Below are positions 1 through 64,000 of a DNA stretch of 64,000 bases, piece by piece. Location of the stretch: contig CAWHWQ010000001.1 of assembly GCA_963833095.1 (NCBI GenBank), forward strand, positions 320,001 through 384,000, given 5' to 3'. Both the position numbers and the translations under genes were made by a program. Every line of letters starts with the position of its first letter. Within the stretch, counting starts at the first letter, position 1. The notes beneath the pieces were generated by a model that made no database searches, had not been told where the DNA came from, and worked only from the letters and a program-made list of their open reading frames with translations. This stretch comes from Vulcanimicrobiota bacterium (GTDB lineage Bacteria > Vulcanimicrobiota > Vulcanimicrobiia > Vulcanimicrobiales > Vulcanimicrobiaceae).

Positions 1-242
1 GTTAGCGCGAACTTGTTCCAGCACTTCAAGTCCGGAGATCTTCGGCAGCTTGAGGTCGAGCAGGATCAGCTGCGGCAAGCCCCTCGCACCGGTTTGCGCT
101 TGGCTGAAAAGAAACTCGCACGCTTCGGCGCCGTCGCGCAGCACGACGACCTCGTTGATGATGTGATTCTTCGCGAAGGCGCGCTGCGTGAGTTCGATAT
201 CGTCCGGGTTGTCTTCGACGAGCAGAATGTACGGCTTTCCAT
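1..242 (-). CDS. Single-domain response regulator (Rcp1/CheY-like), truncated by the window edge; one indel near 228
   Basis: Joining frames gives MESRT(I)[17 protein letters not shown]...[17 protein letters not shown], a receiver domain; lies directly downstream of a histidine kinase. Confidence 0.85.
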
Positions 243-252
243 CGAGTCCGGC

Positions 253-2196
253 TTACGATCCGGATGCGGGCGGAAGCGTGAAATAGAACGTCGCGCCGGC
301 TCCGAGCGCACCTTCGGCGCGAATGCTTCCCCCGTGCCGGTGGATGATGCGTGCGACGGTCGCCAGACCGATTCCCGTTCCCTCGTACTCCTCGAAGGCG
401 TGAAGCCGTTGAAAAGCCCCGAAGAGCTTGTTCGGCGTAGGCCATGTCGAAGCCGGCGCCATTGTCCCGCACGAAGAACTCGCCCTCGTCGTTCCGTCCC
501 GAACTCGATCCGCGCGCGCCGGTGTGTCGCGCGTGAATTTCCACGCATTGCCGAGCAGGTTCTCCAACACGCTCGCAGCAGATTCGGCTCGCCGTGGGCC
601 GAAAGGCCCGGCTCGACGACGAACTCGACGATGCGCTCCGGGTCGCGCTCGCGCAACTCGGCGACGAAAGCGCCTCGACGATGCCGAAAGTCGACGTGGC
701 GTAAAGACGATCGCCGCGCGCGCGACGCGGCGAAAGTTGCAGCAGCGCGTCGATCAGATCGGCCATGCGTTGCGCGGCCTTGCGAACGCGATCCAAGTAG
801 TTGCGGGCGCGATCGTCGAGCTGATCGTTGTAATCCTCGACCAGCGCATGCTGAAAGTCCGTCGATGGCGCGCAGCGGCGCGCGAAGATCGTGCGACACG
901 GAATACGAGAACGACTCCAGCTCCTTGTTCGCAAGTTCGAGCTGCTTGCGTGCGTTCTTCGACGCGCCGTTCCAGCTCGACGTTGAGGTCGAGAATGCGC
1001 TTCTGCTCCGTCTTGCGCGCGCGTGATGTCGCGAACGTAGGCCGCGACGCCGTCGCTGAACGGGATAGAGCCGCGAAACTCGTACCAGCGATCGTTGTAT
1101 AGTGATTCTCGAAGGTTTGCGCGGCGCCGGTCGTGCAGCGCCGTCCTGAAAATCGCGAGCGCTCGCTCGCCGCATCGCTCGGCGGCCGCGTGACGTCTGC
1201 CAGCGACATCCCGATCATCTCCGACGGGTCGAAGCCCCAGAAGCGCGCCATGCGCGCGTTGACGTACGTGATCCGCAGGTCGCGATCGACCGAGACGAAC
1301 GCGTCGCGTATGCTCTCGATCACCTGGCGCATGCGCTGATTGGAATGGTTGCGTGCCGGCGGCCTCGGCGATCGTCTGCGCGATCGATTCGACGAAGCGC
1401 ACGTCGCCGACCGCGAAGGTGCGCGGCTGCGTCGCGTAGGCGAGGATCGCCCCGATCGGCTGCTTGGGCGGTGCCGATCAAGGGCACGCAGACGCAGGCT
1501 CGCGCGCCGCCGGATTCGAGCTGCCGAGCGACCGCGCGCGCGGATCGACGCGCAGGTCGGTCGAGACGAACGGTTCGCCGGTCCGCACGACGTGCTGCGA
1601 GGTGCCCGAGCGCGGACGCGGCGGATCGAAGGCGACGCGCGCGGCCTCCGATCCCTCGCTGCGATACCGCGAAGCGTTCCGGCGGACGATCGTAATCGTA
1701 CGACTTCGACGATCGGCGCGTCGAGAACGTCGCGAACCAGATCGAGCGCGTCGAGCATCAATTGCTCGAAGGAGAGCCCGCCGAGCGCCAGAGCGCCCGA
1801 AGTCGATGATCGCCCGCTGCCGCCGCGCGTTGCGCTCGACTTCGCGCTGCGCTTCGATGCGCGAGCTGACGTCGCGAAAGTACACCGAGAGGCCGTCGGG
1901 CGACGGGATAGGCTTTGACCTCGAACCAGCACTCCGACGGTGATCGAGTACTCGACGAATTGCACCGGCCGTTTGCTCGCGCATCGCGCGGACGTACTCG
2001 CGTTCGAAGAGCCGGCCGCGCGCCTTGGGAAACGTCGAGCCAGAATGCGCCGATCGGATTCGGGTCGACGCTGCAGCAGCTTGCGCGCCTGCGCGTTCAT
2101 GTATGCGATGCGCCAATGGGCGTCCAACGCAAAAAAACCGTCGGTGATGCGTTCAAGGACGAGTGACAGGTCGGGCCGCAGCGCTGCATCGGCCAT
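253..2196 (-). CDS. PAS/GAF/PAS sensor histidine kinase, multiply frameshifted in this sequence
   Basis: Pieces in different frames: PAS ([18 protein letters not shown]), H-box ([16 protein letters not shown]), N/G boxes ([24 protein letters not shown]). Confidence 0.85.
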
Positions 2197-2262
2197 GGGT
2201 AATGCTTCTTCTGCACGCGGGGTGGAACCCGCCCGGCGTAGGGGTCTTGCGCAGGGGAGACA

Positions 2263-2292
2263 GCCGCAGGAAGGTCCGCCGCAGGAAGGTCC
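2263..2292. repeat. Perfect 15-bp tandem direct repeat GCCGCAGGAAGGTCC x2 in a divergent intergenic region
   Basis: Read directly at 2263-2277 and 2278-2292. Confidence 0.85.
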
Positions 2293-2338
2293 CGATCTTA
2301 AGTAATGACGGTGGCCGAGTCGATGATAGGTAGGTAGA

Positions 2339-3007
2339 ATGCTGAACGACCTGATCACCTTTTTCACCGGGGCGCCTCAGAACCGGCGCAAATATGCGCG
2401 CCGTACTGGGCCATTTCCGGCGTGGGTAGCGATCGGGACGCAGTGGACGAATTGCGCGTGTTTGGACATTTCGGGCAGTGGCATGGGCGTGGTCTGTCCG
2501 GCCGCGGTCCCCGAAGAGGCCAACTTTCGGGTCCAGCTCGAAGGCCGCAACATCGTCATCCGCGCCAAACGCGTGTGGCAGCAGCCCGGAACGGCCCAGG
2601 GCAAGCCGGCCTGGCGCTATGGTCTGACCTTTACCGGCATCAGCGCCGACGATTGGGACGCGGTCATACGTTTTTCAAACAGCGATTCGGTCGCAGTCGA
2701 CAACAAGGCGCAAAAAGACCTCGAACTGGTGCGCCTCAAGGCCGATGACGTCGCGCGGCTCATCCCCAAGAAACTGCAAGACACGATGCTCAGCATGCTC
2801 GTTCAAAAAGGCCGCCTTGCGCCCATCGACGAGAAGACGCCGCTCGTGCAGTATTCGTACGGCGGGGTCGTCAAGCGAAATGGACGCGCCCTACACCGGC
2901 TCTCGATCCATTCGCGCCTACGCGATGCCGCGACCAACGAAGTGAAGGCGTTCGATACGCGCTTCTTCTTCGACGATCAAGGCGGCAACGTTGCAATGGA
3001 CGAGTAG
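2339..3007 (+). CDS. PilZ-domain (c-di-GMP-binding) protein with an unknown C-terminal domain
   Basis: RRKYARR (RxxxR) and DISGSG (D/NxSxxG) motifs. Confidence 0.8.
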   Translation: MLNDLITFFTGAPQNRRKYARRTGPFPAWVAIGTQWTNCACLDISGSGMGVVCPAAVPEEANFRVQLEGRNIVIRAKRVWQQPGTAQGKPAWRYGLTFTGISADDWDAVIRFSNSDSVAVDNKAQKDLELVRLKADDVARLIPKKLQDTMLSMLVQKGRLAPIDEKTPLVQYSYGGVVKRNGRALHRLSIHSRLRDAATNEVKAFDTRFFFDDQGGNVAMDE

Positions 3008-4203
3008 CGCCGAAGCATCTTAGCGAACGAATCGAGCACCGCGTCAACCGCGGGGCGGCGATACGTCCACATCGGTTCTCGGGCGGATAGCGCACCGCCA
3101 TCGTCGCGTTACTTTCAAAAACGACGACCGCTCCGCGCTGATCCAGCGTAAAATCGATCCCGGCGTAATCCAACCTCAGCGTCTGGGCGATGCGTCCTAA
3201 CGCGTCCCAGGCACGCCCGCCCAGAACAGCCGCGGGATCGCGCAAAAAGACAGCTTCGCGCTCACGGTAAGCCGGTTGCGCCGCCATTTCGCGCTGAAGT
3301 AATGCACTTTCCAATCGCGCGAGATCGCGAGATGCAGCGGATAAAGGCGCCCATCCACCACCATGACACGGTATTTCGCGTACGCACCGCTTGCGTCGCG
3401 CGTGTCGAGAAAGCTGATGGCGAAGAGCCGGTCTCCGGGCAACTGCGCGAGCGCGGCATCCAGGTCTTCCAACCGGTCGACGCGAGCGAAATGCTCGCCC
3501 GCGTGATAGCCCGGTGCGCGCAACAAGATGGGGAGCCGGCGCTTCGCGCGGCGTCGCGAGCGATCGACGTGATCGCCGGGGCAACGACACCGTCGATCCC
3601 CGCAAGGCGGTGGCCTTGCTCCACGCGCCCGGTGCGTTCGACGCATTCGGGATCGTTGAGCACCCGCTTGTCCGTTGTGGCCAGGAGCGTTCGCACCGTC
3701 GCGAGCGCGTCGGCTGAACTGTCCGCATCGCCGACCGCGTTGAACACCACGTCGTGCGCGGGCAACGGTTCGCCGGGCTGATGAAGTTCGACCGCAAGCT
3801 TGGTCACCGCGAATATCCGATCGTCGAAGAGGCGTTCGGTGACAACGTTCCCGCTCCCAAGCGTGATCGGCACCAGCACGCGAACTGGTGTCCCCGTCCC
3901 GCGAAAGGGCAGCGTCGTCACCGAGTCGCCCCTGGCGGCGATTCCGCATTGGGTCTTGGCAACCGCGAGCCCACGCCGCGCCTCGGCATTTTGGGGATTG
4001 GCGCGCACGGCCGACTCATATACTTCCAAAGCGCGCGCCGGCTCGCCGCGCAGGATATAGAAGTAGCCCGCATTGGTCAGCGCCAGCGAGCTGTGCGGGA
4101 ACCGCTGGGCCGATTCAAGCGCCAGCTCGAATGCGTCCTGCGATCTCCCCGCGCGGTACAGGCGCTCCACCTGGCCCGCCAGGCTCTCCGGCGTACTATC
4201 CAC
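2977..4203 (-). CDS. TPR-repeat plus ATP-grasp-like protein (frameshifted)
   Basis: N-terminal TPR helices; C-terminal pieces across frames (PILLRAPGYHAG, KYRVMVVDG, LDYAGIDF...VVFESNATM) resemble an ATP-grasp fold; stop reconstructed at 2977. Confidence 0.65.
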
Positions 4204-4276
4204 GATTTGGTTTTACCAAGCAGATGTTCGGCGCGCCTTCCAGGGACGCACGCCGCCTCGCGCGCAATCTGGTCGG

Positions 4277-4479
4277 ATGAAACGAAATGCTTGGTGGAAT
4301 CTACTCTTACTCATTCCGTTCGTCGCAACGTTGTTTCCCAGTTTTATAATCAGCTCGATCCGCCGCTCTTCGGCATGCCGTTCTTCTACTGGTATCAGCT
4401 TGCGTGGACGATCGGTTCAGGCGTACTGCTCGCGATCTACATCGCCGTGACGCGCGGAGGAGCATCGAATGCACGCTAG
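4277..4479 (+). CDS. Small membrane protein, DUF3311-like partner of solute:sodium symporters (one indel near 4340)
   Basis: MKRNAWWNLLLLIPFVATLFP/FYNQLDPPLFGMPFFYWYQLAW; overlaps the start of the downstream permease. Confidence 0.8.
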
Positions 4480-5971
4480 TTCGATCATCCTCATCGTTCT
4501 CGTGCTCGCCGTGACCGTACTCGGGTTTGCCGCCGCACGCTGGCGCACGGCCGGCTCACTTGCGAACATGGATGAGTGGGCGCTGGGCGGGCGCAGCTTC
4601 GGCACCGTCATCTCGTGGTTTCTCATCGGCGGCGATCTATACACCGCGTACACGTTTATCGCGGTGCCTGCGCTCGCCTACGCCGCAGGGCCGGTGGCGT
4701 TTTTTGCGCTCCCGTACACCATCGTGGCCTATCCGTTCGGCATCTTGGTACTGACGCGGTTCTGGAGCGTCGCGCGCACGCGCGGCTACATCACGGCCGC
4801 GGACTTCGTGCGCGATCGTTTCGGCGATCGCTGGCTCGAGCTCGCGATGGCAGTCACGGGGGTCCTTGCCGTGCTTCCGTACATCGCCCTGCAGCTCGTG
4901 GGTATGAAAGTTGTCTTCCTGCAGCTCGGCGGCGGATTTGCGGCCGGCGGAGGAACGCTGGCGCTTGCAATTTCGTTTGTGCTGCTCGCCGCGTACACGT
5001 ACACCAGCGGTTTACGTGCCCCGGCGTTGATCGCGTTCATCAAGGACACGCTGATCTACCTGACGATCATCTGTGCGGTCATTGCGATCACGCATATGTT
5101 CGGCGGATGGGCCGGCATCTTCGATGCAGCCGGCAAAGCGCTCGCGGCCAAGCCCAAGCCGGCTACCTTGCTACTCCCGCCGCCGTCCTACTTCACCTAT
5201 GGCTCGCTGGCACTGGGATCGGCGCTCGCACTCTTCATCTATCCGCACTCGATTACGTCGATACTCTCGGCCAAGAGCCGGACCGTCGTGCAACGCAACA
5301 TGGCGCTGTTGCCGATCTACTCGCTGATGCTCGGGTTCCTCGCGCTGCTCGGCTATGCCGGGCTCGCCGCCGGAATCAAGACGACGAATCCCCAACAAGT
5401 CGTCCCGATGCTCTTCGCGCAGATCTTCCCGGATTGGTTTGTCGGTGTCGCCTACGCGGCGATCGTCATCGGCGCGCTCGTCCCGGCGGCAATCATGGCG
5501 ATCGGTGGCGCAAATCTCTTCGCCAGCAACATTTTCCGGCAGTTCTCGGCACAGCGTGACTCGCTCGAGACGACAACCGCGAAAATTCTCACGCTGGTGA
5601 TTTGCCTGTTCGCGCTACTCTTCGTGATCTTCATCACGCCTCAGTACGCGATCGGCTTTCAATTCCTGGGCGGCGCGTGGATTCTGCAGACGTTCCCGGC
5701 CTTCGTTATCGGCCTGTTCACCCGCTGGTTCAATCCCAAAGCGCTACTCCTGGGTTGGGCCGTGGGGATCGCGGCCGGCACATACATGGCCATTCAAACG
5801 AACTTCACTGCGGCGTTTCCCTTGCATCTCTTCGGCGGGACGCTCGTCGGCTATGGGCCGTTCTACGCGTTGTTGCTCAATCTCATCGTAACGATCGTTG
5901 CAACACCGCTCTTTAATGCGGCCGGAAGCACCCGCGGTGCCGACGCAACGACCACCGCGGATTACGCGTAG
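4469..5971 (+). CDS. Sodium:solute symporter, MctP-like monocarboxylate permease
   Basis: 500-aa polytopic membrane protein with EWALGGRSFG...WFLIGGDLYTAYTFIAVP. Confidence 0.9.
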   Translation: MHASSIILIVLVLAVTVLGFAAARWRTAGSLANMDEWALGGRSFGTVISWFLIGGDLYTAYTFIAVPALAYAAGPVAFFALPYTIVAYPFGILVLTRFWSVARTRGYITAADFVRDRFGDRWLELAMAVTGVLAVLPYIALQLVGMKVVFLQLGGGFAAGGGTLALAISFVLLAAYTYTSGLRAPALIAFIKDTLIYLTIICAVIAITHMFGGWAGIFDAAGKALAAKPKPATLLLPPPSYFTYGSLALGSALALFIYPHSITSILSAKSRTVVQRNMALLPIYSLMLGFLALLGYAGLAAGIKTTNPQQVVPMLFAQIFPDWFVGVAYAAIVIGALVPAAIMAIGGANLFASNIFRQFSAQRDSLETTTAKILTLVICLFALLFVIFITPQYAIGFQFLGGAWILQTFPAFVIGLFTRWFNPKALLLGWAVGIAAGTYMAIQTNFTAAFPLHLFGGTLVGYGPFYALLLNLIVTIVATPLFNAAGSTRGADATTTADYA

Positions 5972-5985
5972 CGCGAGCTACGAAT

Positions 5986-6046
5986 AAAAAGCTCCGGTTT
6001 TGTTCAGGCCTAGGCGCCAAGGGCCAGACGAAACCGGAGCCTTTTT
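5986..6046. terminator. Putative bidirectional intrinsic terminator / long hairpin between convergent genes
   Basis: A5-GCTCCGGTTT(5991-6000)...AAACCGGAGC(6031-6040)-C-T5 with further inner pairing. Confidence 0.7.
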
Positions 6047-6224
6047 ACGCGTAGACGTCGATGTTCTGCCCAACGCCGATCGCGCGAAAATAACGAACGA
6101 CATCGGGCGGATCGTGCGGGAGACGCACGGGCCCGAGGCCCTTGTTCGAGCCGACAGCTCGCAGGGCTTGACGATATTGATCCAGCGCCCAGGCGACCGA
6201 GATCGTCACCGCATTTAAAGCCAT
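6045..6224 (-). CDS. Small 59-aa protein with a YjfB-like C-terminus
   Basis: GGAGAG RBS before ATG at 6224; ends [10 protein letters not shown] immediately before the terminator hairpin. Confidence 0.55.
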
Positions 6225-6258
6225 TCGCTCTCCGATTCGGCCGCTGCGGTAAACGTCC

Positions 6259-6288
6259 TTGACGGGCGGGGGCTCGGCGTGCGATACT
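6259..6288 (+). promoter_or_regulatory. Sigma70-type promoter for the DEAD-box helicase
   Basis: TTGACG-N18-GATACT with extended -10 TG. Confidence 0.55.
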
Positions 6289-6359
6289 GCGTCGACCCCC
6301 TCCGCGCGAATCTTTCGGAATGCGATCGAGTTGCGCACACTCGAAAGATCAATTTACAA

Positions 6360-7554
6360 ATTCCAAATTTTGAACAGCTCGGCTTGCAGCCGGAGCTGCT
6401 GCGCGCCGTGAACGACCTCGGGTTCACCGAGCCCACCCCCATTCAAGAGCTCGCGATCCCGCCGGCCTTCGAAGGCCGCGACGTTCTCGCGAGCGCCCAA
6501 ACCGGCAGCGGCAAATCGGCCGCCTTCGGTCTGCCGATCGTGCAGACGCTGATCGGACCTGCCGCGCGGCAAGACCCGCGCGCTGATCCTCGCGCCGACG
6601 CGCGAACTCGCCGAGCAGATCACCGGCGCACCTCACCGCGCTTGCCAAACACACCAACGTTCGCGTCGCGGCCGTCTACGGCGGCGTCGGCTTCGGCCCG
6701 CAAATCGGCGCGTTCAAGCGCGGCGCCGACATCATCGTCGCGACGCCCGGCCGCCTGATCGATCATCTCGCGCAGAGGAACCGCCTCGCTCGACGACATC
6801 ATCGAGTTCCTCGTCACTCGACGAAGCCGACCGCATGCTCGACATGGGCTTTCTGCCCACGGTGCGCCGCATTCTGCGCGTGCATGCCGACCAAACGTCA
6901 GACGCTGTTCTTCTCGGCCACGCTGCCCGCCGGAGATCGCGGCGCTCATGCAACGACATGCTGCAGAACCCGGTCCGCGTCGACCTCGCCGCCGACCAAG
7001 CGCCGGTCGAATCGCTCACGCAGACGCGTCTACGCCGTCGCCCAGGAGCAGAAGACACGATCTGCTCCTCGAGCTGCTCAAAGACAACAACATCTTCAGC
7101 GCGATCGCGTTCACGCGCACCAAAGCGCGCGCCAACCGGCTCGCGGCGCATCTGGCCAAAAGCAACATTCCCTCCGACGTGATTCACGGCGATCGCTCGC
7201 AAGCGCAGCGCACGCGCGCGCTGCGAGACTTCAAGCGCGGCAAGTTCCGCGTGCTGGTCGCGACCGACATCGCGGCGCGCGGCATCGACATCGCCGAACT
7301 CGGTCACGTGGTCAACTTCGACGTGCCGATGGTCCCCGAAGATTACGTCCACCGCGTCGGCCGCACCGCCCGCGCCAAGGCGACCGGCGATGCGATCACG
7401 TTCGTCGCCTCCGACGAAGAGCCGCTGATCCAGCAAGATCGAGTACCTGATCGGGCGGACCCTCGAACGCGAAATCAACCCGCTCTTCCCCGACGTTCCC
7501 GCCGTCGCGCCCAAGCCCCGCGTCGTTTACCAGTCGCGGCGCCGTCGCCGCTAA
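6360..7554 (+). CDS. DEAD-box ATP-dependent RNA helicase (RhlE-like), frameshifted in this sequence; probable ATT start
   Basis: Q motif (GFTEPTPIQ), [50 protein letters not shown]; basic tail YQSRRRRR*. Confidence 0.9.
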
Positions 7555-7557
7555 GCC

Positions 7558-8316
7558 TTAAGACCCGCCCCCGCTCGGACCAAACCGTTCGGTTTTGATC
7601 CGCTGCGCGTCATGACCGGCCGCGATCAAGAGATTCGCGGCCGTTTCTACAAACGGCGTCGGGCCGCACACATAACACAGCGGCTTGCGTTCCGGTGCAA
7701 AAACCGCAGCGCCCAGGATTTGCGCGTCAATCCGCCGCGGCGAGGTTGGCCAACCGTCGGGCGCGATACGCGTGTACGCGTAGGTGACGCCGAGATCCGC
7801 ATCATGCGCGATACGTTGCCGTAGTTCGTCCCCGTAAAGGATCGCCTGGGGTGAGCGCACCGAATAGAGTAAACGAAACGGTGCGGCGTTGTTCGCTTGC
7901 GCGCGCGTTCGAATCATCGCCATCAGCGGTACGATGCCCGATCCGCCGGCCACGAGTTGTACTGGCTCGATTTGCGCAGGCTGCCAGACAAACCATCCGC
8001 CGATCGGTCCGCGAATCTCGAGTGGGTCACCGGGTGCGACCATTTCCGCGAGATACGGCGAGACCTCGCCGTCGGCAAGCTCTTCAATCGTGAGTTCGAG
8101 ACGATTTCCCCCCGGCGCATTGGCGATCGAGTACGAACGCGCGGCAGTGTAGCCGTCGGGCGCGGTGAGACGCACGTCCACGTGCTGTCCAGCCTCGTGA
8201 CCCGGCCAATCCGGCACGTCGAGCACCAGCGTGTGCGCTGTGGCGGATTCACGCTGACGTTTGATCAGCGTGCCGGTGCGCCAGACTAATCCCCCGTGTA
8301 TCGCTGTTCCCGCCAC
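7558..8316 (-). CDS. FAD/NAD(P)-binding ferredoxin-reductase-family oxidoreductase
   Basis: RSYSIA, GEVSPYL, AGGSGIVP, YVCGP motifs; GTG start overlapping the upstream gene. Confidence 0.9.
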   Translation of the reverse strand: MAGTAIHGGLVWRTGTLIKRQRESATAHTLVLDVPDWPGHEAGQHVDVRLTAPDGYTAARSYSIANAPGGNRLELTIEELADGEVSPYLAEMVAPGDPLEIRGPIGGWFVWQPAQIEPVQLVAGGSGIVPLMAMIRTRAQANNAAPFRLLYSVRSPQAILYGDELRQRIAHDADLGVTYAYTRIAPDGWPTSPRRIDAQILGAAVFAPERKPLCYVCGPTPFVETAANLLIAAGHDAQRIKTERFGPSGGGS

Positions 8317-8900
8317 GGGTCGCCATACATGTTGTAGCCAAGTTGTTCCCAAAAGCCGGGTTCATCTTGCGGCATCAGCGTGAGTCCCTTCACCCATTTC
8401 GCGCTCTTCCAAAAATACAGATGCGGCACGAGCAGTCGCGCCGGTCCTCCGTGCTCCGGCTCGAGCTCCTCTCCTCCGTAGCGAAAGGCCACCCACGCTT
8501 TCCCTTCACGCAAATCCGCGAGTGGAACGTTGGTCGTGTAGCCGCCGTATGAGTGCGCCATCGCGAATTTTGCGGTGGTTTGCACACCGTCCAGCAAGGT
8601 GTCGATTGCGATGCCTTCCCAGGTGGTGTCGAATTTCGACCAGCGTGTCACGCAGTGGATGTCGGTCGTGATCGTGACACTCGGCAGCGCGCGAAACGCG
8701 GCCCAATTCCAGCGGCGAACATCACCGGTCTCTGTCGTGAGCGTAAACTCCCATCGGTCAAGCGGAATGCTCGGCGTCGCCGTAGCCGAGAGCACGGGAA
8801 AATCGTGGGTGAGATATTGGCCAGGAGGAAGCTTTGTGCCGGCCTGAGGTCTGCGCCCCGTAAAACCGCGCGAAACGATTTTCTCTTCGCTCATGCCCAT
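8286..8900 (-). CDS. Sulfite-oxidase-like molybdopterin-binding oxidoreductase (YuiH/MsrP-like)
   Basis: LPPGQ, DIHCVTRWS, HGGPARLLVPHLYFWKSAKW, GFWE. Confidence 0.9.
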   Translation of the reverse strand: MGMSEEKIVSRGFTGRRPQAGTKLPPGQYLTHDFPVLSATATPSIPLDRWEFTLTTETGDVRRWNWAAFRALPSVTITTDIHCVTRWSKFDTTWEGIAIDTLLDGVQTTAKFAMAHSYGGYTTNVPLADLREGKAWVAFRYGGEELEPEHGGPARLLVPHLYFWKSAKWVKGLTLMPQDEPGFWEQLGYNMYGDPWREQRYTGD

Positions 8901-9172
8901 GGTGATTGGCTGCGATTAGGCGCTGCTCTTGTCCGCGAGCCTTTCAATTTTTCGGGGCACCCAGCCGCCGTTCAAAAGCCGGTCGTCGGGCGAGGCGACG
9001 TAAAACGGTTACCAGACTGTTCTTCGGAGGTCCATTACTCGCACTACCTGCCTATGCCGGGGCTCCAACAAGCACAACGCCCGGGCGTAGAAAAGCGCGC
9101 TCTCATTCTAGGAATCGCTCGGCTTCTCAGGAACGTGTCAAACGATTCGCAGTCCCGGGACACCGTAGTGTA

Positions 9173-10096
9173 ATGAAGATATCATCGAAATCGCCCGGGT
9201 GTCGTGCTACATTGCCGATCCAGTCGGTCTCGCACCTCACCAACCTGTCGGTGGACACGATTCGTGCCTGGGAGAAACGTTATGGCGCGGTGAGACCAGC
9301 ACGCGCTGCGGGCGGCCAGCGACTCTTCTCTCCCGAGGACATCGCACGTCTCGTCTTGCTCAAGGCAGCGGTTGAAGCCGGCGAGTCGATCTCTCACCTT
9401 GCGGCCCTCGGTGATCTGGAACTTCAGCGCTTCGTTCGCGCCGAGCAGCGCAGCGGCGAGAGCGACGACGCAGCGATCGCCAAGCTTTTGAAACGTACGC
9501 GCGCGATGGACGCGCGCGCGCTCGCGCACGACCTGTGCGCGATTTCCTTGCAGCGCTCGGCTATCGAGTTCGCCGACGACATCATCGCCCCGGTTATGGC
9601 TGAGATCACGCTGGAGTCACGAAGCGCCGACGAGGTGACCTCGCAGCATCTGCTGCTGTGCGAGTCGTTGCGCTTCGTCTCGATGGCCCTCTTTGCAAAA
9701 TACGAGCAGCCCTCCGCGACAGCAGCGATGCTCTTTCTCACTTTGCCCGGCGAAAGGCATGCGATTCCACCGCTTCTCGCCGCTCTTGTGGCGAGTGAAC
9801 TCGGCTATCAAGGAATCTTTGCCGGCACGGAGATTTCGCCGAGCCAGATCGTGCAACTCGCGACGTCACTGCATGTCGTCGGCCTGGGCATCTTCGCCGG
9901 CGTCGAGAGCCACGACGCATCTCGCCTCGTCGGCGAAGTTGCGAAGGCAATGCCCTTAGTTCCACTCTTCGTGGGGGGCGCCGGGCTCCGCAGGTCGAGC
10001 GCATTTCACGCGACGCAGTCAATGCATGAGTTTGCCGCCGTCCTCTCGCACGGCGGGCGAATTCTGGGCGCGAAACGCGCCGTGGCGAACGCCTAA
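9173..10096 (+). CDS. MerR-family regulator with a cobalamin-binding domain (CarH/LitR-like)
   Basis: HTH TIRAWEKRYG..RP.R..GGQRLFS; B12-binding-like PGERH and VGGAG; start uncertain. Confidence 0.75.
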   Translation: MKISSKSPGCRATLPIQSVSHLTNLSVDTIRAWEKRYGAVRPARAAGGQRLFSPEDIARLVLLKAAVEAGESISHLAALGDLELQRFVRAEQRSGESDDAAIAKLLKRTRAMDARALAHDLCAISLQRSAIEFADDIIAPVMAEITLESRSADEVTSQHLLLCESLRFVSMALFAKYEQPSATAAMLFLTLPGERHAIPPLLAALVASELGYQGIFAGTEISPSQIVQLATSLHVVGLGIFAGVESHDASRLVGEVAKAMPLVPLFVGGAGLRRSSAFHATQSMHEFAAVLSHGGRILGAKRAVANA

Positions 10097-10097
10097 A

Positions 10098-10346
10098 TTA
10101 CGGTGGGCAGCCTTGGAGCTGCCATTGCTTGAACGTCTCGCACATCGCTGCCGACCAACGTGCTTCGCCTGAGCTCGGAGGCGGCATGCTCCCTGCGCTA
10201 ACGGTCGCGTAAATCGCATCCGCGTGCTTTTTAACGTCGGCGGCACTCGAGAGATCGATGCCTGCGGGCTTCATGTGCGCGACGTCCATATCGGTGAACA
10301 TGGCCCGAATGTCTTTAGCGAAACTCAATGTAGGCGGCGCGCTCAT
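10098..10346 (-). CDS. Small conserved-looking hypothetical protein
   Basis: 82 aa; SFAKDIR.MF...MPP...W....F.QW...GCPP; ATGA-coupled to the alkB-like gene. Confidence 0.65.
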   Translation of the reverse strand: MSAPPTLSFAKDIRAMFTDMDVAHMKPAGIDLSSAADVKKHADAIYATVSAGSMPPPSSGEARWSAAMCETFKQWQLQGCPP

Positions 10347-10927
10347 GGGCTCATCCTCCGGACACGAAATGCAATGCTTATACGGGGTCCGACTTCCCCA
10401 CCCGTCTTGGGAATCCCGTGATCGTAGGTGCGCTGCGTCTCGTAAGACATCACCAAAAGGCTTCCGGGCTCGAGATCGAGATCGAGCACGCGGCGCGGTA
10501 ATGACTTGCTGCGAATGGTCATACGGCGCGTTGCGCCGAGAGAAACGAGCGCGATCGGTTCGCCCGCGACGAGCTCAGGCAGGCGGTCGTTATGCGGCGC
10601 GACACTATCGCGACCGTCGCGATAGAGATTGAGCCCGATGCTGGTGAAATGCGCGCCCGTCAAGCCCTCGACGATCGGGACTATCTCGGCAAGCGGCTGC
10701 GCTAGTTCACCGTCGATGCGCGTGGATGCGACAAGTCGCGGGACGTCCACTTCGCGCTCGTACATCATGCGCCGCTCGCTGCGCCAGGGAATCGCGTTCA
10801 ATAGTTGCTCGAAAACGCGCAATGACTGCTCCGCGCTCAGCGCCGCCGGATAATAGACGATCGTTCCGCTCGAGTCATCGAGGATGACCCGAGCATCCGA
10901 TTGGAAGAACCCGAGCTGTTGCGACAC
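10343..10927 (-). CDS. AlkB-family 2OG-Fe(II) dioxygenase
   Basis: NLYRDGRDSVAPHND (HxD), HGIPK, RISIAFR. Confidence 0.9.
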   Translation of the reverse strand: MSQQLGFFQSDARVILDDSSGTIVYYPAALSAEQSLRVFEQLLNAIPWRSERRMMYEREVDVPRLVASTRIDGELAQPLAEIVPIVEGLTGAHFTSIGLNLYRDGRDSVAPHNDRLPELVAGEPIALVSLGATRRMTIRSKSLPRRVLDLDLEPGSLLVMSYETQRTYDHGIPKTGGEVGPRISIAFRVRRMSP

Positions 10928-10968
10928 ACGATCTTCAACACGTATGTGGCCGAGATCGTTCCGGGGTG

Positions 10969-11343
10969 TTACAGCGGGAGGATCACGCTGACTTGCGAGC
11001 GTGGCCGAGGCAGAATGTTGATAACGCCGCCAAGCCGTTCGATGATCTCGAAGCCGCGCCCGCGCAACGATTCGGGATCGCGCCGCCCCGGCCGCGCGAT
11101 ATCTTGACCCGAATCCAAGACCTCAAGGACTAGCGACTTGCCTTGCGAGCGCAGCTGAATATCAACCGGAATGCGCCCGTGTTCGCACGCATTTGCGATC
11201 AGTTCGCCAAAGATCATCACGGCCGTTTCGATATCTGCCTGGGTGCGACCGTCATCGCGCAGCACCTGCGCGAAGGCGTGCCGCGAGCCCGCAACGGCTC
11301 CGGCGTCGGCTCGCGTGATTCGCCACGTCCATCGCTTCGTCAT
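10969..11343 (-). CDS. Anti-sigma-factor Ser kinase (RsbW/HATPase_c_2)
   Basis: ELIANACEHG, VLDSG, GRGFEII. Confidence 0.8.
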   Translation of the reverse strand: MTKRWTWRITRADAGAVAGSRHAFAQVLRDDGRTQADIETAVMIFGELIANACEHGRIPVDIQLRSQGKSLVLEVLDSGQDIARPGRRDPESLRGRGFEIIERLGGVINILPRPRSQVSVILPL

Positions 11344-12812
11344 TGGCCAGTTCGAACCGTTAGCATCGGCGGGGCCGATGCAAGCAGAGTGCCCAGGCTG
11401 CGACCCAGGATCGGGCGCGCACGCTCCGGCGCGCTCGCATGTTCCATTGCTCCATCGACGTTAGTTTCCCGGAAACTTACCGTGAGAATCGCAACGTCGT
11501 CGATTGGCGGCTCGCCGCCGAAGATCTCCCGCATCAACGCGTCAGCCGGATCGCCCGCATCGTGAGGAATTGCGCGCAATGCGTCAAGCAAGCGGCGTTC
11601 ACCCTGGTCCCAATCGCGATCGTATTCGACGAGTCCGTCGGTGTAAAGCGCGAGCAACGATCCCGGCGATATGAGCGCCGACGTCACCGCGTAGGCCGGT
11701 TGATAGAGAGCGCCGAGCGGAGGCCCCGTAGCTCCGATCGTTTCGATCGTGCCGTCCACCAGTCGAATAAGCGCAGGCGGATGGCCGGCGTTCGCCAGGC
11801 GAATCACACCTTTTGCAAGATCGATTGTGCCACAAATTGCCGTGACGATCGTCCCATCTTGCATGAGCAAAATTTCATTAGCCCGCGAGAGCACGGCGGC
11901 TGGATCCGGCTCGTCGATTCCGACGGAGAGCAGCGCCTGACGTACTCGGCTCATCACGACGGCGGCTTCGATGCCGTGACCGGCAACGTCACCGATCGAG
12001 AAGAGAATTCGATCATCGCTTAATTCGAAGGCGTCGTACCAATCGCCGCCGACGCGCGATTCGCGGCCGGCCGGAACGTAGACGGCGTGCAGCTCGGCTT
12101 GGGCGACATCCGGCAGACTTTTCTGCAAGAACGCCTCCTGTAGCGCATCGGCAATCCGCTTTTCTTCGAGATAGGCTTGGCGCTGCAGTTCAACCTCGAA
12201 GGCGAGACGCCGTTGCGCCGCCGAGAGCCAGGTCAATAATCCCGCGAGCACGACGCCGAGAACGATCGCGCCGACGAGCGTCTCGGTCACCGCTTGCGCG
12301 GTCGACGTCTCGGCGATATCAGCAGCGGTGGTGAGTTCGTCGGACAAAATCACGTCGTTCGCGCGAAATTGGTCGACGAGGCGTTTTCCCTCGACCTGCG
12401 TCGCGATGTGCTCATTGCTTCCGGGATTTCGAATTAGCCGGGCAGCGACGGTGCGCAACCATCGCTGGTTCAAATCGATTTCGTCCCGTAGCGGCGCCTC
12501 GTCAACTCCGAGACGTTGCAGGCCTTGACCCAGCTGCGCAGCGGTCGGAGCGAATGTGTGAAGCGCTGCCGTATACGGCGCCAAGAACAGAGGCATTCTG
12601 GTGTCGGTGTAGCCGCGAACGCCCGCCTCCTCGTCGATCTGAAAACGCAACAGCCGCGCGCGATCGAGCTGCGCCATGCGCAATTCACGCTGAAACGCCA
12701 GATTTCTCTCGACGGCGTTGCGAATCGAGAACGCGGCGAAAATGAACACGAGGAGCACCGCAACAGCGGACAAGTATCCCAGTATCGGGCCGAGGCGCTC
12801 GGGCCTCGTCAC
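11340..12812 (-). CDS. Membrane-bound CHASE3-like sensor plus SpoIIE/PP2C phosphatase (RsbU/P-like)
   Basis: Two TM segments flanking a sensor domain; VGGDWYD, GDVAGHG, ANAGHPP, LYTDGL, DDVAIL. Confidence 0.9.
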   Translation of the reverse strand: MTRPERLGPILGYLSAVAVLLVFIFAAFSIRNAVERNLAFQRELRMAQLDRARLLRFQIDEEAGVRGYTDTRMPLFLAPYTAALHTFAPTAAQLGQGLQRLGVDEAPLRDEIDLNQRWLRTVAARLIRNPGSNEHIATQVEGKRLVDQFRANDVILSDELTTAADIAETSTAQAVTETLVGAIVLGVVLAGLLTWLSAAQRRLAFEVELQRQAYLEEKRIADALQEAFLQKSLPDVAQAELHAVYVPAGRESRVGGDWYDAFELSDDRILFSIGDVAGHGIEAAVVMSRVRQALLSVGIDEPDPAAVLSRANEILLMQDGTIVTAICGTIDLAKGVIRLANAGHPPALIRLVDGTIETIGATGPPLGALYQPAYAVTSALISPGSLLALYTDGLVEYDRDWDQGERRLLDALRAIPHDAGDPADALMREIFGGEPPIDDVAILTVSFRETNVDGAMEHASAPERARPILGRSLGTLLASAPPMLTVRTGQ

Positions 12813-13120
12813 GGCGAGGCTTTCGCCTCGTCGAGCGTATCCGCCACAGAAAGAACACCGTTGAGGCCGGCCGCCTCAAACAGGCGACGGACGGCCGGGC
12901 TAGCCACGACCCAAACGCGCGCCCTTCCCGATCGATCCCGTCCGCGCTGCACGTACAGAATCTCAGCAAGCGCGCTCGAGTCGATGTAGGTGACGGCCGA
13001 CAAGTCAACGATCGCCGCTCGCGCTTCGCTAAGCGGCGCAAGCTTTGTCCGAAGCTCCTCGCGGGTCGTGAAGTCGATCTCTCCCGAGAACCCGGCTATC
13101 TGGAATTGGTCATCGTTCAC
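12809..13120 (-). CDS. STAS-domain anti-anti-sigma factor (RsbV-like)
   Basis: SGEIDF, VDLSAVTYIDSSAL (phospho-Ser motif). Confidence 0.85.
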   Translation of the reverse strand: MNDDQFQIAGFSGEIDFTTREELRTKLAPLSEARAAIVDLSAVTYIDSSALAEILYVQRGRDRSGRARVWVVASPAVRRLFEAAGLNGVLSVADTLDEAKASP

Positions 13121-13290
13121 GCGCTTGTCACTTTAGCGCTACGACAGGAATCCCCCCTAGAAGTCAAGCTCCGGTTTTTAGGATGGTCCCGCTCGGCTCG
13201 CCGAAGGAACCGGCGGAACTCGAGCGCCAGCGCGTCCTAGCCGCGCAGGCCAAGGCGCTGGTCGCCGATATTGCGAAATCGCAGTAGCCT

Positions 13291-13470
13291 ATGTCACAAC
13301 TCCGATACGGCGACCATGTCGTCATAGAAAACCTCGGCACTCGAGGTGAAGTCATCGAGGTCGACACGCGCTCCGTTGTCGTTCGCTACAAGAAGGACGA
13401 CGGCGAACTGATCGAGCACCGCTTTCGGCCCGAAGACCTCACCTACGTTCCGAAACCGCACGTGGAATAA
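13291..13470 (+). CDS. Small 59-aa KOW/SH3-like beta protein (absent from the ORF track)
   Basis: MSQLRYGDHVVIENLGTRGEVIEVDTRSVVVRYKKDDGELIEHRFRPEDLTYVPKPHVE*. Confidence 0.6.
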   Translation: MSQLRYGDHVVIENLGTRGEVIEVDTRSVVVRYKKDDGELIEHRFRPEDLTYVPKPHVE

Positions 13471-13831
13471 TTCGTACGGGAATACGCACTCTGAGCGCAA
13501 CCCCCGGGTGGCGATTAGCGGCATCGTCGAAAACCGGGGTGTCGTCGGTGGTCGGATAGGTGCAGTCGTTCGCGTGATGACATTTGTTCGCCTGAACGAC
13601 CGAAGCTACGACGAGCACAGCGACCAAAGCGCCGATCGCCCCTTGAACCCATGCCACTGTATGGTTCGGCGCGGGTGCGGGCAGTGGCGCGTTAACCGGC
13701 GCTACCGTGCTGACGGCAGCGGGCGGCGCGGCGGTGAGCGGCACCGTTTGCGACTGCGCTGCCGGCGACGTGTCGAGCGCGATGATCGTCGCGATGAGGG
13801 CTGACGTAAGAATGCGCTGGGGGCGATTCAT
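13439..13831 (-). CDS. Hypothetical secreted/membrane protein
   Basis: GAAGGAG RBS, signal-like N-terminus, Pro/Ala linker, one TM. Confidence 0.55.
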   Translation of the reverse strand: MNRPQRILTSALIATIIALDTSPAAQSQTVPLTAAPPAAVSTVAPVNAPLPAPAPNHTVAWVQGAIGALVAVLVVASVVQANKCHHANDCTYPTTDDTPVFDDAANRHPGVALRVRIPVRIIPRAVSERR

Positions 13832-14008
13832 GAGCAGCTCCTTCTGACCTAGCGGTCCAAGTTAGCATGCTCTCCTCGCTTGATATGCGGGTGACAGTCA
13901 CTTGACAAGTTCTAACGGATCGATGCCCCCGGCCCGCTGCTATGATTGAGTCCTTTTCGCCCGGGGCACAAGGGGCCATGGCAACAAGAGACGCGTTGAG
14001 ACAAACTC

Positions 14009-14869
14009 GTGCCACGAGCGAATAGCGTCGAAGAAGGCAGCGGCACCGGCGCACTTAGTGCTCAGGAAGTCCGCGAAGCGGATCGGCGTACGAATCCGCG
14101 AGCAGCCATTGTTTTCGAAACTGTTCGGCGTGAAGGACAGCAAGAACTCGAACGGCCGACCGTGTCACTGGCATTCTCCGGTTTGGCGGCGGGTCTTTCG
14201 ATGGGTTTTTCGCTCGTAGCCACGGGCGTTATTCAAGCGGCATTGCCTGTCAATGCAGCGTGGACACCGCTGGTTGCAAATCTTGGCTACACACTGGGCT
14301 TCTTGATCGTCGTCATGGGGCGGCAGCAGCTCTTCACCGAAAACACCGTAACGGCAATCATCCCGCTGCTCGACAGCCGTAGAAAGTGGAGCACGTTTCG
14401 AGATGTCGTACGGATGTGGACAATCGTGCTGACGACAAACCTTCTTGGTGCGGCGATCTTCGCGCTGCTCGTTGCGCACACCGACAGTTTTTCACCGGGG
14501 ATAAAAGCGGCATTTTTGGAACTTGGGACGACGACGCTCTCGTACGGCTTCGGAACGACGCTGGTAAAGGGGATTTTTGCCGGCTGGCTCATCGCGCTGA
14601 TGGTGTGGCTATTACCCGCCGCCGAGCACTCGCGGCCGGCCATCGTGATCATCATCACGTATATCGTCGGTGCTGCCGGCCTCTCCCACGTCATCGCGGG
14701 ATCAGTGGAAGGTTTGTATGCGGTGTTCGAAGGCGCCGTATCGTTCTCCGATTACGTCGTCAATTTTCTCTTGCCCGTGTTCATCGGGAATTGCCTCGGT
14801 GGCGTTTTGCTCGTGTCGATTCTCAACTACGCGCAGGTTGCGCAGGAAGGTCCGGATTCTCACGTTTAG
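14009..14869 (+). CDS. Formate/nitrite transporter family protein (YfdC-like)
   Basis: GLAAGLSMGFS, QLFTENT, GIFAGWLIALMVW, HVIAGS, GNCLGG. Confidence 0.9.
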   Translation: MPRANSVEEGSGTGALSAQEVREADRRTNPRAAIVFETVRREGQQELERPTVSLAFSGLAAGLSMGFSLVATGVIQAALPVNAAWTPLVANLGYTLGFLIVVMGRQQLFTENTVTAIIPLLDSRRKWSTFRDVVRMWTIVLTTNLLGAAIFALLVAHTDSFSPGIKAAFLELGTTTLSYGFGTTLVKGIFAGWLIALMVWLLPAAEHSRPAIVIIITYIVGAAGLSHVIAGSVEGLYAVFEGAVSFSDYVVNFLLPVFIGNCLGGVLLVSILNYAQVAQEGPDSHV

Positions 14870-15221
14870 CTCGGTGGACGAGTACATCGCTTCTCAGCCC
14901 GAAGGATCGCAGAAAACCCTGCAGCGTCTGCGGGATACGATCCGCAAGGCGATACCGAATGCGCAGGAAGTAATGTCATACAACATGCCGACGTACACGT
15001 GGCAGGGCTCGTCGGTACTCCAGTTCGCGGCGTGGAAAGGCCACTACTCGCTCTACGGATCGACCGGGCCGATACTTCAAGCGTTCGCGGATGATCTACG
15101 CGGATACAAGATCGACAAAGGCACGATCCGTTTTCCGCTCGACGAGCCCGTACCCGAGAAATTAATCGCTCGGATCGCGAAGTATCGACTCCAGGAACTT
15201 TCGCGAGTGCGCAAGAGCTAA
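14838..15221 (+). CDS. DUF1801/YdhG-like protein (start uncertain: TTG 14838 or GTG 14874)
   Basis: VDEYIA...LRDTIRKAIP.A.EVMSYNMPTY...KGTIRFP. Confidence 0.8.
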   Translation: MRRKVRILTFSSVDEYIASQPEGSQKTLQRLRDTIRKAIPNAQEVMSYNMPTYTWQGSSVLQFAAWKGHYSLYGSTGPILQAFADDLRGYKIDKGTIRFPLDEPVPEKLIARIAKYRLQELSRVRKS

Positions 15222-15222
15222 G

Positions 15223-15534
15223 CTATAACCCGATTCGCGTGAGGTCGAAAACGATCTGCTGCGTCGTCGGGCTGTCCCACCAATTCGCAATGGCAGCTTC
15301 GAGCTCGCGCACCGACCGTAGCGCGCTTACGTGCTTCTCAAGGGCTTCTCGACTTGGCGCCGTTTTTGCAAGCTCGGCATGGAGCCGATCGATCGACTCA
15401 TGCGCGCTGTGGGTTCGAGGAAGCGCACTGCGCAGGGCCTGCGCGGGAAATGACGCGAGCAATTCTTGGTTTGCGACCATTCCGGTCGCATCGGCGGCTT
15501 CGACCTCTTTACGAATATCGTCGTTCTTGTCCAT
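15223..15534 (-). CDS. Hypothetical helical protein (DUF4404-like C-terminus)
   Basis: 103 aa ending QIVFDLTRIGL. Confidence 0.55.
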   Translation of the reverse strand: MDKNDDIRKEVEAADATGMVANQELLASFPAQALRSALPRTHSAHESIDRLHAELAKTAPSREALEKHVSALRSVRELEAAIANWWDSPTTQQIVFDLTRIGL

Positions 15535-15581
15535 GGGGTCGAGCTACGCCAGTTTGTCGATGCGCGCCTGGTGGGGAAAAG

Positions 15582-15654
15582 CTCCCGGTGCTGGACTCGA
15601 ACCAGCGACCCATTGATTAACAGTCAATTGCTCTACCAACTGAGCTAACCGGGA
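15582..15654 (-). tRNA. tRNA-Asn(GTT), CCA not encoded
   Basis: TCCCGGT-TAGCTCAGTTGGTAGAGC-ATTGA CT GTT AA TCAAT-GGTTCGAGTCC-ACCGGGA-G cloverleaf. Confidence 0.97.
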
Positions 15655-15742
15655 AGGCAGCGTCCCCGCGATTCTCGCGGGGTACTGCGGGATTCTACTG
15701 GATCAGAGACCACCGGCGCAAGCAGCCTTGGTCGTGCGGGCG

Positions 15743-15913
15743 CTAAAAGGTTTGAGCGTAGCCGGCCGAAGCGGTCGACGCGCCGTGCGGATGGGCTACG
15801 ACGGTGGCGATAATCTTGAGCTGTGGCGGCGCGATCGCTGCTCCGAGAGCTTCGGACCCTGCGAGGACGACAAGGGCGGCGGCGGCGAGGCTAAGGACGA
15901 ATCGGGCGTACAT
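15743..15913 (-). CDS. Small secreted peptide, 56 aa (absent from the ORF track)
   Basis: TAGGAG RBS; MYARFVLSLAAAALVVLAGSEALG signal-like N-terminus. Confidence 0.55.
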   Translation of the reverse strand: MYARFVLSLAAAALVVLAGSEALGAAIAPPQLKIIATVVAHPHGASTASAGYAQTF

Positions 15914-15989
15914 TTCCGGCATCTCCTAAAGAATTAGTTGATACCGCTACGTTACTCCGGCCGGCTTAAACTGTCAACTAAAGAATTAA

Positions 15990-16448
15990 TTAGAAGCCCG
16001 GAACCCCCAGGGCTAGCAGAGCGGCCAAGAATGGGATGCAGGCCAGCAGCGCAATCTCGGCCCCTAGGAGTCCCCACATCCGCCGATAGCCGCCCGGATC
16101 GACCGTGACCAGCCCCGAGGCATCCGCGCGCGCTCCGAGGCGAATGTAGTGGATCGTCGGCGGGATCGAAAGCAACGCGATCGCGACAAAGAACCCCATC
16201 TTCGTCCAAAAGATGGGGTTGTGCAGATAAAAGGCCGCGCCCTTGAGTCCGAGGGTGACGCGCAAAATTCCACTCACAACGACCAAGGCCGCGCTGATGC
16301 CATACCAGGCATCGACGCGCCGCAAGGTCGTGAGGCGCGCGAGATCCATGTTGCGGCGATAGAGCGCGACCTCCGAAACGAGCGTACCGACGAGCCCAAA
16401 GATGCACACGAAGTGCAGCCACGCCAGCAGCGCTTCGAGCGGCGGCAT
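15990..16448 (-). CDS. DUF2214-family membrane protein
   Basis: LAWLHF...DAWYGISA...KGAAFYLHNPIFWTKM..F. Confidence 0.8.
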   Translation of the reverse strand: MPPLEALLAWLHFVCIFGLVGTLVSEVALYRRNMDLARLTTLRRVDAWYGISAALVVVSGILRVTLGLKGAAFYLHNPIFWTKMGFFVAIALLSIPPTIHYIRLGARADASGLVTVDPGGYRRMWGLLGAEIALLACIPFLAALLALGVPGF

Positions 16449-17060
16449 CTAGTGGTTATTCGACGGCGAGTTCGGAGCCTGACGGCGAATCGTTACCGTT
16501 TGATTGAGCGTGATCTGCACGTCGGAGCCTGAGAGCAGTTGGAAGTTCGCCTTCCCGTTGAGGCCGTAAAGCAGGCCGCCGGCTGCGCCGACCGCGCCGC
16601 CGCCGCTCACATGGAAAATCGTCTTCCCGATTGCATTGCCCAGCAGCATGCCACCGAGCGTCGTGAGCGCAACCTTGAGCCCGTTCTTGTGCTCGTCTTT
16701 GCGCTGGTCCGACGTCATCGTCGCCGAGATATCGACGGTGCTGCCATCTGCAAGACGAAGATAATCGAATTGCAGACCGATCGACGGCTTGCGTCCTTGC
16801 CCTGCTGTGGTAACACTCGTGACTTCGCCCGCGATGATCCCGCCTTGAAACGCCGGATTGCCGCTTGGATACGGCGGCACGACATCCATCACAAACCGGT
16901 CGCCGACGTGCGCTTTGCCAGTGTCGATCGTCGTTCGCATCCGCGCATTGATCTGCGCTCCCTGGTACAGCGTCAACTGTTCCTGAGCCGACGCGATAAG
17001 GGTGCTGCCAACGATAGAGGCAAGGAGCGCGAGCGCTATGAAACCGTTTCGAAATCTCAT
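16449..17060 (-). CDS. Secreted TrbI/VirB10-like-domain protein with a glycine zipper
   Basis: AGGGGAG RBS; signal peptide; GAQINARMRTTIDT..AHVGDRF; GGMLLGNAIG...GGAVGAAGG. Confidence 0.6.
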   Translation of the reverse strand: MRFRNGFIALALLASIVGSTLIASAQEQLTLYQGAQINARMRTTIDTGKAHVGDRFVMDVVPPYPSGNPAFQGGIIAGEVTSVTTAGQGRKPSIGLQFDYLRLADGSTVDISATMTSDQRKDEHKNGLKVALTTLGGMLLGNAIGKTIFHVSGGGAVGAAGGLLYGLNGKANFQLLSGSDVQITLNQTVTIRRQAPNSPSNNH

Positions 17061-17087
17061 ATTCTCCCCTTTTGCTCTCAAACGTAA

Positions 17088-17116
17088 GAACCCCGCGGGC
17101 CGGTTCCGCGGGGTTC
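17088..17116 (-). terminator. GC-rich hairpin between the two paralogous genes (terminator or processing site)
   Basis: GAACCCCGCGG / CCGCGGGGTTC 11-bp stem; followed by TTACGTTT on the minus strand. Confidence 0.5.
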
Positions 17117-17123
17117 GTGTTTT

Positions 17124-17711
17124 CTAAGGCGTTTGTAAGCTGCTGGCGAGCTGGAGCGTTACCGGTGCGCCTACTTGCACCACGATCGGCTTGCGTCGCT
17201 CCGACGCGTATGCAAAACCGCCGGTTTGCGCGGTTTGTGACGGCGAACTGGAACCACCGCCACCGAGATTCATATTCATAGACCAGATCATCGAGGATTG
17301 ATTCGGCGGCCCAACCGTATTCGGCATACTGACCGGTCCGGGCGGAGGTAATGGAGCGCCTGGGCCCGTGGCCGTGCGTTGCACGACGTTCCTCGACACC
17401 ACAAACGCTCGAATCGGTACGCGCGCCCCGTCCGAGAATACGATGGTGTCGAACAAGAACGCGATTTCGGCGCGTTCGAAACCGTGCGGCTGATAGACGT
17501 GGGTTATGTGCCCGTGAATGACGGCTCCCGCAAGTGACGGAAGCGCGGGATCCTTCACGCTCAGTTTGAAGGTATCGCCGGCCTGCGCCGTGCTTGAATT
17601 CACGGCGGTCTCCATGACGCACGAAATGCGCGTTCCGGCCTTGAGTGTGGTCGGTTGGGTGAGCGTCGTCACTCCAAGAACAACGGTCGCGAGCGCAGCG
17701 AGAATGTTCAT
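17124..17711 (-). CDS. Secreted TrbI/VirB10-like-domain protein (paralog of 16449-17060)
   Basis: [26 protein letters not shown]...[14 protein letters not shown] overlap with the metK stop. Confidence 0.6.
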
Positions 17712-18934
17712 TGCGCGAAGTTCGGGACGCGCAGCGCCTCGCCCGTAAAGCCGGTCGCGCTTCGCAGCGCCTCGATTCGATCGGCTCGCTCCCACGGAAG
17801 GTCGAGATCGGGACGTCCGAAGTGGCCATACGCCGCCGTTTGTTTGTAGATCGGGCGGCGCAAATTAAGGTAGTGGATGATCGCCGCCGGACGCAGATCG
17901 AAGACTTGCTTGACCGCGTTTGCAATCTGCTCTTCGGGGATCTTTGACGTGCCGAAGGTCTCGACGAGCACGCTCATCGGTTCGGCGACGCCGATCGCAT
18001 AGGCAACCTGCAGCTCGCAGCGATCCGCAAGCCCGGCTGCAACGACGTTTTTGGCTACCCAGCGCGCCGCATAGGCCGCCGAGCGATCGACCTTGGTCGG
18101 ATCTTTGCCCGAAAACGCGCCACCGCCGTGCCGAGCCATGCCGCCGTACGTGTCGGCGATGATCTTGCGCCCGGTGAGTCCGGCGTCGCCCTTGGGACCA
18201 CCAATCACGAAACGTCCGGTCGGATTGACGTAGACGCGCGTGTTCCGATCGAACATCGCACCAGGGATGACGTGCTTGATCACCTTGTCGGTCACTTCGT
18301 TACGAATCACTTCTAGCGCGATATCGGGATCGTGTTGCGTCGAGATCACGACTGCGTCCACGCGTACCGGGCGGTCGCCGTCATACTCGACGGTGACTTG
18401 CGATTTCCCGTCAGGGCGCAGATACGGAATGTCGCCGTTCTTGCGCAGTGCGGCGAGATGGCGCGTCAAATTGTGCGCGAGCACGATCGGCAGCGGCATA
18501 AGCTCGGCCGTCTCACGCGAGGCATAGCCGAACATCATGCCTTGATCGCCGGCGCCTGTCTGCTCGAACTCGTCGTCGCGTCCGCCCTTGGCTTCGAGCG
18601 ACTTATCGACGCCCATTGCGATGTCGGGCGACTGCTCGTCGATCGACACGCTCACGCCGCACGTATCGGCGTCGAAGCCGACCGCCGACTTCGTGTAGCC
18701 GATTTCAGCGATCGTCTGGCGCACGATGCGCGGGATGTCGATATACGTCTTCGTCGTCACCTCGCCGGCGATGTGGATCTGTCCGGTGATGGCGAACGTC
18801 TCAACCGCGACGCGCGAATACGGATCGTCTTTGAGCAGCGCATCGAGGACTGCGTCGGAGATTTGGTCGGCAACCTTGTCGGGATGCCCTTCGGTCACGG
18901 ACTCAGATGTGAACAGTCTGCGGTAATCGCCCAT
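17708..18934 (-). CDS. metK: S-adenosylmethionine synthetase
   Basis: [35 protein letters not shown]. Confidence 0.98.
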
Positions 18935-20905
<1,971 letters not shown>

Positions 20906-20909
<4 letters not shown>

Positions 20910-21463
20910 TGATTCGCGTTGCGACGCCCGACGATGCTCCAGCATTCGCCGCGATCTATGCGCCGATCGTCACCGAGACGCACATCTCGTTTGAAGAGCA
21001 CGCGCCCGGCGAAGCGGAAATGCGCGAGCGCATCGTCGCGACGCTGACGTGGACGCCCTGGCTAGCGGCGATCGTGGGCGATCGGATCGCAGGGTACGCG
21101 TATGCGAGCCGGCATCGCGAACGCGCAGCATACCGCTGGTCAGTCGACGTGTCGGTCTATCTCGATTCACGCGCCCGTGGGCGCGGCATCGGCCGCGCGC
21201 TCTACGAAGAGCTCTTCTCGCTGCTCGAGCGGCAGAACTTTCACCACGCGTACGCCGGCATCACACTTCCCAACGACGCGAGCATTGGTCTCCATCGCGC
21301 GCTCGGGTTCGAACCGATCGGGATCTATCGGCGCGTTGGTTGGAAGGCCGGCGCGTGGTACGACGTCGCCTGGTTCGGCCGCGACCTGCGCGCAGACGGC
21401 GATGACGCCTCGCCGCCTGCCGAACCGATTCCCTTTGCGCGGATTAGGGCATCGCCGCCTTGA
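20906..21463 (+). CDS. GNAT N-acetyltransferase (phosphinothricin/ArsN1-like)
   Basis: ISFEE, GYAYASRHRERAAYRW, RGRGIG, NDASIGLH, GWKAGAWYDV. Confidence 0.85.
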
Positions 21464-24400
21464 GCCCAGCCTCGGCATGGACCGCGTCAGCGCTGAGCTT
21501 GTCGAATACCGTGTACTCCGCCGCCGTCGGACGCACGTAGCCGGTGTCGACCTCGGCATTGAGGTACGCAAGGAAGTTACGTAGCCGCGACTCGTACAAC
21601 AAAGAGCCCTCGTCGGCCTGAGGATGCACGATGTCGACGACCGAACCGATCGCTGCATTCAGCTTCGAGGCAGCCGCGCTTCCGGGTGTAACCGTTGTCC
21701 GCGCGGCGATCGCCGCATTGACCGCTCGATCGAGCTGATCGAGCGCCGCGTGGATCTTCAAGCCGAGATCGCGCCGCGCCGCCAGATCGTTCGCGCTCGC
21801 CGTGCTGCGCGGATCGAGCGCGAGCACGAGCGGTTGCGAGCTCTGCGCGCCGCCGTAATCGAGTGTGACCGTGTAATTTCCCGGCACGATCTGCGGCCCG
21901 AGCAGCGAATCCTCGAGCCCGCCGCCCGAACCCGAGGGCTCGAATCCGGTGACTTCGGTTGCATCCGGGTAGCGCAGATCCCACTGGAACACGTTCATTC
22001 CAGGCGTGACGCCGGTGAGGCGCCGGTAAGCAGCTTCTCGGTCCTCGGTGGGATGATAGCGCTCGCTCGGCGCTTGCGGCCTGCCGCGATGCCTCACGAA
22101 ATGGAGCGCGAACGAACGCACGATATTGCCCGCGCCGTCTTTGAAAGTAAGCGAGATCGGCATCTTGCCGTCGTACGAGCGCGGCACATAGAAGATCACC
22201 GTTGCGCCGAACGGCGGATTTTCGCCGTTGCCCGCGATGTTGGGCGGCCCACCGTAGGCCGAGGCACCGTACGCATGCGTGAGCCACGCGCGCTGCGGCG
22301 CATAGAGCACCGCACCGTTCGCGCTGGACGGCGTCGCCGTCGTAAGCTGTTCGAGCAGTGCGAGATTATCGAGCACCCACATCGAGCGACCGTGCGTCGC
22401 GATGACGACCTTGCCTTCGCGCGTGTCGATCGCCACATCGCGCACCTGCACGTTGGGGAGATTCAGCGTCAAGGGTTGCCAATGCGCGGCACCGTCAAAG
22501 CTCACGTAGACCGTGCTCTTGGTCGTAAGGAAGAACAGGTTCGGCGCATCGGGATCCTGGCGAACGGTGTAGAGGTACTGGTCGGACGGAAGCCCGCCAC
22601 TGCGCGACGTCCACGTCTTGCCGAAGTCCGTCGTCTTGTAGAGGTACGGATGGAAATCGTCATATTGATAGCGCGAGGCCGTCAGGTAGGCGGTGCCCTT
22701 GTCGGTGTGCGAAGGCTCGATCGAGGTGATCTCCGCCCACTGCGGCAGCGCCGGCGGGGTAATCGCGGTCCACGTCGCGCCGTGATCGGTCGTCACGTGC
22801 ACCAGGCCATCGACCGATCCCGCCCAGAGCTCATCACCGTCGAGCGGTGAGACCGCAAGCGCGGAGATATTCGGGTAGATCTCGGCGCTGGATGCATCGA
22901 TGTCGATCGGTCCACCGCTGGGCGCTTCACTCTTTTTATCGTTACGCGTGAGATCCGGACTGATCTTCTTCCACGTTTGACCCTCGTCGGTGCTGCTGAG
23001 CACAAACTGCGCGCCGACGAGCAGCTCTTTCGGGTTGACCGGTGAGAAGAGAATTGGATGCGTCCAAGCCAAGCGGTCCTCGAGTTCGCCCGAACTTGCG
23101 CCTTCGCGGTAGAGCGGGTACGGACTAACGCTGTTGTACTCATCGGTCACGGCGTTGTGCCGCATCATGATGCTGTAGTAGCCGCTACCGTAATCGACGT
23201 CGGTATTGCCGGGTTGCGGCGCGATGAACGTGCTCTCGCCCAGTGCCGTGCGCTTCCAATCGGTCGTGAGGATCGAGCCGTTCGACGACGCGCTTGGGCC
23301 CTCGAACGAGCCTTCGTCCTGCTGCGCGCCATAGACGTTGAATGGAAACGCCTCATCGAGCGCGACGTGATAGAACTGCGCGGTGAGCTGGTTGTGTTCG
23401 GTGCTCCAGGTTTGCCCGCGATCGACCGAAACGGTCGCGCCGCCGTCGTTGCCTTCGAGGATAATCTTCGGATTGTGCGGATCGATCCAGACGATGTGGT
23501 TATCCCCGTGCGGCGGACGCAAGAGGCTGAAGTTCTTTCCACCGTCGTGCGAAACGAAGAAGCGCGCGTTGGGCACATAGATCGTGTTGGGATCGGTCGG
23601 ATCGGCGTAGATCGCCATATAATAGAAGGCCCGCTGACGCATCTCCATGCTGGCGTTCACGAGCTTCCAATGGCCGCCACCGTCATCCGAGCGGAAGACG
23701 CCGCCGTCTTTTGCCTGCACGATCGCGTAGACGATCTTCGGGTCGCTCTGCGCAAGGCTCACACCGATGCGGCCGAGCACGCCGGTTGGGAAACCGGGAT
23801 TGGCGGAAATTTTCGTCCAGTGCGCGCCGCCGTCGTTCGTCTTGTAGAGACCGCTGCCCGGGCCGCCGGAGTTGAGTGAATAGGGCGTGCGATATGCCTG
23901 CCACATTGCCGCATAGAGTGTCTGCGGATGCGAGTTGTCCATCACCAAATCGATCGCACCCGTCGCGTCGTCGACGTAGAGCACCTTGCTCCAATGCGCG
24001 CCGCCGTCGATAGATTTGAAGATGCCACGCTCGGCGTTCTTTGCATATACGTGGCCCATCGACGCGGCGTAGACGACGCTGGGATTGTGCGGATCGACCA
24101 CGATCTTGGCGGTTGTGTGCGTGTCCCTGAGGCCCGTGAAGTGCCAGGTCTTGCCCGCGTCGGTGGTCTTGTAGATACCGTCGCCGCTAATGAACGTATT
24201 GCGGATGTCGGCTTCGCCCGTACCGGCGTAGATGACGTTCGGATTCGAGGGCGCTACCGCAAGCGCGCCGATGCTGTTGGATGCGTTGAGCTGGCCGTCG
24301 GTAATGTTCGTCCAGGTGAGGCCGTAGTTCGTCGAGCGCCACACGCCGCCGTCGACACCGCCAAAATAGAACGTGAACGGATTTCCGGGCACCGCATCGA

Positions 24401-24557
24401 CCGCGACGGATCGTCCGCCGATACCGGGACCGATGTTGCGCCAGCGCAGCGCGCTCATCACGGCTTGCGCCGAGGGGGCCGGCGTTTGCGCGGCAGCCGG
24501 AAACGCGAAGATCGCTAGCGACGCAGCGATCAGTGCAAAGCCCTTATATCTCCACAT
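21444..24557 (-). CDS. Secreted VPS10/BNR Asp-box beta-propeller protein (glycosyl-hydrolase-like)
   Basis: WRNIGP..GGR; many SxDGGxxW Asp-boxes; ATHGRSMWVLD. Confidence 0.9.
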   Translation of the reverse strand: MWRYKGFALIAASLAIFAFPAAAQTPAPSAQAVMSALRWRNIGPGIGGRSVAVDAVPGNPFTFYFGGVDGGVWRSTNYGLTWTNITDGQLNASNSIGALAVAPSNPNVIYAGTGEADIRNTFISGDGIYKTTDAGKTWHFTGLRDTHTTAKIVVDPHNPSVVYAASMGHVYAKNAERGIFKSIDGGAHWSKVLYVDDATGAIDLVMDNSHPQTLYAAMWQAYRTPYSLNSGGPGSGLYKTNDGGAHWTKISANPGFPTGVLGRIGVSLAQSDPKIVYAIVQAKDGGVFRSDDGGGHWKLVNASMEMRQRAFYYMAIYADPTDPNTIYVPNARFFVSHDGGKNFSLLRPPHGDNHIVWIDPHNPKIILEGNDGGATVSVDRGQTWSTEHNQLTAQFYHVALDEAFPFNVYGAQQDEGSFEGPSASSNGSILTTDWKRTALGESTFIAPQPGNTDVDYGSGYYSIMMRHNAVTDEYNSVSPYPLYREGASSGELEDRLAWTHPILFSPVNPKELLVGAQFVLSSTDEGQTWKKISPDLTRNDKKSEAPSGGPIDIDASSAEIYPNISALAVSPLDGDELWAGSVDGLVHVTTDHGATWTAITPPALPQWAEITSIEPSHTDKGTAYLTASRYQYDDFHPYLYKTTDFGKTWTSRSGGLPSDQYLYTVRQDPDAPNLFFLTTKSTVYVSFDGAAHWQPLTLNLPNVQVRDVAIDTREGKVVIATHGRSMWVLDNLALLEQLTTATPSSANGAVLYAPQRAWLTHAYGASAYGGPPNIAGNGENPPFGATVIFYVPRSYDGKMPISLTFKDGAGNIVRSFALHFVRHRGRPQAPSERYHPTEDREAAYRRLTGVTPGMNVFQWDLRYPDATEVTGFEPSGSGGGLEDSLLGPQIVPGNYTVTLDYGGAQSSQPLVLALDPRSTASANDLAARRDLGLKIHAALDQLDRAVNAAIAARTTVTPGSAAASKLNAAIGSVVDIVHPQADEGSLLYESRLRNFLAYLNAEVDTGYVRPTAAEYTVFDKLSADAVHAEAGLKAAMP

Positions 24558-24600
24558 GAGCGCAACTTTGACCGCTCACTCGCCGCCGCCTCTGCGGGGA

Positions 24601-24651
24601 GAGCGGATCGGCCGAGGATCGAACGCCAAGGGTTCAGCGAAGCTGAACCTA
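24601..24651 (-). repeat. REP-like ~50-bp palindromic repeat, family A (also at 35410 and 35510)
   Basis: Reverse complement AGGTTCAGCTTCGCTGAACCCTTGGCGTTCGATCCTCGGCCGATCCGCTC aligns with 35410-35459. Confidence 0.85.
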
Positions 24652-25453
24652 GGTTATTAAGTTGAGAAACGGCGCGATGTCAGCGCGGTCGACTTCCATG
24701 CCGACGCCCCGCGTGTGATAGCGAATATCGTGAAAGTCCATACCGGCGGTCATCACTAAGCCGTAGCGCGCGGCGGTCTCGCGAAAGATTTGGATATCTT
24801 CGCGCGTCGTGTAACGGATAGAAGACTTCCAATCCGCGCAGCCCTTGCGGTGCGAGTTCGTCGATCAGGTTGCGATCTTTGAGCCGGCCGGGATGTGCCA
24901 GAACCGCGACACCGCCGGCGGCGGAAACCCGTTCGATGGCCTCCTGCGGCGTGATGTGCAGTGAAGGAACGTAGCCCGGCATCCCGGTGCGCAACAGATA
25001 GCGGAACGCATATTCAATATCGGGGACGAGCCCTTTGGCGATAAGCGCCTTGGCCACGTGCGGACGCCCAATGGCCTTGGCGTCGGGGGCTTCGCGCAAA
25101 ACCTCGTCATAGGTGATGCCGTATCCCGCGCGCTGGAGCTGATCCACCATGCGCTGCGCCCGAACGCGCCGCGCGTCGCGATTGCGTTCGATCATTGCGA
25201 CCAGTTCAGGCGCATCAGCCGGCATGCCGTAGCCGAGCACGTGAACCTCGTTCCCGCGATAGGTCGTATTGATCTCGACGCCGGTAACCACCCGCGCACC
25301 CGGCGGCGGCGTAAACTTTCCGTACGCCGACATCGTGTCGTGATCGCTGATCGAAAAGACTTCCACCGCGCGCTCGCCCATGAAATCGGCAAGCGCCTGC
25401 GGGGTAAGCGTGCCATCGCTTTCGCTGGTATGGCTATGAAAGTCGACGATCAC
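24649..25453 (-). CDS. PHP-domain metal-dependent phosphoesterase (TrpH/YciV-like); one indel near 24800
   Basis: DFHSHTSESDG, SDHD, GVEI, GRPH, LAHP; C-terminus TAGMDFH...NLIT* in the shifted frame. Confidence 0.9.
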
Positions 25454-26244
25454 GCGATGCCGCGAAGGAAGACGCGCTTGATCTCCGTCGCGCGCCCGCT
25501 TGTCCGGTCGATGCGCACGACCGCGGCGCAGAATTGTTTGGTCCCGCTCTTCTGCACGCTGAATTTGTCGGACAACCCGGTGAGAAAGCGGTCGAGCACT
25601 GCTCCTTGCTCCATACCGATCACGCCGTCGGTTGGTCCAGTCATGCCGAGATCGGTGATGTAGGCGGTGCCGCCGGGAAGGATCTGCTCGTCGGCGGTCT
25701 GCACGTGCGTATGCGTGCCGTAGATTGCCGAGGTGCGTCCATCCAGGAAACGCCCCAGCGCGACTTTTTCCGAGGTTGCTTCGGCATGTACGTCGACGAT
25801 GATGATCGGCGTTTGCACGCGCAGTTCGTCGACCAAGGCGTCGGCGCAGCGGAACGGATCGTCGACCGTTGGCATGAAGGTGCGGCCCATCACGTTGAGG
25901 ACCCCAACGGTCACGCCGTCCGCGACGAACGTGCCATGGCCTTTGCCCGGGAGGCTGGGGGGATAGTTGGCCGGACGCAGCACACGGTCGCTCGATTCCA
26001 AGTACGTCTTGAAATCACGCTTATCGAAAATGTGATTGCCGCTGGTAATGAAATCGACGCCGGTTTCGAACAGCTCATCGGCGGTTTGCGCGGTCAAACC
26101 AAAACCGCCCGCGACGTTTTCGCCGTTGGCGATGCAGGCGTGAATCTGATACTGCTCGCGAACTCCCGCCAGGCAGCGCTTGAGCGTGTCGCGGCCGGGC
26201 GAGCCGACCACGTCACCGATCAATAGGAGATTGAGTGTGTTCAG
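25450..26244 (-). CDS. ymdB: YmdB/TIGR00282-family metallophosphoesterase, probable CTG start
   Basis: IGDVVG, NGENVAGG, SGNH, DVHAEATSEK, GTHTHVQT; GGGGAG 7 nt before CTG. Confidence 0.9.
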   Translation of the reverse strand: MNTLNLLLIGDVVGSPGRDTLKRCLAGVREQYQIHACIANGENVAGGFGLTAQTADELFETGVDFITSGNHIFDKRDFKTYLESSDRVLRPANYPPSLPGKGHGTFVADGVTVGVLNVMGRTFMPTVDDPFRCADALVDELRVQTPIIIVDVHAEATSEKVALGRFLDGRTSAIYGTHTHVQTADEQILPGGTAYITDLGMTGPTDGVIGMEQGAVLDRFLTGLSDKFSVQKSGTKQFCAAVVRIDRTSGRATEIKRVFLRGIA

Positions 26245-26451
26245 TGTGCTGCTCCCCAAGTACCGGTGCACCCGCTGGAAGCGCCGCTGGCAAGAATCGA
26301 GGCGCGAGGAGGGAGCATAACCGTAGTTCTGTGACCGACGAGCAACGAAGAGTCCTGCCAACGGCGCCTCAGCCCGAAGGGTTGCGTCATCGGCATTCCG
26401 CGAACGCCGATGAGCGCAACGGGTGTATCGCTACTTGGGGAGCAGCACACT
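26243..26451. mobile_element. 209-bp structured MITE-like element with perfect 20-bp terminal inverted repeats
   Basis: AGTGTGCTGCTCCCCAAGTA (26243-26262) / TACTTGGGGAGCAGCACACT (26432-26451); nested internal stems; no convincing ORF. Confidence 0.65.
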
Positions 26452-27001
26452 AGCGGCGAGACGAAGCCTTCGCTTTCCGTTGCGCTTTCAAGAAGTAGAC
26501 CAGCACGCGCGTCTCTTCGCGAAAACCGACCAGACTCTTGGATTGCGCTGGATCGCGTAGCGCCTCGATCGCATAGAGCGCCGCCTCGTCTTGCGCAGCA
26601 GGATCGGCGTCGAGGTGATCTTCCGGTTGCGGATTGCGAACCAGCACCTCGGGATAGCGTTCGCGCAAGAGTGCGCCGATTAGTTCCAGCTCTTCCTTCG
26701 AAAAGCTGTCCGTGTCGCGAGTCACGTGAATGAAGGTCGTCGAGCGGTCGCCTTCGCATTCGACGCGCGTCAATCGCGCTTCGTCCTTGGCGAGCATCAG
26801 GTAGCCATTGATGTGATCGTCGATCGTCTCGGCCAGCGCCGCCTGCGCGCGCTTATCCAGCCGGGCGCGCAACGCAAACGTCAGCCGGACGCTGCCCTCG
26901 GCCGGCATCGAGCGAATCGATGCCAGTTCCGGGAAGCGCACCAGCAGTGCGCACACCAAGCTGACAGTGTCAGCGTTCTCTAAGGGAAGACGGCTATTCA
27001 T
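26450..27001 (-). CDS. Conserved hypothetical protein upstream of ymdB
   Basis: DTVSLVCALLVRFPEL...LVGFREETRVLVYF; resembles proteins recalled between rny and ymdB in Firmicutes (not searched). Confidence 0.7.
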   Translation of the reverse strand: MNSRLPLENADTVSLVCALLVRFPELASIRSMPAEGSVRLTFALRARLDKRAQAALAETIDDHINGYLMLAKDEARLTRVECEGDRSTTFIHVTRDTDSFSKEELELIGALLRERYPEVLVRNPQPEDHLDADPAAQDEAALYAIEALRDPAQSKSLVGFREETRVLVYFLKAQRKAKASSRR

Positions 27002-27057
27002 GATCGGGTCCACCTGATACGACGTGGCCTCCAGGCACCCCCTGCGGTCCACGTAGA

Positions 27058-27627
27058 ATGGTAACCAATGTGAGACCCCGGCAGTTGCCCGGCCTCGCCA
27101 TCTTGGGGTTGCTTGCCTCGCTTATCGCCCACACGGCGAGCTACGGCGGCAATCACGAGCTCGGCGGCGCCTACCACTCGACGCTCGAACTCCTGGCCCT
27201 CGTGGGCGCAGGGGCCTTTGCCGCGTCGCTGGTGGCATTTGCCTGGCTTGGAGCACGGCGCCACGCCGACGGCTCGATTCTGGCCGCCGCATTGCGGCCG
27301 CTGATTCCATCGGGAGCGCCCCTGGCGGTCAGCGCCAGCCTTTGGTTTGGGCTGATCGAAAGTCTCGAGCCCGAGCATCTCTGGCATGCCTCTCTTCTGG
27401 CTGTCGCTCTTTGCTTGATTGCGGCCAGCTTGCTGGTTGCGTTCTTGGCGAGCGCGGTCGTGCGTGCCGTCGCCGCGATCGTTCTTGCGATCGCGCGCGA
27501 GCCATTTGTCCGCCGGCCGGTTTGCTATCGCCGCCGCTTCGCTCATCGCTCCTCTGCGCGCCGCGCCGTTTTCGTCTACCGGCGCTTCGCCCGGCCTCCG
27601 CCGGGCCTGATGCTACTCCCCGTTTAG
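27058..27627 (+). CDS. His-rich 4-TM membrane protein with a C-terminal RPPP motif; candidate arrest-peptide leader (start ATG 27058 or GTG 27070)
   Basis: Four hydrophobic segments; loops AHTASYGGNHELGGAYH and EPEHLWH; Arg-rich tail ending RRFARPPPGLMLLPV*. Confidence 0.7.
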   Translation: MVTNVRPRQLPGLAILGLLASLIAHTASYGGNHELGGAYHSTLELLALVGAGAFAASLVAFAWLGARRHADGSILAAALRPLIPSGAPLAVSASLWFGLIESLEPEHLWHASLLAVALCLIAASLLVAFLASAVVRAVAAIVLAIAREPFVRRPVCYRRRFAHRSSARRAVFVYRRFARPPPGLMLLPV

Positions 27628-27651
27628 CATCACTTCAGTTTCAGAGGAGTA
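27608..27651 (+). promoter_or_regulatory. Hairpin with an anti-SD sequence able to sequester the receptor RBS
   Basis: TGATGCTA(27608-15)/TAGCATCA(27625-32) stem; TACTCC(27614-19) is complementary to GGAGTA(27646-51). Confidence 0.6.
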
Positions 27652-27654
27652 CCC

Positions 27655-30079
27655 ATGTCTCGATGGATCGCGGCCGTCGATTGCCGCGTGCATATTTTTT
27701 TCCACCGCGCCTGCGCTTGCCGCTGTCACAGGCTTCGTACGCGGCGTAATCACTGAATCGGGTTCGCCGGCGGCCGGCGCATCGGTTACACTCACTGGCG
27801 AAGGGTCGCGCTTTGCTACCATGACGAACGCTCGAGGCGAGTACTCGTTCGCTGCGATTCCGTTCGGGCGTTACCAGCTCGTGGTCCATCGCGGCGGCGC
27901 GGAAGACCGCAGCGCCGAGGTCGAGGTTTCGGGCGACTCGGTTTCCACCGTCAACATCGACTTGCTCAAAACCATTGCTGTCACCGCCGTCAGCGCAAGC
28001 GCGGGCGCAAGCGGCACACCGGTTGCAGTTACCACCATCGACCGCGCACAGATCGACGATTCCCCCAATCGCGACAGCCTCAATAAGTTGATCACCACCG
28101 TGCCTGGCGCGGTCTCGTTCTCCTATAATGAGCCGGTGATCAACGGTTTCCATGGCGTGACCTACGAAATCGACGGCGCCCCGCTCCCGCTCGCGACCAC
28201 GTCAAACTTTGCCGAGATCGTGGATCCCAAAGATATCGATTCCCTGGAGATCTACACCGGTGCGATTCCCGCCGAATTCGGCGGCGACCGTATGGGTGCG
28301 GTGGTGAACATCATCACCGACCGGTTTGCCAACATCCCGGAAGGGACGTACGGGACGATTACCGGCGGCGGCGGCAATCAGGGACAAGCGTTGGGGCAGC
28401 TTGATACCGTTTCCCGCTTCGGGAACAACGAGGTTTTCCTCAATTTCAATGCATCTAGCACAAATCGCGGGATTGACGCTCCCACGTATACGCCGATTCA
28501 CGATGCCAGCTCAGCCAATGACCAGTTTCTACGCTGGGTTACGAAGCTCAACGATCGCTCGACGCTGGCCTTCGATTTTTCGAATCAATTCTCGCAGTTT
28601 CAAATCCCGATCAACACCGATCCAAACAATATCAACGATCCGATCTACGCGATTCCGGGCACCGATGACACGCAGCTGGAATACGATCGTTTCGCCAATC
28701 TTAATTTCACGCAGGTGTCGCGCGACGGCAACGGCGTCTTCCAGTTGATTCCGTGGTTCCGTTCGACCCGCGTCAACTATGACGGGGATCTCGCTGCCGA
28801 TGTCCAGGGGATGGGGCCAAACTTCGGCTGCGCAAACTATCCGGACTGCGCCTCCGACACGCCTCCCGATCCCGACTACATCAACAACGTCGGCCTCGCG
28901 CAAACCTCATACGCAAACTACCTCGGCCTGCGGGTATCGGAACTGCGTTCGAGCGACCGCCACACTTGGAAGGTCGGCCTTGACGTCAACCGTTCGAATT
29001 CAACGGGGTCGCAAACATATGCCTGTTATTACGTTGGCTGCGCGTTGCCGAGCGGCGGCGTGACGCCGCCAGTCGCGACGCCGTACTCTGCCTCGTCATC
29101 ATCGCAAGCGCAAGCCGGATCGCAGATCGGAATCTACGCCCAAGACAAGTGGCAGGCGTCGCAAAATGTCGTCTTCGACTACGGAATTCGCTATGATCAC
29201 TCGACGGGGTATACCAGCGGGTATATGATCGAACCGCGGTTCGGCGTGAACGTCTCCGACGGCGGACGCAACGTCTTCCACCTGTTCTACGGGCGCTACT
29301 ACGCGGCGCCGCTTCTTGAAGACGTGCGTCAAGCCTGCGTGATCTTTGCCGCGCAGGGCGGATGTTCAACCACTGCGCCGCCCTATGACCTCCAGCCCGA
29401 AATGGACAGCTACTACGAAATCGGGCTCCAGCATATCTTCAGCGGCAACCTTACCGGCTGGGTGAACCTCTATGAGAAGAACGTTGTCAACGTGCTCGAC
29501 ACGACGCAGCTTTTGAACACGCCGCTCTTTGCCGTCTACAACAACGCGATCGGGCACGCGCAGGGACTCGAGATCCGGCTGCAAGACCGCCAAAGTAACG
29601 GCAACAACTGGTTCTTCACCTCGACGATCTCCGAATCGCTCGCGGGTGGCATCTCGGGTTCGACGTTCCTGTTTCCGCCGGATGTGAACCAGGGGTTACC
29701 GCTCTCGTCGCCAGCGCAGCTCAGTATCGAAGATCACTCGCAGCTCGTCGACTCCACGGCGGGGTACACGGCGCACTTCGGCGGGCACCGCGCTTGGTTT
29801 GCGACGCTGCAAGCCGATTACGGAAGCGGGTTCCCCGTCCAGTTCGAAGACGCGAACGTCAACCTGAGCGGAACGCTTCCAGCGCACACGACGTTCGACT
29901 TTAGCACGGGGCGGATCGTCGGCGCCGGGGTCGGACCGGATTCCAAGGGCCTCGGCGTCACGCTCGATGTGCAGAACCTGCTCAATCACCAATACGTGAT
30001 CAAGATCGCGAACGGATTCAACACGACGCAGATCGCGAACTCGCGCACGTTTCTGCTCCGCTTTACGCAGCCGTTTTAG
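27655..30079 (+). CDS. TonB-dependent receptor with an N-terminal carboxypeptidase-regulatory-like domain (indel near 27679)
   Basis: GAGGAG RBS plus signal peptide; plug (IDGAP..., LEIYTGAIPAEFG...AVVNIIT); barrel (YAQDKW, GIRYD, NLLNHQY); terminal F. Confidence 0.9.
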
Positions 30080-30091
30080 AAAGTTGCTTAT

Positions 30092-30614
30092 ATGATTCAC
30101 CTATTCTCGCGCTTTTCGCGGTATTGCAATCGCGGCAATTGCCGCGGTCGCGATCCCCGCAAATGCAATGAACATGGGAACGGGCGTTACCTTAACGAAG
30201 GTCGCCGGGCCGTACAAACTCGTGCTCCAACTTCTGCCTGCTGAGCCGTTCTACACACAAGGCCAGTACGCCAAAGAGCACCCCAAAGATGGGATGCTCG
30301 TCGTCGGAGGCGCAACCCCGCTTGCGCTCAACGCCGCATCGCATCCCAATCATCATCTAATCGTTCACGTCTACAATGCCGCGAGCGGGAAGGCCGTCAC
30401 CGATGCAAAAGTGACGATCAGATATACGACGGTGTCGGGCGCGACTGATAGTCTTCCGGTGGTCGAAATGCAGGCGATCGGGAAGGGGCCGCAATCGACG
30501 CACTACGGGAATAATCTCAACCTTCCCGACGGTACCTGGACTGTTTCCGTCACGGCGAACGGGGCTGCGGCCACATTCACGGTGACGGCACAGGCCCCCA
30601 AGATGAAAATGTGA
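30092..30614 (+). CDS. Secreted P19/Tp34/FetP-like or YtkA-like metal-binding protein (indel in the signal-peptide region)
   Basis: HPNHHLIVH...VVEMQ...GPQSTHYGNNLNL; Met-rich termini MNMG / KMKM. Confidence 0.6.
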
Positions 30615-30618
30615 GCCC

Positions 30619-30695
30619 TTGTCATCCCGAGCGTAGCGAAGCGTAGTCGAGGGGCCAACGTTATCTCGGCCCTTCGACTACGCTCAGGGTGACAA
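30619..30695. repeat. REP-like palindromic repeat, family B, between convergent genes
   Basis: TTGTCATCCCGAGCGTAG...CTACGCTCAGGGTGACAA outer arms; inner GCGTAGTCGAGGGGCC/GGCCCTTCGACTACGC. Confidence 0.85.
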
Positions 30696-30699
30696 AGCG

Positions 30700-33097
30700 T
30701 TACGGGCTAAACCGGATGCCCATGCTGAAGGTGCGCGGGGGAGCGTAATGGTTCCCCTGCGCATTGAGCAGCGTGACGTAGTAGCGGTCGTTGAGCAGGT
30801 TTTGAATGTTGAAGGTGAGCGCGGTCTTCGGCGCGATCGCGATGCCTTTCTCGACCGAGAAGATCGTGTGTGGCGTTTCTTTGCAGTAGCCCGGCGTCGT
30901 GTCCGGGCATACGGCCGACGAGAGGCCGCTGCCGTATTCGCCATCCAGCGATAACCAACCATTGTGCTTGTCGCGCAACAGCACGCCGCTCGCGACGCTG
31001 TAAGCGCTGCTCGTGATCGGCAGGCGTAAAGCCCGTCGGCTGGCCGAAACACGGCGCGAGCAATTGCGTTTCGCAACCGCTGTTCAGCGAGATCACGTGC
31101 GCGACCGAAGCGTAAAAACGACCGCCCCGCGCGAGCGGCTGCGTGTAGTTCAGCGCCTCTTGCGAGAGCCGGCCCAGCGTATAATTGATGTCCTGATGCA
31201 GCAGCGTCACGCCGACTTGGGTGTCGTCGATCAAATCATTCGCGTTCTTCTGCCAGACGCGAAAGCCGAGGTCGCCGGAGCCGAGCGGAATGTGGCCGCC
31301 CAGTTCGAGTTGCGTATCGCGCTCGGGCTTGAGATCGAATTGTGCGGCAGTTGGCTGCAAAGGCAGATTGAGCAGTTGCGCCGCATCCGGACTGACGTTT
31401 TCGAGCGAGAACGGTTCGAAGAACCGCCCGACGTACGCGTAAACGTTGGCCCGCGGTCCCCAGAACCGCGTCAGCTTCAGGCGCGGGCTGAAGGCGCCGA
31501 ATCCCTCGCCAAAATCAGTCGACTTGATCGAGAAGAAATCGTAGCGCAAACCATAGTCGGCTTCCCACAGGCTGCTCATCCGCCAGCTGTCCTGAATGTA
31601 GGACTGATAGGTATTGCCGAGGTTCGGCGCATTGTCGACGACCGTCGTGGGCACGTCGGGCGTGCCCGGCGTAAGAATCGGAGCCAGAAAGTTATTGGGC
31701 TGGAGCGTGATCGCGTAATACTTCAAGATGCGCGCCAGATCATACGAACCGCCGGCCGCGATGGTGTGCTTCCCGAATTGCTGGGTGTAGTCGGCCTGCA
31801 TGATGTAGTCGATCGCAGTGCGCTGGTCGGCCAGCGAGTAGGCGCAGGTCGTCGGGAGATACGAATCAGGGTTACTCATGGCGTCCGCGCAATCGGAAGA
31901 CGTGCCCCCGTTGCCGAACGGCGGCGGCGTCACGTTGAGCGACTCGCCGTAGATGAAATCGTTGTTCGGATCGCCGTAGTCCGCGATCTTGGACGATTTG
32001 AACGCCGGGCCATAAGTGATTGCGCCGGTGTCGCCGATCGCGTGATGAAATTGTACTGCGAGAAACGTGTCTTCTTGCGTCTCATTGTCGTCGGTGTCGG
32101 CCGGTTCGCCAAACTGTATATCGTTGGGAATCTGGAACGTGCTAAGACCGTGAATGAACGTGATGTTAGTAAAGCTGTTCTTGCCGCCGGGCAGCGTGAA
32201 GCGCGCGAACTGGTTGACATCGCTCGCATCATTATGCGGTGAATCGAAATCGGGCGGGTCGAGGCCGCGAGTCGTTCCCTCGCCGCTGAGCGCAATATCG
32301 TAACCGCCGCCGCCGGCGATAGGCGCGTGATAGCCGATCGTTGAGATCGCCGTGCCGTAGGAGCCGTAAGAGAAATTGCCGTCGAAGCCGGCCGGTCCCG
32401 TACCGGCGCGCGTCGCCATATTGAAGACCGACCCAAAACGCAGCCCGTATTGCGCCGGGTATGCTCCCTCGACGAGATCGATGTACGAAAGGTCGTTAAG
32501 ATTGATCTCCCCGCCGATGTCACGGTTGAGCTCCTGTGGAAGCGGCACGCCATCGAGCATGTAATTGATTACGCCGTGGTCGCCGTTCATATGCACCACA
32601 CCGTTTGCCCCGCGAACGGCGCCGGGCATCTGAATCTCCATCTCGGAGAAGCTGTTGTTGTAGGGCATCTCGGTGATCTGCGTGCGATTCAACGCCACGT
32701 CGCTGCCGCTACCGCGCAGCACGCCCGCCGCACCCGCGTTCACCGCAACCGCGCCGATTTCTTTGAGCGGCACAAGGGCGAGCGTAATGGTCGCGCCGCC
32801 GCTGCTCAGATCGACGCGCACGTTGCCTTGGTGGTCGCCGGATTTCGCTTCAACCGTATACGTGCCCAGCGCAAGCGGCGGGAATGCAAAGTGCCCTTGC
32901 GCGTCGGTTGTGGTCTTGACCGTCAGGTTGTTGCCGGTCGCGGTCACTTCAAGACGCGCGACCGGATGCCCGTCCTGCGTTACCGTGCCCGAAAGAAACG
33001 CATTCGCGTTGGCCGCGCGCGACGGCGCGGTCCACCATCCCATGAAGGCAACAAGAATGAGAGCAGCGCGCAAATAGCGCCGCGGCGAAGGTGGCAT
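30700..33097 (-). CDS. TonB-dependent receptor (paralog of 27655-30079); indel near 31000
   Basis: Signal peptide, plug LDGVP...GAYPAQYG, YIQDSW, GLRYD; C-terminus NLLNDRYY...PRTFSMGIRF in the shifted frame. Confidence 0.9.
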
Positions 33098-33136
33098 CGA
33101 GAGTCCTTTACGGGGGGTTGGGGGTTGAGTTCTAAC

Positions 33137-33167
33137 TGAGAATAGCTTATCATTATCAACTAGTCAA
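33137..33167 (-). promoter_or_regulatory. Sigma70 promoter of the receptor overlapped by a Fur-box-like operator
   Basis: Minus strand TTGACT-N17-TATTCT; TGATAATGATAAGCTATTCTCA (33158-33137) resembles the GATAAT-hexamer Fur box. Confidence 0.75.
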
Positions 33168-33188
33168 GCACATGGCAAAGGGGAAGCA

Positions 33189-33569
33189 GTGAATCGGACC
33201 ACCCGGAAGACGAGGCAGCGCGACGCGGTTCAGGCGGCGCTCGAGGGGGCCGAGCGTCCGCTGAGCGTCGGCGAGCTCCTGGAGGTTGCCTCCAAACAAG
33301 TCGATGGGCTCGGTGTCGCGACCGTCTATCGCACGGTCAGCGCTTTAGCCGAAGACGGCTGGATCGAGGCGGTCGAGATCCCCGGGGAACCCGTTCGGTA
33401 CGAGCGCTCGAACAAGGAGCACCATCATCATTTTCAATGCGAGACATGCGACCGCGTCTTCGATATCGCGGGCTGCGTCGAGAGCATTCGAAAACTCGTG
33501 CCCCCGAAATTCCACGTCCGTGGCCATGCCGTAACGTTCTTTGGAACCTGCGCCGGCTGCACGAGCTAG
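33189..33569 (+). CDS. Fur-family transcriptional regulator (Fur/Zur-like)
   Basis: TRQR, ATVYRT, HHHHFQCETC, GTCAGC. Confidence 0.92.
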   Translation: MNRTTRKTRQRDAVQAALEGAERPLSVGELLEVASKQVDGLGVATVYRTVSALAEDGWIEAVEIPGEPVRYERSNKEHHHHFQCETCDRVFDIAGCVESIRKLVPPKFHVRGHAVTFFGTCAGCTS

Positions 33570-33634
33570 GCCCGCTCGGAGCGCTCTGTTGAAGGACTAA
33601 GCGTTTTAGCCTGAGGAATAGGCCGCTTCGCGCT

Positions 33635-34654
33635 ATGCACAACGTCAAGGAACGCCCCGTTGTCGTAACCGGGGCTGCCGGTCTGATCGGCAGCGCGCTG
33701 ATTTGGGCCCTCAACCGCCGCGGTGTCGATGACATTATCGCCGTCGACCGGCTGGACGAGTCCGAGAAGTGGCGGCACCTCGTTCCGCTACGTTTCACCG
33801 ATTACGTCGACGCCGACGACTTTGCGTCGCTGGTCGACGATCGGCCCGGCGCGTTTGGATCGGTGGGTACCGTCTTTCACCTTGGAGCCTGTTCGTCGAC
33901 CACCGAGCGCGACGCCGACTACCTCATGCGCAACAACTACGAGTACACGAAAGTGCTCGCGCAGTGGGCGGTCGAGCGCGACATGCGCTTCGTGTATGCC
34001 TCCTCGGCGGCCACCTACGGCGGACTCGAAGATCTGCTCTCCGACGAGATCGATTTGCGCGAACTGCGGCCGTTGAACATGTACGCCTATTCGAAGCAGC
34101 TGTTCGACCTCTACGCACAGCACAGCGGCATAAGCGACCGGATCGTTGGTCTAAAGTACTTCAATGTCTTCGGCCCTAACGAAGATCATAAGGGCGATAT
34201 GCGCAGCATCGTGTTCAAGGCGTTCGAGCAAATTCGCGCTGACGGGCAAGTCAAGCTCTTCAAAAGTTACCGTCCCGAGTTTCGCGACGGCGAGCAGCAA
34301 CGCGATTTCATCTACGTCAAAGATGCCGTCGAAATGACGTTGGCCGTCGCGCAGAGCGACGCAAGCGGCCTGGTCAACGTGGGTTCGGGGCGGGCGCAGA
34401 CCTGGCTTGACCTCGTGCGACCGATCTTCGCGGCGCTCGAAGTCCCGGAGCGGATCGAATTCATCGAGATGCCGGAACTTTTGCGCCCGAAATATCAGTA
34501 TTCTACCCAGGCGCGAATCGAGCGCTTGCGCGGGTGCGGCTTCGCCGCACCCATCACCACGCTCGCCGACGCCGTGCGCGACTACGTCACCAACTATCTC
34601 AAGCCGGGCCGCGTTCTCGACCCGGCAGTGCACGACGCCCTCTCCGTCCGATAA
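33635..34654 (+). CDS. hldD: ADP-L-glycero-D-manno-heptose 6-epimerase
   Basis: TGAAGLIGS, HLGACSSTTE, YASSAATYG, PLNMYAYSK, HKGDM. Confidence 0.93.
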   Translation: MHNVKERPVVVTGAAGLIGSALIWALNRRGVDDIIAVDRLDESEKWRHLVPLRFTDYVDADDFASLVDDRPGAFGSVGTVFHLGACSSTTERDADYLMRNNYEYTKVLAQWAVERDMRFVYASSAATYGGLEDLLSDEIDLRELRPLNMYAYSKQLFDLYAQHSGISDRIVGLKYFNVFGPNEDHKGDMRSIVFKAFEQIRADGQVKLFKSYRPEFRDGEQQRDFIYVKDAVEMTLAVAQSDASGLVNVGSGRAQTWLDLVRPIFAALEVPERIEFIEMPELLRPKYQYSTQARIERLRGCGFAAPITTLADAVRDYVTNYLKPGRVLDPAVHDALSVR

Positions 34655-34663
34655 CGAGGCCCG

Positions 34664-35407
34664 ATGTCAAACTCCCGTTCACAACGCCGTCGTCAAACAC
34701 GTGGCGGCTCCGCACCACCGCCCAAACGCGACCCGATGACAATCGTGTACATCAGCGCGGCCGTGCTCGTCGTTGTCGTCGTCGCAATTTTCGCGATCAT
34801 GAACTGGATGCAAAAACAGCAAGTCGCGCAGGCCTACGCGACGCCGACGCCCGCGCCGTCGGCCACCGCCACGTCGAAACCGATTCAACTCGCTGACGGT
34901 GAAACGATCGGGAAGCCCACGTTCAAGCTCTATAGGGGCGCTCTGCCGGACACACCGCAAGGCGGTCAGGGCCAACCAGTCGACGGCATGACATGCGGCG
35001 GCATGGAATACAACACACTCCACACGCACACGCATTTGGCGATCTTTTATCATGGGAAGCAGGTTGCGGTTCCTAGGCTCGTCGGCGCGGCGCCGCTTCC
35101 GCCTCAAGGTTGCCTCTACTGGACACACACGCATTCGATGGACGGCATTATCCACGTCGAGTCGCCCGTGCTCGCGCCCGAAGGCAGTCCGGGATTCCAG
35201 CTCGGCATGTTCTTCGACGTGTGGGGACAGCCGCTGACGCGCGACAACGTTGCGGGACTCAAAGGGCCAGTGATTGCCTACGTCAACGGCACGCTCTACG
35301 ACGGTGATTTGCGCGCGATTCCGCTGCGTTCGCACCAGCAGATCGTGCTCGAAATCGGAACGCCCACCGTGCCGCCGCCGAACTACGCATTCCCGCCGAA
35401 TGACTAG
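34664..35407 (+). CDS. Membrane-anchored His-rich hypothetical protein
   Basis: N-terminal TM; C...HTHTHLAI...CLYWTHTH..DGIIHVES. Confidence 0.75.
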   Translation: MSNSRSQRRRQTRGGSAPPPKRDPMTIVYISAAVLVVVVVAIFAIMNWMQKQQVAQAYATPTPAPSATATSKPIQLADGETIGKPTFKLYRGALPDTPQGGQGQPVDGMTCGGMEYNTLHTHTHLAIFYHGKQVAVPRLVGAAPLPPQGCLYWTHTHSMDGIIHVESPVLAPEGSPGFQLGMFFDVWGQPLTRDNVAGLKGPVIAYVNGTLYDGDLRAIPLRSHQQIVLEIGTPTVPPPNYAFPPND

Positions 35408-35600
35408 CAGGGTTCAGCTTCGCTGAACCTGTGGCGTTCGGCCTTCGGCCGATCCGCTCACTTTAGCGCGGCATTTAGTGCAGTCGCCAATTCTTTATAA
35501 TGACTAGCAGGGTTCAGCTTCGCTGAACCTGTGGCGTTCGGCCTTTGGCCGATCCGCTCACTTTAGCGCGGCATTTAGTGCAGTCGCCAATTCTTTATAA
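35401..35600. repeat. 100-bp tandem duplication (one mismatch); each unit carries a family-A REP-like element
   Basis: 35401-35500 equals 35501-35600 except C35446/T35546. Confidence 0.95.
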
Positions 35601-36127
35601 GGGATCTCGCCGTCGTTGATATAGGTGATCGTTTTGTTGCGATCGATGACGGCGACGGTCGGATAACCGCCCTTGAGATAGAGTTTGGCGACGGTCAAGT
35701 TCGGATCGTATTGAGCGATCGGGTACTTCACGTTGAACCGGATCTGAAAATTCAACACGTCCAATTGCGACTCGGGCGACGCGCCGTCCATGCCGGTATC
35801 GCTCCCGGGAATCGCGAGAAACGCCACGCGCGATCCATAGGCGGCATAGAGCTGATTCAGCACCACCGTCTCGCGCTGGCAGTGCGGGCACCACGTCGCA
35901 AAGATCTCCAAGAACACCGGTTTGGTCACCGTCGCAAGATCGAATGCGCCGGCCGTTGTGGGCAGCGTAAACTCCGGGGCCTTCTGACCCATCGCTGCCG
36001 TGGCATTGACCGGAGCGGTCGACGCGTTGTTCAACTGCGCGCCATGCAATCGAGCGTAGAAAATGCCGCCGGCAATGAGCACGGCGAGAACGAGCAACGA
36101 GAGAAGAGCGAGCACGCGTTGATTCAT
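35558..36127 (-). CDS. TlpA/ResA-like membrane-anchored thioredoxin
   Basis: APEFTL, FATWCPHC, GYPT; ATGA overlap with the upstream gene. Confidence 0.88.
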   Translation of the reverse strand: MNQRVLALLSLLVLAVLIAGGIFYARLHGAQLNNASTAPVNATAAMGQKAPEFTLPTTAGAFDLATVTKPVFLEIFATWCPHCQRETVVLNQLYAAYGSRVAFLAIPGSDTGMDGASPESQLDVLNFQIRFNVKYPIAQYDPNLTVAKLYLKGGYPTVAVIDRNKTITYINDGEIPYKELATALNAALK

Positions 36128-36555
36128 CGAGAACGTAATCTCCGGTCCAGGGCAAACGCGCCGGGAGCACCGGCAGCGACAAAGAGGGCGATGGCGGCAA
36201 GGGCGAGGTCGAAGGCCACATGCGGCCAATCTGCGACCGCGGCGTCACCAGGGCCAAAGCAGCCGCAGTTCGCGGGAATACCGCGCAGTACTGCCGATGC
36301 GATCGCCGCTGCATAGATCAGGAACTGCACGGCGGCAACTGCGGCCGCTATGCGGGTGAAGAGCCCAGCGAGCAGATAGAGGCCGAGCAGCACTTCGAAA
36401 TACGGCAAAATGACGGCGAGCGGGGCGACCAGACCGGACGGCAACAGCCTGAATCCAGCAATTGCCCCAGCCAAGGCTTCCGGGTGACCGATCTTGAGGG
36501 CGCCGGTCCAAATCAAGAGGGCGCCGAGCAGCACGCGCGCGAGCGCAACCGCCAT
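36124..36555 (-). CDS. MauE/DoxX-family membrane protein
   Basis: RVLLG...GALKI...LPYFEVLLG...NCGCFG. Confidence 0.85.
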   Translation of the reverse strand: MAVALARVLLGALLIWTGALKIGHPEALAGAIAGFRLLPSGLVAPLAVILPYFEVLLGLYLLAGLFTRIAAAVAAVQFLIYAAAIASAVLRGIPANCGCFGPGDAAVADWPHVAFDLALAAIALFVAAGAPGAFALDRRLRSR

Positions 36556-36590
36556 AATCCATACCTTTCGTGCAGAGGGCGGGAGCTAAA

Positions 36591-36604
36591 TTAGGCTAAC
36601 CTAA
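36591..36604. promoter_or_regulatory. DtxR/MntR-family operator-like palindrome
   Basis: TTAGG-CTAA-CCTAA, 7 nt upstream of the Nramp-family ATG. Confidence 0.65.
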
Positions 36605-36611
36605 CAACGGC

Positions 36612-37889
36612 ATGGCCACCCTCGAACGTTCGGTATCGACCGCTGCCCCCCGCCGCGGGGTCTGGCAGTTGATTCTGCGCTTCCTCGCGGTTACCGGTCC
36701 GGGGCTGATCGTCGCGTTTGCTGACACCGAAGCCGGCAGCGTCACGACGGCAGCGACCTCAGGTGCGCAGTTCGGCTATAAGTTGATTCTGCTTCAACTC
36801 TTGCTGATCGTGCCGCTCTTCGTCGTACAAGAGATGACGGTGCGTTTAGGCACGGTCACCGGCAAAGGCCACGCGCGGTTGATTCGCGAGCATTACGGAC
36901 TAGGCTGGGCATGGGTTTCGTTGGGGACGATGCTCGTCACGAACGTCGCTGCGCTCGTGACCGAGTTCGCGGGCATTGCGGGCGCAGCGTTGATCTTCGG
37001 CTTGCCGGCAGCCCCGCTCGTCATCGTAGCCGCGCTGCTGCTCATTGTCGTGATCTTCACCGCATCGTATAAGCGAGCCGAGGTCTTCGCCTTTGGACTC
37101 TGTCTCGTCGAACTGCTCTTCATTCCCGCAGCATTTGCCGCGCATCCGCCCCTGCACGCGATTGTGATGCAGGGCATCTTTGGCCATCAGCCCCTTACCG
37201 ATTATAGCTACTTGCTCCTGATCGCCTCGAACATCGGCGCCGTGATCATGCCGTGGATGATTTTCTATCAGCAGAGTGCCGTCGTCGACAAGGGCCTCGG
37301 CATCAAAGATATGAACTTCGCGCGCTTCGATACGGGGCTTGGCGCGGTGCTCACGCAGGGCATCATGATCGCGATCATCGTCACGACTGCCGCTACCCTT
37401 TTCGTGCATCATATCCCGGTCAGTGACGCCGCGCACGCGGCGCTTGCCTTCCAACCGCTGGTCGGGCGGTTCGCCGGCGTCACGTTTGGCGTCGGCTTGA
37501 TCGGCGCGTCGATGCTCGGCGCGTTCGTCGTCTCACTCGCAACGGCGTGGGCGTTCGGTGAGGCCTTCGGCTGGCGCTGCTCGCTTAACGACGGTTTGCG
37601 CGCGAAGCGTTTCTCGGCACTGTACGTAGCCTGCGTAGCCGTCGCCGCAGCGATCGTGTTGATCCCGAATCTGCCGCTCATTTCGATCACGGTCTACGTC
37701 GAAGCGTTCAACGGTTTCGTCCTCCCGATCGTGCTCGGATTCTTGCTTGTGCTCGTCAACGACAAGCGCGTCATCGGCGATCGGCGCAATAGTCTGCTCG
37801 GCAATGCGATTACCTTTTCGCTCTCCGCGGTTATCATCGTTCTCGGCGTATGGATGACGATTACCACTATTCTCCACCCCGGAAGTTAA
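36612..37889 (+). CDS. Nramp-family divalent metal transporter (non-canonical motifs)
   Basis: GPGLIVAFADTEAG, GAQFGYKL, QEMTVRLGTVTGKG, GAVIMPW. Confidence 0.88.
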   Translation: MATLERSVSTAAPRRGVWQLILRFLAVTGPGLIVAFADTEAGSVTTAATSGAQFGYKLILLQLLLIVPLFVVQEMTVRLGTVTGKGHARLIREHYGLGWAWVSLGTMLVTNVAALVTEFAGIAGAALIFGLPAAPLVIVAALLLIVVIFTASYKRAEVFAFGLCLVELLFIPAAFAAHPPLHAIVMQGIFGHQPLTDYSYLLLIASNIGAVIMPWMIFYQQSAVVDKGLGIKDMNFARFDTGLGAVLTQGIMIAIIVTTAATLFVHHIPVSDAAHAALAFQPLVGRFAGVTFGVGLIGASMLGAFVVSLATAWAFGEAFGWRCSLNDGLRAKRFSALYVACVAVAAAIVLIPNLPLISITVYVEAFNGFVLPIVLGFLLVLVNDKRVIGDRRNSLLGNAITFSLSAVIIVLGVWMTITTILHPGS

Positions 37890-37892
37890 CCG

Positions 37893-38468
37893 ATGCACAC
37901 CCGTCTCGCGCTGCTATTCGCGGGCGCGCTGCTTACCGGCTGCGCGCTAGCCGCCGCGCAGCACTTTACCGGCATAGCCGTACCACCCGCCGCGGCGCCA
38001 AACTTCACCCTCACGAGCGATAGCGGCACGCCGTGGACGCTTGCCGCGCAGCGCGGCAAGGTTGTCGCCCTCTTCTTCGGCTTCACCCACTGCAGCGACA
38101 CGTGCCCCGAGACCTTGGCCAAGCTCACGGCCGTGCTGCGAGCTCAGCCGCGCTCGCGCACGGAGATCGCCTTCGTTACGATCGACCCACAGCGAGACAC
38201 GCCGGCGGTGATGCACGCCTACATTCGCCGATTTAGCGGAGCAACGATCGTCGGCCTCACCGGCACGCCCGCGCAGATCGCGGGTGTCGAACGCGCCTAC
38301 AACGTGTGGTCCAAGCCCGTGCCCGATCCGCACGGCGGCACCAACTACGATGAAGCCCACAGTGCCTTTACCTTTCTCATCGATCGTTCCGGCAACGAAC
38401 GCGTGGTTCACAACGACGACGATGCGCAGCGTGACTATGCTGCCGACGTGCGGACCTTACTGCAATGA
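37893..38468 (+). CDS. SCO1/SenC-family copper chaperone
   Basis: FGFTHCSDTCP (CxxxC), TIDPQRD, conserved His in AHSAFTFLID. Confidence 0.92.
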   Translation: MHTRLALLFAGALLTGCALAAAQHFTGIAVPPAAAPNFTLTSDSGTPWTLAAQRGKVVALFFGFTHCSDTCPETLAKLTAVLRAQPRSRTEIAFVTIDPQRDTPAVMHAYIRRFSGATIVGLTGTPAQIAGVERAYNVWSKPVPDPHGGTNYDEAHSAFTFLIDRSGNERVVHNDDDAQRDYAADVRTLLQ

Positions 38469-39412
38469 TGCTCGCGTTGCTCCTCGCAGGCTTGCTGCCA
38501 TTTCACGGGGTCGTCGTGTCACCGGTTGGTAGCGACACGGTCGTCGTGCGCAGTGCAGCGATGCCGCGCACCTTGCCGGCTCAAACGCGTCTTTACCGGC
38601 TCGCGCCGAATCTGGCGTTGCGCGCGGGAACGGGAGTCGATGCTTTCCTCGATCGCTCGACGCAGCCGTGGACGCTGCGCGATCCGGTCCCGGCCGCCGC
38701 CTTCGTCGCCGGCCTCCCCAATCCGGGCCGCATCATTCCCGTCGACGCGGGCAAGCCGCTTCCGCGGGCGACGCTGATCGATCAAAACGAGCGTTTGGTG
38801 CAGTTGCACGACGCGTTTCGCGGCAAGACGATGCTGCTCTCGTTCATCTTCACTCGTTGTCCCGATACCGACGTCTGCATCGCGATCAGTACGAAATACG
38901 CGCAACTGCAGCGCGACTTAGACCCCACGCACTTTGCGCTGGTGGAGATTACGCTCGATCCGCCCTACGACACACCCGCCGTGCTGCGCGCCTACGGCAA
39001 ACAGTTCGGGCAGAATCCGGCGAGTTGGACGCTCTTGACCGGGACCGGCTCGACGATCGAGACGGTGCTCAACGAGTTCGGTATCTCGTCGCTGCAGACC
39101 GATAGCGACACCTACATCCACTCCGACAGGCTGTTCATCGTTACGCCACGGGGACGCGTCGCGTACGTTGTGGACACGGCCGGCTGGGATCCGCGCGGCG
39201 TCGTCGCGGAAGCGCGGGCCATCGAAGGCATGGCGAGCAATCCGTTCGAGCGCTTCAAACTCTCGTTGATAGCTAGCGTGGTCGCGTTGTGCGGCGGCAG
39301 TCAATTTGCCGGAATCGTGATGCTGGAAATCGTGCTCTTTCTCTTCATCGTGATCGCGGTGACGATCGCGTTATGGATCGTCGGGAGGGTGTTGTGGTCT
39401 CGGCCTGCGTAA
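38465..39412 (+). CDS. SCO-family protein with an N-terminal CusF-like segment and a C-terminal TM
   Basis: FIFTRCPDTDVC, ITLDPPYDTP, IHSDRLFIV. Confidence 0.82.
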   Translation: MMLALLLAGLLPFHGVVVSPVGSDTVVVRSAAMPRTLPAQTRLYRLAPNLALRAGTGVDAFLDRSTQPWTLRDPVPAAAFVAGLPNPGRIIPVDAGKPLPRATLIDQNERLVQLHDAFRGKTMLLSFIFTRCPDTDVCIAISTKYAQLQRDLDPTHFALVEITLDPPYDTPAVLRAYGKQFGQNPASWTLLTGTGSTIETVLNEFGISSLQTDSDTYIHSDRLFIVTPRGRVAYVVDTAGWDPRGVVAEARAIEGMASNPFERFKLSLIASVVALCGGSQFAGIVMLEIVLFLFIVIAVTIALWIVGRVLWSRPA

Positions 39413-39422
39413 AGGCCGATTT

Positions 39423-39989
39423 ATGGCCGCGCCGCGCAAGCCGTTCGATCCCCCGAGCCCCGAGCAGACGGCGTTCCTTGAGCGCGCGATCAACGAGTAT
39501 GGCCGCCCCACCTACAACTATGCCTTGCGCCTCACCCACAACGAAGCCGATGCTCGCGACCTGACCCAGGAGGCCTTCATCCGCGTCTACCGGGCCTGGC
39601 GCAGTTTCCAACCCGGCACCTCCTTCCTTTCGTGGGTCTACCGCATTGTCACGAATCTCTACCGGGATGAACTTCGGCGGCGGAAAGGACGTTATCAGGA
39701 AGAGATCCCCGAGGACAATGCCCCGCAGCGGTTCGGACAAACCAGGCCCTTGGCCGAAGAGCCGATCGAGGAACTGGTCGAGCGGCAGCTCAGTGAACGG
39801 ATGTCCAAGGCCCTCGCAGGTCTCTCGCTAGAGCAGCGACAGGTCCTGATCCTCGCCGACGTTGAGGAATATAGCTATCAAGAGATCGCCGACATTGTCG
39901 GCTGCTCAATCGGGACGGTTCGGTCGCGGCTACATCGCGCACGCTACCAACTTCGCCGCCTTATCGAGTCACAAACAAAATCATCATGA
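39423..39989 (+). CDS. ECF RNA polymerase sigma factor
   Basis: DARDLTQEAF, SWVYRIVTN, SYQEIA...GTVRSRLHRAR. Confidence 0.93.
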   Translation: MAAPRKPFDPPSPEQTAFLERAINEYGRPTYNYALRLTHNEADARDLTQEAFIRVYRAWRSFQPGTSFLSWVYRIVTNLYRDELRRRKGRYQEEIPEDNAPQRFGQTRPLAEEPIEELVERQLSERMSKALAGLSLEQRQVLILADVEEYSYQEIADIVGCSIGTVRSRLHRARYQLRRLIESQTKSS

Positions 39990-40465
39990 AATCGCATCCA
40001 AGCCAAGAACAACTCATCGACTACCTCCACCGCGAACTTGCACCCGACGAGGACGCGGCTCTTTTGCTGCATCTCGAAGGCTGCCCCTCGTGCAGCGAGC
40101 GCTACCAGGAGGAAGCTAGGCTCTCCGAGTCGCTCCGCAGTTTCGCGCGCGCGAGCGAACGTGAACTTCCGGCGGGCGTTCGAGCGAGTATCTGGAGTGC
40201 GGTTGAGTCCGCCGAGCGCGCACCGGCGTGGACCGACCGTCTGCGCAGTTTACTACGCCCGGTGATAGCGCTTCCCATAGCGGCCGCATTCGTCGTCGTG
40301 GCGCTCGCCGGATACGAATCCAGCCTCCATCGCGGCGGCCCAACGATCGACGCCGCCTATTACCTCGACGATCACGCAGCGCTCACCAGCGCCGTGCCGT
40401 TCAGCGAGGGGACCATTATTCCGACCGCGCTCTTCACAACCGAGAACGCGGATGGCACGCAGTAG
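39986..40465 (+). CDS. Zinc-finger (HxxxCxxC) transmembrane anti-sigma factor
   Basis: HLEGCPSC, one TM; ATGA-coupled to the sigma gene. Confidence 0.88.
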   Translation: MKSHPSQEQLIDYLHRELAPDEDAALLLHLEGCPSCSERYQEEARLSESLRSFARASERELPAGVRASIWSAVESAERAPAWTDRLRSLLRPVIALPIAAAFVVVALAGYESSLHRGGPTIDAAYYLDDHAALTSAVPFSEGTIIPTALFTTENADGTQ

Positions 40466-41465
40466 CGCCGCACCGTTTCTCGCAGCGCTACTGACGGGCG
40501 CGACCGCCGCGCCGATTCCCCCCGCCGCCGATCTTTTACGCGATGCGATGGCCGCGCAGCAGCACGTCTCGTACGTTGGCGAGGTGCAGGTCCTGCGCAT
40601 CGGCACCCAGCGATCGTACGCGGCTATCTACCGCATCGAGCACCTCGCGCCGGACATGACACGCCGCTGGTACCTCGCGCCGCAGGACCTCTATGGCGAT
40701 TCGGTGATCACGCGCGGATCGACCACCTATTCCATCGACGTGAAGCGCGAGCACGTCGTCGTCTCACACGACGAGGACGCCGATCAGGAGATCGCCGAAC
40801 GCGGAAACTTCGGTATCATGATGGCAAATTACAATGTCGTTTATGGACCCGATGAAACTATCGACGGCCACCCAGTCCACGTCGTGCTGCTCAATAACAA
40901 ATACACCGGGCAGACCACCATGCGCCTGCAGATCGACAGTGCGACACACTTGGTGCTCGAGCGTCAGCAGTATGGAAGCAACGGTTCACCGATCACCCAG
41001 ATGCACATCGAACAGATCCGCTACACCAACGCGATTCCGGCTGAGGTTTTCGCAATTCCGCGCGGGCTTCGCGAAATCAACGGCGCGGATCGCGGAGCCG
41101 AGTCAACCGACGTTGCTCACGTGATTTCGACTGCCGGCTTCTCGGCGCTGGTTCCGAAATATCTTCCCGAAGGTTTCAGCCCGATCGCCGGCGACGTCTC
41201 CTCGGTCAACGGGGTTCCGACGCTGCACTTAGTCTATTCCGACGGCATCCGCACCGTCTCGCTTTTTCAAAACGAAAGAAACGCTGCGGTCGATCTTTCG
41301 CATTACCACGCGATAGCGACCAATGTCGCTAATCATCCGGCGCGTTACGTCGAAGAGAGCGCAACAACGCTCCTGGCGTGGGCTGACGGCACTCGCCATT
41401 TTGCGCTCGTCGGCGAACTCAGCCTCGCGGAACTGGAAAAAATCGGGGCAAGTGTGCTACCCTAA
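40452..41465 (+). CDS. MucB/RseB-like periplasmic sigma regulator
   Basis: Signal peptide, LolA-like N-domain, YLPEGF, HLVYSDGIRTVSLFQ, LVGELS. Confidence 0.8.
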   Translation: MARSSAAPFLAALLTGATAAPIPPAADLLRDAMAAQQHVSYVGEVQVLRIGTQRSYAAIYRIEHLAPDMTRRWYLAPQDLYGDSVITRGSTTYSIDVKREHVVVSHDEDADQEIAERGNFGIMMANYNVVYGPDETIDGHPVHVVLLNNKYTGQTTMRLQIDSATHLVLERQQYGSNGSPITQMHIEQIRYTNAIPAEVFAIPRGLREINGADRGAESTDVAHVISTAGFSALVPKYLPEGFSPIAGDVSSVNGVPTLHLVYSDGIRTVSLFQNERNAAVDLSHYHAIATNVANHPARYVEESATTLLAWADGTRHFALVGELSLAELEKIGASVLP

Positions 41466-41469
41466 GCGG

Positions 41470-41880
41470 GTGGCGGAACGCGACTTAGCAACCCTACTTA
41501 TCACAATGAAACCAGCCTTGGACCCACGCGAGTGGGTTTTTTGCTGCGTCGACCGCTCATTTCCCATCGACGAAGCCCGCCCGCTGCTGATGTTTCGCGA
41601 AAGCGAGGGCATTACGATCGTCGTAGAGCGGCACGTTGCCGAAGGACATGACTTGGAATATGCTTTTCTCGCGCGGAGGATCACGCTACGCGTCGAGTCG
41701 GATTTAGCGTCGGTTGGTTTCACCGCCGCGGTAACTGCGGCGCTTGCAAAACACACAATTGCTACCAATGTCGTAAGCGGGTTCTACCACGATCACCTCT
41801 TTGTGCCGCTGGATCGTGGTGAAGAAGCGCTACGCGTTCTGGAAGAGCTCAGCGCGCAAAGCGCTCGTCGAGTACTCTGA
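41470..41880 (+). CDS. ACT-domain protein (ACT_3/ACT_7 type)
   Basis: MKPALD..EWVFC, FRESEG.T, VGFTA...[14 protein letters not shown]. Confidence 0.85.
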
Positions 41881-42853
41881 GCATTTCGCGCTGCCGGGTC
41901 GGAATCGACTGAGGTTGCGCTGCACTACGTTCGGGCTTGGCCCGATCGCTCACGTCGATCACTTGCGCGATCGACTCGGTAAGCGCATCGATGTCGTAGC
42001 CGCCTTCCAGAACGTAAGCGACACGCCCGTTGCAATACTCTATCGCGGTGCGATTGATCGCAGCGGCAAGGGCTGACGCGGCGCTGACGTCGATGCCGAG
42101 GTCGCCGACCGGGTCGCCGGCGACGTAATCGAATCCGGCGCTTGCCACGATGAGATCGGGACGCACATAGGCAGCTGCGCGTTCGAGCAACGCCTCCCAA
42201 ATCGCAACGAAGGCTTCGGTAGCGATTCCCGAGGCGGGGAGCGGGACGTTGATCAGCGCGTCGTCGCCGATCGCTGCGATCTCGTGGCCCGTGCCCGGAT
42301 ACGCGGGCGAGGCGTGGGTAGAGACGTAACTAAGCCCCTTCCCCACGACGTCCTGCGTCCCATTGCCGTGGTGGTAATCGAAATCGATGAGCAGCACGCG
42401 GCCACCGGCACGCGCCTGGTATGCGCGCGCCGCAATCGCTGCGTTATTGAACACACAAAATCCCATGCCGCGCGTCGACTCGGCGTGGTGCCCGGGCGGA
42501 CGCACCAAGGCAAAGGCCGGTGCGTTGTTTTCGACGGCCGCTTCGACAGCGGCAATCGCACCCCCGGCGGCGCGGCGCGCGACGTCCAGCGTGCGCGCAT
42601 CGACCACGACGTCGCCGGTCGAGAGATACCGCGGACCGGAGAGATCGCCGATTTCCCGCTTTACGAGTTCGACATATCGTTGCGCATGAACGCGTTCGAT
42701 GTCGTCATCGCTCGCGTCGCTCGGGTGCAAGGTATCGCCCGCGAGGCCGCGCTGGGCTAAACGCGCAGCGACCACCTCCACGCGGTCGGGAGATTCAGGA
42801 TGCCCGAGATCGCGGAGATGGTCGCCGTAGAGCGCGTCGTAGACGAGTTTCAG
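41849..42853 (-). CDS. Histone-deacetylase-family amidohydrolase, probable CTG start
   Basis: HPESPDR (upstream of the listed ORF start), [28 protein letters not shown]. Confidence 0.92.
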
Positions 42854-42857
42854 GGCG

Positions 42858-44399
42858 CTAGGGTTTCTTCTTCGGCGCCGCGGGTGCAGGCTTACTCAGA
42901 TCCGCGATCCAGCCTTGGATCTGCGCATAGTCTTTCGTGCCTTTCTTGATCATCGGCAACAGGCGTTTGTAGGCCTCAAGGGCCTTCGAGCGCTGGTTGG
43001 TCTGTTCGTAGCATTTGCCCGCGACGAAGAGCAGCTGCGGATTCTGATTCAAAAAGCCGTTGGCGTTCTTGTCGAGGACGTCGAAGATCTGCGCAGCTTC
43101 TTTGTAGTTTTTCAACTCGAAGTCGGCTCCCGCGATGCATCCGAGCAACGCAGGAGTGCGCTGCAACGCGAAGGCCTTACTGCAAGCGTCCTTCGAGCCC
43201 GCGTAGTCGTGAAGATATGAATACGCCTGTCCGAGCATCTGAAGCGAATTCGGATCAGGTTGAACGGCAACCACGCGCTTCAGATAAGCGACAGCTTCGG
43301 AGAAGTTCTGCTGACCCATGTCGAGCTGCGCCAAACGGCCGAGCGCATCGACGTTATTGTTGTCAATTGCCAGCGCCGCCAGCCACTCTGTCTTCGCCTT
43401 ATCCATCTGCGGCGGTTTTTGCGAGGCCAAGAAATCGCCGTATGCAACGTAAATCTGGGGGACTTTCGGATATTGCGCGATCCCCTGCAAGAAGATGCCC
43501 TCGGCCACCGAGTTCTTCTTTTCACCAACGAAATAGGCCGCCTTGCGGATGAGAATCTGCACCTTGGCAGCGTCGTCGGGTGCGGCGACGATGGCGTCGT
43601 CGTACGCCGCCGAGGCTTGGTCGTCAACATGCTGACGCGCGTAGAGGTCGGCCTTGAAGATCAGTGCCCGCACGTTCTTGGGATCCAGCGCGATCACTTT
43701 GGCGACTTGTTGCAGCGCAATCGGAATGTTGTCTTGCGCTGCGTACGTTTGCGCAATCTGGAAGAGCGGATCCGGGTTCTTGGGGTCCTTGCTCGCGGCG
43801 ATCGCGAACTGCGCTCGCGCATCATCGTATTTCTGTTCGGCTGCATAGACTGACCCCAGCATGGAGTACGATGCTGCGTCACCCTTGTTCAACACGACAC
43901 TTCGATTGGCGATGCGCTCGGCGTCGGTGAAGCGGTTCGTTTTTAGGTACAGCTCAACGAGTTGCTCGAGCACACCGATGTTGCTCGGATCGAGATTTTC
44001 GGCTTGCTCGAGGTCGCTGATTGCGACATCGTCGTGACCGAGCTCATCCATCGCAAATCCGTCGAGATAGTAGACCTGCGCCGTCTTGTCGCCCATCTGC
44101 AGGAGATGCTGCGTGAGCTGAGCCGAAAGGTCGGGCCGGCTTATCCCGAGGAACTGACCGGCAAGCTGCGTCATCGCATCTTGATCGTTCGGATTCGCCT
44201 TGAGCTTGGCCTGAAGTTTCGGAATCGCCACCTGCGGCGGTTCGGGTGATGCAGTCGGCAACGCCGACGCGCTGGGCGAAGGCGATGGCGACGCCGCGCT
44301 CTTGCCACCGCCGAACAGTCCGGCCTGCGCCGGTTGTGTAACGGCGAACGCCGCGGCGATCGCGACGATCAATGTGAGGACGAGTGTGAAGCGTTTCAA
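42858..44399 (-). CDS. Secreted tetratricopeptide-repeat protein
   Basis: TTG start, MKRFTLVL signal peptide, many TPR units. Confidence 0.85.
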
Positions 44400-44418
44400 C
44401 GTGTTCGAGATCCTTAAT

Positions 44419-45396
44419 CTATGATTTAGCTGCTTGGACGAGCTTGGTGAGCTCCGGAACGATGGCGAACGCGTCGCCAACGACGAGGAGATCCGAGAAC
44501 TCGGCGATCGGCGATTGTCCGTCTTTGTTGATCGCGATGATCGTACCTGAGGAACGCATGCCGACCTTGTGTTGTATCGCGCCCGAGATTCCGACCGCGA
44601 TGTAGAGCGGGGGGCTGACTGTCTTGCCCGTCTGACCGATTTGCAGGCTGTATGGGACCCAACCAGCGTCAGCGGCCGCGCGCGATGCGCCCACCGCGCC
44701 GCCAAGTGCCGAAGCGAGGGGTTTGAGCAAGGTCTCGAAAGGCTCGGGTCCTCCGAGGCCCCGACCGCCTGCTACGACAACGGGCGCTTCCTCGAGTGCG
44801 AGTTCCCCAGAGCTCTCTTCGACGTCTTTCTCAACCACGACGTTGTACGTCTTGCCGGCGGGTTTTTCGATTGCTTGCACGCTCGCACCGCTACCGCCCG
44901 TTTGCGCCGCAAAGGCGTTGGGACGAATCGTAATGATGCCATAGTCGCCCGCGCGTAACTCGCAATTGGTGATCGCGGCGCCGCCCATCTTGGGCATGAC
45001 CGCGACGATCTTGCCGCCTTCGATCTTGAAGTCGGTCGCGTCGGCGCATACACCGGCGTTCAAGCGTGCGACCAATCGGCCTGCGACGTCTTTGCCGGTC
45101 AACGTGTTGGCAACCAGCACGAGCGACGAACCAATCGCTTTGGCCGCAGCCTCGAGATAGTCGATGACCGGATCCAGTAGATAGGTGTCGACATCGCTGT
45201 CGTCGTTGACATAGATCACATCGAGCGGATAGTTCTTGAGCGTCTCCGCCAGTGTCGAGGATCCAGCACCGACGACGAGCGCGTACGCCTTTCCGCCGAG
45301 TTGGTCGGCAAGCTTGCGCGCTTGCGTCGCCATCTCGAACGTAACCTTCGGCGTTTGCGCGTTCTTGTGCTGTACGTAAACCAGAACGTTGTTCAT
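44419..45396 (-). CDS. etfA: Electron transfer flavoprotein alpha subunit
   Basis: AGGRG, GASRAAAD, QIGQTGK, GISGAIQH. Confidence 0.95.
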   Translation of the reverse strand: MNNVLVYVQHKNAQTPKVTFEMATQARKLADQLGGKAYALVVGAGSSTLAETLKNYPLDVIYVNDDSDVDTYLLDPVIDYLEAAAKAIGSSLVLVANTLTGKDVAGRLVARLNAGVCADATDFKIEGGKIVAVMPKMGGAAITNCELRAGDYGIITIRPNAFAAQTGGSGASVQAIEKPAGKTYNVVVEKDVEESSGELALEEAPVVVAGGRGLGGPEPFETLLKPLASALGGAVGASRAAADAGWVPYSLQIGQTGKTVSPPLYIAVGISGAIQHKVGMRSSGTIIAINKDGQSPIAEFSDLLVVGDAFAIVPELTKLVQAAKS

Positions 45397-45397
45397 A

Positions 45398-46186
45398 TTA
45401 GACGAGCTTCTTCTCTTTGAGGAACGCGAAAATGGCCTGCGCGCCCGACGGGCCATCGGCCGCTTCGATGACTTGGCCCTTGCCGCGCACGGGCGGTGGC
45501 GAAAACGCCAGCAGCTGCGTCTTCGAGCCGCCTTGGCCGACCGGCTGTTCCAGGCCCAAATCCGCGACGCTCAGCGCAGCGATCGTCTTTTTCTTGGCGC
45601 CCATGATGCCTTTGAGCGACGCGTACCGCGGTTCGCCAAACGTGAGCGCCGTTGTTATGACGCAAGGCAGCGGGGCGGTCACATCTTGAAAGCCGGTGTC
45701 GGTCTCGCGTTCGATCTTCAGTTTGGTATCGGCGACTTCGGCCTTCCGCGCGTTGGTCACGAGCGGCGTTTGCAGATATTCGGCAAGTGCGCCCGGCGTT
45801 GCGCCGGTGGAACCATCGTCAGAAAGTCCGCCAACGATCAACAAGTCGAAGCCGATCTTCTTGAGCGCATGGGCAATCGCATAGGAACTCGCCCACACAT
45901 CGCTGCCTTCGAGCCCGGCATCGCTTAGCAACACCGCGTCGTCGGCACCCATCGCGAGTGCCTTGCGCAGCGTTTCCTTGAGCGACTCGGGGGCCATGCT
46001 AAAGACCGTGACGGTCGTATCACCGCCAACCTTTTCTTTGAGCTGCAGCGCCGCTTCGAGTGCGTATTCGTCGTACGGGTTGAGCACCGTCTCAACGCCG
46101 GTGCGAACCAAACGCTTCGTGCTGTCGTCGATCCGCTTTTCAGCATTTGGATCCGGCACAAGCTTGACCGTGACCACGATCTTCAC
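45398..46186 (-). CDS. etfB: Electron transfer flavoprotein beta subunit
   Basis: VKLVPD, NPYDEYALE, ALAMGAD, PRYASLKGIM. Confidence 0.95.
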   Translation of the reverse strand: MKIVVTVKLVPDPNAEKRIDDSTKRLVRTGVETVLNPYDEYALEAALQLKEKVGGDTTVTVFSMAPESLKETLRKALAMGADDAVLLSDAGLEGSDVWASSYAIAHALKKIGFDLLIVGGLSDDGSTGATPGALAEYLQTPLVTNARKAEVADTKLKIERETDTGFQDVTAPLPCVITTALTFGEPRYASLKGIMGAKKKTIAALSVADLGLEQPVGQGGSKTQLLAFSPPPVRGKGQVIEAADGPSGAQAIFAFLKEKKLV

Positions 46187-46243
46187 GTGGAGAAATCGAC
46201 CTCCTCAGGTACGTGGGGGAGAACCCGGCGCCATTAGGGTTGA

Positions 46244-48145
46244 CTAGAGCTGAATCCTCTGATCGACCACCAGAGCCGTTCCGCGCACGGTGGGGGGTGG
46301 ACCGCCTGGTTCGGAGGGTAGCCCGGTCAGGCCATAGCGACGAAGCTGCACGAGAAGCTGCTGGCCATTCGTGAAATCCCACTCGCCTCCGACGAAGGCC
46401 TCTCCGTAGATCCCGAGGACCGGTGTCGTCGACCAATAGCCGTTTGCGCTGTAGCGTCCGTAACCGATTGCCGCGACCATCTTCTTGCTCCAATGATGCT
46501 GGAAGGTCCCAATGATCTGCGGATAGTTTATGCTCACAAAATCGACCGGATCGGTTGCTGGGCGATACGAGCGGTCCCAGACCGAGTCCACAACCAGGTC
46601 GTCGCTAGGCCAATGCCAGACCGCATAGAGCGCAACTTGCCGCTGCCAGCCCAGGGTGCTGTTACCGTCGAGCTGCGGTAAGAAGTAGCCGTCGACCCAG
46701 CCCTCCTGCGACGCGGTGGCGATCGTGATCGGCTCGATCTGTCGCCACACGGACGCGTCGGCGTGCAGTTGCAACCTCCCGCGCGAATAATTTGCGTATG
46801 CGCGATAGCCTTCGCGATTGATACCGATGATCGTGTTGTCTACGGCTTGGTACGTGGACTTGAGCCACTGCCCGGGCCACGACCACGCGACGCTCCATAC
46901 GTTCTCGGGTACGCCGTACGGCAAGATGACATCGGCGTAACGCGGATCGAAACGGTAGTAGTCGATCCCGGCATCAGTGCCCGTCTTGAAATGATGGCTG
47001 AACTTAAGGTGCTCGTACGTACCCGGCGATTGCGTGCCGGGTTGCGCGGCAAGGCCATCGTGGTACCATCCCTCGCCGAGCTCGATCAGCAGATCATTAC
47101 CGTGAGACGGGTGGAAGAGGGCACGGACTCCCGCGAGTGTTTGAACTTGATCGGCAAGCGTGCTCGAGAAGAGCCGCCCCTGCGGCCCGGGATAGAGTGT
47201 TTGATCGGTCCCGAAGAACGTCGTCGTGTTGATCGGATCGCCCGAGGTCGTGATGTTTGCAACTTGCGCGGAGAAGCGCCCGTAGTCGCCGCGATCGAGC
47301 ACGTAAGACGCCATTGCCAAACGCGCCTGCGTGCCTTGCAACACCGGCAGCAAGGCATCGGTCAATTCGACGGTCGATTGCCGGTGCGTCCACACGAGGT
47401 CGGCGCCAAGTAACGGCAGCGACGAGGGCGAGGCAGTCCATGCATCGACGTTCGGTGTACCCGGCCCAAGGGTTTCAGCGGTTGGCACACCGGTCGACGG
47501 ATTCGCGTTGGTCACCGCCGGCGGCGCGAAAACGAAACGATCGGTTTGCGTAAGGTTGACGTACCCGCCACTGACTTTCCATGCGCCGTCGTTGCTTGCA
47601 AGCGATGCTGCGTACGGCGTAATGATCTGCGCGGATCCGCCTTCGATCCCACCGCCCCCGCTCTGTGGAAAATTGATCGCATAGTTGATCGGCGAGTGAC
47701 CCTCATGCGGATCGAGCGGACCCTGCCAGGGCTCGCTCCAGTACATGAGGTTGTTCAAATCGCCGCCATACGCGCCGACGAGCACTTGCGCGTCGAGCGT
47801 CACGCTACGCATGCGATCGTTGCCGTCGACAAGGTACTGCAGCATCCCGGCATTTCCCGGCGTCTCCACCGCGCTGGTAAACCAATCGTAGGGCGACATC
47901 GGAGAAAGCGGCAGACCGGCTTGAAATGCGGCAGCTTCGGGCGGCGCGAGTCCCGGGCCGGCCACGCCCTGCGAAATGAAGACGTTGGCGCCCTGCGCAT
48001 GCAACGAGAAGCCCGGCGTCGGCGAGGGCGATGGGGAAGCAGACGGAGAGGCGGCGGGTGCGGGCGACGCGGCTTGCGCAGCAACGACGACGGGTATTCC
48101 ACACGCGACGACCATCGCCGCAAACCAAAGCGCGAGCTTCTGCAC
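46244..48145 (-). CDS. Large secreted hypothetical protein, possible outer-membrane beta-barrel
   Basis: Signal peptide, SP-rich linker, aromatic-rich amphipathic strands. Confidence 0.65.
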   Translation of the reverse strand: MQKLALWFAAMVVACGIPVVVAAQAASPAPAASPSASPSPSPTPGFSLHAQGANVFISQGVAGPGLAPPEAAAFQAGLPLSPMSPYDWFTSAVETPGNAGMLQYLVDGNDRMRSVTLDAQVLVGAYGGDLNNLMYWSEPWQGPLDPHEGHSPINYAINFPQSGGGGIEGGSAQIITPYAASLASNDGAWKVSGGYVNLTQTDRFVFAPPAVTNANPSTGVPTAETLGPGTPNVDAWTASPSSLPLLGADLVWTHRQSTVELTDALLPVLQGTQARLAMASYVLDRGDYGRFSAQVANITTSGDPINTTTFFGTDQTLYPGPQGRLFSSTLADQVQTLAGVRALFHPSHGNDLLIELGEGWYHDGLAAQPGTQSPGTYEHLKFSHHFKTGTDAGIDYYRFDPRYADVILPYGVPENVWSVAWSWPGQWLKSTYQAVDNTIIGINREGYRAYANYSRGRLQLHADASVWRQIEPITIATASQEGWVDGYFLPQLDGNSTLGWQRQVALYAVWHWPSDDLVVDSVWDRSYRPATDPVDFVSINYPQIIGTFQHHWSKKMVAAIGYGRYSANGYWSTTPVLGIYGEAFVGGEWDFTNGQQLLVQLRRYGLTGLPSEPGGPPPTVRGTALVVDQRIQL

Positions 48146-48201
48146 GTGTAGCGCCTAGATTTAGGTCTGCGCTACGCGGGAGCCTCCGCGTTAAGGCCGA
48201 T

Positions 48202-48327
48202 TTATAGGTGGGGCAGCATGGCGAGCCACGGGCTAAAGCGCGTAGCGCCGTTGAACTCGTTGGCTCGCAGCGTGTCGTCGTGCGGACGATCTGCCGCCCG
48301 GAAAAAGATCGCGAACAATACCTTCAT
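48202..48327 (-). CDS. Candidate 41-aa small protein
   Basis: GAGGAGGT RBS; MKVLFAIFFRAADRPHDDTLRANEFNGATRFSPWLAMLPHL*. Confidence 0.45.
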   Translation of the reverse strand: MKVLFAIFFRAADRPHDDTLRANEFNGATRFSPWLAMLPHL

Positions 48328-48423
48328 GGCAATGACCTCCTCGCGGATGCACCCTACATCATCGAATCGGTGTTTTTGGGGAAAATTCGCCCTATCTAAC
48401 GGTAATCTTACGCGACCCTAATA

Positions 48424-49494
48424 TTACGCTTTCGTCTTTCGACCACGTTGATATTCAGGTGGTACGAATGACTCCGCGCCGAGTTCATCGGCCGCGTCCC
48501 ACACCCAGCGCGGATTGCGTATGAAGCCGCGCGCCAGCGCAACAAAGTCGGCTTGCCCGGTCGAGATGATCTCTTCGGCCTGCGCTGGTTCGGTGATCAT
48601 GCCAACCGAGAAGGTCGTCATGCCCGTCGCCTTCTTGATCGCCTCGGAGAACGGCACTTGGTAGCCTGGGCCAAGCTCGATCTGTTGATCGGGCGAGAGT
48701 CCACCACTCGAAACGTCGACGAAGTCGCAGCCTCTCTTTTGCAATTCTCGTACGAACTCGATCGATTGCTGGACATCCCATCCACCCGGCACCCAATCGC
48801 TCGCGGAGATACGCACGCCCAGCGGCTTCTCGTGTGGCCATGCCGCGCGCACCGCCTCGAACAGTTCGAGCGGGAAGCGCAGCCGGTTTTCGAGTGACCC
48901 ACCGTACTGATCGGTGCGCTGATTCGAAAGCGGCGAAAGAAACTCGTGTGCCAGATAGCCGTGCGCGAAGTGCAGCTCGATCACATCGACACCGAGTCGC
49001 GCGGCACGCTCCGTCGCCGCGACAAAGTCGGTACGGATTTTTTGCAGCCCTTCGCGATCGAGCGCGACGGGCGTTTGCCAATCCGAGTACGGCACCGCCG
49101 ATGGTGCTACGGTTTGGTAGGCGTGCTCGCCGGTTGCCGGGCCGCCGCCGTTCCACGGCGGTGTCGTAGAACCTTTGCGCCCGGCGTGCGCGAGTTGCAC
49201 CCCGATCTTGCTGCGCGACCACGTCCGGACAAACGCAACGACACGCGCCATCGCGGCTTCGTTCTCGTCGGAGTAGAGGCCGAGGTCTTGGTCGGTGATG
49301 CGCGCCTCGGGGCTCACGTGCGTGGCTTCAAAGAAGACCAGGGCCGGGCCCGATAGCGAAAACTGACCGAGGTTGACCACGTGCCAATCATTGGCGTTGC
49401 CGTCGGTCGACGAATATTGGCACATCGGCGAGACCACGATCCGATTCTCAAAGGTCGTGCCGCGCAACGTCATGGGAGAGAACAGTTTACTCAC
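48424..49494 (-). CDS. NADH:flavin oxidoreductase (Old Yellow Enzyme, YqjM/NamA-like)
   Basis: NRIVVSPMCQYS, QLAHAGRK, HFAHGYL, RTDQYGGS. Confidence 0.93.
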   Translation of the reverse strand: MSKLFSPMTLRGTTFENRIVVSPMCQYSSTDGNANDWHVVNLGQFSLSGPALVFFEATHVSPEARITDQDLGLYSDENEAAMARVVAFVRTWSRSKIGVQLAHAGRKGSTTPPWNGGGPATGEHAYQTVAPSAVPYSDWQTPVALDREGLQKIRTDFVAATERAARLGVDVIELHFAHGYLAHEFLSPLSNQRTDQYGGSLENRLRFPLELFEAVRAAWPHEKPLGVRISASDWVPGGWDVQQSIEFVRELQKRGCDFVDVSSGGLSPDQQIELGPGYQVPFSEAIKKATGMTTFSVGMITEPAQAEEIISTGQADFVALARGFIRNPRWVWDAADELGAESFVPPEYQRGRKTKA

Positions 49495-49536
49495 GAAACT
49501 ATCGTACCCACTTGCTTGCTCTGAGGTTGCGCCCGC

Positions 49537-50178
49537 ATGACCTATCGCCCCCCACATGTCCGCGCCGACGACTGCGCGCCCTTGTTGGCGCTGATCGCCG
49601 CTCACCCACTGGCGACGTTTATCACTGTTGCGGAGGGCGATCCCGTCGTTACCTACGTCCCCTTGCTCGCGCGTGAAGAGGACGGCGCGGTCATCCTCGA
49701 GGGGCACCTCGCGCGCGCCAACAATCAGTGGCGCGGCGGCGACGGCAAGGCCGTCGCGCTCTTCCGCGTGGCCGACCATTACATCTCGCCGACGTGGTAT
49801 GCGACCAAACGGATCAACGGGCGCGTGGTCCCGACGTTCGACTACGTCTGCGTCGAAGCGCGAGGGCAGGTTCGATTCATCGAGGACACTGAGTGGCTGC
49901 GCACGTTTGTCGCGCGGTTGACGATCTCGCAAGAGGCGAGTGTCGGAGCGAGTTGGACGATCGACGAAGCGCCTGACGACTACATGGAATCACAGCTCAA
50001 AGCGATCGTGGGTCTAGAAGTGCGCGTTGACGCGTTGACGGGTCTGTTCAAGCTCAGTCGCAATCACCCGGCCGAGAATGTCGCCAGCGTGATCGCGGGG
50101 CTTGAGAAACTCGGCGATCCCGATGCGCAGGCGATCGCGGCGTATATGCGCGCCGATCTCGCCAGCCGCGACGAATGA
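49537..50178 (+). CDS. FMN-binding PaiB-like protein
   Basis: GHLARAN, YISPTWY, VPTFDY, KLSRN. Confidence 0.85.
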   Translation: MTYRPPHVRADDCAPLLALIAAHPLATFITVAEGDPVVTYVPLLAREEDGAVILEGHLARANNQWRGGDGKAVALFRVADHYISPTWYATKRINGRVVPTFDYVCVEARGQVRFIEDTEWLRTFVARLTISQEASVGASWTIDEAPDDYMESQLKAIVGLEVRVDALTGLFKLSRNHPAENVASVIAGLEKLGDPDAQAIAAYMRADLASRDE

Positions 50179-50179
50179 T

Positions 50180-50866
50180 TTAGTTCGGTTCGAAGTCCGC
50201 GTTGAAAAGATAGGTCCCATCCACCGGCGCACACTTGGCGATTCTCGGCGCGTACGTCGATCCTCGTGCCGCGCGCAAGGCCGCCTGGTCGATCGCTGCA
50301 TTGTTGGATGACCGGAAGATCCTGGCATCGACGACGCGCCCGTGCGCATCGATCGTTACCTGTACGGCCACGGAGACCAATCCCAATCCGAGGTCGCGAG
50401 CTGAGTCCGGATAGGCCGGCGACATCGGGTCGATCACCGATGCATCCGCATTGGGACTCGAGCACATCGGCCCCGTTGTCGCAGCGCCGGTTGTCGCGTC
50501 CGCTATGGGCGCCGATCCTTGCGCACCAGGAATGCCGTCGGGTCCGGCATTTGGCGGCGGGACGTACGCGGGTTCGGCCGGCCCCGACGTGCCGTGCGTC
50601 TTGGGAGGGTTTACCAAAAACGGTTTCGCCGCAGCGTGCGCGCGAGGTGTCGTATGGTGCAATGGCGGTGGAGTCGGCTTCGGCGGCGGGGTGCTTATGC
50701 GCGCTGCGTGGATGATGGAGAAAACATCCGGCTTCACATAGGTGTTAGGCGTTGTTAGATTAGGGTAGAGCGGGGTGACGAACGCATTGAGCATGAGCGA
50801 GAGCAACAAACCCAGGCCCAGGTAATTGGGTATCCGCTCGCCGGTCGAAATACATGTGCGTTCCAT
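50180..50866 (-). CDS. Energy transducer TonB-family protein
   Basis: TM, Pro-rich linker, PAYPDSAR...VTIDAHG...SSNNAAIDQAAL. Confidence 0.8.
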   Translation of the reverse strand: MERTCISTGERIPNYLGLGLLLSLMLNAFVTPLYPNLTTPNTYVKPDVFSIIHAARISTPPPKPTPPPLHHTTPRAHAAAKPFLVNPPKTHGTSGPAEPAYVPPPNAGPDGIPGAQGSAPIADATTGAATTGPMCSSPNADASVIDPMSPAYPDSARDLGLGLVSVAVQVTIDAHGRVVDARIFRSSNNAAIDQAALRAARGSTYAPRIAKCAPVDGTYLFNADFEPN

Positions 50867-50894
50867 CTTGTGAAGCACAAACGGGAGGATCGCT

Positions 50895-51251
50895 ATGCCT
50901 GTGACATCTCAGACATTCCGGCAGATTGCGTTGAGCTTTGCGGGGGCGGAGGAAGGCGCGCATCAGCGGCACCCTGACTTTCGCGTAAACGGCAAGATCT
51001 TCGCGACGCTGGGTTATCCCGACGCAAAATGGGGCATGGTGAACCTCACCCCGGACGAGCAGCACGCCTACATGAAGGTCGAGCCGGAAGCGTTCGAACC
51101 CGCCGCCGGTGCGTGGGGCGCAAAGGGTAGCACGATCGTCAAACTCGCGAAGGTGAAAAAAGCGACGCTCAAAGACGCGCTGGAGTCAGCGTGGACAAGA
51201 AGTCGTGCTTTGTTGCTGGCGCAGACGAAACAACGCCGACAGGGCCGATGA
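50895..51251 (+). CDS. MmcQ/YjbR-family protein
   Basis: FRQIALS...HPDFRVNGKIFATL...WGAKG. Confidence 0.85.
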   Translation: MPVTSQTFRQIALSFAGAEEGAHQRHPDFRVNGKIFATLGYPDAKWGMVNLTPDEQHAYMKVEPEAFEPAAGAWGAKGSTIVKLAKVKKATLKDALESAWTRSRALLLAQTKQRRQGR

Positions 51252-51776
51252 CTGAAGCGCGCTTGCCTGTGCGGCCACATTCAGTGTTTTTTGATTCACG
51301 AGCCCTGCGGAAGCAGCTTCTCGTTGGATCACCGCGAGTGCCTGGGAACTGCCACGATTGAGCGCAAGCGCCTTCGTATAGGTCTCGTCGGCCGTTCGTT
51401 TGATGCGCGAATTTTCGGCAACGAGTGCGGCGTTGTCGTGACGCAGCACGTCTTGCGCCTTTTGTGCGTCGATTCTGCCACGTTCTGATTGCATGCGATT
51501 CACCGTGTCGTAGCCGACAGCTACGATGCTTCCCGCAAGGATGACCAGGCTCAAGGCCCAGGCGGGAAATCGACGCCGAACCGGGTCAGCGCTAGAGGCT
51601 GCTACAATCCCTACGGTGGCCGCGACCGCGATGCCGCCTACGGTAAGGAGGAAGCTGCCGTTACTGAGGACTCCCAGGTCAGAGTACGCGTAGACGGCGA
51701 GATACACACCCGGAGCGCCAATGACCATAGCAAGCGCGCCGGCTGCAATCAGAGTAATGGCCCCGAGCTTTGACAT
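51186..51776 (-). CDS. Hypothetical membrane protein with a coiled-coil tail
   Basis: Three TM segments; GGAG RBS; the 3' end overlaps the convergent gene. Confidence 0.5.
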   Translation of the reverse strand: MSKLGAITLIAAGALAMVIGAPGVYLAVYAYSDLGVLSNGSFLLTVGGIAVAATVGIVAASSADPVRRRFPAWALSLVILAGSIVAVGYDTVNRMQSERGRIDAQKAQDVLRHDNAALVAENSRIKRTADETYTKALALNRGSSQALAVIQREAASAGLVNQKTLNVAAQASALQSSALSALFRLRQQQSTTSCPR

Positions 51777-51809
51777 GGACGGCTCCGGTCACAAGATAGC
51801 GAGAATTCA

Positions 51810-52130
51810 TGGGATGACCGGGACTCGAACCCGGACGCTGTTTCCAGCTGCAGATTTTCGCACCACTATAGCTTTCGCTACCGCGTTCACGTTTGTGGTC
51901 CGGACTGTGCCTTGACCATGCACGTCGAGCGCAAGCTCGATGTGTTTAGGCCGCGCCCGTCCAGTCTCTACACCTTCGGAGATTCGCGCCGCAGCGCGAA
52001 TTCTGCTTGGCTCGGCGTTGTCAGTGAAGAGTTCGCCGACTTTGAGCGCATCCCACAGGGCGTTTCCGGCCCTGCGGCTCAGGGGTTTTTATCCCAAGTC
52101 TGCTGTGTCTGCCAGTTCCACCATCATCCC
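51810..52130 (-). tRNA. tRNA-Leu(TAA) split by an intron (exons 52130-52096 and 51858-51810)
   Basis: Acceptor GGGATGA/TCATCCC-A; anticodon arm GCAGA-CT-T^AA-AA-TCTGC after splicing; long variable arm; GGTTCGAGTCC. Confidence 0.95.
51859..52095 (-). ncRNA. Group I intron (IC3-like), 237 nt, no ORF
   Basis: Inserted after U, ends in G; R-like GTAGAGACTGGACG and S-like AAGGCACAGTCC elements (P7 GACTG/CAGTC); GAAA-capped stems. Confidence 0.92.
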
Positions 52131-52206
52131 GATTTCGTCCCACTCCGTGGGACCGCACATCGTGTGCTCGAAATCACCACCCGCATCCTGCGGGTGCCAG
52201 ATGAGT

Positions 52207-52449
52207 CTATTGTTGATAGTGTTCGACGGTGTCGGCCGTGCGCATGTGCGCGACCTCGGGATCTTGTCCCGCGTCGCGGCGCGCGCGGCGCTGACGTAAC
52301 AGATCAAAGTAGCGGTCGAGCTGCACTTGGACTTCTTCCAAGCGCAAACGGTCCTGCGGCGTCAACTTCCCGCTATCCCCGTGCTCGAGCAGCCGGTGCT
52401 CCTCGGCAACTAAGTCCTCAATGTGTTGGTGGATGGCCTGATCTTCCAT
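52207..52449 (-). CDS. DUF2630-family protein
   Basis: IEDLVAEEHRL...VQLDRYFDLLRQRRARR. Confidence 0.85.
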   Translation of the reverse strand: MEDQAIHQHIEDLVAEEHRLLEHGDSGKLTPQDRLRLEEVQVQLDRYFDLLRQRRARRDAGQDPEVAHMRTADTVEHYQQ

Positions 52450-53398
52450 GTGGGGTCCATCCTGGGCCCGACCCGGCTCGTCCTGCCCGATCCACCTGTT
52501 GGAGCAGATGGCCGAGGAGCAGATCCGCCGTGGTCACGGTGGCGCGCTCCTCGCCGATCAGATCGAGGACGGTCTCGAGCACGATGATGCCCGCGGGAAG
52601 AATATCGGCACGCTGTGGCTTCATCCCGGCCATCGCCTTGCGCTCTTTGAGGGGGAGCGCGCAGAGCCGAACGAGCGCACCCTGCAGATCGCTGCGCGAA
52701 AGTTCGAAGGCATCGATTTTCGTACGCTTCCCGCGAATCAGCGCCGCTACCGTCGTGGCCGAGCCCCCGACGAATGCCACGTGTCCGACTTTCGCAAAAT
52801 CCGCAATCGGCGCAACGGCCTCGCGCGCGATTACCCGCGCTTGTTCGATTGTAGCCAGGTCAACCACACCATCATTGCCTGACAGGAGTGGGAGCATCTC
52901 AGTCAGCCGCACGGCGCCGATCTCACACGAGACGGTTCGATCCGGCGTCGCACCGTTGCCGGTCGCATACTCCGTGCTGCCACCGCCTACGTCGACCACG
53001 CCAAGCTCCTCGTTGTGCAGTGGACCAAAGGCCGTGATCGCGCCACGATAGGACGCCGCGGCTTCTTCGTCGCCCGAAAGTATCTGCAAGGGCACGCCGA
53101 GCAAGCCTTGGACGCGCGTGGTAAACGCGTCGCCGTTGCTCGCGCGGCGCAACGCGCTCGTCGCAATCGCAAAGAGCCGCACGTAGTGGCCGCGCACGGC
53201 GCGAAAGTGCGACGTCACTGCGTCGAATGTGCGCCGCATCGGCTCTTCGCCGAGCTCGCCGCTTTCACGCAAGCCCTCGCCGATGCGCGTGCCGATCGAG
53301 CGCGCGAGGCCGACGCGCGGCACACCGGGCTCCATATCCGCCAATGCGACACGCGTCGAGTTCGTGCCGATCGAAATGACCGCGTAGTGCTTACTCAA
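52418..53398 (-). CDS. ppx: Ppx/GppA-family exopolyphosphatase
   Basis: IGTNS, ATSALR, GDEEA, DVGGGSTE, GAVRLTE, RADIL. Confidence 0.88.
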   Translation of the reverse strand: MSKHYAVISIGTNSTRVALADMEPGVPRVGLARSIGTRIGEGLRESGELGEEPMRRTFDAVTSHFRAVRGHYVRLFAIATSALRRASNGDAFTTRVQGLLGVPLQILSGDEEAAASYRGAITAFGPLHNEELGVVDVGGGSTEYATGNGATPDRTVSCEIGAVRLTEMLPLLSGNDGVVDLATIEQARVIAREAVAPIADFAKVGHVAFVGGSATTVAALIRGKRTKIDAFELSRSDLQGALVRLCALPLKERKAMAGMKPQRADILPAGIIVLETVLDLIGEERATVTTADLLLGHLLQQVDRAGRAGSGPGWTPHGRSGHPPTH

Positions 53399-53735
53399 AT
53401 AGGCGAGCGCGCTTCTTCTTCTGAAGGAAATGGCGCTCGTGCGCTGGGACGCCGTCGGCGTCGTTTTCCCACTCCTGCGTGCTTTCGAGATAGTGCGCGA
53501 TCTGCGCGTCGAGCTCGGGTTCGGCGATGCGGGGAACGATTGTCACCATCGGGCGGCGTGCTCCCGGATGCAGAACGAAGGCGAGAGCCTCGCGCGCCGA
53601 CATCCCGCGATCGTAGTCGACGCGGTGCGCTTCCACATCGCCCGCTGGGGCGCTGGCGAGTTCGCCGCTCTCGAGGCGCACGGTCGCGCCATACGCGTTC
53701 ACATTGATTACGAAACCGTAGACGCGTTCGATCAC
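53391..53735 (-). CDS. S1/OB-fold-like small protein (YabR-like position)
   Basis: GFVINVNAYGATVRL; GTGA overlap with the divIC-like gene. Confidence 0.6.
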   Translation of the reverse strand: MIERVYGFVINVNAYGATVRLESGELASAPAGDVEAHRVDYDRGMSAREALAFVLHPGARRPMVTIVPRIAEPELDAQIAHYLESTQEWENDADGVPAHERHFLQKKKRARLFE

Positions 53736-54106
53736 GGAGTCGGCGAGGACTGCGGTGAGGGGAGCGGGCTGACAAAGACGATCGCTTCGTTGGAACGCAC
53801 GAGGCGCAGGCGATCGTGAATCTCGGGAATTGCCCCTTGCGGATCTTCGAGCCGGCGCAATTGGCGTAGCTGCCACGCGCGGCGCGCCTGCAATTGCGTG
53901 ACGTCGTTCTGCGTCGACGAGAGTTCGTGCGCAAGCGCGACGTTGTCATCGATGACCCGCGCAAACTGTACCGCCACCAGCGTAAACACCAAGAGCGCAA
54001 CGGCGGCGGCGGTAAGACGTCCCAGAAAACGCCATATCAATGAAGCGCGCGTGCGGCGCTTCACCGTGCTGACGTTCCGATGTCCCCCTGACGCTCCGTT
54101 TGCCAT
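53732..54106 (-). CDS. Septum formation initiator (DivIC/FtsB family)
   Basis: TM, coiled coil, LEDP...RLRLVRSNE. Confidence 0.75.
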   Translation of the reverse strand: MANGASGGHRNVSTVKRRTRASLIWRFLGRLTAAAVALLVFTLVAVQFARVIDDNVALAHELSSTQNDVTQLQARRAWQLRQLRRLEDPQGAIPEIHDRLRLVRSNEAIVFVSPLPSPQSSPTP

Positions 54107-55050
54107 GCGCCTATCCGGCGATACTTCTGATAACGAGCCTCTCGTAATTCTTGCGGCGATATCCGCGCGAGCCGTTCAACTGCCGCCGACGCCGCATCTA
54201 GAACCTTTGCCACGACCCCTGTCGGATCGCGATGCGCGCCGCCGATCGGTTCGGCCACGATCTCATCGATAATACCAAACTGCTGCAAATCTGCCGAGGT
54301 GAGCTTCAGCCGCGACGCGGCTTCCTCCGCTTTAGCGGCATCGCCCCACAGGATCGCCGCGCAACCTTCCGGCGACGCAACCGAGTAGACCGAGTTCTCG
54401 AGCATGAGGACGTGATCGGCAATGCCCAGGGCCAGCGCGCCGCCCGAGCCGCCCTCGCCGATGATCGACGCGACGATGGGCACACGTGCCCGCGTGAACT
54501 CCTGGAGGCACATGGCGATCGCTTCAGACTGCGCGTGCTCTTCGGATGCAATTCCGGGGTCGGCGCCCTTGGTATCGATAAACGTTACGATGGGCAGGCC
54601 TAACCGCGAGGCCGTGTGTGCTAGGCGCTGGACCTTACGATAGCCCTCGGGGGTCACCATGCCGAAGTTTCGGCGCAGATTTTCCTTGGTGTCGCGCCCG
54701 CGCTGCTGACCAATGGCCATGACCGCGCGCCCGCGTAGGATCGCAAAGCCCGCCACGATGGCGGGATCGTCACGGAACTCGCGGTCGCCGTGCAGCTCAT
54801 CGAAGCGATCGAGCTTGGCGATGAAATCGAGCGAGGTGGGTCGGCTGGGATGCCGCGCCATATTGACCTTTTCCCACGCCGTAAGCGATCCGAAGAGCTC
54901 GCGCTGAAGCGTTTCGTATTTCTGTTCGAGCGATGCAATTTCGGCAGAGAAGTCGACCGGCTGGTTGACGTTGGCACTACGTAAGTCGGCGATGCGACGT
55001 TCAACCTCGAGCAGTCCGCGCTCGCGCTCGACGATCACGTTCCCGTTCAC
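54061..55050 (-). CDS. accA: Acetyl-CoA carboxylase carboxyltransferase alpha
   Basis: ARHPSRP, ELHGDR, PEGYRK, GEGGSGGA, GGAHRD. Confidence 0.96.
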   Translation of the reverse strand: MNGNVIVERERGLLEVERRIADLRSANVNQPVDFSAEIASLEQKYETLQRELFGSLTAWEKVNMARHPSRPTSLDFIAKLDRFDELHGDREFRDDPAIVAGFAILRGRAVMAIGQQRGRDTKENLRRNFGMVTPEGYRKVQRLAHTASRLGLPIVTFIDTKGADPGIASEEHAQSEAIAMCLQEFTRARVPIVASIIGEGGSGGALALGIADHVLMLENSVYSVASPEGCAAILWGDAAKAEEAASRLKLTSADLQQFGIIDEIVAEPIGGAHRDPTGVVAKVLDAASAAVERLARISPQELREARYQKYRRIGAWQTERQGDIGTSAR

Positions 55051-55898
55051 TGACGAACCTTGATCCCACCGGCCGAGTACTGCAGCAGGCGGAGCAGCGT
55101 GGTCTTGAGATCGTGCCGGTCGACCACCATGTCGATGTGGCCCTTCTCGAGCAAAAACTCTGCCGTCTGAAACTGATCGGGAAGCTTTTGCCGGATCGTT
55201 TGCTCGATGACCCGGCGCCCCGCAAAGCCGATCATCGCCTTGGGTTCGGCGACGATAACGTCGGACTCAAACGCAAACGACGCCGAGACGCCGCCGGTCG
55301 TCGGATCGGTCAGCACGGTAACGAAGAAATTCCCGTCTTCCTTAAACCGAGTAACGGCGGCAGTCGTTTTGGCCATCTGCATCAGCGCGAACATGCCCTC
55401 TTCCATGCGCGCACCGCCCGACGCAGTGACAATAATGCATGGAATCCGGCGCCTGCGCGCCTCCTCCAGGAGCAGCGTAACGCGCTCGCCGACGACCGTG
55501 CCCATGGTTCCACCGCGAAAATGGAAGTCCATGACCCCGAGGGCAATCTCGAACCCGTCGATCGAACCGATGCCGCATACCACGCCTTCTGAGATCCCGC
55601 TTTTCTCACGATCGCCCGCGAGCTTGACTGGATACGTCTTCTTGTCGACCCATCCGAGCGGATCGCCGGGCAGAATCTCGCTGCCGATCTCGGTAAAATC
55701 GCCATCAATCAACATGTTGATGCGATCGTAGGCATTCATCCTAAAGTGATGGCCGCACTTCGTGCACACATCGTAATTCGACGAAAGATCGCGCCGATAG
55801 AGCACCTCACCACAGGACGGGCACTTCGTCCACAGCGCCGCATCGCGGGTATCGGCTTCTTTACCGCGGCGTCGCAGCAGCCAATCGGGAATAGACAC
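55047..55898 (-). CDS. accD: Acetyl-CoA carboxylase carboxyltransferase beta
   Basis: Zn finger CPSC..CTKC, SGGARM, PTTGGV, GFAGRRVIEQ. Confidence 0.96.
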   Translation of the reverse strand: MSIPDWLLRRRGKEADTRDAALWTKCPSCGEVLYRRDLSSNYDVCTKCGHHFRMNAYDRINMLIDGDFTEIGSEILPGDPLGWVDKKTYPVKLAGDREKSGISEGVVCGIGSIDGFEIALGVMDFHFRGGTMGTVVGERVTLLLEEARRRRIPCIIVTASGGARMEEGMFALMQMAKTTAAVTRFKEDGNFFVTVLTDPTTGGVSASFAFESDVIVAEPKAMIGFAGRRVIEQTIRQKLPDQFQTAEFLLEKGHIDMVVDRHDLKTTLLRLLQYSAGGIKVRQ

Positions 55899-55899
55899 G

Positions 55900-56616
55900 T
55901 TAGCTGCGCCCCGCGAAGATCCGCGCCACGTACAGCTTGCGCAACTGCTTGAGATAATTGAAGATCTCGTTCTGGTTCAACTTCGACTCGCCCACGATCC
56001 GGTCGGTGAAGACGTACGGAATCTCGATTGCGCGCCCGTAGTGCGCCTTGGCGATAACCTCCAGCCCAATCTTGAACCCGATCGGATCGAGCTGTACGCC
56101 TTCGAGCGCTTCGCGCTTGACCAGAAAATAACCGCTGGTGAGATCTTTGACGCCGGTGAGTGGTCTTGCAAGCGCGCAGGCGACACGCGACGTGATGATC
56201 CGGCGCCGAGGCCAATTCGCGATGCCGCCGCCCTTGACGTAGCGGCTTCCGATCGCAAGGCCGTACTCTCCGGATTCGAGCGCCGCGACCATTAATGGGA
56301 GGATGTTGATGTCGTGGCTGAAGTCGGCGTCCATGGCGCCCAGCGCCTGGGACTGCGGACGCGCAAACGCCCACCCATCGATCACGCCGCTTGAAAGTCC
56401 GAGCTTGCCTGGACGATGCAAACATCGGACCGGAAGTTCGGCGGCGAGGCGATCGACGATGGCACCGGTGCCGTCGGGCGAATTGTCATCGACGACGATG
56501 ATCTCGCCGTCAAGGTCGTGCGCTTTGAACACATCGCTCACCGCGCGCAGCAAACGCTCGATGCCGCCTGCTTCGTTGTAGGTTGGAACGACGATGGAAA
56601 AAGGGAGTTTGGCCAT
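55900..56616 (-). CDS. Polyprenol-phosphate mannosyltransferase-like GT2
   Basis: VPTYNE, VDDNSPDGT, MDADFSH, GSRY, GESKL. Confidence 0.9.
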   Translation of the reverse strand: MAKLPFSIVVPTYNEAGGIERLLRAVSDVFKAHDLDGEIIVVDDNSPDGTGAIVDRLAAELPVRCLHRPGKLGLSSGVIDGWAFARPQSQALGAMDADFSHDINILPLMVAALESGEYGLAIGSRYVKGGGIANWPRRRIITSRVACALARPLTGVKDLTSGYFLVKREALEGVQLDPIGFKIGLEVIAKAHYGRAIEIPYVFTDRIVGESKLNQNEIFNYLKQLRKLYVARIFAGRS

Positions 56617-56659
56617 AGTCTAGCCCGAGCCCATACGACGGGATGACGCAGGTTTCCGC

Positions 56660-58531
56660 TTACGAAGCGGCGGTCGCCACGCCTTTGCCGGCGCGTTTCG
56701 ACGCGTACATCGCCTCGTCGGCCCGCGCCAACAATTCCTCGGCGGTGCCGGCGTCGCGCGGGTACGCCGCGATCCCGACACTGGCGCCAACGGCTACCGA
56801 GCGGCCGTCAAAAATCGCGCGTTCGGATGCAGCCTGGATCAGACGCTCCGCCAGACGAAGCGCTTCGCTGTCGCTGTTCGTAGTGGTCTGCAACGCGAGG
56901 AACTCATCGCCACCGACACGCGCGAGAACGTCGCCCTCGCGAAGCACCGCTCGTAAACGCGCGGCCGTGATCGACAGAAAGTCGTCGCCTATCGCGTGCC
57001 CGAACGCATCGTTGACGCCTTTGAAGCCGTCGAGGTCGATGAAATAAGCGATGACTTGTTCGCCGGTACGGTGCGCTCGTGCAATCGCGAGCCGCAATTG
57101 CTCCATTGCGTACCGCCGGTTCGGCAAGCGCGTCACCGAGTCGACGTAGGCAATCTCTTCCAACTCATCTTCGCGGTGCTCACGCGCAAGCGACGCACCG
57201 ATCATTGCGGCGACGACCCTGGCAAAATCCAGATCTGCTTCCTCAAAGGGACGCCGCCGTTGCTTGCGCGACATGAAGGCCAAGCCTCCCACCGGCACGC
57301 CGTCGGCGAACGCCGTGGTGATGATCAACGCGCCCCAGCCAAAGCGCGCCTGCGCCGCGTCATTTTCCCATTCGTTGCTCTCGTGATTCCAGAACGAGAT
57401 TATCTTGTTCGTTCCGAGGATATGCCGCGTATACGATTCACCAAACGGAAACGAGTCGCCGGCTTGGAGCGTGTCCCCGACCGAGTGCATGATCTTCACT
57501 TGATCGTCGACGACGCGCGATACGGTAGCGCCTTGCATTTCGAGCGCCCGCACCGCAAATTGAAGCGTTTCGCTGATCTGGCGATCGACCGAACCTGCAT
57601 GCATCGAGGCGATCCGCGAAAGGGACCGCAATCGCTCGCGCTGCAGGCCCTCGCGAAATTCAATCTCGCGCTCGCGCGTCACGTCGCGCGCGATCACGTA
57701 CACGCCCTCCAACTCGCCGCTCACGCGCATGGGCACGGTGTCGACGCGCACTATCACCGCCGAACCGTTCTTCGAGCGCAGGGCTGCATCGAATCGCATC
57801 GAGGTATCCGAGAAGAGCGCGCTTGCAAGCCCGGCGTGCTCGATCGCATCCGGCGCAGGCGCGAGCGAATCAATGGGAACCCCGATCAGCTCCTCGGCGC
57901 GATAGAGCGTCAAACGCTCGAGTTCGGGGTTCGCGCGAACGATGCGGCTTTGCGCGTCGATGAGCGCAATCGCGTCGGGATGGAAATCGAACATCGAGCT
58001 CAAGCGCTCGCCGCTCTCTTCGAGCCGATCGACCATGGCCGCCCAGCGCGCTTCCGCCGGCCGCGCCAGCCGGAAGTAAAGCACGGCCACGATGGTCATC
58101 GCAATCAGGCTGATAGCGATTGCTAGAAGACGAAAGCGCGTGCGCCAGGCCCGCGCACTTCGATCGTAAGCGCTGGTCTTGGCGTCAAAAAGATTGAAGA
58201 CCGCGAGCGCGTCGGCGCGCGTTGGGTGCGCCAAGTAGCGCCCGAAAAGCGCGCTCTCATCGGGAGAGAGATCGTTGAAGTTCGACTGCATAGCGCTCAG
58301 CGCCGCAATACTGCCGTGCAAATCGGCTTCATTGTTTGCCGTTGCGTCGTACAGGATCCGCCACGTTGCGGCGCGCCTCAAACCACTGGAATTCACCGAC
58401 CGCGACGGCGGCGTAGCGGAGACCGTAAGCACGATGAGGACCACGACCTGGACGACCAGGACACCAACGATTGCTAAAGCGCCGGCTGCTCCCATACTGC
58501 GCAGCCGGCCGCCGCCGCGGCGTTCATTCAT
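56660..58531 (-). CDS. Membrane PAS-GAF diguanylate cyclase
   Basis: Two TMs, PAS, GAF, DLDGFKGVND.FGH..GD, GGDEF. Confidence 0.92.
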   Translation of the reverse strand: MNERRGGGRLRSMGAAGALAIVGVLVVQVVVLIVLTVSATPPSRSVNSSGLRRAATWRILYDATANNEADLHGSIAALSAMQSNFNDLSPDESALFGRYLAHPTRADALAVFNLFDAKTSAYDRSARAWRTRFRLLAIAISLIAMTIVAVLYFRLARPAEARWAAMVDRLEESGERLSSMFDFHPDAIALIDAQSRIVRANPELERLTLYRAEELIGVPIDSLAPAPDAIEHAGLASALFSDTSMRFDAALRSKNGSAVIVRVDTVPMRVSGELEGVYVIARDVTREREIEFREGLQRERLRSLSRIASMHAGSVDRQISETLQFAVRALEMQGATVSRVVDDQVKIMHSVGDTLQAGDSFPFGESYTRHILGTNKIISFWNHESNEWENDAAQARFGWGALIITTAFADGVPVGGLAFMSRKQRRRPFEEADLDFARVVAAMIGASLAREHREDELEEIAYVDSVTRLPNRRYAMEQLRLAIARAHRTGEQVIAYFIDLDGFKGVNDAFGHAIGDDFLSITAARLRAVLREGDVLARVGGDEFLALQTTTNSDSEALRLAERLIQAASERAIFDGRSVAVGASVGIAAYPRDAGTAEELLARADEAMYASKRAGKGVATAAS

Positions 58532-58563
58532 TACTTAGGTTATCGTAAATAGGCGCAACGGCT

Positions 58564-59295
58564 TTATATCCCCAGCTCGTAATCGAGCACCGCGACCACC
58601 GCTAAGGCAGCCGTTTCGGTGCGCAGAATGCGCGAGCCCAGCGACAGCAGATGCGCGCCCGCGGCCTCCGCGGACTCGGCTTCGAGGTGGGAAAAGCCGC
58701 CCTCAGGACCGATGACCACCAGAATCCGCTGCGCGCCGCTGATGAGGCGGGGCAGATGTTCGCGCAGTGGTTGTTGCGCGGCGACCTCCCATGGGAAGAG
58801 CACCGTATCGTACTCCGAAAATTGCGAGCAGAGCTGCGCGAACGGCAAGGGTTCGGTAACGGCGAGGAGGTCGGTGCGACCACTCTGCTGCGCCGAGCTA
58901 CGCGCAAGCCGCCTCCAGCGCTCGAGCTTTGTCGCGCCGAGGTCTTGAACGATGGTACGTTCGCTCTGCAAAGGGATCAGCGTGCGCACACCCAGCTCGC
59001 CCAATTTCTCGACGACAAAGTCCATCTTCTGGCCTTTTGGAATGCCTTGTGCGACGTCGATCGCGACCCGCGCGGCGACGGCCGGTGCGCGCGCTTCGCC
59101 AAGGCGCGCGTGCAGCGCCCCATCTATCGTTTGGAGTGTTGCGGCAAAAATCGCGCCGGCCGAATCGACAACCTCGATGACGTCGCCGTCGCGCAAGCGT
59201 AAGACGTTGACGATCTTATGCGCGTCGCTGCCATGAACGGCGACGACTTCCCCGGCACGATGGGCGTCGCGAACGAAAAACCGCCGAGCCGGCAT
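58564..59295 (-). CDS. rsmE: 16S rRNA m3U1498 methyltransferase
   Basis: HKIVNVLRL, ELGV, IGPEGGF, LGSRILRTETA. Confidence 0.95.
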   Translation of the reverse strand: MPARRFFVRDAHRAGEVVAVHGSDAHKIVNVLRLRDGDVIEVVDSAGAIFAATLQTIDGALHARLGEARAPAVAARVAIDVAQGIPKGQKMDFVVEKLGELGVRTLIPLQSERTIVQDLGATKLERWRRLARSSAQQSGRTDLLAVTEPLPFAQLCSQFSEYDTVLFPWEVAAQQPLREHLPRLISGAQRILVVIGPEGGFSHLEAESAEAAGAHLLSLGSRILRTETAALAVVAVLDYELGI

Positions 59296-59302
59296 GCGCG
59301 CC

Positions 59303-60427
59303 CTACTCGGGGCGGAACGCGTCCTTCACGCGGTCGAGAAAACTCTTCTCTTCGATTGCATCGCCGCCGGCGCGCGCGTACTCTTCGAGCGTTTCGCGTT
59401 GACGCTTATTGAGCTTGGTCGGAACGACGACGTGAACGGTGACGTGATGATCGCCACGCTGCGATCCGCGTACCGACGGCATGCCGTGACCACGAAGGCG
59501 TAGCGTCGTGCCGCTCTGCGTTCCCGCGGGAATGCCGAGCTGCAGAGGTCCCTCGAGCGACGGCACGTCGAGCGTCGTTCCCAGTGCCGCAAGCGGAAAA
59601 CTGATCGGCACGTCAATGAACGTTTCGAGCCCGTCGCGCCGAAAGAGCGGATGCGCTGCCACGCTGAGGTAGACATAGAGATCGCCGGCCGGCCCGCCGC
59701 GAATGCCGGCTTCGCCGTTTCCGGCGATGCGAATCCGCGAACCGTCGTCGACACCGGCGGGGACACGCACGGTGAGTTTGCGCTCGATTTCCTGACGTCC
59801 GCGGCCGCCGCAGATCGCGCACGGCTGCGTGATCACGTGACCTTCACCGCCGCACGCATTGCAGGCCGTTTGCGTGACGAATTGACCGAGCGGAGTCTGA
59901 CGAACGGTGCGCATGACGCCACTGCCGTGACAGCGCTCGCATCCGGCGACCAGCGAACCGGGTTGCGCGCCGGACCCCTTGCACGTCTCGCATTGGGTGA
60001 GATGCGAAAATTGAATCTCTCTCGTCGTTCCGGCGAACGCTTCGTCGAGCGTGATCTCGAGATCGTAACGCAGATCCGATCCGCGCTGCGGCCCGCTGCG
60101 GCGCGGCTGCGCCTGGGCGCGCGCTTCACCGAAGAACATATCGAAGATGTCGCCGAAGCCGTTGGGACCAAAGCCCGAGAAACCGAAGTCGGCGCCGCCC
60201 TGCGGCCCGCTGACGGTCCCGAAGCGATCGTACTGCGCTCGCTTTTGCGGATCCGAAAGCACTTCGTACGCTTCGTTGATCTCTTTGAAGAGATGCTCTG
60301 CGCCGGCTTTGTCGTGCGAGACGTCGGGATGGTGACGCCGCGCGAGCGAGCGATAGGCGCGCTTGATATCGTCCGGCGATGCGTCTCGCGTGACGCCGAG
60401 CACGTCGTAATAATCCTTGGTGGGCAT
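59303..60427 (-). CDS. dnaJ: Chaperone DnaJ
   Basis: HPD J-domain, G/F region, four CxxCxGxG repeats. Confidence 0.97.
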
Positions 60428-60428
60428 T

Positions 60429-61469
60429 TTACTCTATATCGGAAAGTCGTTCGGAAAGGGTATCGGCAGTTCCCGACGCGAGCGCGACAAGGCGCGCATA
60501 GGGCATGCGTCGCGGGCCCAGGATTGAGAGCATCCCAATCGCGTTGGGTCCGAAGCGGTAGGGCACGGTAACGACCGAAAGATCGGCCAGCTCGTCACTG
60601 CCGAATTCGGCCCCGATTTTGACGCTGGCCGCTTCGTTGACGATCGCGTCGGCGACCATATCGTACAACGTCTTTTGCTCTTCGACGATCCGCAGAATAG
60701 AGCGCAACTTGCGCAAGTCGTGGAACTCGGGCTGATCGAGCAGGTTCTGCGCGCCCGCTGCGGCAATCGACGGCGCCTGCGTGCTGCGCGCACTGCGTAG
60801 CGCGGCCACGACCGCGCCGCGCAACTCGTCGGAGAGACCCAACTCATCGATGGCGCCCTGAACGTCGTGCTCGCCAATGTCGCGCATCAAGCGATTCCCA
60901 AGGCGGGCATTGAGCGCATTGGAGAGCTGCGTGAGCGCGTCAGCTTCGAGGTCGCTCGTCACCTCAAAAAGCGTCTGGGCCGCTACGCCCAGCGACGTCA
61001 CGACGATCGCGACGCCGGTGCGCGGCGAGAGCCAAATGAGCTGAATATGCTTGAAGCTTTGCGTGTCGTTCTGCGGTTTGGTGACGAAGGCAAGGTTGTT
61101 CGAAAGGCGTCCGAGCAGGCGCGTCGCGCTCTCGATAACGTCGTCCAACTCGCGGCTGGCCTCGCGTAGATCCTCGCGAATGCGCCGACGATCTTCGGCC
61201 GGCAACGTCTCGGGCTGCATGAGCTCGTCGACGTAGGTGCGGTAGCCCGCGTCCGAGGGCACCCGGCCCGCCGACGTGTGCGGCTGAACCAGGTAGCCGC
61301 CGGCTTCCAGTTCGGCCATCTCGTTGCGCACCGTGGCCGAGCTCACGCCGAGGTTGTACTTCTGCGTGAGCGTGTTCGAGCCGACCGGCTCGGCGGTCGC
61401 AATATATTCGTAGACGACCGTTGCCAGGATGTAGGCTTTGCGCTTGTCCAGTCCGCCCTCACTCTTCAT
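60429..61469 (-). CDS. hrcA: Heat-inducible transcription repressor
   Basis: [32 protein letters not shown]. Confidence 0.97.
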
Positions 61470-61475
61470 TGCCGG

Positions 61476-61976
61476 CTATCTTAGCACTCCGGGGGTCGGA
61501 GTGCCAACAGCCGGGGTCGCAAGCGCCCTCAGGATTGCCGTTCGCAGCTCGTCCCACGACAGCCCACCCTTGGAGATATACGAAACGTTGCCGCTTGGAT
61601 CGACCACCACCGTGAGCGGGATGGGCGGCGTGGAGTAGGCGGACGAGATCGAACCGTCCAGGTCTTCGACCAGCGGCAGCGAGCTATCCAGATTCCAGAG
61701 GCGCAGGTAGCTCGCGGCGACATCGTGCGGTTCCGAGGAGATCGTCAACAGATCGATCTTCGAGCCGAACATTTCGGTTGCGTCCACGAAATACTTCAAC
61801 TCATCGGTGCACGGTGGACACCACGTCGCCCAAAAATTCAGCACGACCACTTTGCCTCGGAGGTCGTACAGGCGCTTCGTCCCCTTAGCACTTGGAATGG
61901 TGAAGTCAGGCGGAGGCGCGTGCTCGTGCACTCGCGCCAGAACCGTCGTGGCGGCGAGCACGAACGCGGCTAACAT
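61476..61976 (-). CDS. TlpA/ResA-like thioredoxin
   Basis: GKVVVLNFWATWCPPC. Confidence 0.85.
   Translation of the reverse strand: MLAAFVLAATTVLARVHEHAPPPDFTIPSAKGTKRLYDLRGKVVVLNFWATWCPPCTDELKYFVDATEMFGSKIDLLTISSEPHDVAASYLRLWNLDSSLPLVEDLDGSISSAYSTPPIPLTVVVDPSGNVSYISKGGLSWDELRTAILRALATPAVGTPTPGVLR
61481..61507. promoter_or_regulatory. CIRCE element overlapping the hrcA promoter
   Basis: TTAGCACTC-N9-GAGTGCCAA, one mismatch to the TTAGCACTC-N9-GAGTGCTAA consensus. Confidence 0.92.
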
Positions 61977-62030
61977 TTGTATGACTTTTTCGGCAGGCAT
62001 TTGCGATGACCCCCGGTGAACTCGGCCAGC

Positions 62031-63983
<1,953 letters not shown>

Positions 63984-63990
63984 GTCCTGG

Positions 63991-64000
63991 TTGTCATCCC
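63991..64000 (+). repeat. Probable start of a second family-B REP-like copy (cut by the window edge)
   Basis: TTGTCATCCC is identical to 30619-30628 and also lies a few nt after a stop codon. Confidence 0.5.

Follow-up and report, generated by a model that had tools for sequence, protein, structure and literature searches.

Metal sensing by a nascent chain has so far been described for two DUF2946 proteins, CruR and CutF, to which a 2025 census of RAPP and RGPP proteins has been added. CruR (Bp2923) of Bordetella pertussis precedes bfrG, and it was reported to require its RAPP (PMC9426467). CutF of Rhodobacter capsulatus precedes cutO, where a stem-loop hides the Shine-Dalgarno (SD) sequence of the next gene, and its motif alone was described as giving no strong arrest (PMC9973294). 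In the census of Fujiwara et al. (EMBO J 2025; PMC12992588), RAPP/RGPP small proteins (<300 aa) with a localization signal were found to be enriched upstream of TonB receptors and copper genes. SecM, MifM, VemP and ApdA/ApdP, which are reported to monitor Sec or YidC and to regulate secA, secDF or yidC, form the wider group of arrest proteins (PMC7897499, PMC10987492, PMC10951233).

In our study, a locus in a 64,000-nucleotide stretch of DNA (the whole stretch being called the window) has been compared with these systems. Its best explanation, held with moderate confidence, is a four-helix membrane protein which stalls at RPPP and acts as a switch on the sequestered SD of a receptor gene. It is probably a variant of the published metal-sensing stalling switch. 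The preliminary description of this locus had suggested an undescribed family, and this stands for the protein family but not for the class, which is already on record (PMC12992588, PMC9426467, PMC9973294).

Like CruR as published (PMC9426467), the present protein heads a metal-uptake operon with a TonB-dependent receptor, carries its R-x-P-P a few residues ahead of the stop codon and has a conserved spacing between the metal residues and the motif; the proposed logic, in which metal relieves the arrest and turns uptake off, is also common to both. The differences are a missing DUF2946 match, four membrane helices in place of the signal peptide, His/Glu residues (H25, H33, E101 and E104) in place of CXXC, RPPP in most members in place of RAPP, and a structured spacer of 24-68 nt with a sequestered SD in place of 162 nt with Rho-dependent termination. 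With CutF (PMC9973294) it shares the hidden SD of the next gene and co-translational membrane targeting, whereas CutF is described as a secreted Sec substrate with CxxxC which controls a detoxifying oxidase (Cu = on), and the present family consists of polytopic proteins with His/Glu which are encoded ahead of uptake genes. The proteins of Fujiwara et al. are likewise small with a localization signal, have R-x-P-P near the C-terminus and are encoded directly before TonB-dependent receptors or copper genes, but almost all of the TonB-class leaders reported there have a signal sequence, where the present family has four membrane helices. As that census covers RAPP and RGPP only, the 232 RPPP members of the present family would be missed by it and switches of this kind would be under-counted. 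In case of the SecM-type proteins, the published accounts agree with the present proposal on several points: the arrest comes close to the C-terminus of a protein that is secreted or targeted to the membrane, the stalled ribosome melts an SD-hiding helix, pulling on the nascent chain brings about release, and the chemistry at the peptidyl-transferase centre is that of R-A-P-P / R-A-G-P. The present family differs in its place before metal-uptake genes and in its conserved four-helix architecture, which probably includes a ligand site. A polytopic sensor with a His/Glu site would be an architecture new to the principle. The first gene and its candidate site are as follows.

27058..27627, + strand: gene of the four-TM protein, 189 aa, from homolog search and AF2 model
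27070, + strand: possible alternative GTG start of this protein, giving 185 aa
27130..27378, + strand: codons of the periplasm-facing residues of the candidate metal site, from conservation and a topology based on AF2 helices and the positive-inside rule (codon starts H25 27130, H33 27154, H40 27175, E101 27358, E104 27367 and H107 27376)

On sequence grounds the ORF at 27058-27627 is a real gene. Its homologs comprise 188 proteins at E<=0.01 and 217 representatives at E<=0.001, have a length of about 185 residues with four membrane helices and come from one family-level lineage of Eremiobacterota/Vulcanimicrobiota, a phylum which is largely uncultured. The protein has no Pfam or NCBIfam match and the family is unannotated; the proposed reading would provide a function for an unnamed family of 217 representative clusters. 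The AF2 model (mean pLDDT 80.7) places helices at residues 7-29, 37-68, 72-82, 86-103 and 113-150, which are four long hydrophobic helices and one short helix and not a Sec signal peptide followed by an exported mature part, and the Arg-rich tail is modelled with low confidence. The His-rich four-TM protein of the preliminary description is borne out by the homologs, by these helices and by the conservation of the same His residues. Its remark on the lack of a CxxC, unlike CruR and CutF, was also correct, as no conserved Cys pair (CXXC/CxxxC) is present in 31 aligned members, where His, Glu, Gly and Pro make up the invariant positions. No match to DUF2946 (PF11162) was found for the window protein at E<=0.01 or for any of the 31 members at E<=10. 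The strong conservation of the four-helix bundle suggests a separate function for the mature protein, and this possible function counts against the stalling-switch reading.

The candidate site is strongly conserved. Among 223 full-length members, H25 is kept in 222, H33 in 223, H40 in 186, H107 in 205, E101 in 223 and E104 in 222, and the near-invariance of H25, H33, E101 and E104 extends to relatives at 39% identity. These 223 rows are members picked for having the C-terminal motif, so that counts of its R and P residues in this set are circular whereas the His and Glu counts are not. The His cluster together with the ExxE motif is a candidate metal site. The tail which follows the last helix carries two further features.

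27493..27591, + strand: Arg-rich cytoplasmic linker from R146 to A178, conserved in length and predicted in structure with low confidence
27592..27603, + strand: R179-P180-P181-P182 codons CGG CCT CCG CCG, the proposed arrest site

The linker of about 33 residues to R-P-P-P, which had been pointed out earlier, was recovered exactly (R146 to R179 = 33 residues). In the window, the protein ends with RRFARPPP and a tail of seven amino acids. Of the 262 family proteins, 243 have R[PA]PP no more than 15 aa from the C-terminus (RPPP 232, RAPP 11), the other 19 being fragments or misframed. The motif is also present in all 51 genomic copies, three of them with RAPP; this canonical form is carried by one clade of the family. 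The RRFA ahead of the motif is nearly invariant, while the tail past it varies in sequence and in length (0-11 aa). The distance from E104 to R179 is 74-75 residues in 182 of the 223 members, with a range of 72-79. A proline-rich RAPP-type motif lies close to the stop codon of a small protein with a localization signal, at a fixed spacing from the candidate metal site. R-x-P-P is reported to induce arrest when x is G, A, S or P (PMC12992588), and by analogy with the RAPP mechanism (PMC10951233) it is proposed that the P site would hold P181 and the A site P182.

An ordinary polyproline pause can also be considered, in which the length of the RPPP stall would be set by EF-P and the receptor would track the translational state of the cell and not metal; we regard this as quite improbable. 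Among XPPP sequences in E. coli, RPPP is reported to stall most strongly when EF-P is lacking (PMC4176338), which speaks for the stalling switch as well. The present genome encodes EF-P, which may relieve RPPP pauses, and RPPP is not visibly depleted in its crude ORF set (5 observed against 6.4 expected; RAPP 2 against 14.9 and RGPP 1 against 9.8). However, RAPP stands in place of RPPP in 11 of the 243 members, and the RAPP and RGPP arrests are described as refractory to EF-P (PMC12992588). CruR regulation was reported to be unaffected by an efp knockout (PMC9426467), and a pause of this kind would leave the periplasmic His/Glu site and the fixed spacing without a role. The absence of visible RPPP depletion in this genome and its possession of EF-P also count against the stalling-switch reading.

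Folding of the genomic copies predicts that the SD of the next gene is sequestered in nearly all of them. Outside the genus of the window (here g1), its partner is formed by the stall codons CGU CCU CCU CCG and the next codon. When about 166 windows along the ORF are compared, the stall window comes out as the top SD partner in 26 of 38 copies and ranks seventh or better in 30, and its ensemble probability of pairing with the SD exceeds 0.4 in 31 of 38 copies, with a mean of 0.67. CCU, a rare codon, is strongly enriched at the stall site (CCT in 30 of 36 copies at position 180 and in 32 of 38 at position 181, against 94 of 1239 Pro codons in the flanking coding sequence). The pairing is also supported by covariation outside g1. 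Own SD partners pair at -16.6 kcal/mol against -14.0 kcal/mol for swapped ones, and none of 5000 permutations was as good. An exact complement of the codon-183 junction is present upstream of the start codon in 18 of 38 copies, compared to 15 of 532 tests with complements of other classes. Kinship among the loci makes the counts in general overstate independence. Five distinct junction classes are matched (GATCG, GACCG, CACCG, CGTAG and CCGAG); the commonest matched junction, CGATCG, is palindromic and therefore pairing is not separable from a shared motif in that class. In a thermodynamic model, a simulated ribosome footprint raises P(SD unpaired) only from 0.18 to 0.36 outside g1, and other GC-rich partners then pair with the SD instead.

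In operons, an SD is commonly sequestered by the coding sequence before it. Plain translational coupling would make the membrane protein a working uptake component, for example an inner-membrane metal-binding partner, with RPPP kept for its mature function and the SD helix tying the receptor to upstream translation, and there would be neither regulated arrest nor metal input. The strong conservation of the four-helix core and of the His/Glu site agrees with this, as does the position of the g1 anti-SD away from the stall site; moreover, a simulated ribosome at the stop codon also lifts P(SD unpaired) outside g1, from 0.18 to 0.26 in the same type of model. On the other hand, the motif fits the published arrest class R-[P/A]-P-P exactly, including its A/P swap at the position reported to be tolerant (PMC12992588), and it lies in a disordered tail at a fixed distance from the last helix, whereas the tail past it varies in length and sequence. 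Outside g1, the anti-SD is the motif site itself, with rare codons and covariation. Simple coupling is, in our judgement, unlikely, and the stalling switch is preferred. The junction in g1 shows the following predicted elements.

27548..27556, + strand: P1 5' strand, GCTCCTCTG, codons R164-S-S-A167, predicted anti-SD in g1, from folding
27558..27585, + strand: hairpin a, inside the P1 loop, GCGCCG / CGGCGC, from folding
27589..27606, + strand: hairpin b, in the A-R-P-P-P-G codons, GCCCGGC / GCCGGGC, from folding
27608..27632, + strand: hairpin c, 8 bp, TGATGCTA / TAGCATCA, with the stop TAG 27625-27627 in its 3' arm, from folding
27642..27650, + strand: P1 3' strand, CAGAGGAGT, which is the receptor gene SD, from folding

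The pairing of 27548-56 with 27642-50 in P1 amounts to -15.7 kcal/mol, and the window fold has a z of -3.93, none of 200 shuffles folding as well. A common junction fold with P1 as the anti-SD x SD helix was found in 12 of 13 g1 loci. The SD is paired in 11 of 13, with its partner 42-50 nt upstream of the stalled P site, and the ensemble probability of its pairing with 27532-27561 is about 0.8 in g1. P1 is invariant in sequence among the 13 g1 relatives, which makes covariation uninformative there. Compared to a MifM-type arrangement, the partner strand coincides with the stall codons outside g1, while in g1 its distance from the P site is such that a single stalled ribosome would not cover it. 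The simulated footprint in g1 raises P(SD unpaired) only from 0.16 to 0.29, and to 0.41 with a disome, in the thermodynamic model. The invariance of P1, the distance of its 5' strand from the P site and the limited effect of the footprint inside and outside g1 count against the stalling-switch reading, as do the palindromic junction and the kinship of the loci. The family offers an unusually clean natural experiment in RNA wiring, since one protein module is linked with the SD by way of the stall codons in most genera but by way of a distant strand in a single genus.

The preliminary description had placed the g1 anti-SD elsewhere, in TACTCC (27614-19), which was supposed to pair with GGAGTA (27646-51) as a helix or H-type pseudoknot and to be covered by a ribosome stalled at RPPP. 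The 8-bp hairpin described with it (27608-15/27625-32) is confirmed; it is present in the MFE and centroid folds of the window, and its 6-bp core is kept in 13 of 13 g1 relatives, one pair having two compensatory variants (L013 and L020). The six complementary bases pair at -8.4 kcal/mol, and a ribosome stalled on P181 would have them at its leading edge, but P1 is 7 kcal/mol stronger, and the TACTCC/GGAGTA pairing is not kept among the 13 relatives. An exact match occurs in three of them only (L001, L002 and L004); L010 has GGAGTA without TACTCC, whereas L007 and L012 have TACTCC with GGAGTT. In an ensemble model of pseudoknot-free folds, the SD and the R-3..R+20 window pair with a probability of 0.00 in 12 of the 13 relatives and of 0.02 in L013. 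TACTCC is thus a very improbable operative anti-SD.

The spacer between the membrane-protein gene and the next gene measures 24-33 nt in g1 and 31-68 nt elsewhere, and falls within 24-68 nt in 50 of 51 copies, the exception (L042) having a read-through tail. These lengths bear on an output of the CruR type, in which the stalled ribosome would block Rho loading and control would be exerted by transcription termination between the genes and not by SD unmasking. CruR, the one RAPP leader ahead of a TonB transporter that has been put to the test, is reported to act so (PMC9426467). Compared to the 162 nt of cruR-bfrG, the present spacers are short and they are highly structured, not C-rich and unstructured, and the covarying SD pairing would be left without an explanation. 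Such an output is accordingly rated as highly improbable here, and SD unmasking by the stalled ribosome is retained.

For this switch, we infer arrest, release, metal and polarity as follows. The first gene product would be a polytopic inner-membrane protein with four helices and with N- and C-terminus in the cytoplasm, its His/Glu site directed toward the periplasm and its cytoplasmic tail forming a RAPP-like R-x-P-P arrest module. At arrest, about 35 residues would lie in the exit tunnel and helix 4 would be newly out of the ribosome. In the free mRNA, the SD of the next gene would be locked in a long-range helix, and since the locking strand in most genera would be the stall codons and the codon after them, a ribosome there would necessarily free the SD and the receptor would be translated. 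In g1, the partner strand is predicted to be shifted about 45 nt upstream (27548-27556), and its opening would call for steric hindrance, or for a second, queued ribosome in addition to the passing or stalled one. On release of the arrest the helix would re-form and receptor synthesis would be turned off; insertion of helix 4 and/or metal at the completed periplasmic site may be the trigger. Copper is the most likely signal and iron the second, and by analogy with CruR the metal-replete state is most likely the off state.

A bolder reading, possible though somewhat doubtful, joins sensor, arrest module and riboregulator in one gene. The four-helix protein would build its His/Glu (ExxE) site while its C-terminus is held at the peptidyl-transferase centre, occupancy of the site would alter the pull and with it the lifetime of the R-P-P-P arrest, and the Pro codons would serve as the anti-SD. 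Such a protein would be the first co-translational metal sensor that is polytopic and free of Cys, and its family would be private to Eremiobacterota, the anti-SD having moved in one genus from the stall codons to a strand about 45 nt upstream with the switch kept.

The genes downstream, on the same strand, are as follows.

27655..30079, + strand: TonB-dependent receptor gene, with signal peptide, CarboxypepD_reg, Plug and TonB barrel domains
30092..30614, + strand: gene of a secreted FetP/P19/FtrA-like protein, from AF2 model and Foldseek

A TonB-dependent receptor and a Met/His-rich P19-like protein had been noted here, and the domains and the fold agree with this, but both frames are broken. 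The conserved receptor start is ATG 27655, and one extra base near 27675-27680 breaks the frame, leaving 27722-30079 open; the frame-broken receptor in the window counts against the stalling-switch reading. The frame of the third gene is broken near 30119-30123 and open over 30168-30614. Its protein carries the motifs HPNHHL..H and M..STHYGNN, shows conservation of His and Met residues and has a Met-rich C-terminus with a Met/His-rich tail. Its AF2 model (pLDDT 83.8) has the fold of the periplasmic Cu/Fe-binding beta-sandwich proteins, the top Foldseek matches being FetP, FtrA, CrdA, P19, Tp34 and HftA (E 9e-4 to 8e-3, probability 1.00 and target TM 0.53-0.63 for FetP, FtrA, P19 and HftA; the match at E 9e-4 has a TM of 0.62 on the target). 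The Pfam iron-transport family gave no match at E<=10, and the sole match was a sub-threshold one to YtkA-like (E 0.014). With P19/FetP/FtrA/Tp34 and H. pylori CrdA the third gene product shares the fold at a sequence identity of 9-14%, and its partner here is a TonB receptor in place of the Ftr1-type permease. The proposed reading links the unnamed family, the P19-like protein and the receptor as one metal-uptake operon. The synteny is conserved, as a TonB-dependent receptor lies directly downstream in 44 of 51 family copies. In the remaining seven, the next genes encode a CopD-cytochrome c fusion, or a thioredoxin-like protein and a YtkA-like cytochrome c, and are copper-flavoured.

The proposed switch gene of the window, its neighbour on the divergent side and the genes beyond its operon are arranged as follows.

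25450-26361, YmdB-like phosphoesterase gene, adjoining the 26450-27052 gene
26450-27052, - strand, 200-residue protein that matches nothing in Pfam or NCBIfam, divergent from the switch gene
27058-27627, + strand, switch gene, membrane-protein ORF of 189 residues
30707-33097, - strand, second TonB receptor, CarboxypepD_reg-type, convergent to the third gene of the operon (30092-30614) and divergent from the Fur/PerR-family gene
33189-33569, + strand, Fur/PerR-family regulator gene

The ORF at 27058-27627 is a real, conserved gene. Its product has no match in Pfam or NCBIfam, and its GC content by codon position (0.71/0.54/0.76) resembles that of the real genes of this 61.9% GC genome. A word-indexed search has given 188 related proteins at E<=0.01, almost all of 180-190 residues, and the names of their sources lead to Baltobacteraceae / Eremiobacterota. 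Profile search against 1.84 billion representatives has found 217 relatives at E<=0.001, 160 at 1e-10 and 85 at 1e-30, and in the protein atlas only unnamed clusters, most frequent in Vulcanimicrobiota, match the product. The family was found in 195 of the 401 genomes sampled from the phylum, tallies which take in the unpublished genomes G178, G264, G213, G248 and G276. Within the window's own family-level group it occurs in 193 of 296 genomes and in another such group (f3) in 1 of 30, with no match in the 74 genomes sampled from 19 other family-level groups; the one match outside the window's group is weak (E 9.5e-4) and comes from the unpublished genome G233. Several genomes have 2-4 matches each and hold paralogous copies of the gene. 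At locus L050 (contig C9 of genome G222) two copies lie 3.7 kb apart, the RPPP copy preceding a 301-residue protein/CopD gene set and the RAPP copy preceding a receptor. Of 29 relatives' loci searched for the divergent 26450-27052 gene, 26 have it conserved in the same position, and for its product too the atlas gives only unnamed Vulcanimicrobiota clusters.

The most constant feature of the family is its C-terminus. The motif R-[P/A]-P-P is found within 15 residues of the end in 243 of 262 family proteins (RPPP in 232, RAPP in 11), the other 19 being fragments or misframed predictions, and it is present in all 51 genomic copies (50 loci, 50 genomes), as RAPP in three of them (L013, L044 and the second copy of L050). 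The preceding R-R-F-A is nearly fixed, with variants Y, S, G, V and T, and the tail 3' of the motif is variable, with a length of 0-11 residues. A linker of about 33 residues from the last hydrophobic segment to the motif had been estimated in the preliminary description, and this agrees with the 33 residues from R146 to R179. The ribosome tunnel holds 30-40 residues, and helix insertion pulls hardest at about such a distance. E104 and R179 are 72-79 residues apart in 223 members, and 182 of these have a spacing of 74 or 75. In the crude ORF set of the window's own genome, RAPP (2 observed, 14.9 expected), RGPP (1 and 9.8) and RAGP (8 and 22.9) are depleted; RPPP shows no depletion (5 and 6.4), and LPPP and APPP are enriched. 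Among the small coding-like ORFs of this genome, only the switch gene has a convincing C-terminal RxPP.

An AlphaFold2 model of the protein, computed from an alignment of 31 members (mean pLDDT 80.7, pTM 0.70), has helices at residues 7-29, 37-68, 72-82, 86-103 and 113-150 and is of low confidence from residue 151 to the end. Arg is present at the N-terminus (as R6 and R8), in the 65-72 loop (RRH) and in the tail, so that the N-terminus, loop 2 and the C-terminus are probably cytoplasmic; H25, H33, H40, E101, E104 and H107 would then face the periplasm. Among the 223 full-length members these residues are highly conserved (H33 and E101 in 223, H25 and E104 in 222, H107 in 205 and H40 in 186), rows which had been selected for carrying the motif, so that counts of R179-P182 among them are circular. 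E101 and E104 form an ExxE motif. Fold search of the PDB with the four-helix model gave no significant match, the best being generic helical bundles at E 0.9.

In the 13 copies of the window's genus, the same minimum free energy junction is predicted for 12 loci, and in the window it has an energy of -53.6 kcal/mol (z = -3.93), which none of 200 shuffles equalled. It consists of a long-range helix, P1, which takes in the next gene's Shine-Dalgarno sequence (SD), and three hairpins inside it.

27548-56 with 27642-50, P1, GCUCCUCUG (codons R-S-S-A) pairing with CAGAGGAGU (SD), predicted fold
27558-63/27580-85, hairpin a, inside P1
27589-95/27600-06, hairpin b, inside P1, on the A-R-P-P-P-G codons
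27608-15/27625-32, hairpin c, inside P1

Pairing of the SD with the -60 to -30 window exceeded a probability of 0.4 in 11 of the 13 loci. P1 is invariant in this genus and therefore carries no covariation. The 8-bp hairpin seen in the preliminary description is recovered as hairpin c, in which one pair has two compensatory variants. The helix proposed there between TACTCC and the receptor SD GGAGTA fares worse, since it reaches only -8.4 kcal/mol in comparison to -15.7 kcal/mol for P1 and is exact in only 3 of the 13 relatives. The Pro codons at the stall site are mostly CCG in this genus, and the SD pairs poorly with the stall window. A ribosome holding P181 in its P site (27598), its footprint taken as about +/-15 nt, would cover 27583-27613. 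Hairpin b lies in this stretch, as do the 5' arm of c and the 3' arm of a; P1 does not, and its opening would take steric hindrance or a second, queued ribosome.

In the 38 copies from other genera the stall codons themselves may be the partner of the SD. Most of these copies have CGU CCU CCU CCG at the stall site; CCT is used for 30 of 36 Pro codons at position 180 and 32 of 38 at position 181, as against 94 of 1239 (7.6%) in coding sequence on the flanks of these loci. The ORF was scanned in overlapping, sliding windows of 21 nt (about 166) against the 20 nt preceding the next start. In 26 of the 38 copies the single best partner lay no more than 6 nt from the R codon, and the stall window ranked in the top 7 in 30 of 38. 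Pairing energies ran from -15 to -21 kcal/mol, the medians from -6 to -14. In the partition function (R-90 to start+15) the mean probability of pairing between SD and stall window is 0.67, exceeding 0.4 in 31 of 38. The flanks of the two strands covary, with the pairs AUC/GAUCGGAG, GUC/GACCGGAGG, GUG/CACCGAAGGAG, ACG ACC/UCGUCAGAGG, CGG/CCGAGGAG, CCU CCC CCG/GGGGAGG and CCU ACG AUC/GAUCGUAGG. As MAFFT alignment of the 38 junctions put the SD strands out of register, the pairing tests were made alignment-free. Own partners paired at -16.6 kcal/mol against -14.0 for swapped ones (36 unique copies; 0 of 5000 permutations as good), and the junction 5-mer has its exact complement in 18 of 38 copies, with complements of other classes in 15 of 532 tests and five classes matched; these values are to be read with the palindromic nature of CGATCG, the kinship of the loci and the inherently anti-SD-like character of CCUCC in mind. 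Most of these copies also have a GC hairpin (GCGCG UAA CGCGC) whose loop contains or adjoins the stop codon; it is often extended by GCGAAC...GUUCGC and is analogous to hairpin c of the window.

Crude blocking of footprints in the partition function raised the probability of an unpaired SD from 0.16 in the free RNA to 0.29 for a single ribosome and 0.41 for a pair in the window's genus, and from 0.18 to 0.36 for either in the other genera. This modelled rise is modest, gives weak support at best and is a weakness of the SD-unmasking reading.

The motif belongs to a class with known members. The available text of PMC12992588 counts RxPP, with x being Gly, Ala, Ser or Pro, among the parts of sequences that induce arrest, reports that ApdA and ApdP partly keep their arrest after Ala-to-Pro exchange and that proteomes are depleted of RAPP-like motifs, and finds small proteins with C-terminal RAPP/RGPP enriched upstream of TonB-dependent receptor, YcnI, PCu(A)C and PepSY genes, with signal sequences in almost all of the TonB-class ones. 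RPPP is given as the strongest XPPP stall without EF-P in the accessible part of PMC4176338. CruR, a DUF2946 protein, has a signal peptide, CXXC and RAPP with fixed CXXC-RAPP spacing, and its output is Rho-dependent across a 162-nt spacer (PMC9426467, available text); for CutF, also DUF2946, a stall-like motif and a Cu site are described as required for opening the stem-loop over the cutO SD (PMC9973294, available text). Unlike these two, none of 31 members of the present family matches DUF2946 at E<=10. The switch gene is thus best read as a proposed RAPP-class arrest switch within a polytopic His/Glu membrane protein, and the predicted switch as controlling translation of the TonB-dependent receptor by SD sequestration. 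The kind of switch first suggested is retained in this reading and its TACTCC anti-SD wiring is given up. The protein represents a new family, and the proposed switch a new variation on the already known CruR/CutF/RAPP-leader kind. Our literature search found no description of RPPP leader proteins before TonB receptors and, in the accessible portions of the sources, no paper tying Eremiobacterota to arrest peptides; the source data of PMC12992588 could list RAPP members.

A TonB-dependent receptor homolog is directly downstream in 44 of the 51 copies (tblastn E<=1e-10), with Pfam domains confirmed for the window, L031 and L049. At L027, L032, L036, L044 and L050 the next gene encodes a secreted protein of 301-304 residues without Pfam match, even at E<=10 for the one tested (L032). 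It is conserved, begins with ...AQAHVVCGDRVFPTTLTMDDPGV, and is followed at all five loci by a CopD-cytochrome c fusion. At L045 and L047 a 17-codon ORF comes next, then an AhpC/TSA-type thioredoxin-like protein and a BNR protein, and at L047 additionally a cytochrome c with YtkA-like domain. This short ORF, which is conserved (MSHLSRRSPPFPWRIRA / MFDLPRRPAPLLRHIRS) and lies at the receptor-start position, overlaps the start of the thioredoxin-like gene. It may be another leader, or else what is left of a receptor signal peptide. Across genera the gene 3' of the receptor is not conserved, and in three loci an epimerase comes next. The family of the window's third gene numbers 228 proteins, typically of 172-184 residues, with invariant HPNHHL..H and M..G.G..STHYGNN and, in many members, MGHMKM tails; in three MAG records the locus tags put this gene at a distance of two genes from that of the membrane protein. 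Its model (pLDDT 83.8) matches FetP, FtrA, CrdA, P19, Tp34 and HftA in Foldseek (E 9e-4 to 8e-3, probability 1.00), with TM on target of 0.53-0.63 for the FetP/FtrA/P19/HftA chains, so the name P19-like holds for the fold and not at the Pfam level. These contexts point to copper as the first candidate for the sensed metal and to iron as the second, the latter because of the ExxE motif, the role of P19 and the Fur-family gene at 33189-33569. No leader ORF was seen ahead of the second receptor (30707-33097, - strand). Neither the operon start nor the spacer yielded a hit in scans for sigma-70 promoters and terminators, and the Rfam matches within 26900-27900 were all chance ones below threshold.

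The receptor start in all relatives is ATG followed by TCN CGN (MSRW/F...), equivalent to 27655 in the window. In comparison to the relatives, the window receptor has one extra base near 27675-27680; a similar frame break is found in the P19-like gene near 30119-30123, and the convergent second receptor changes frame near its 3' end, at about 30985-31080. These frame breaks are likely to be assembly indels, because the genome assembly, of 8 contigs, has a completeness of 80.7%. A frameshift in the T7 run at 27695-27701 was ruled out by comparison with relatives. Three adjacent genes of the window thus each have an apparent single-base frame break, and broken receptors are also seen at the relatives' loci L004, L019, L042 and L049. 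One contig from an RNA library spans just 27040-27185 and is uninformative on expression. None of the public contigs from related strains bridges 27675-27695; metagenome contigs from three runs (X1-X3) match the window up to 27674 and then continue with the signal-peptide allele of L001, a relative's locus. Position 27674 is a strain-variable junction within the receptor signal peptide.
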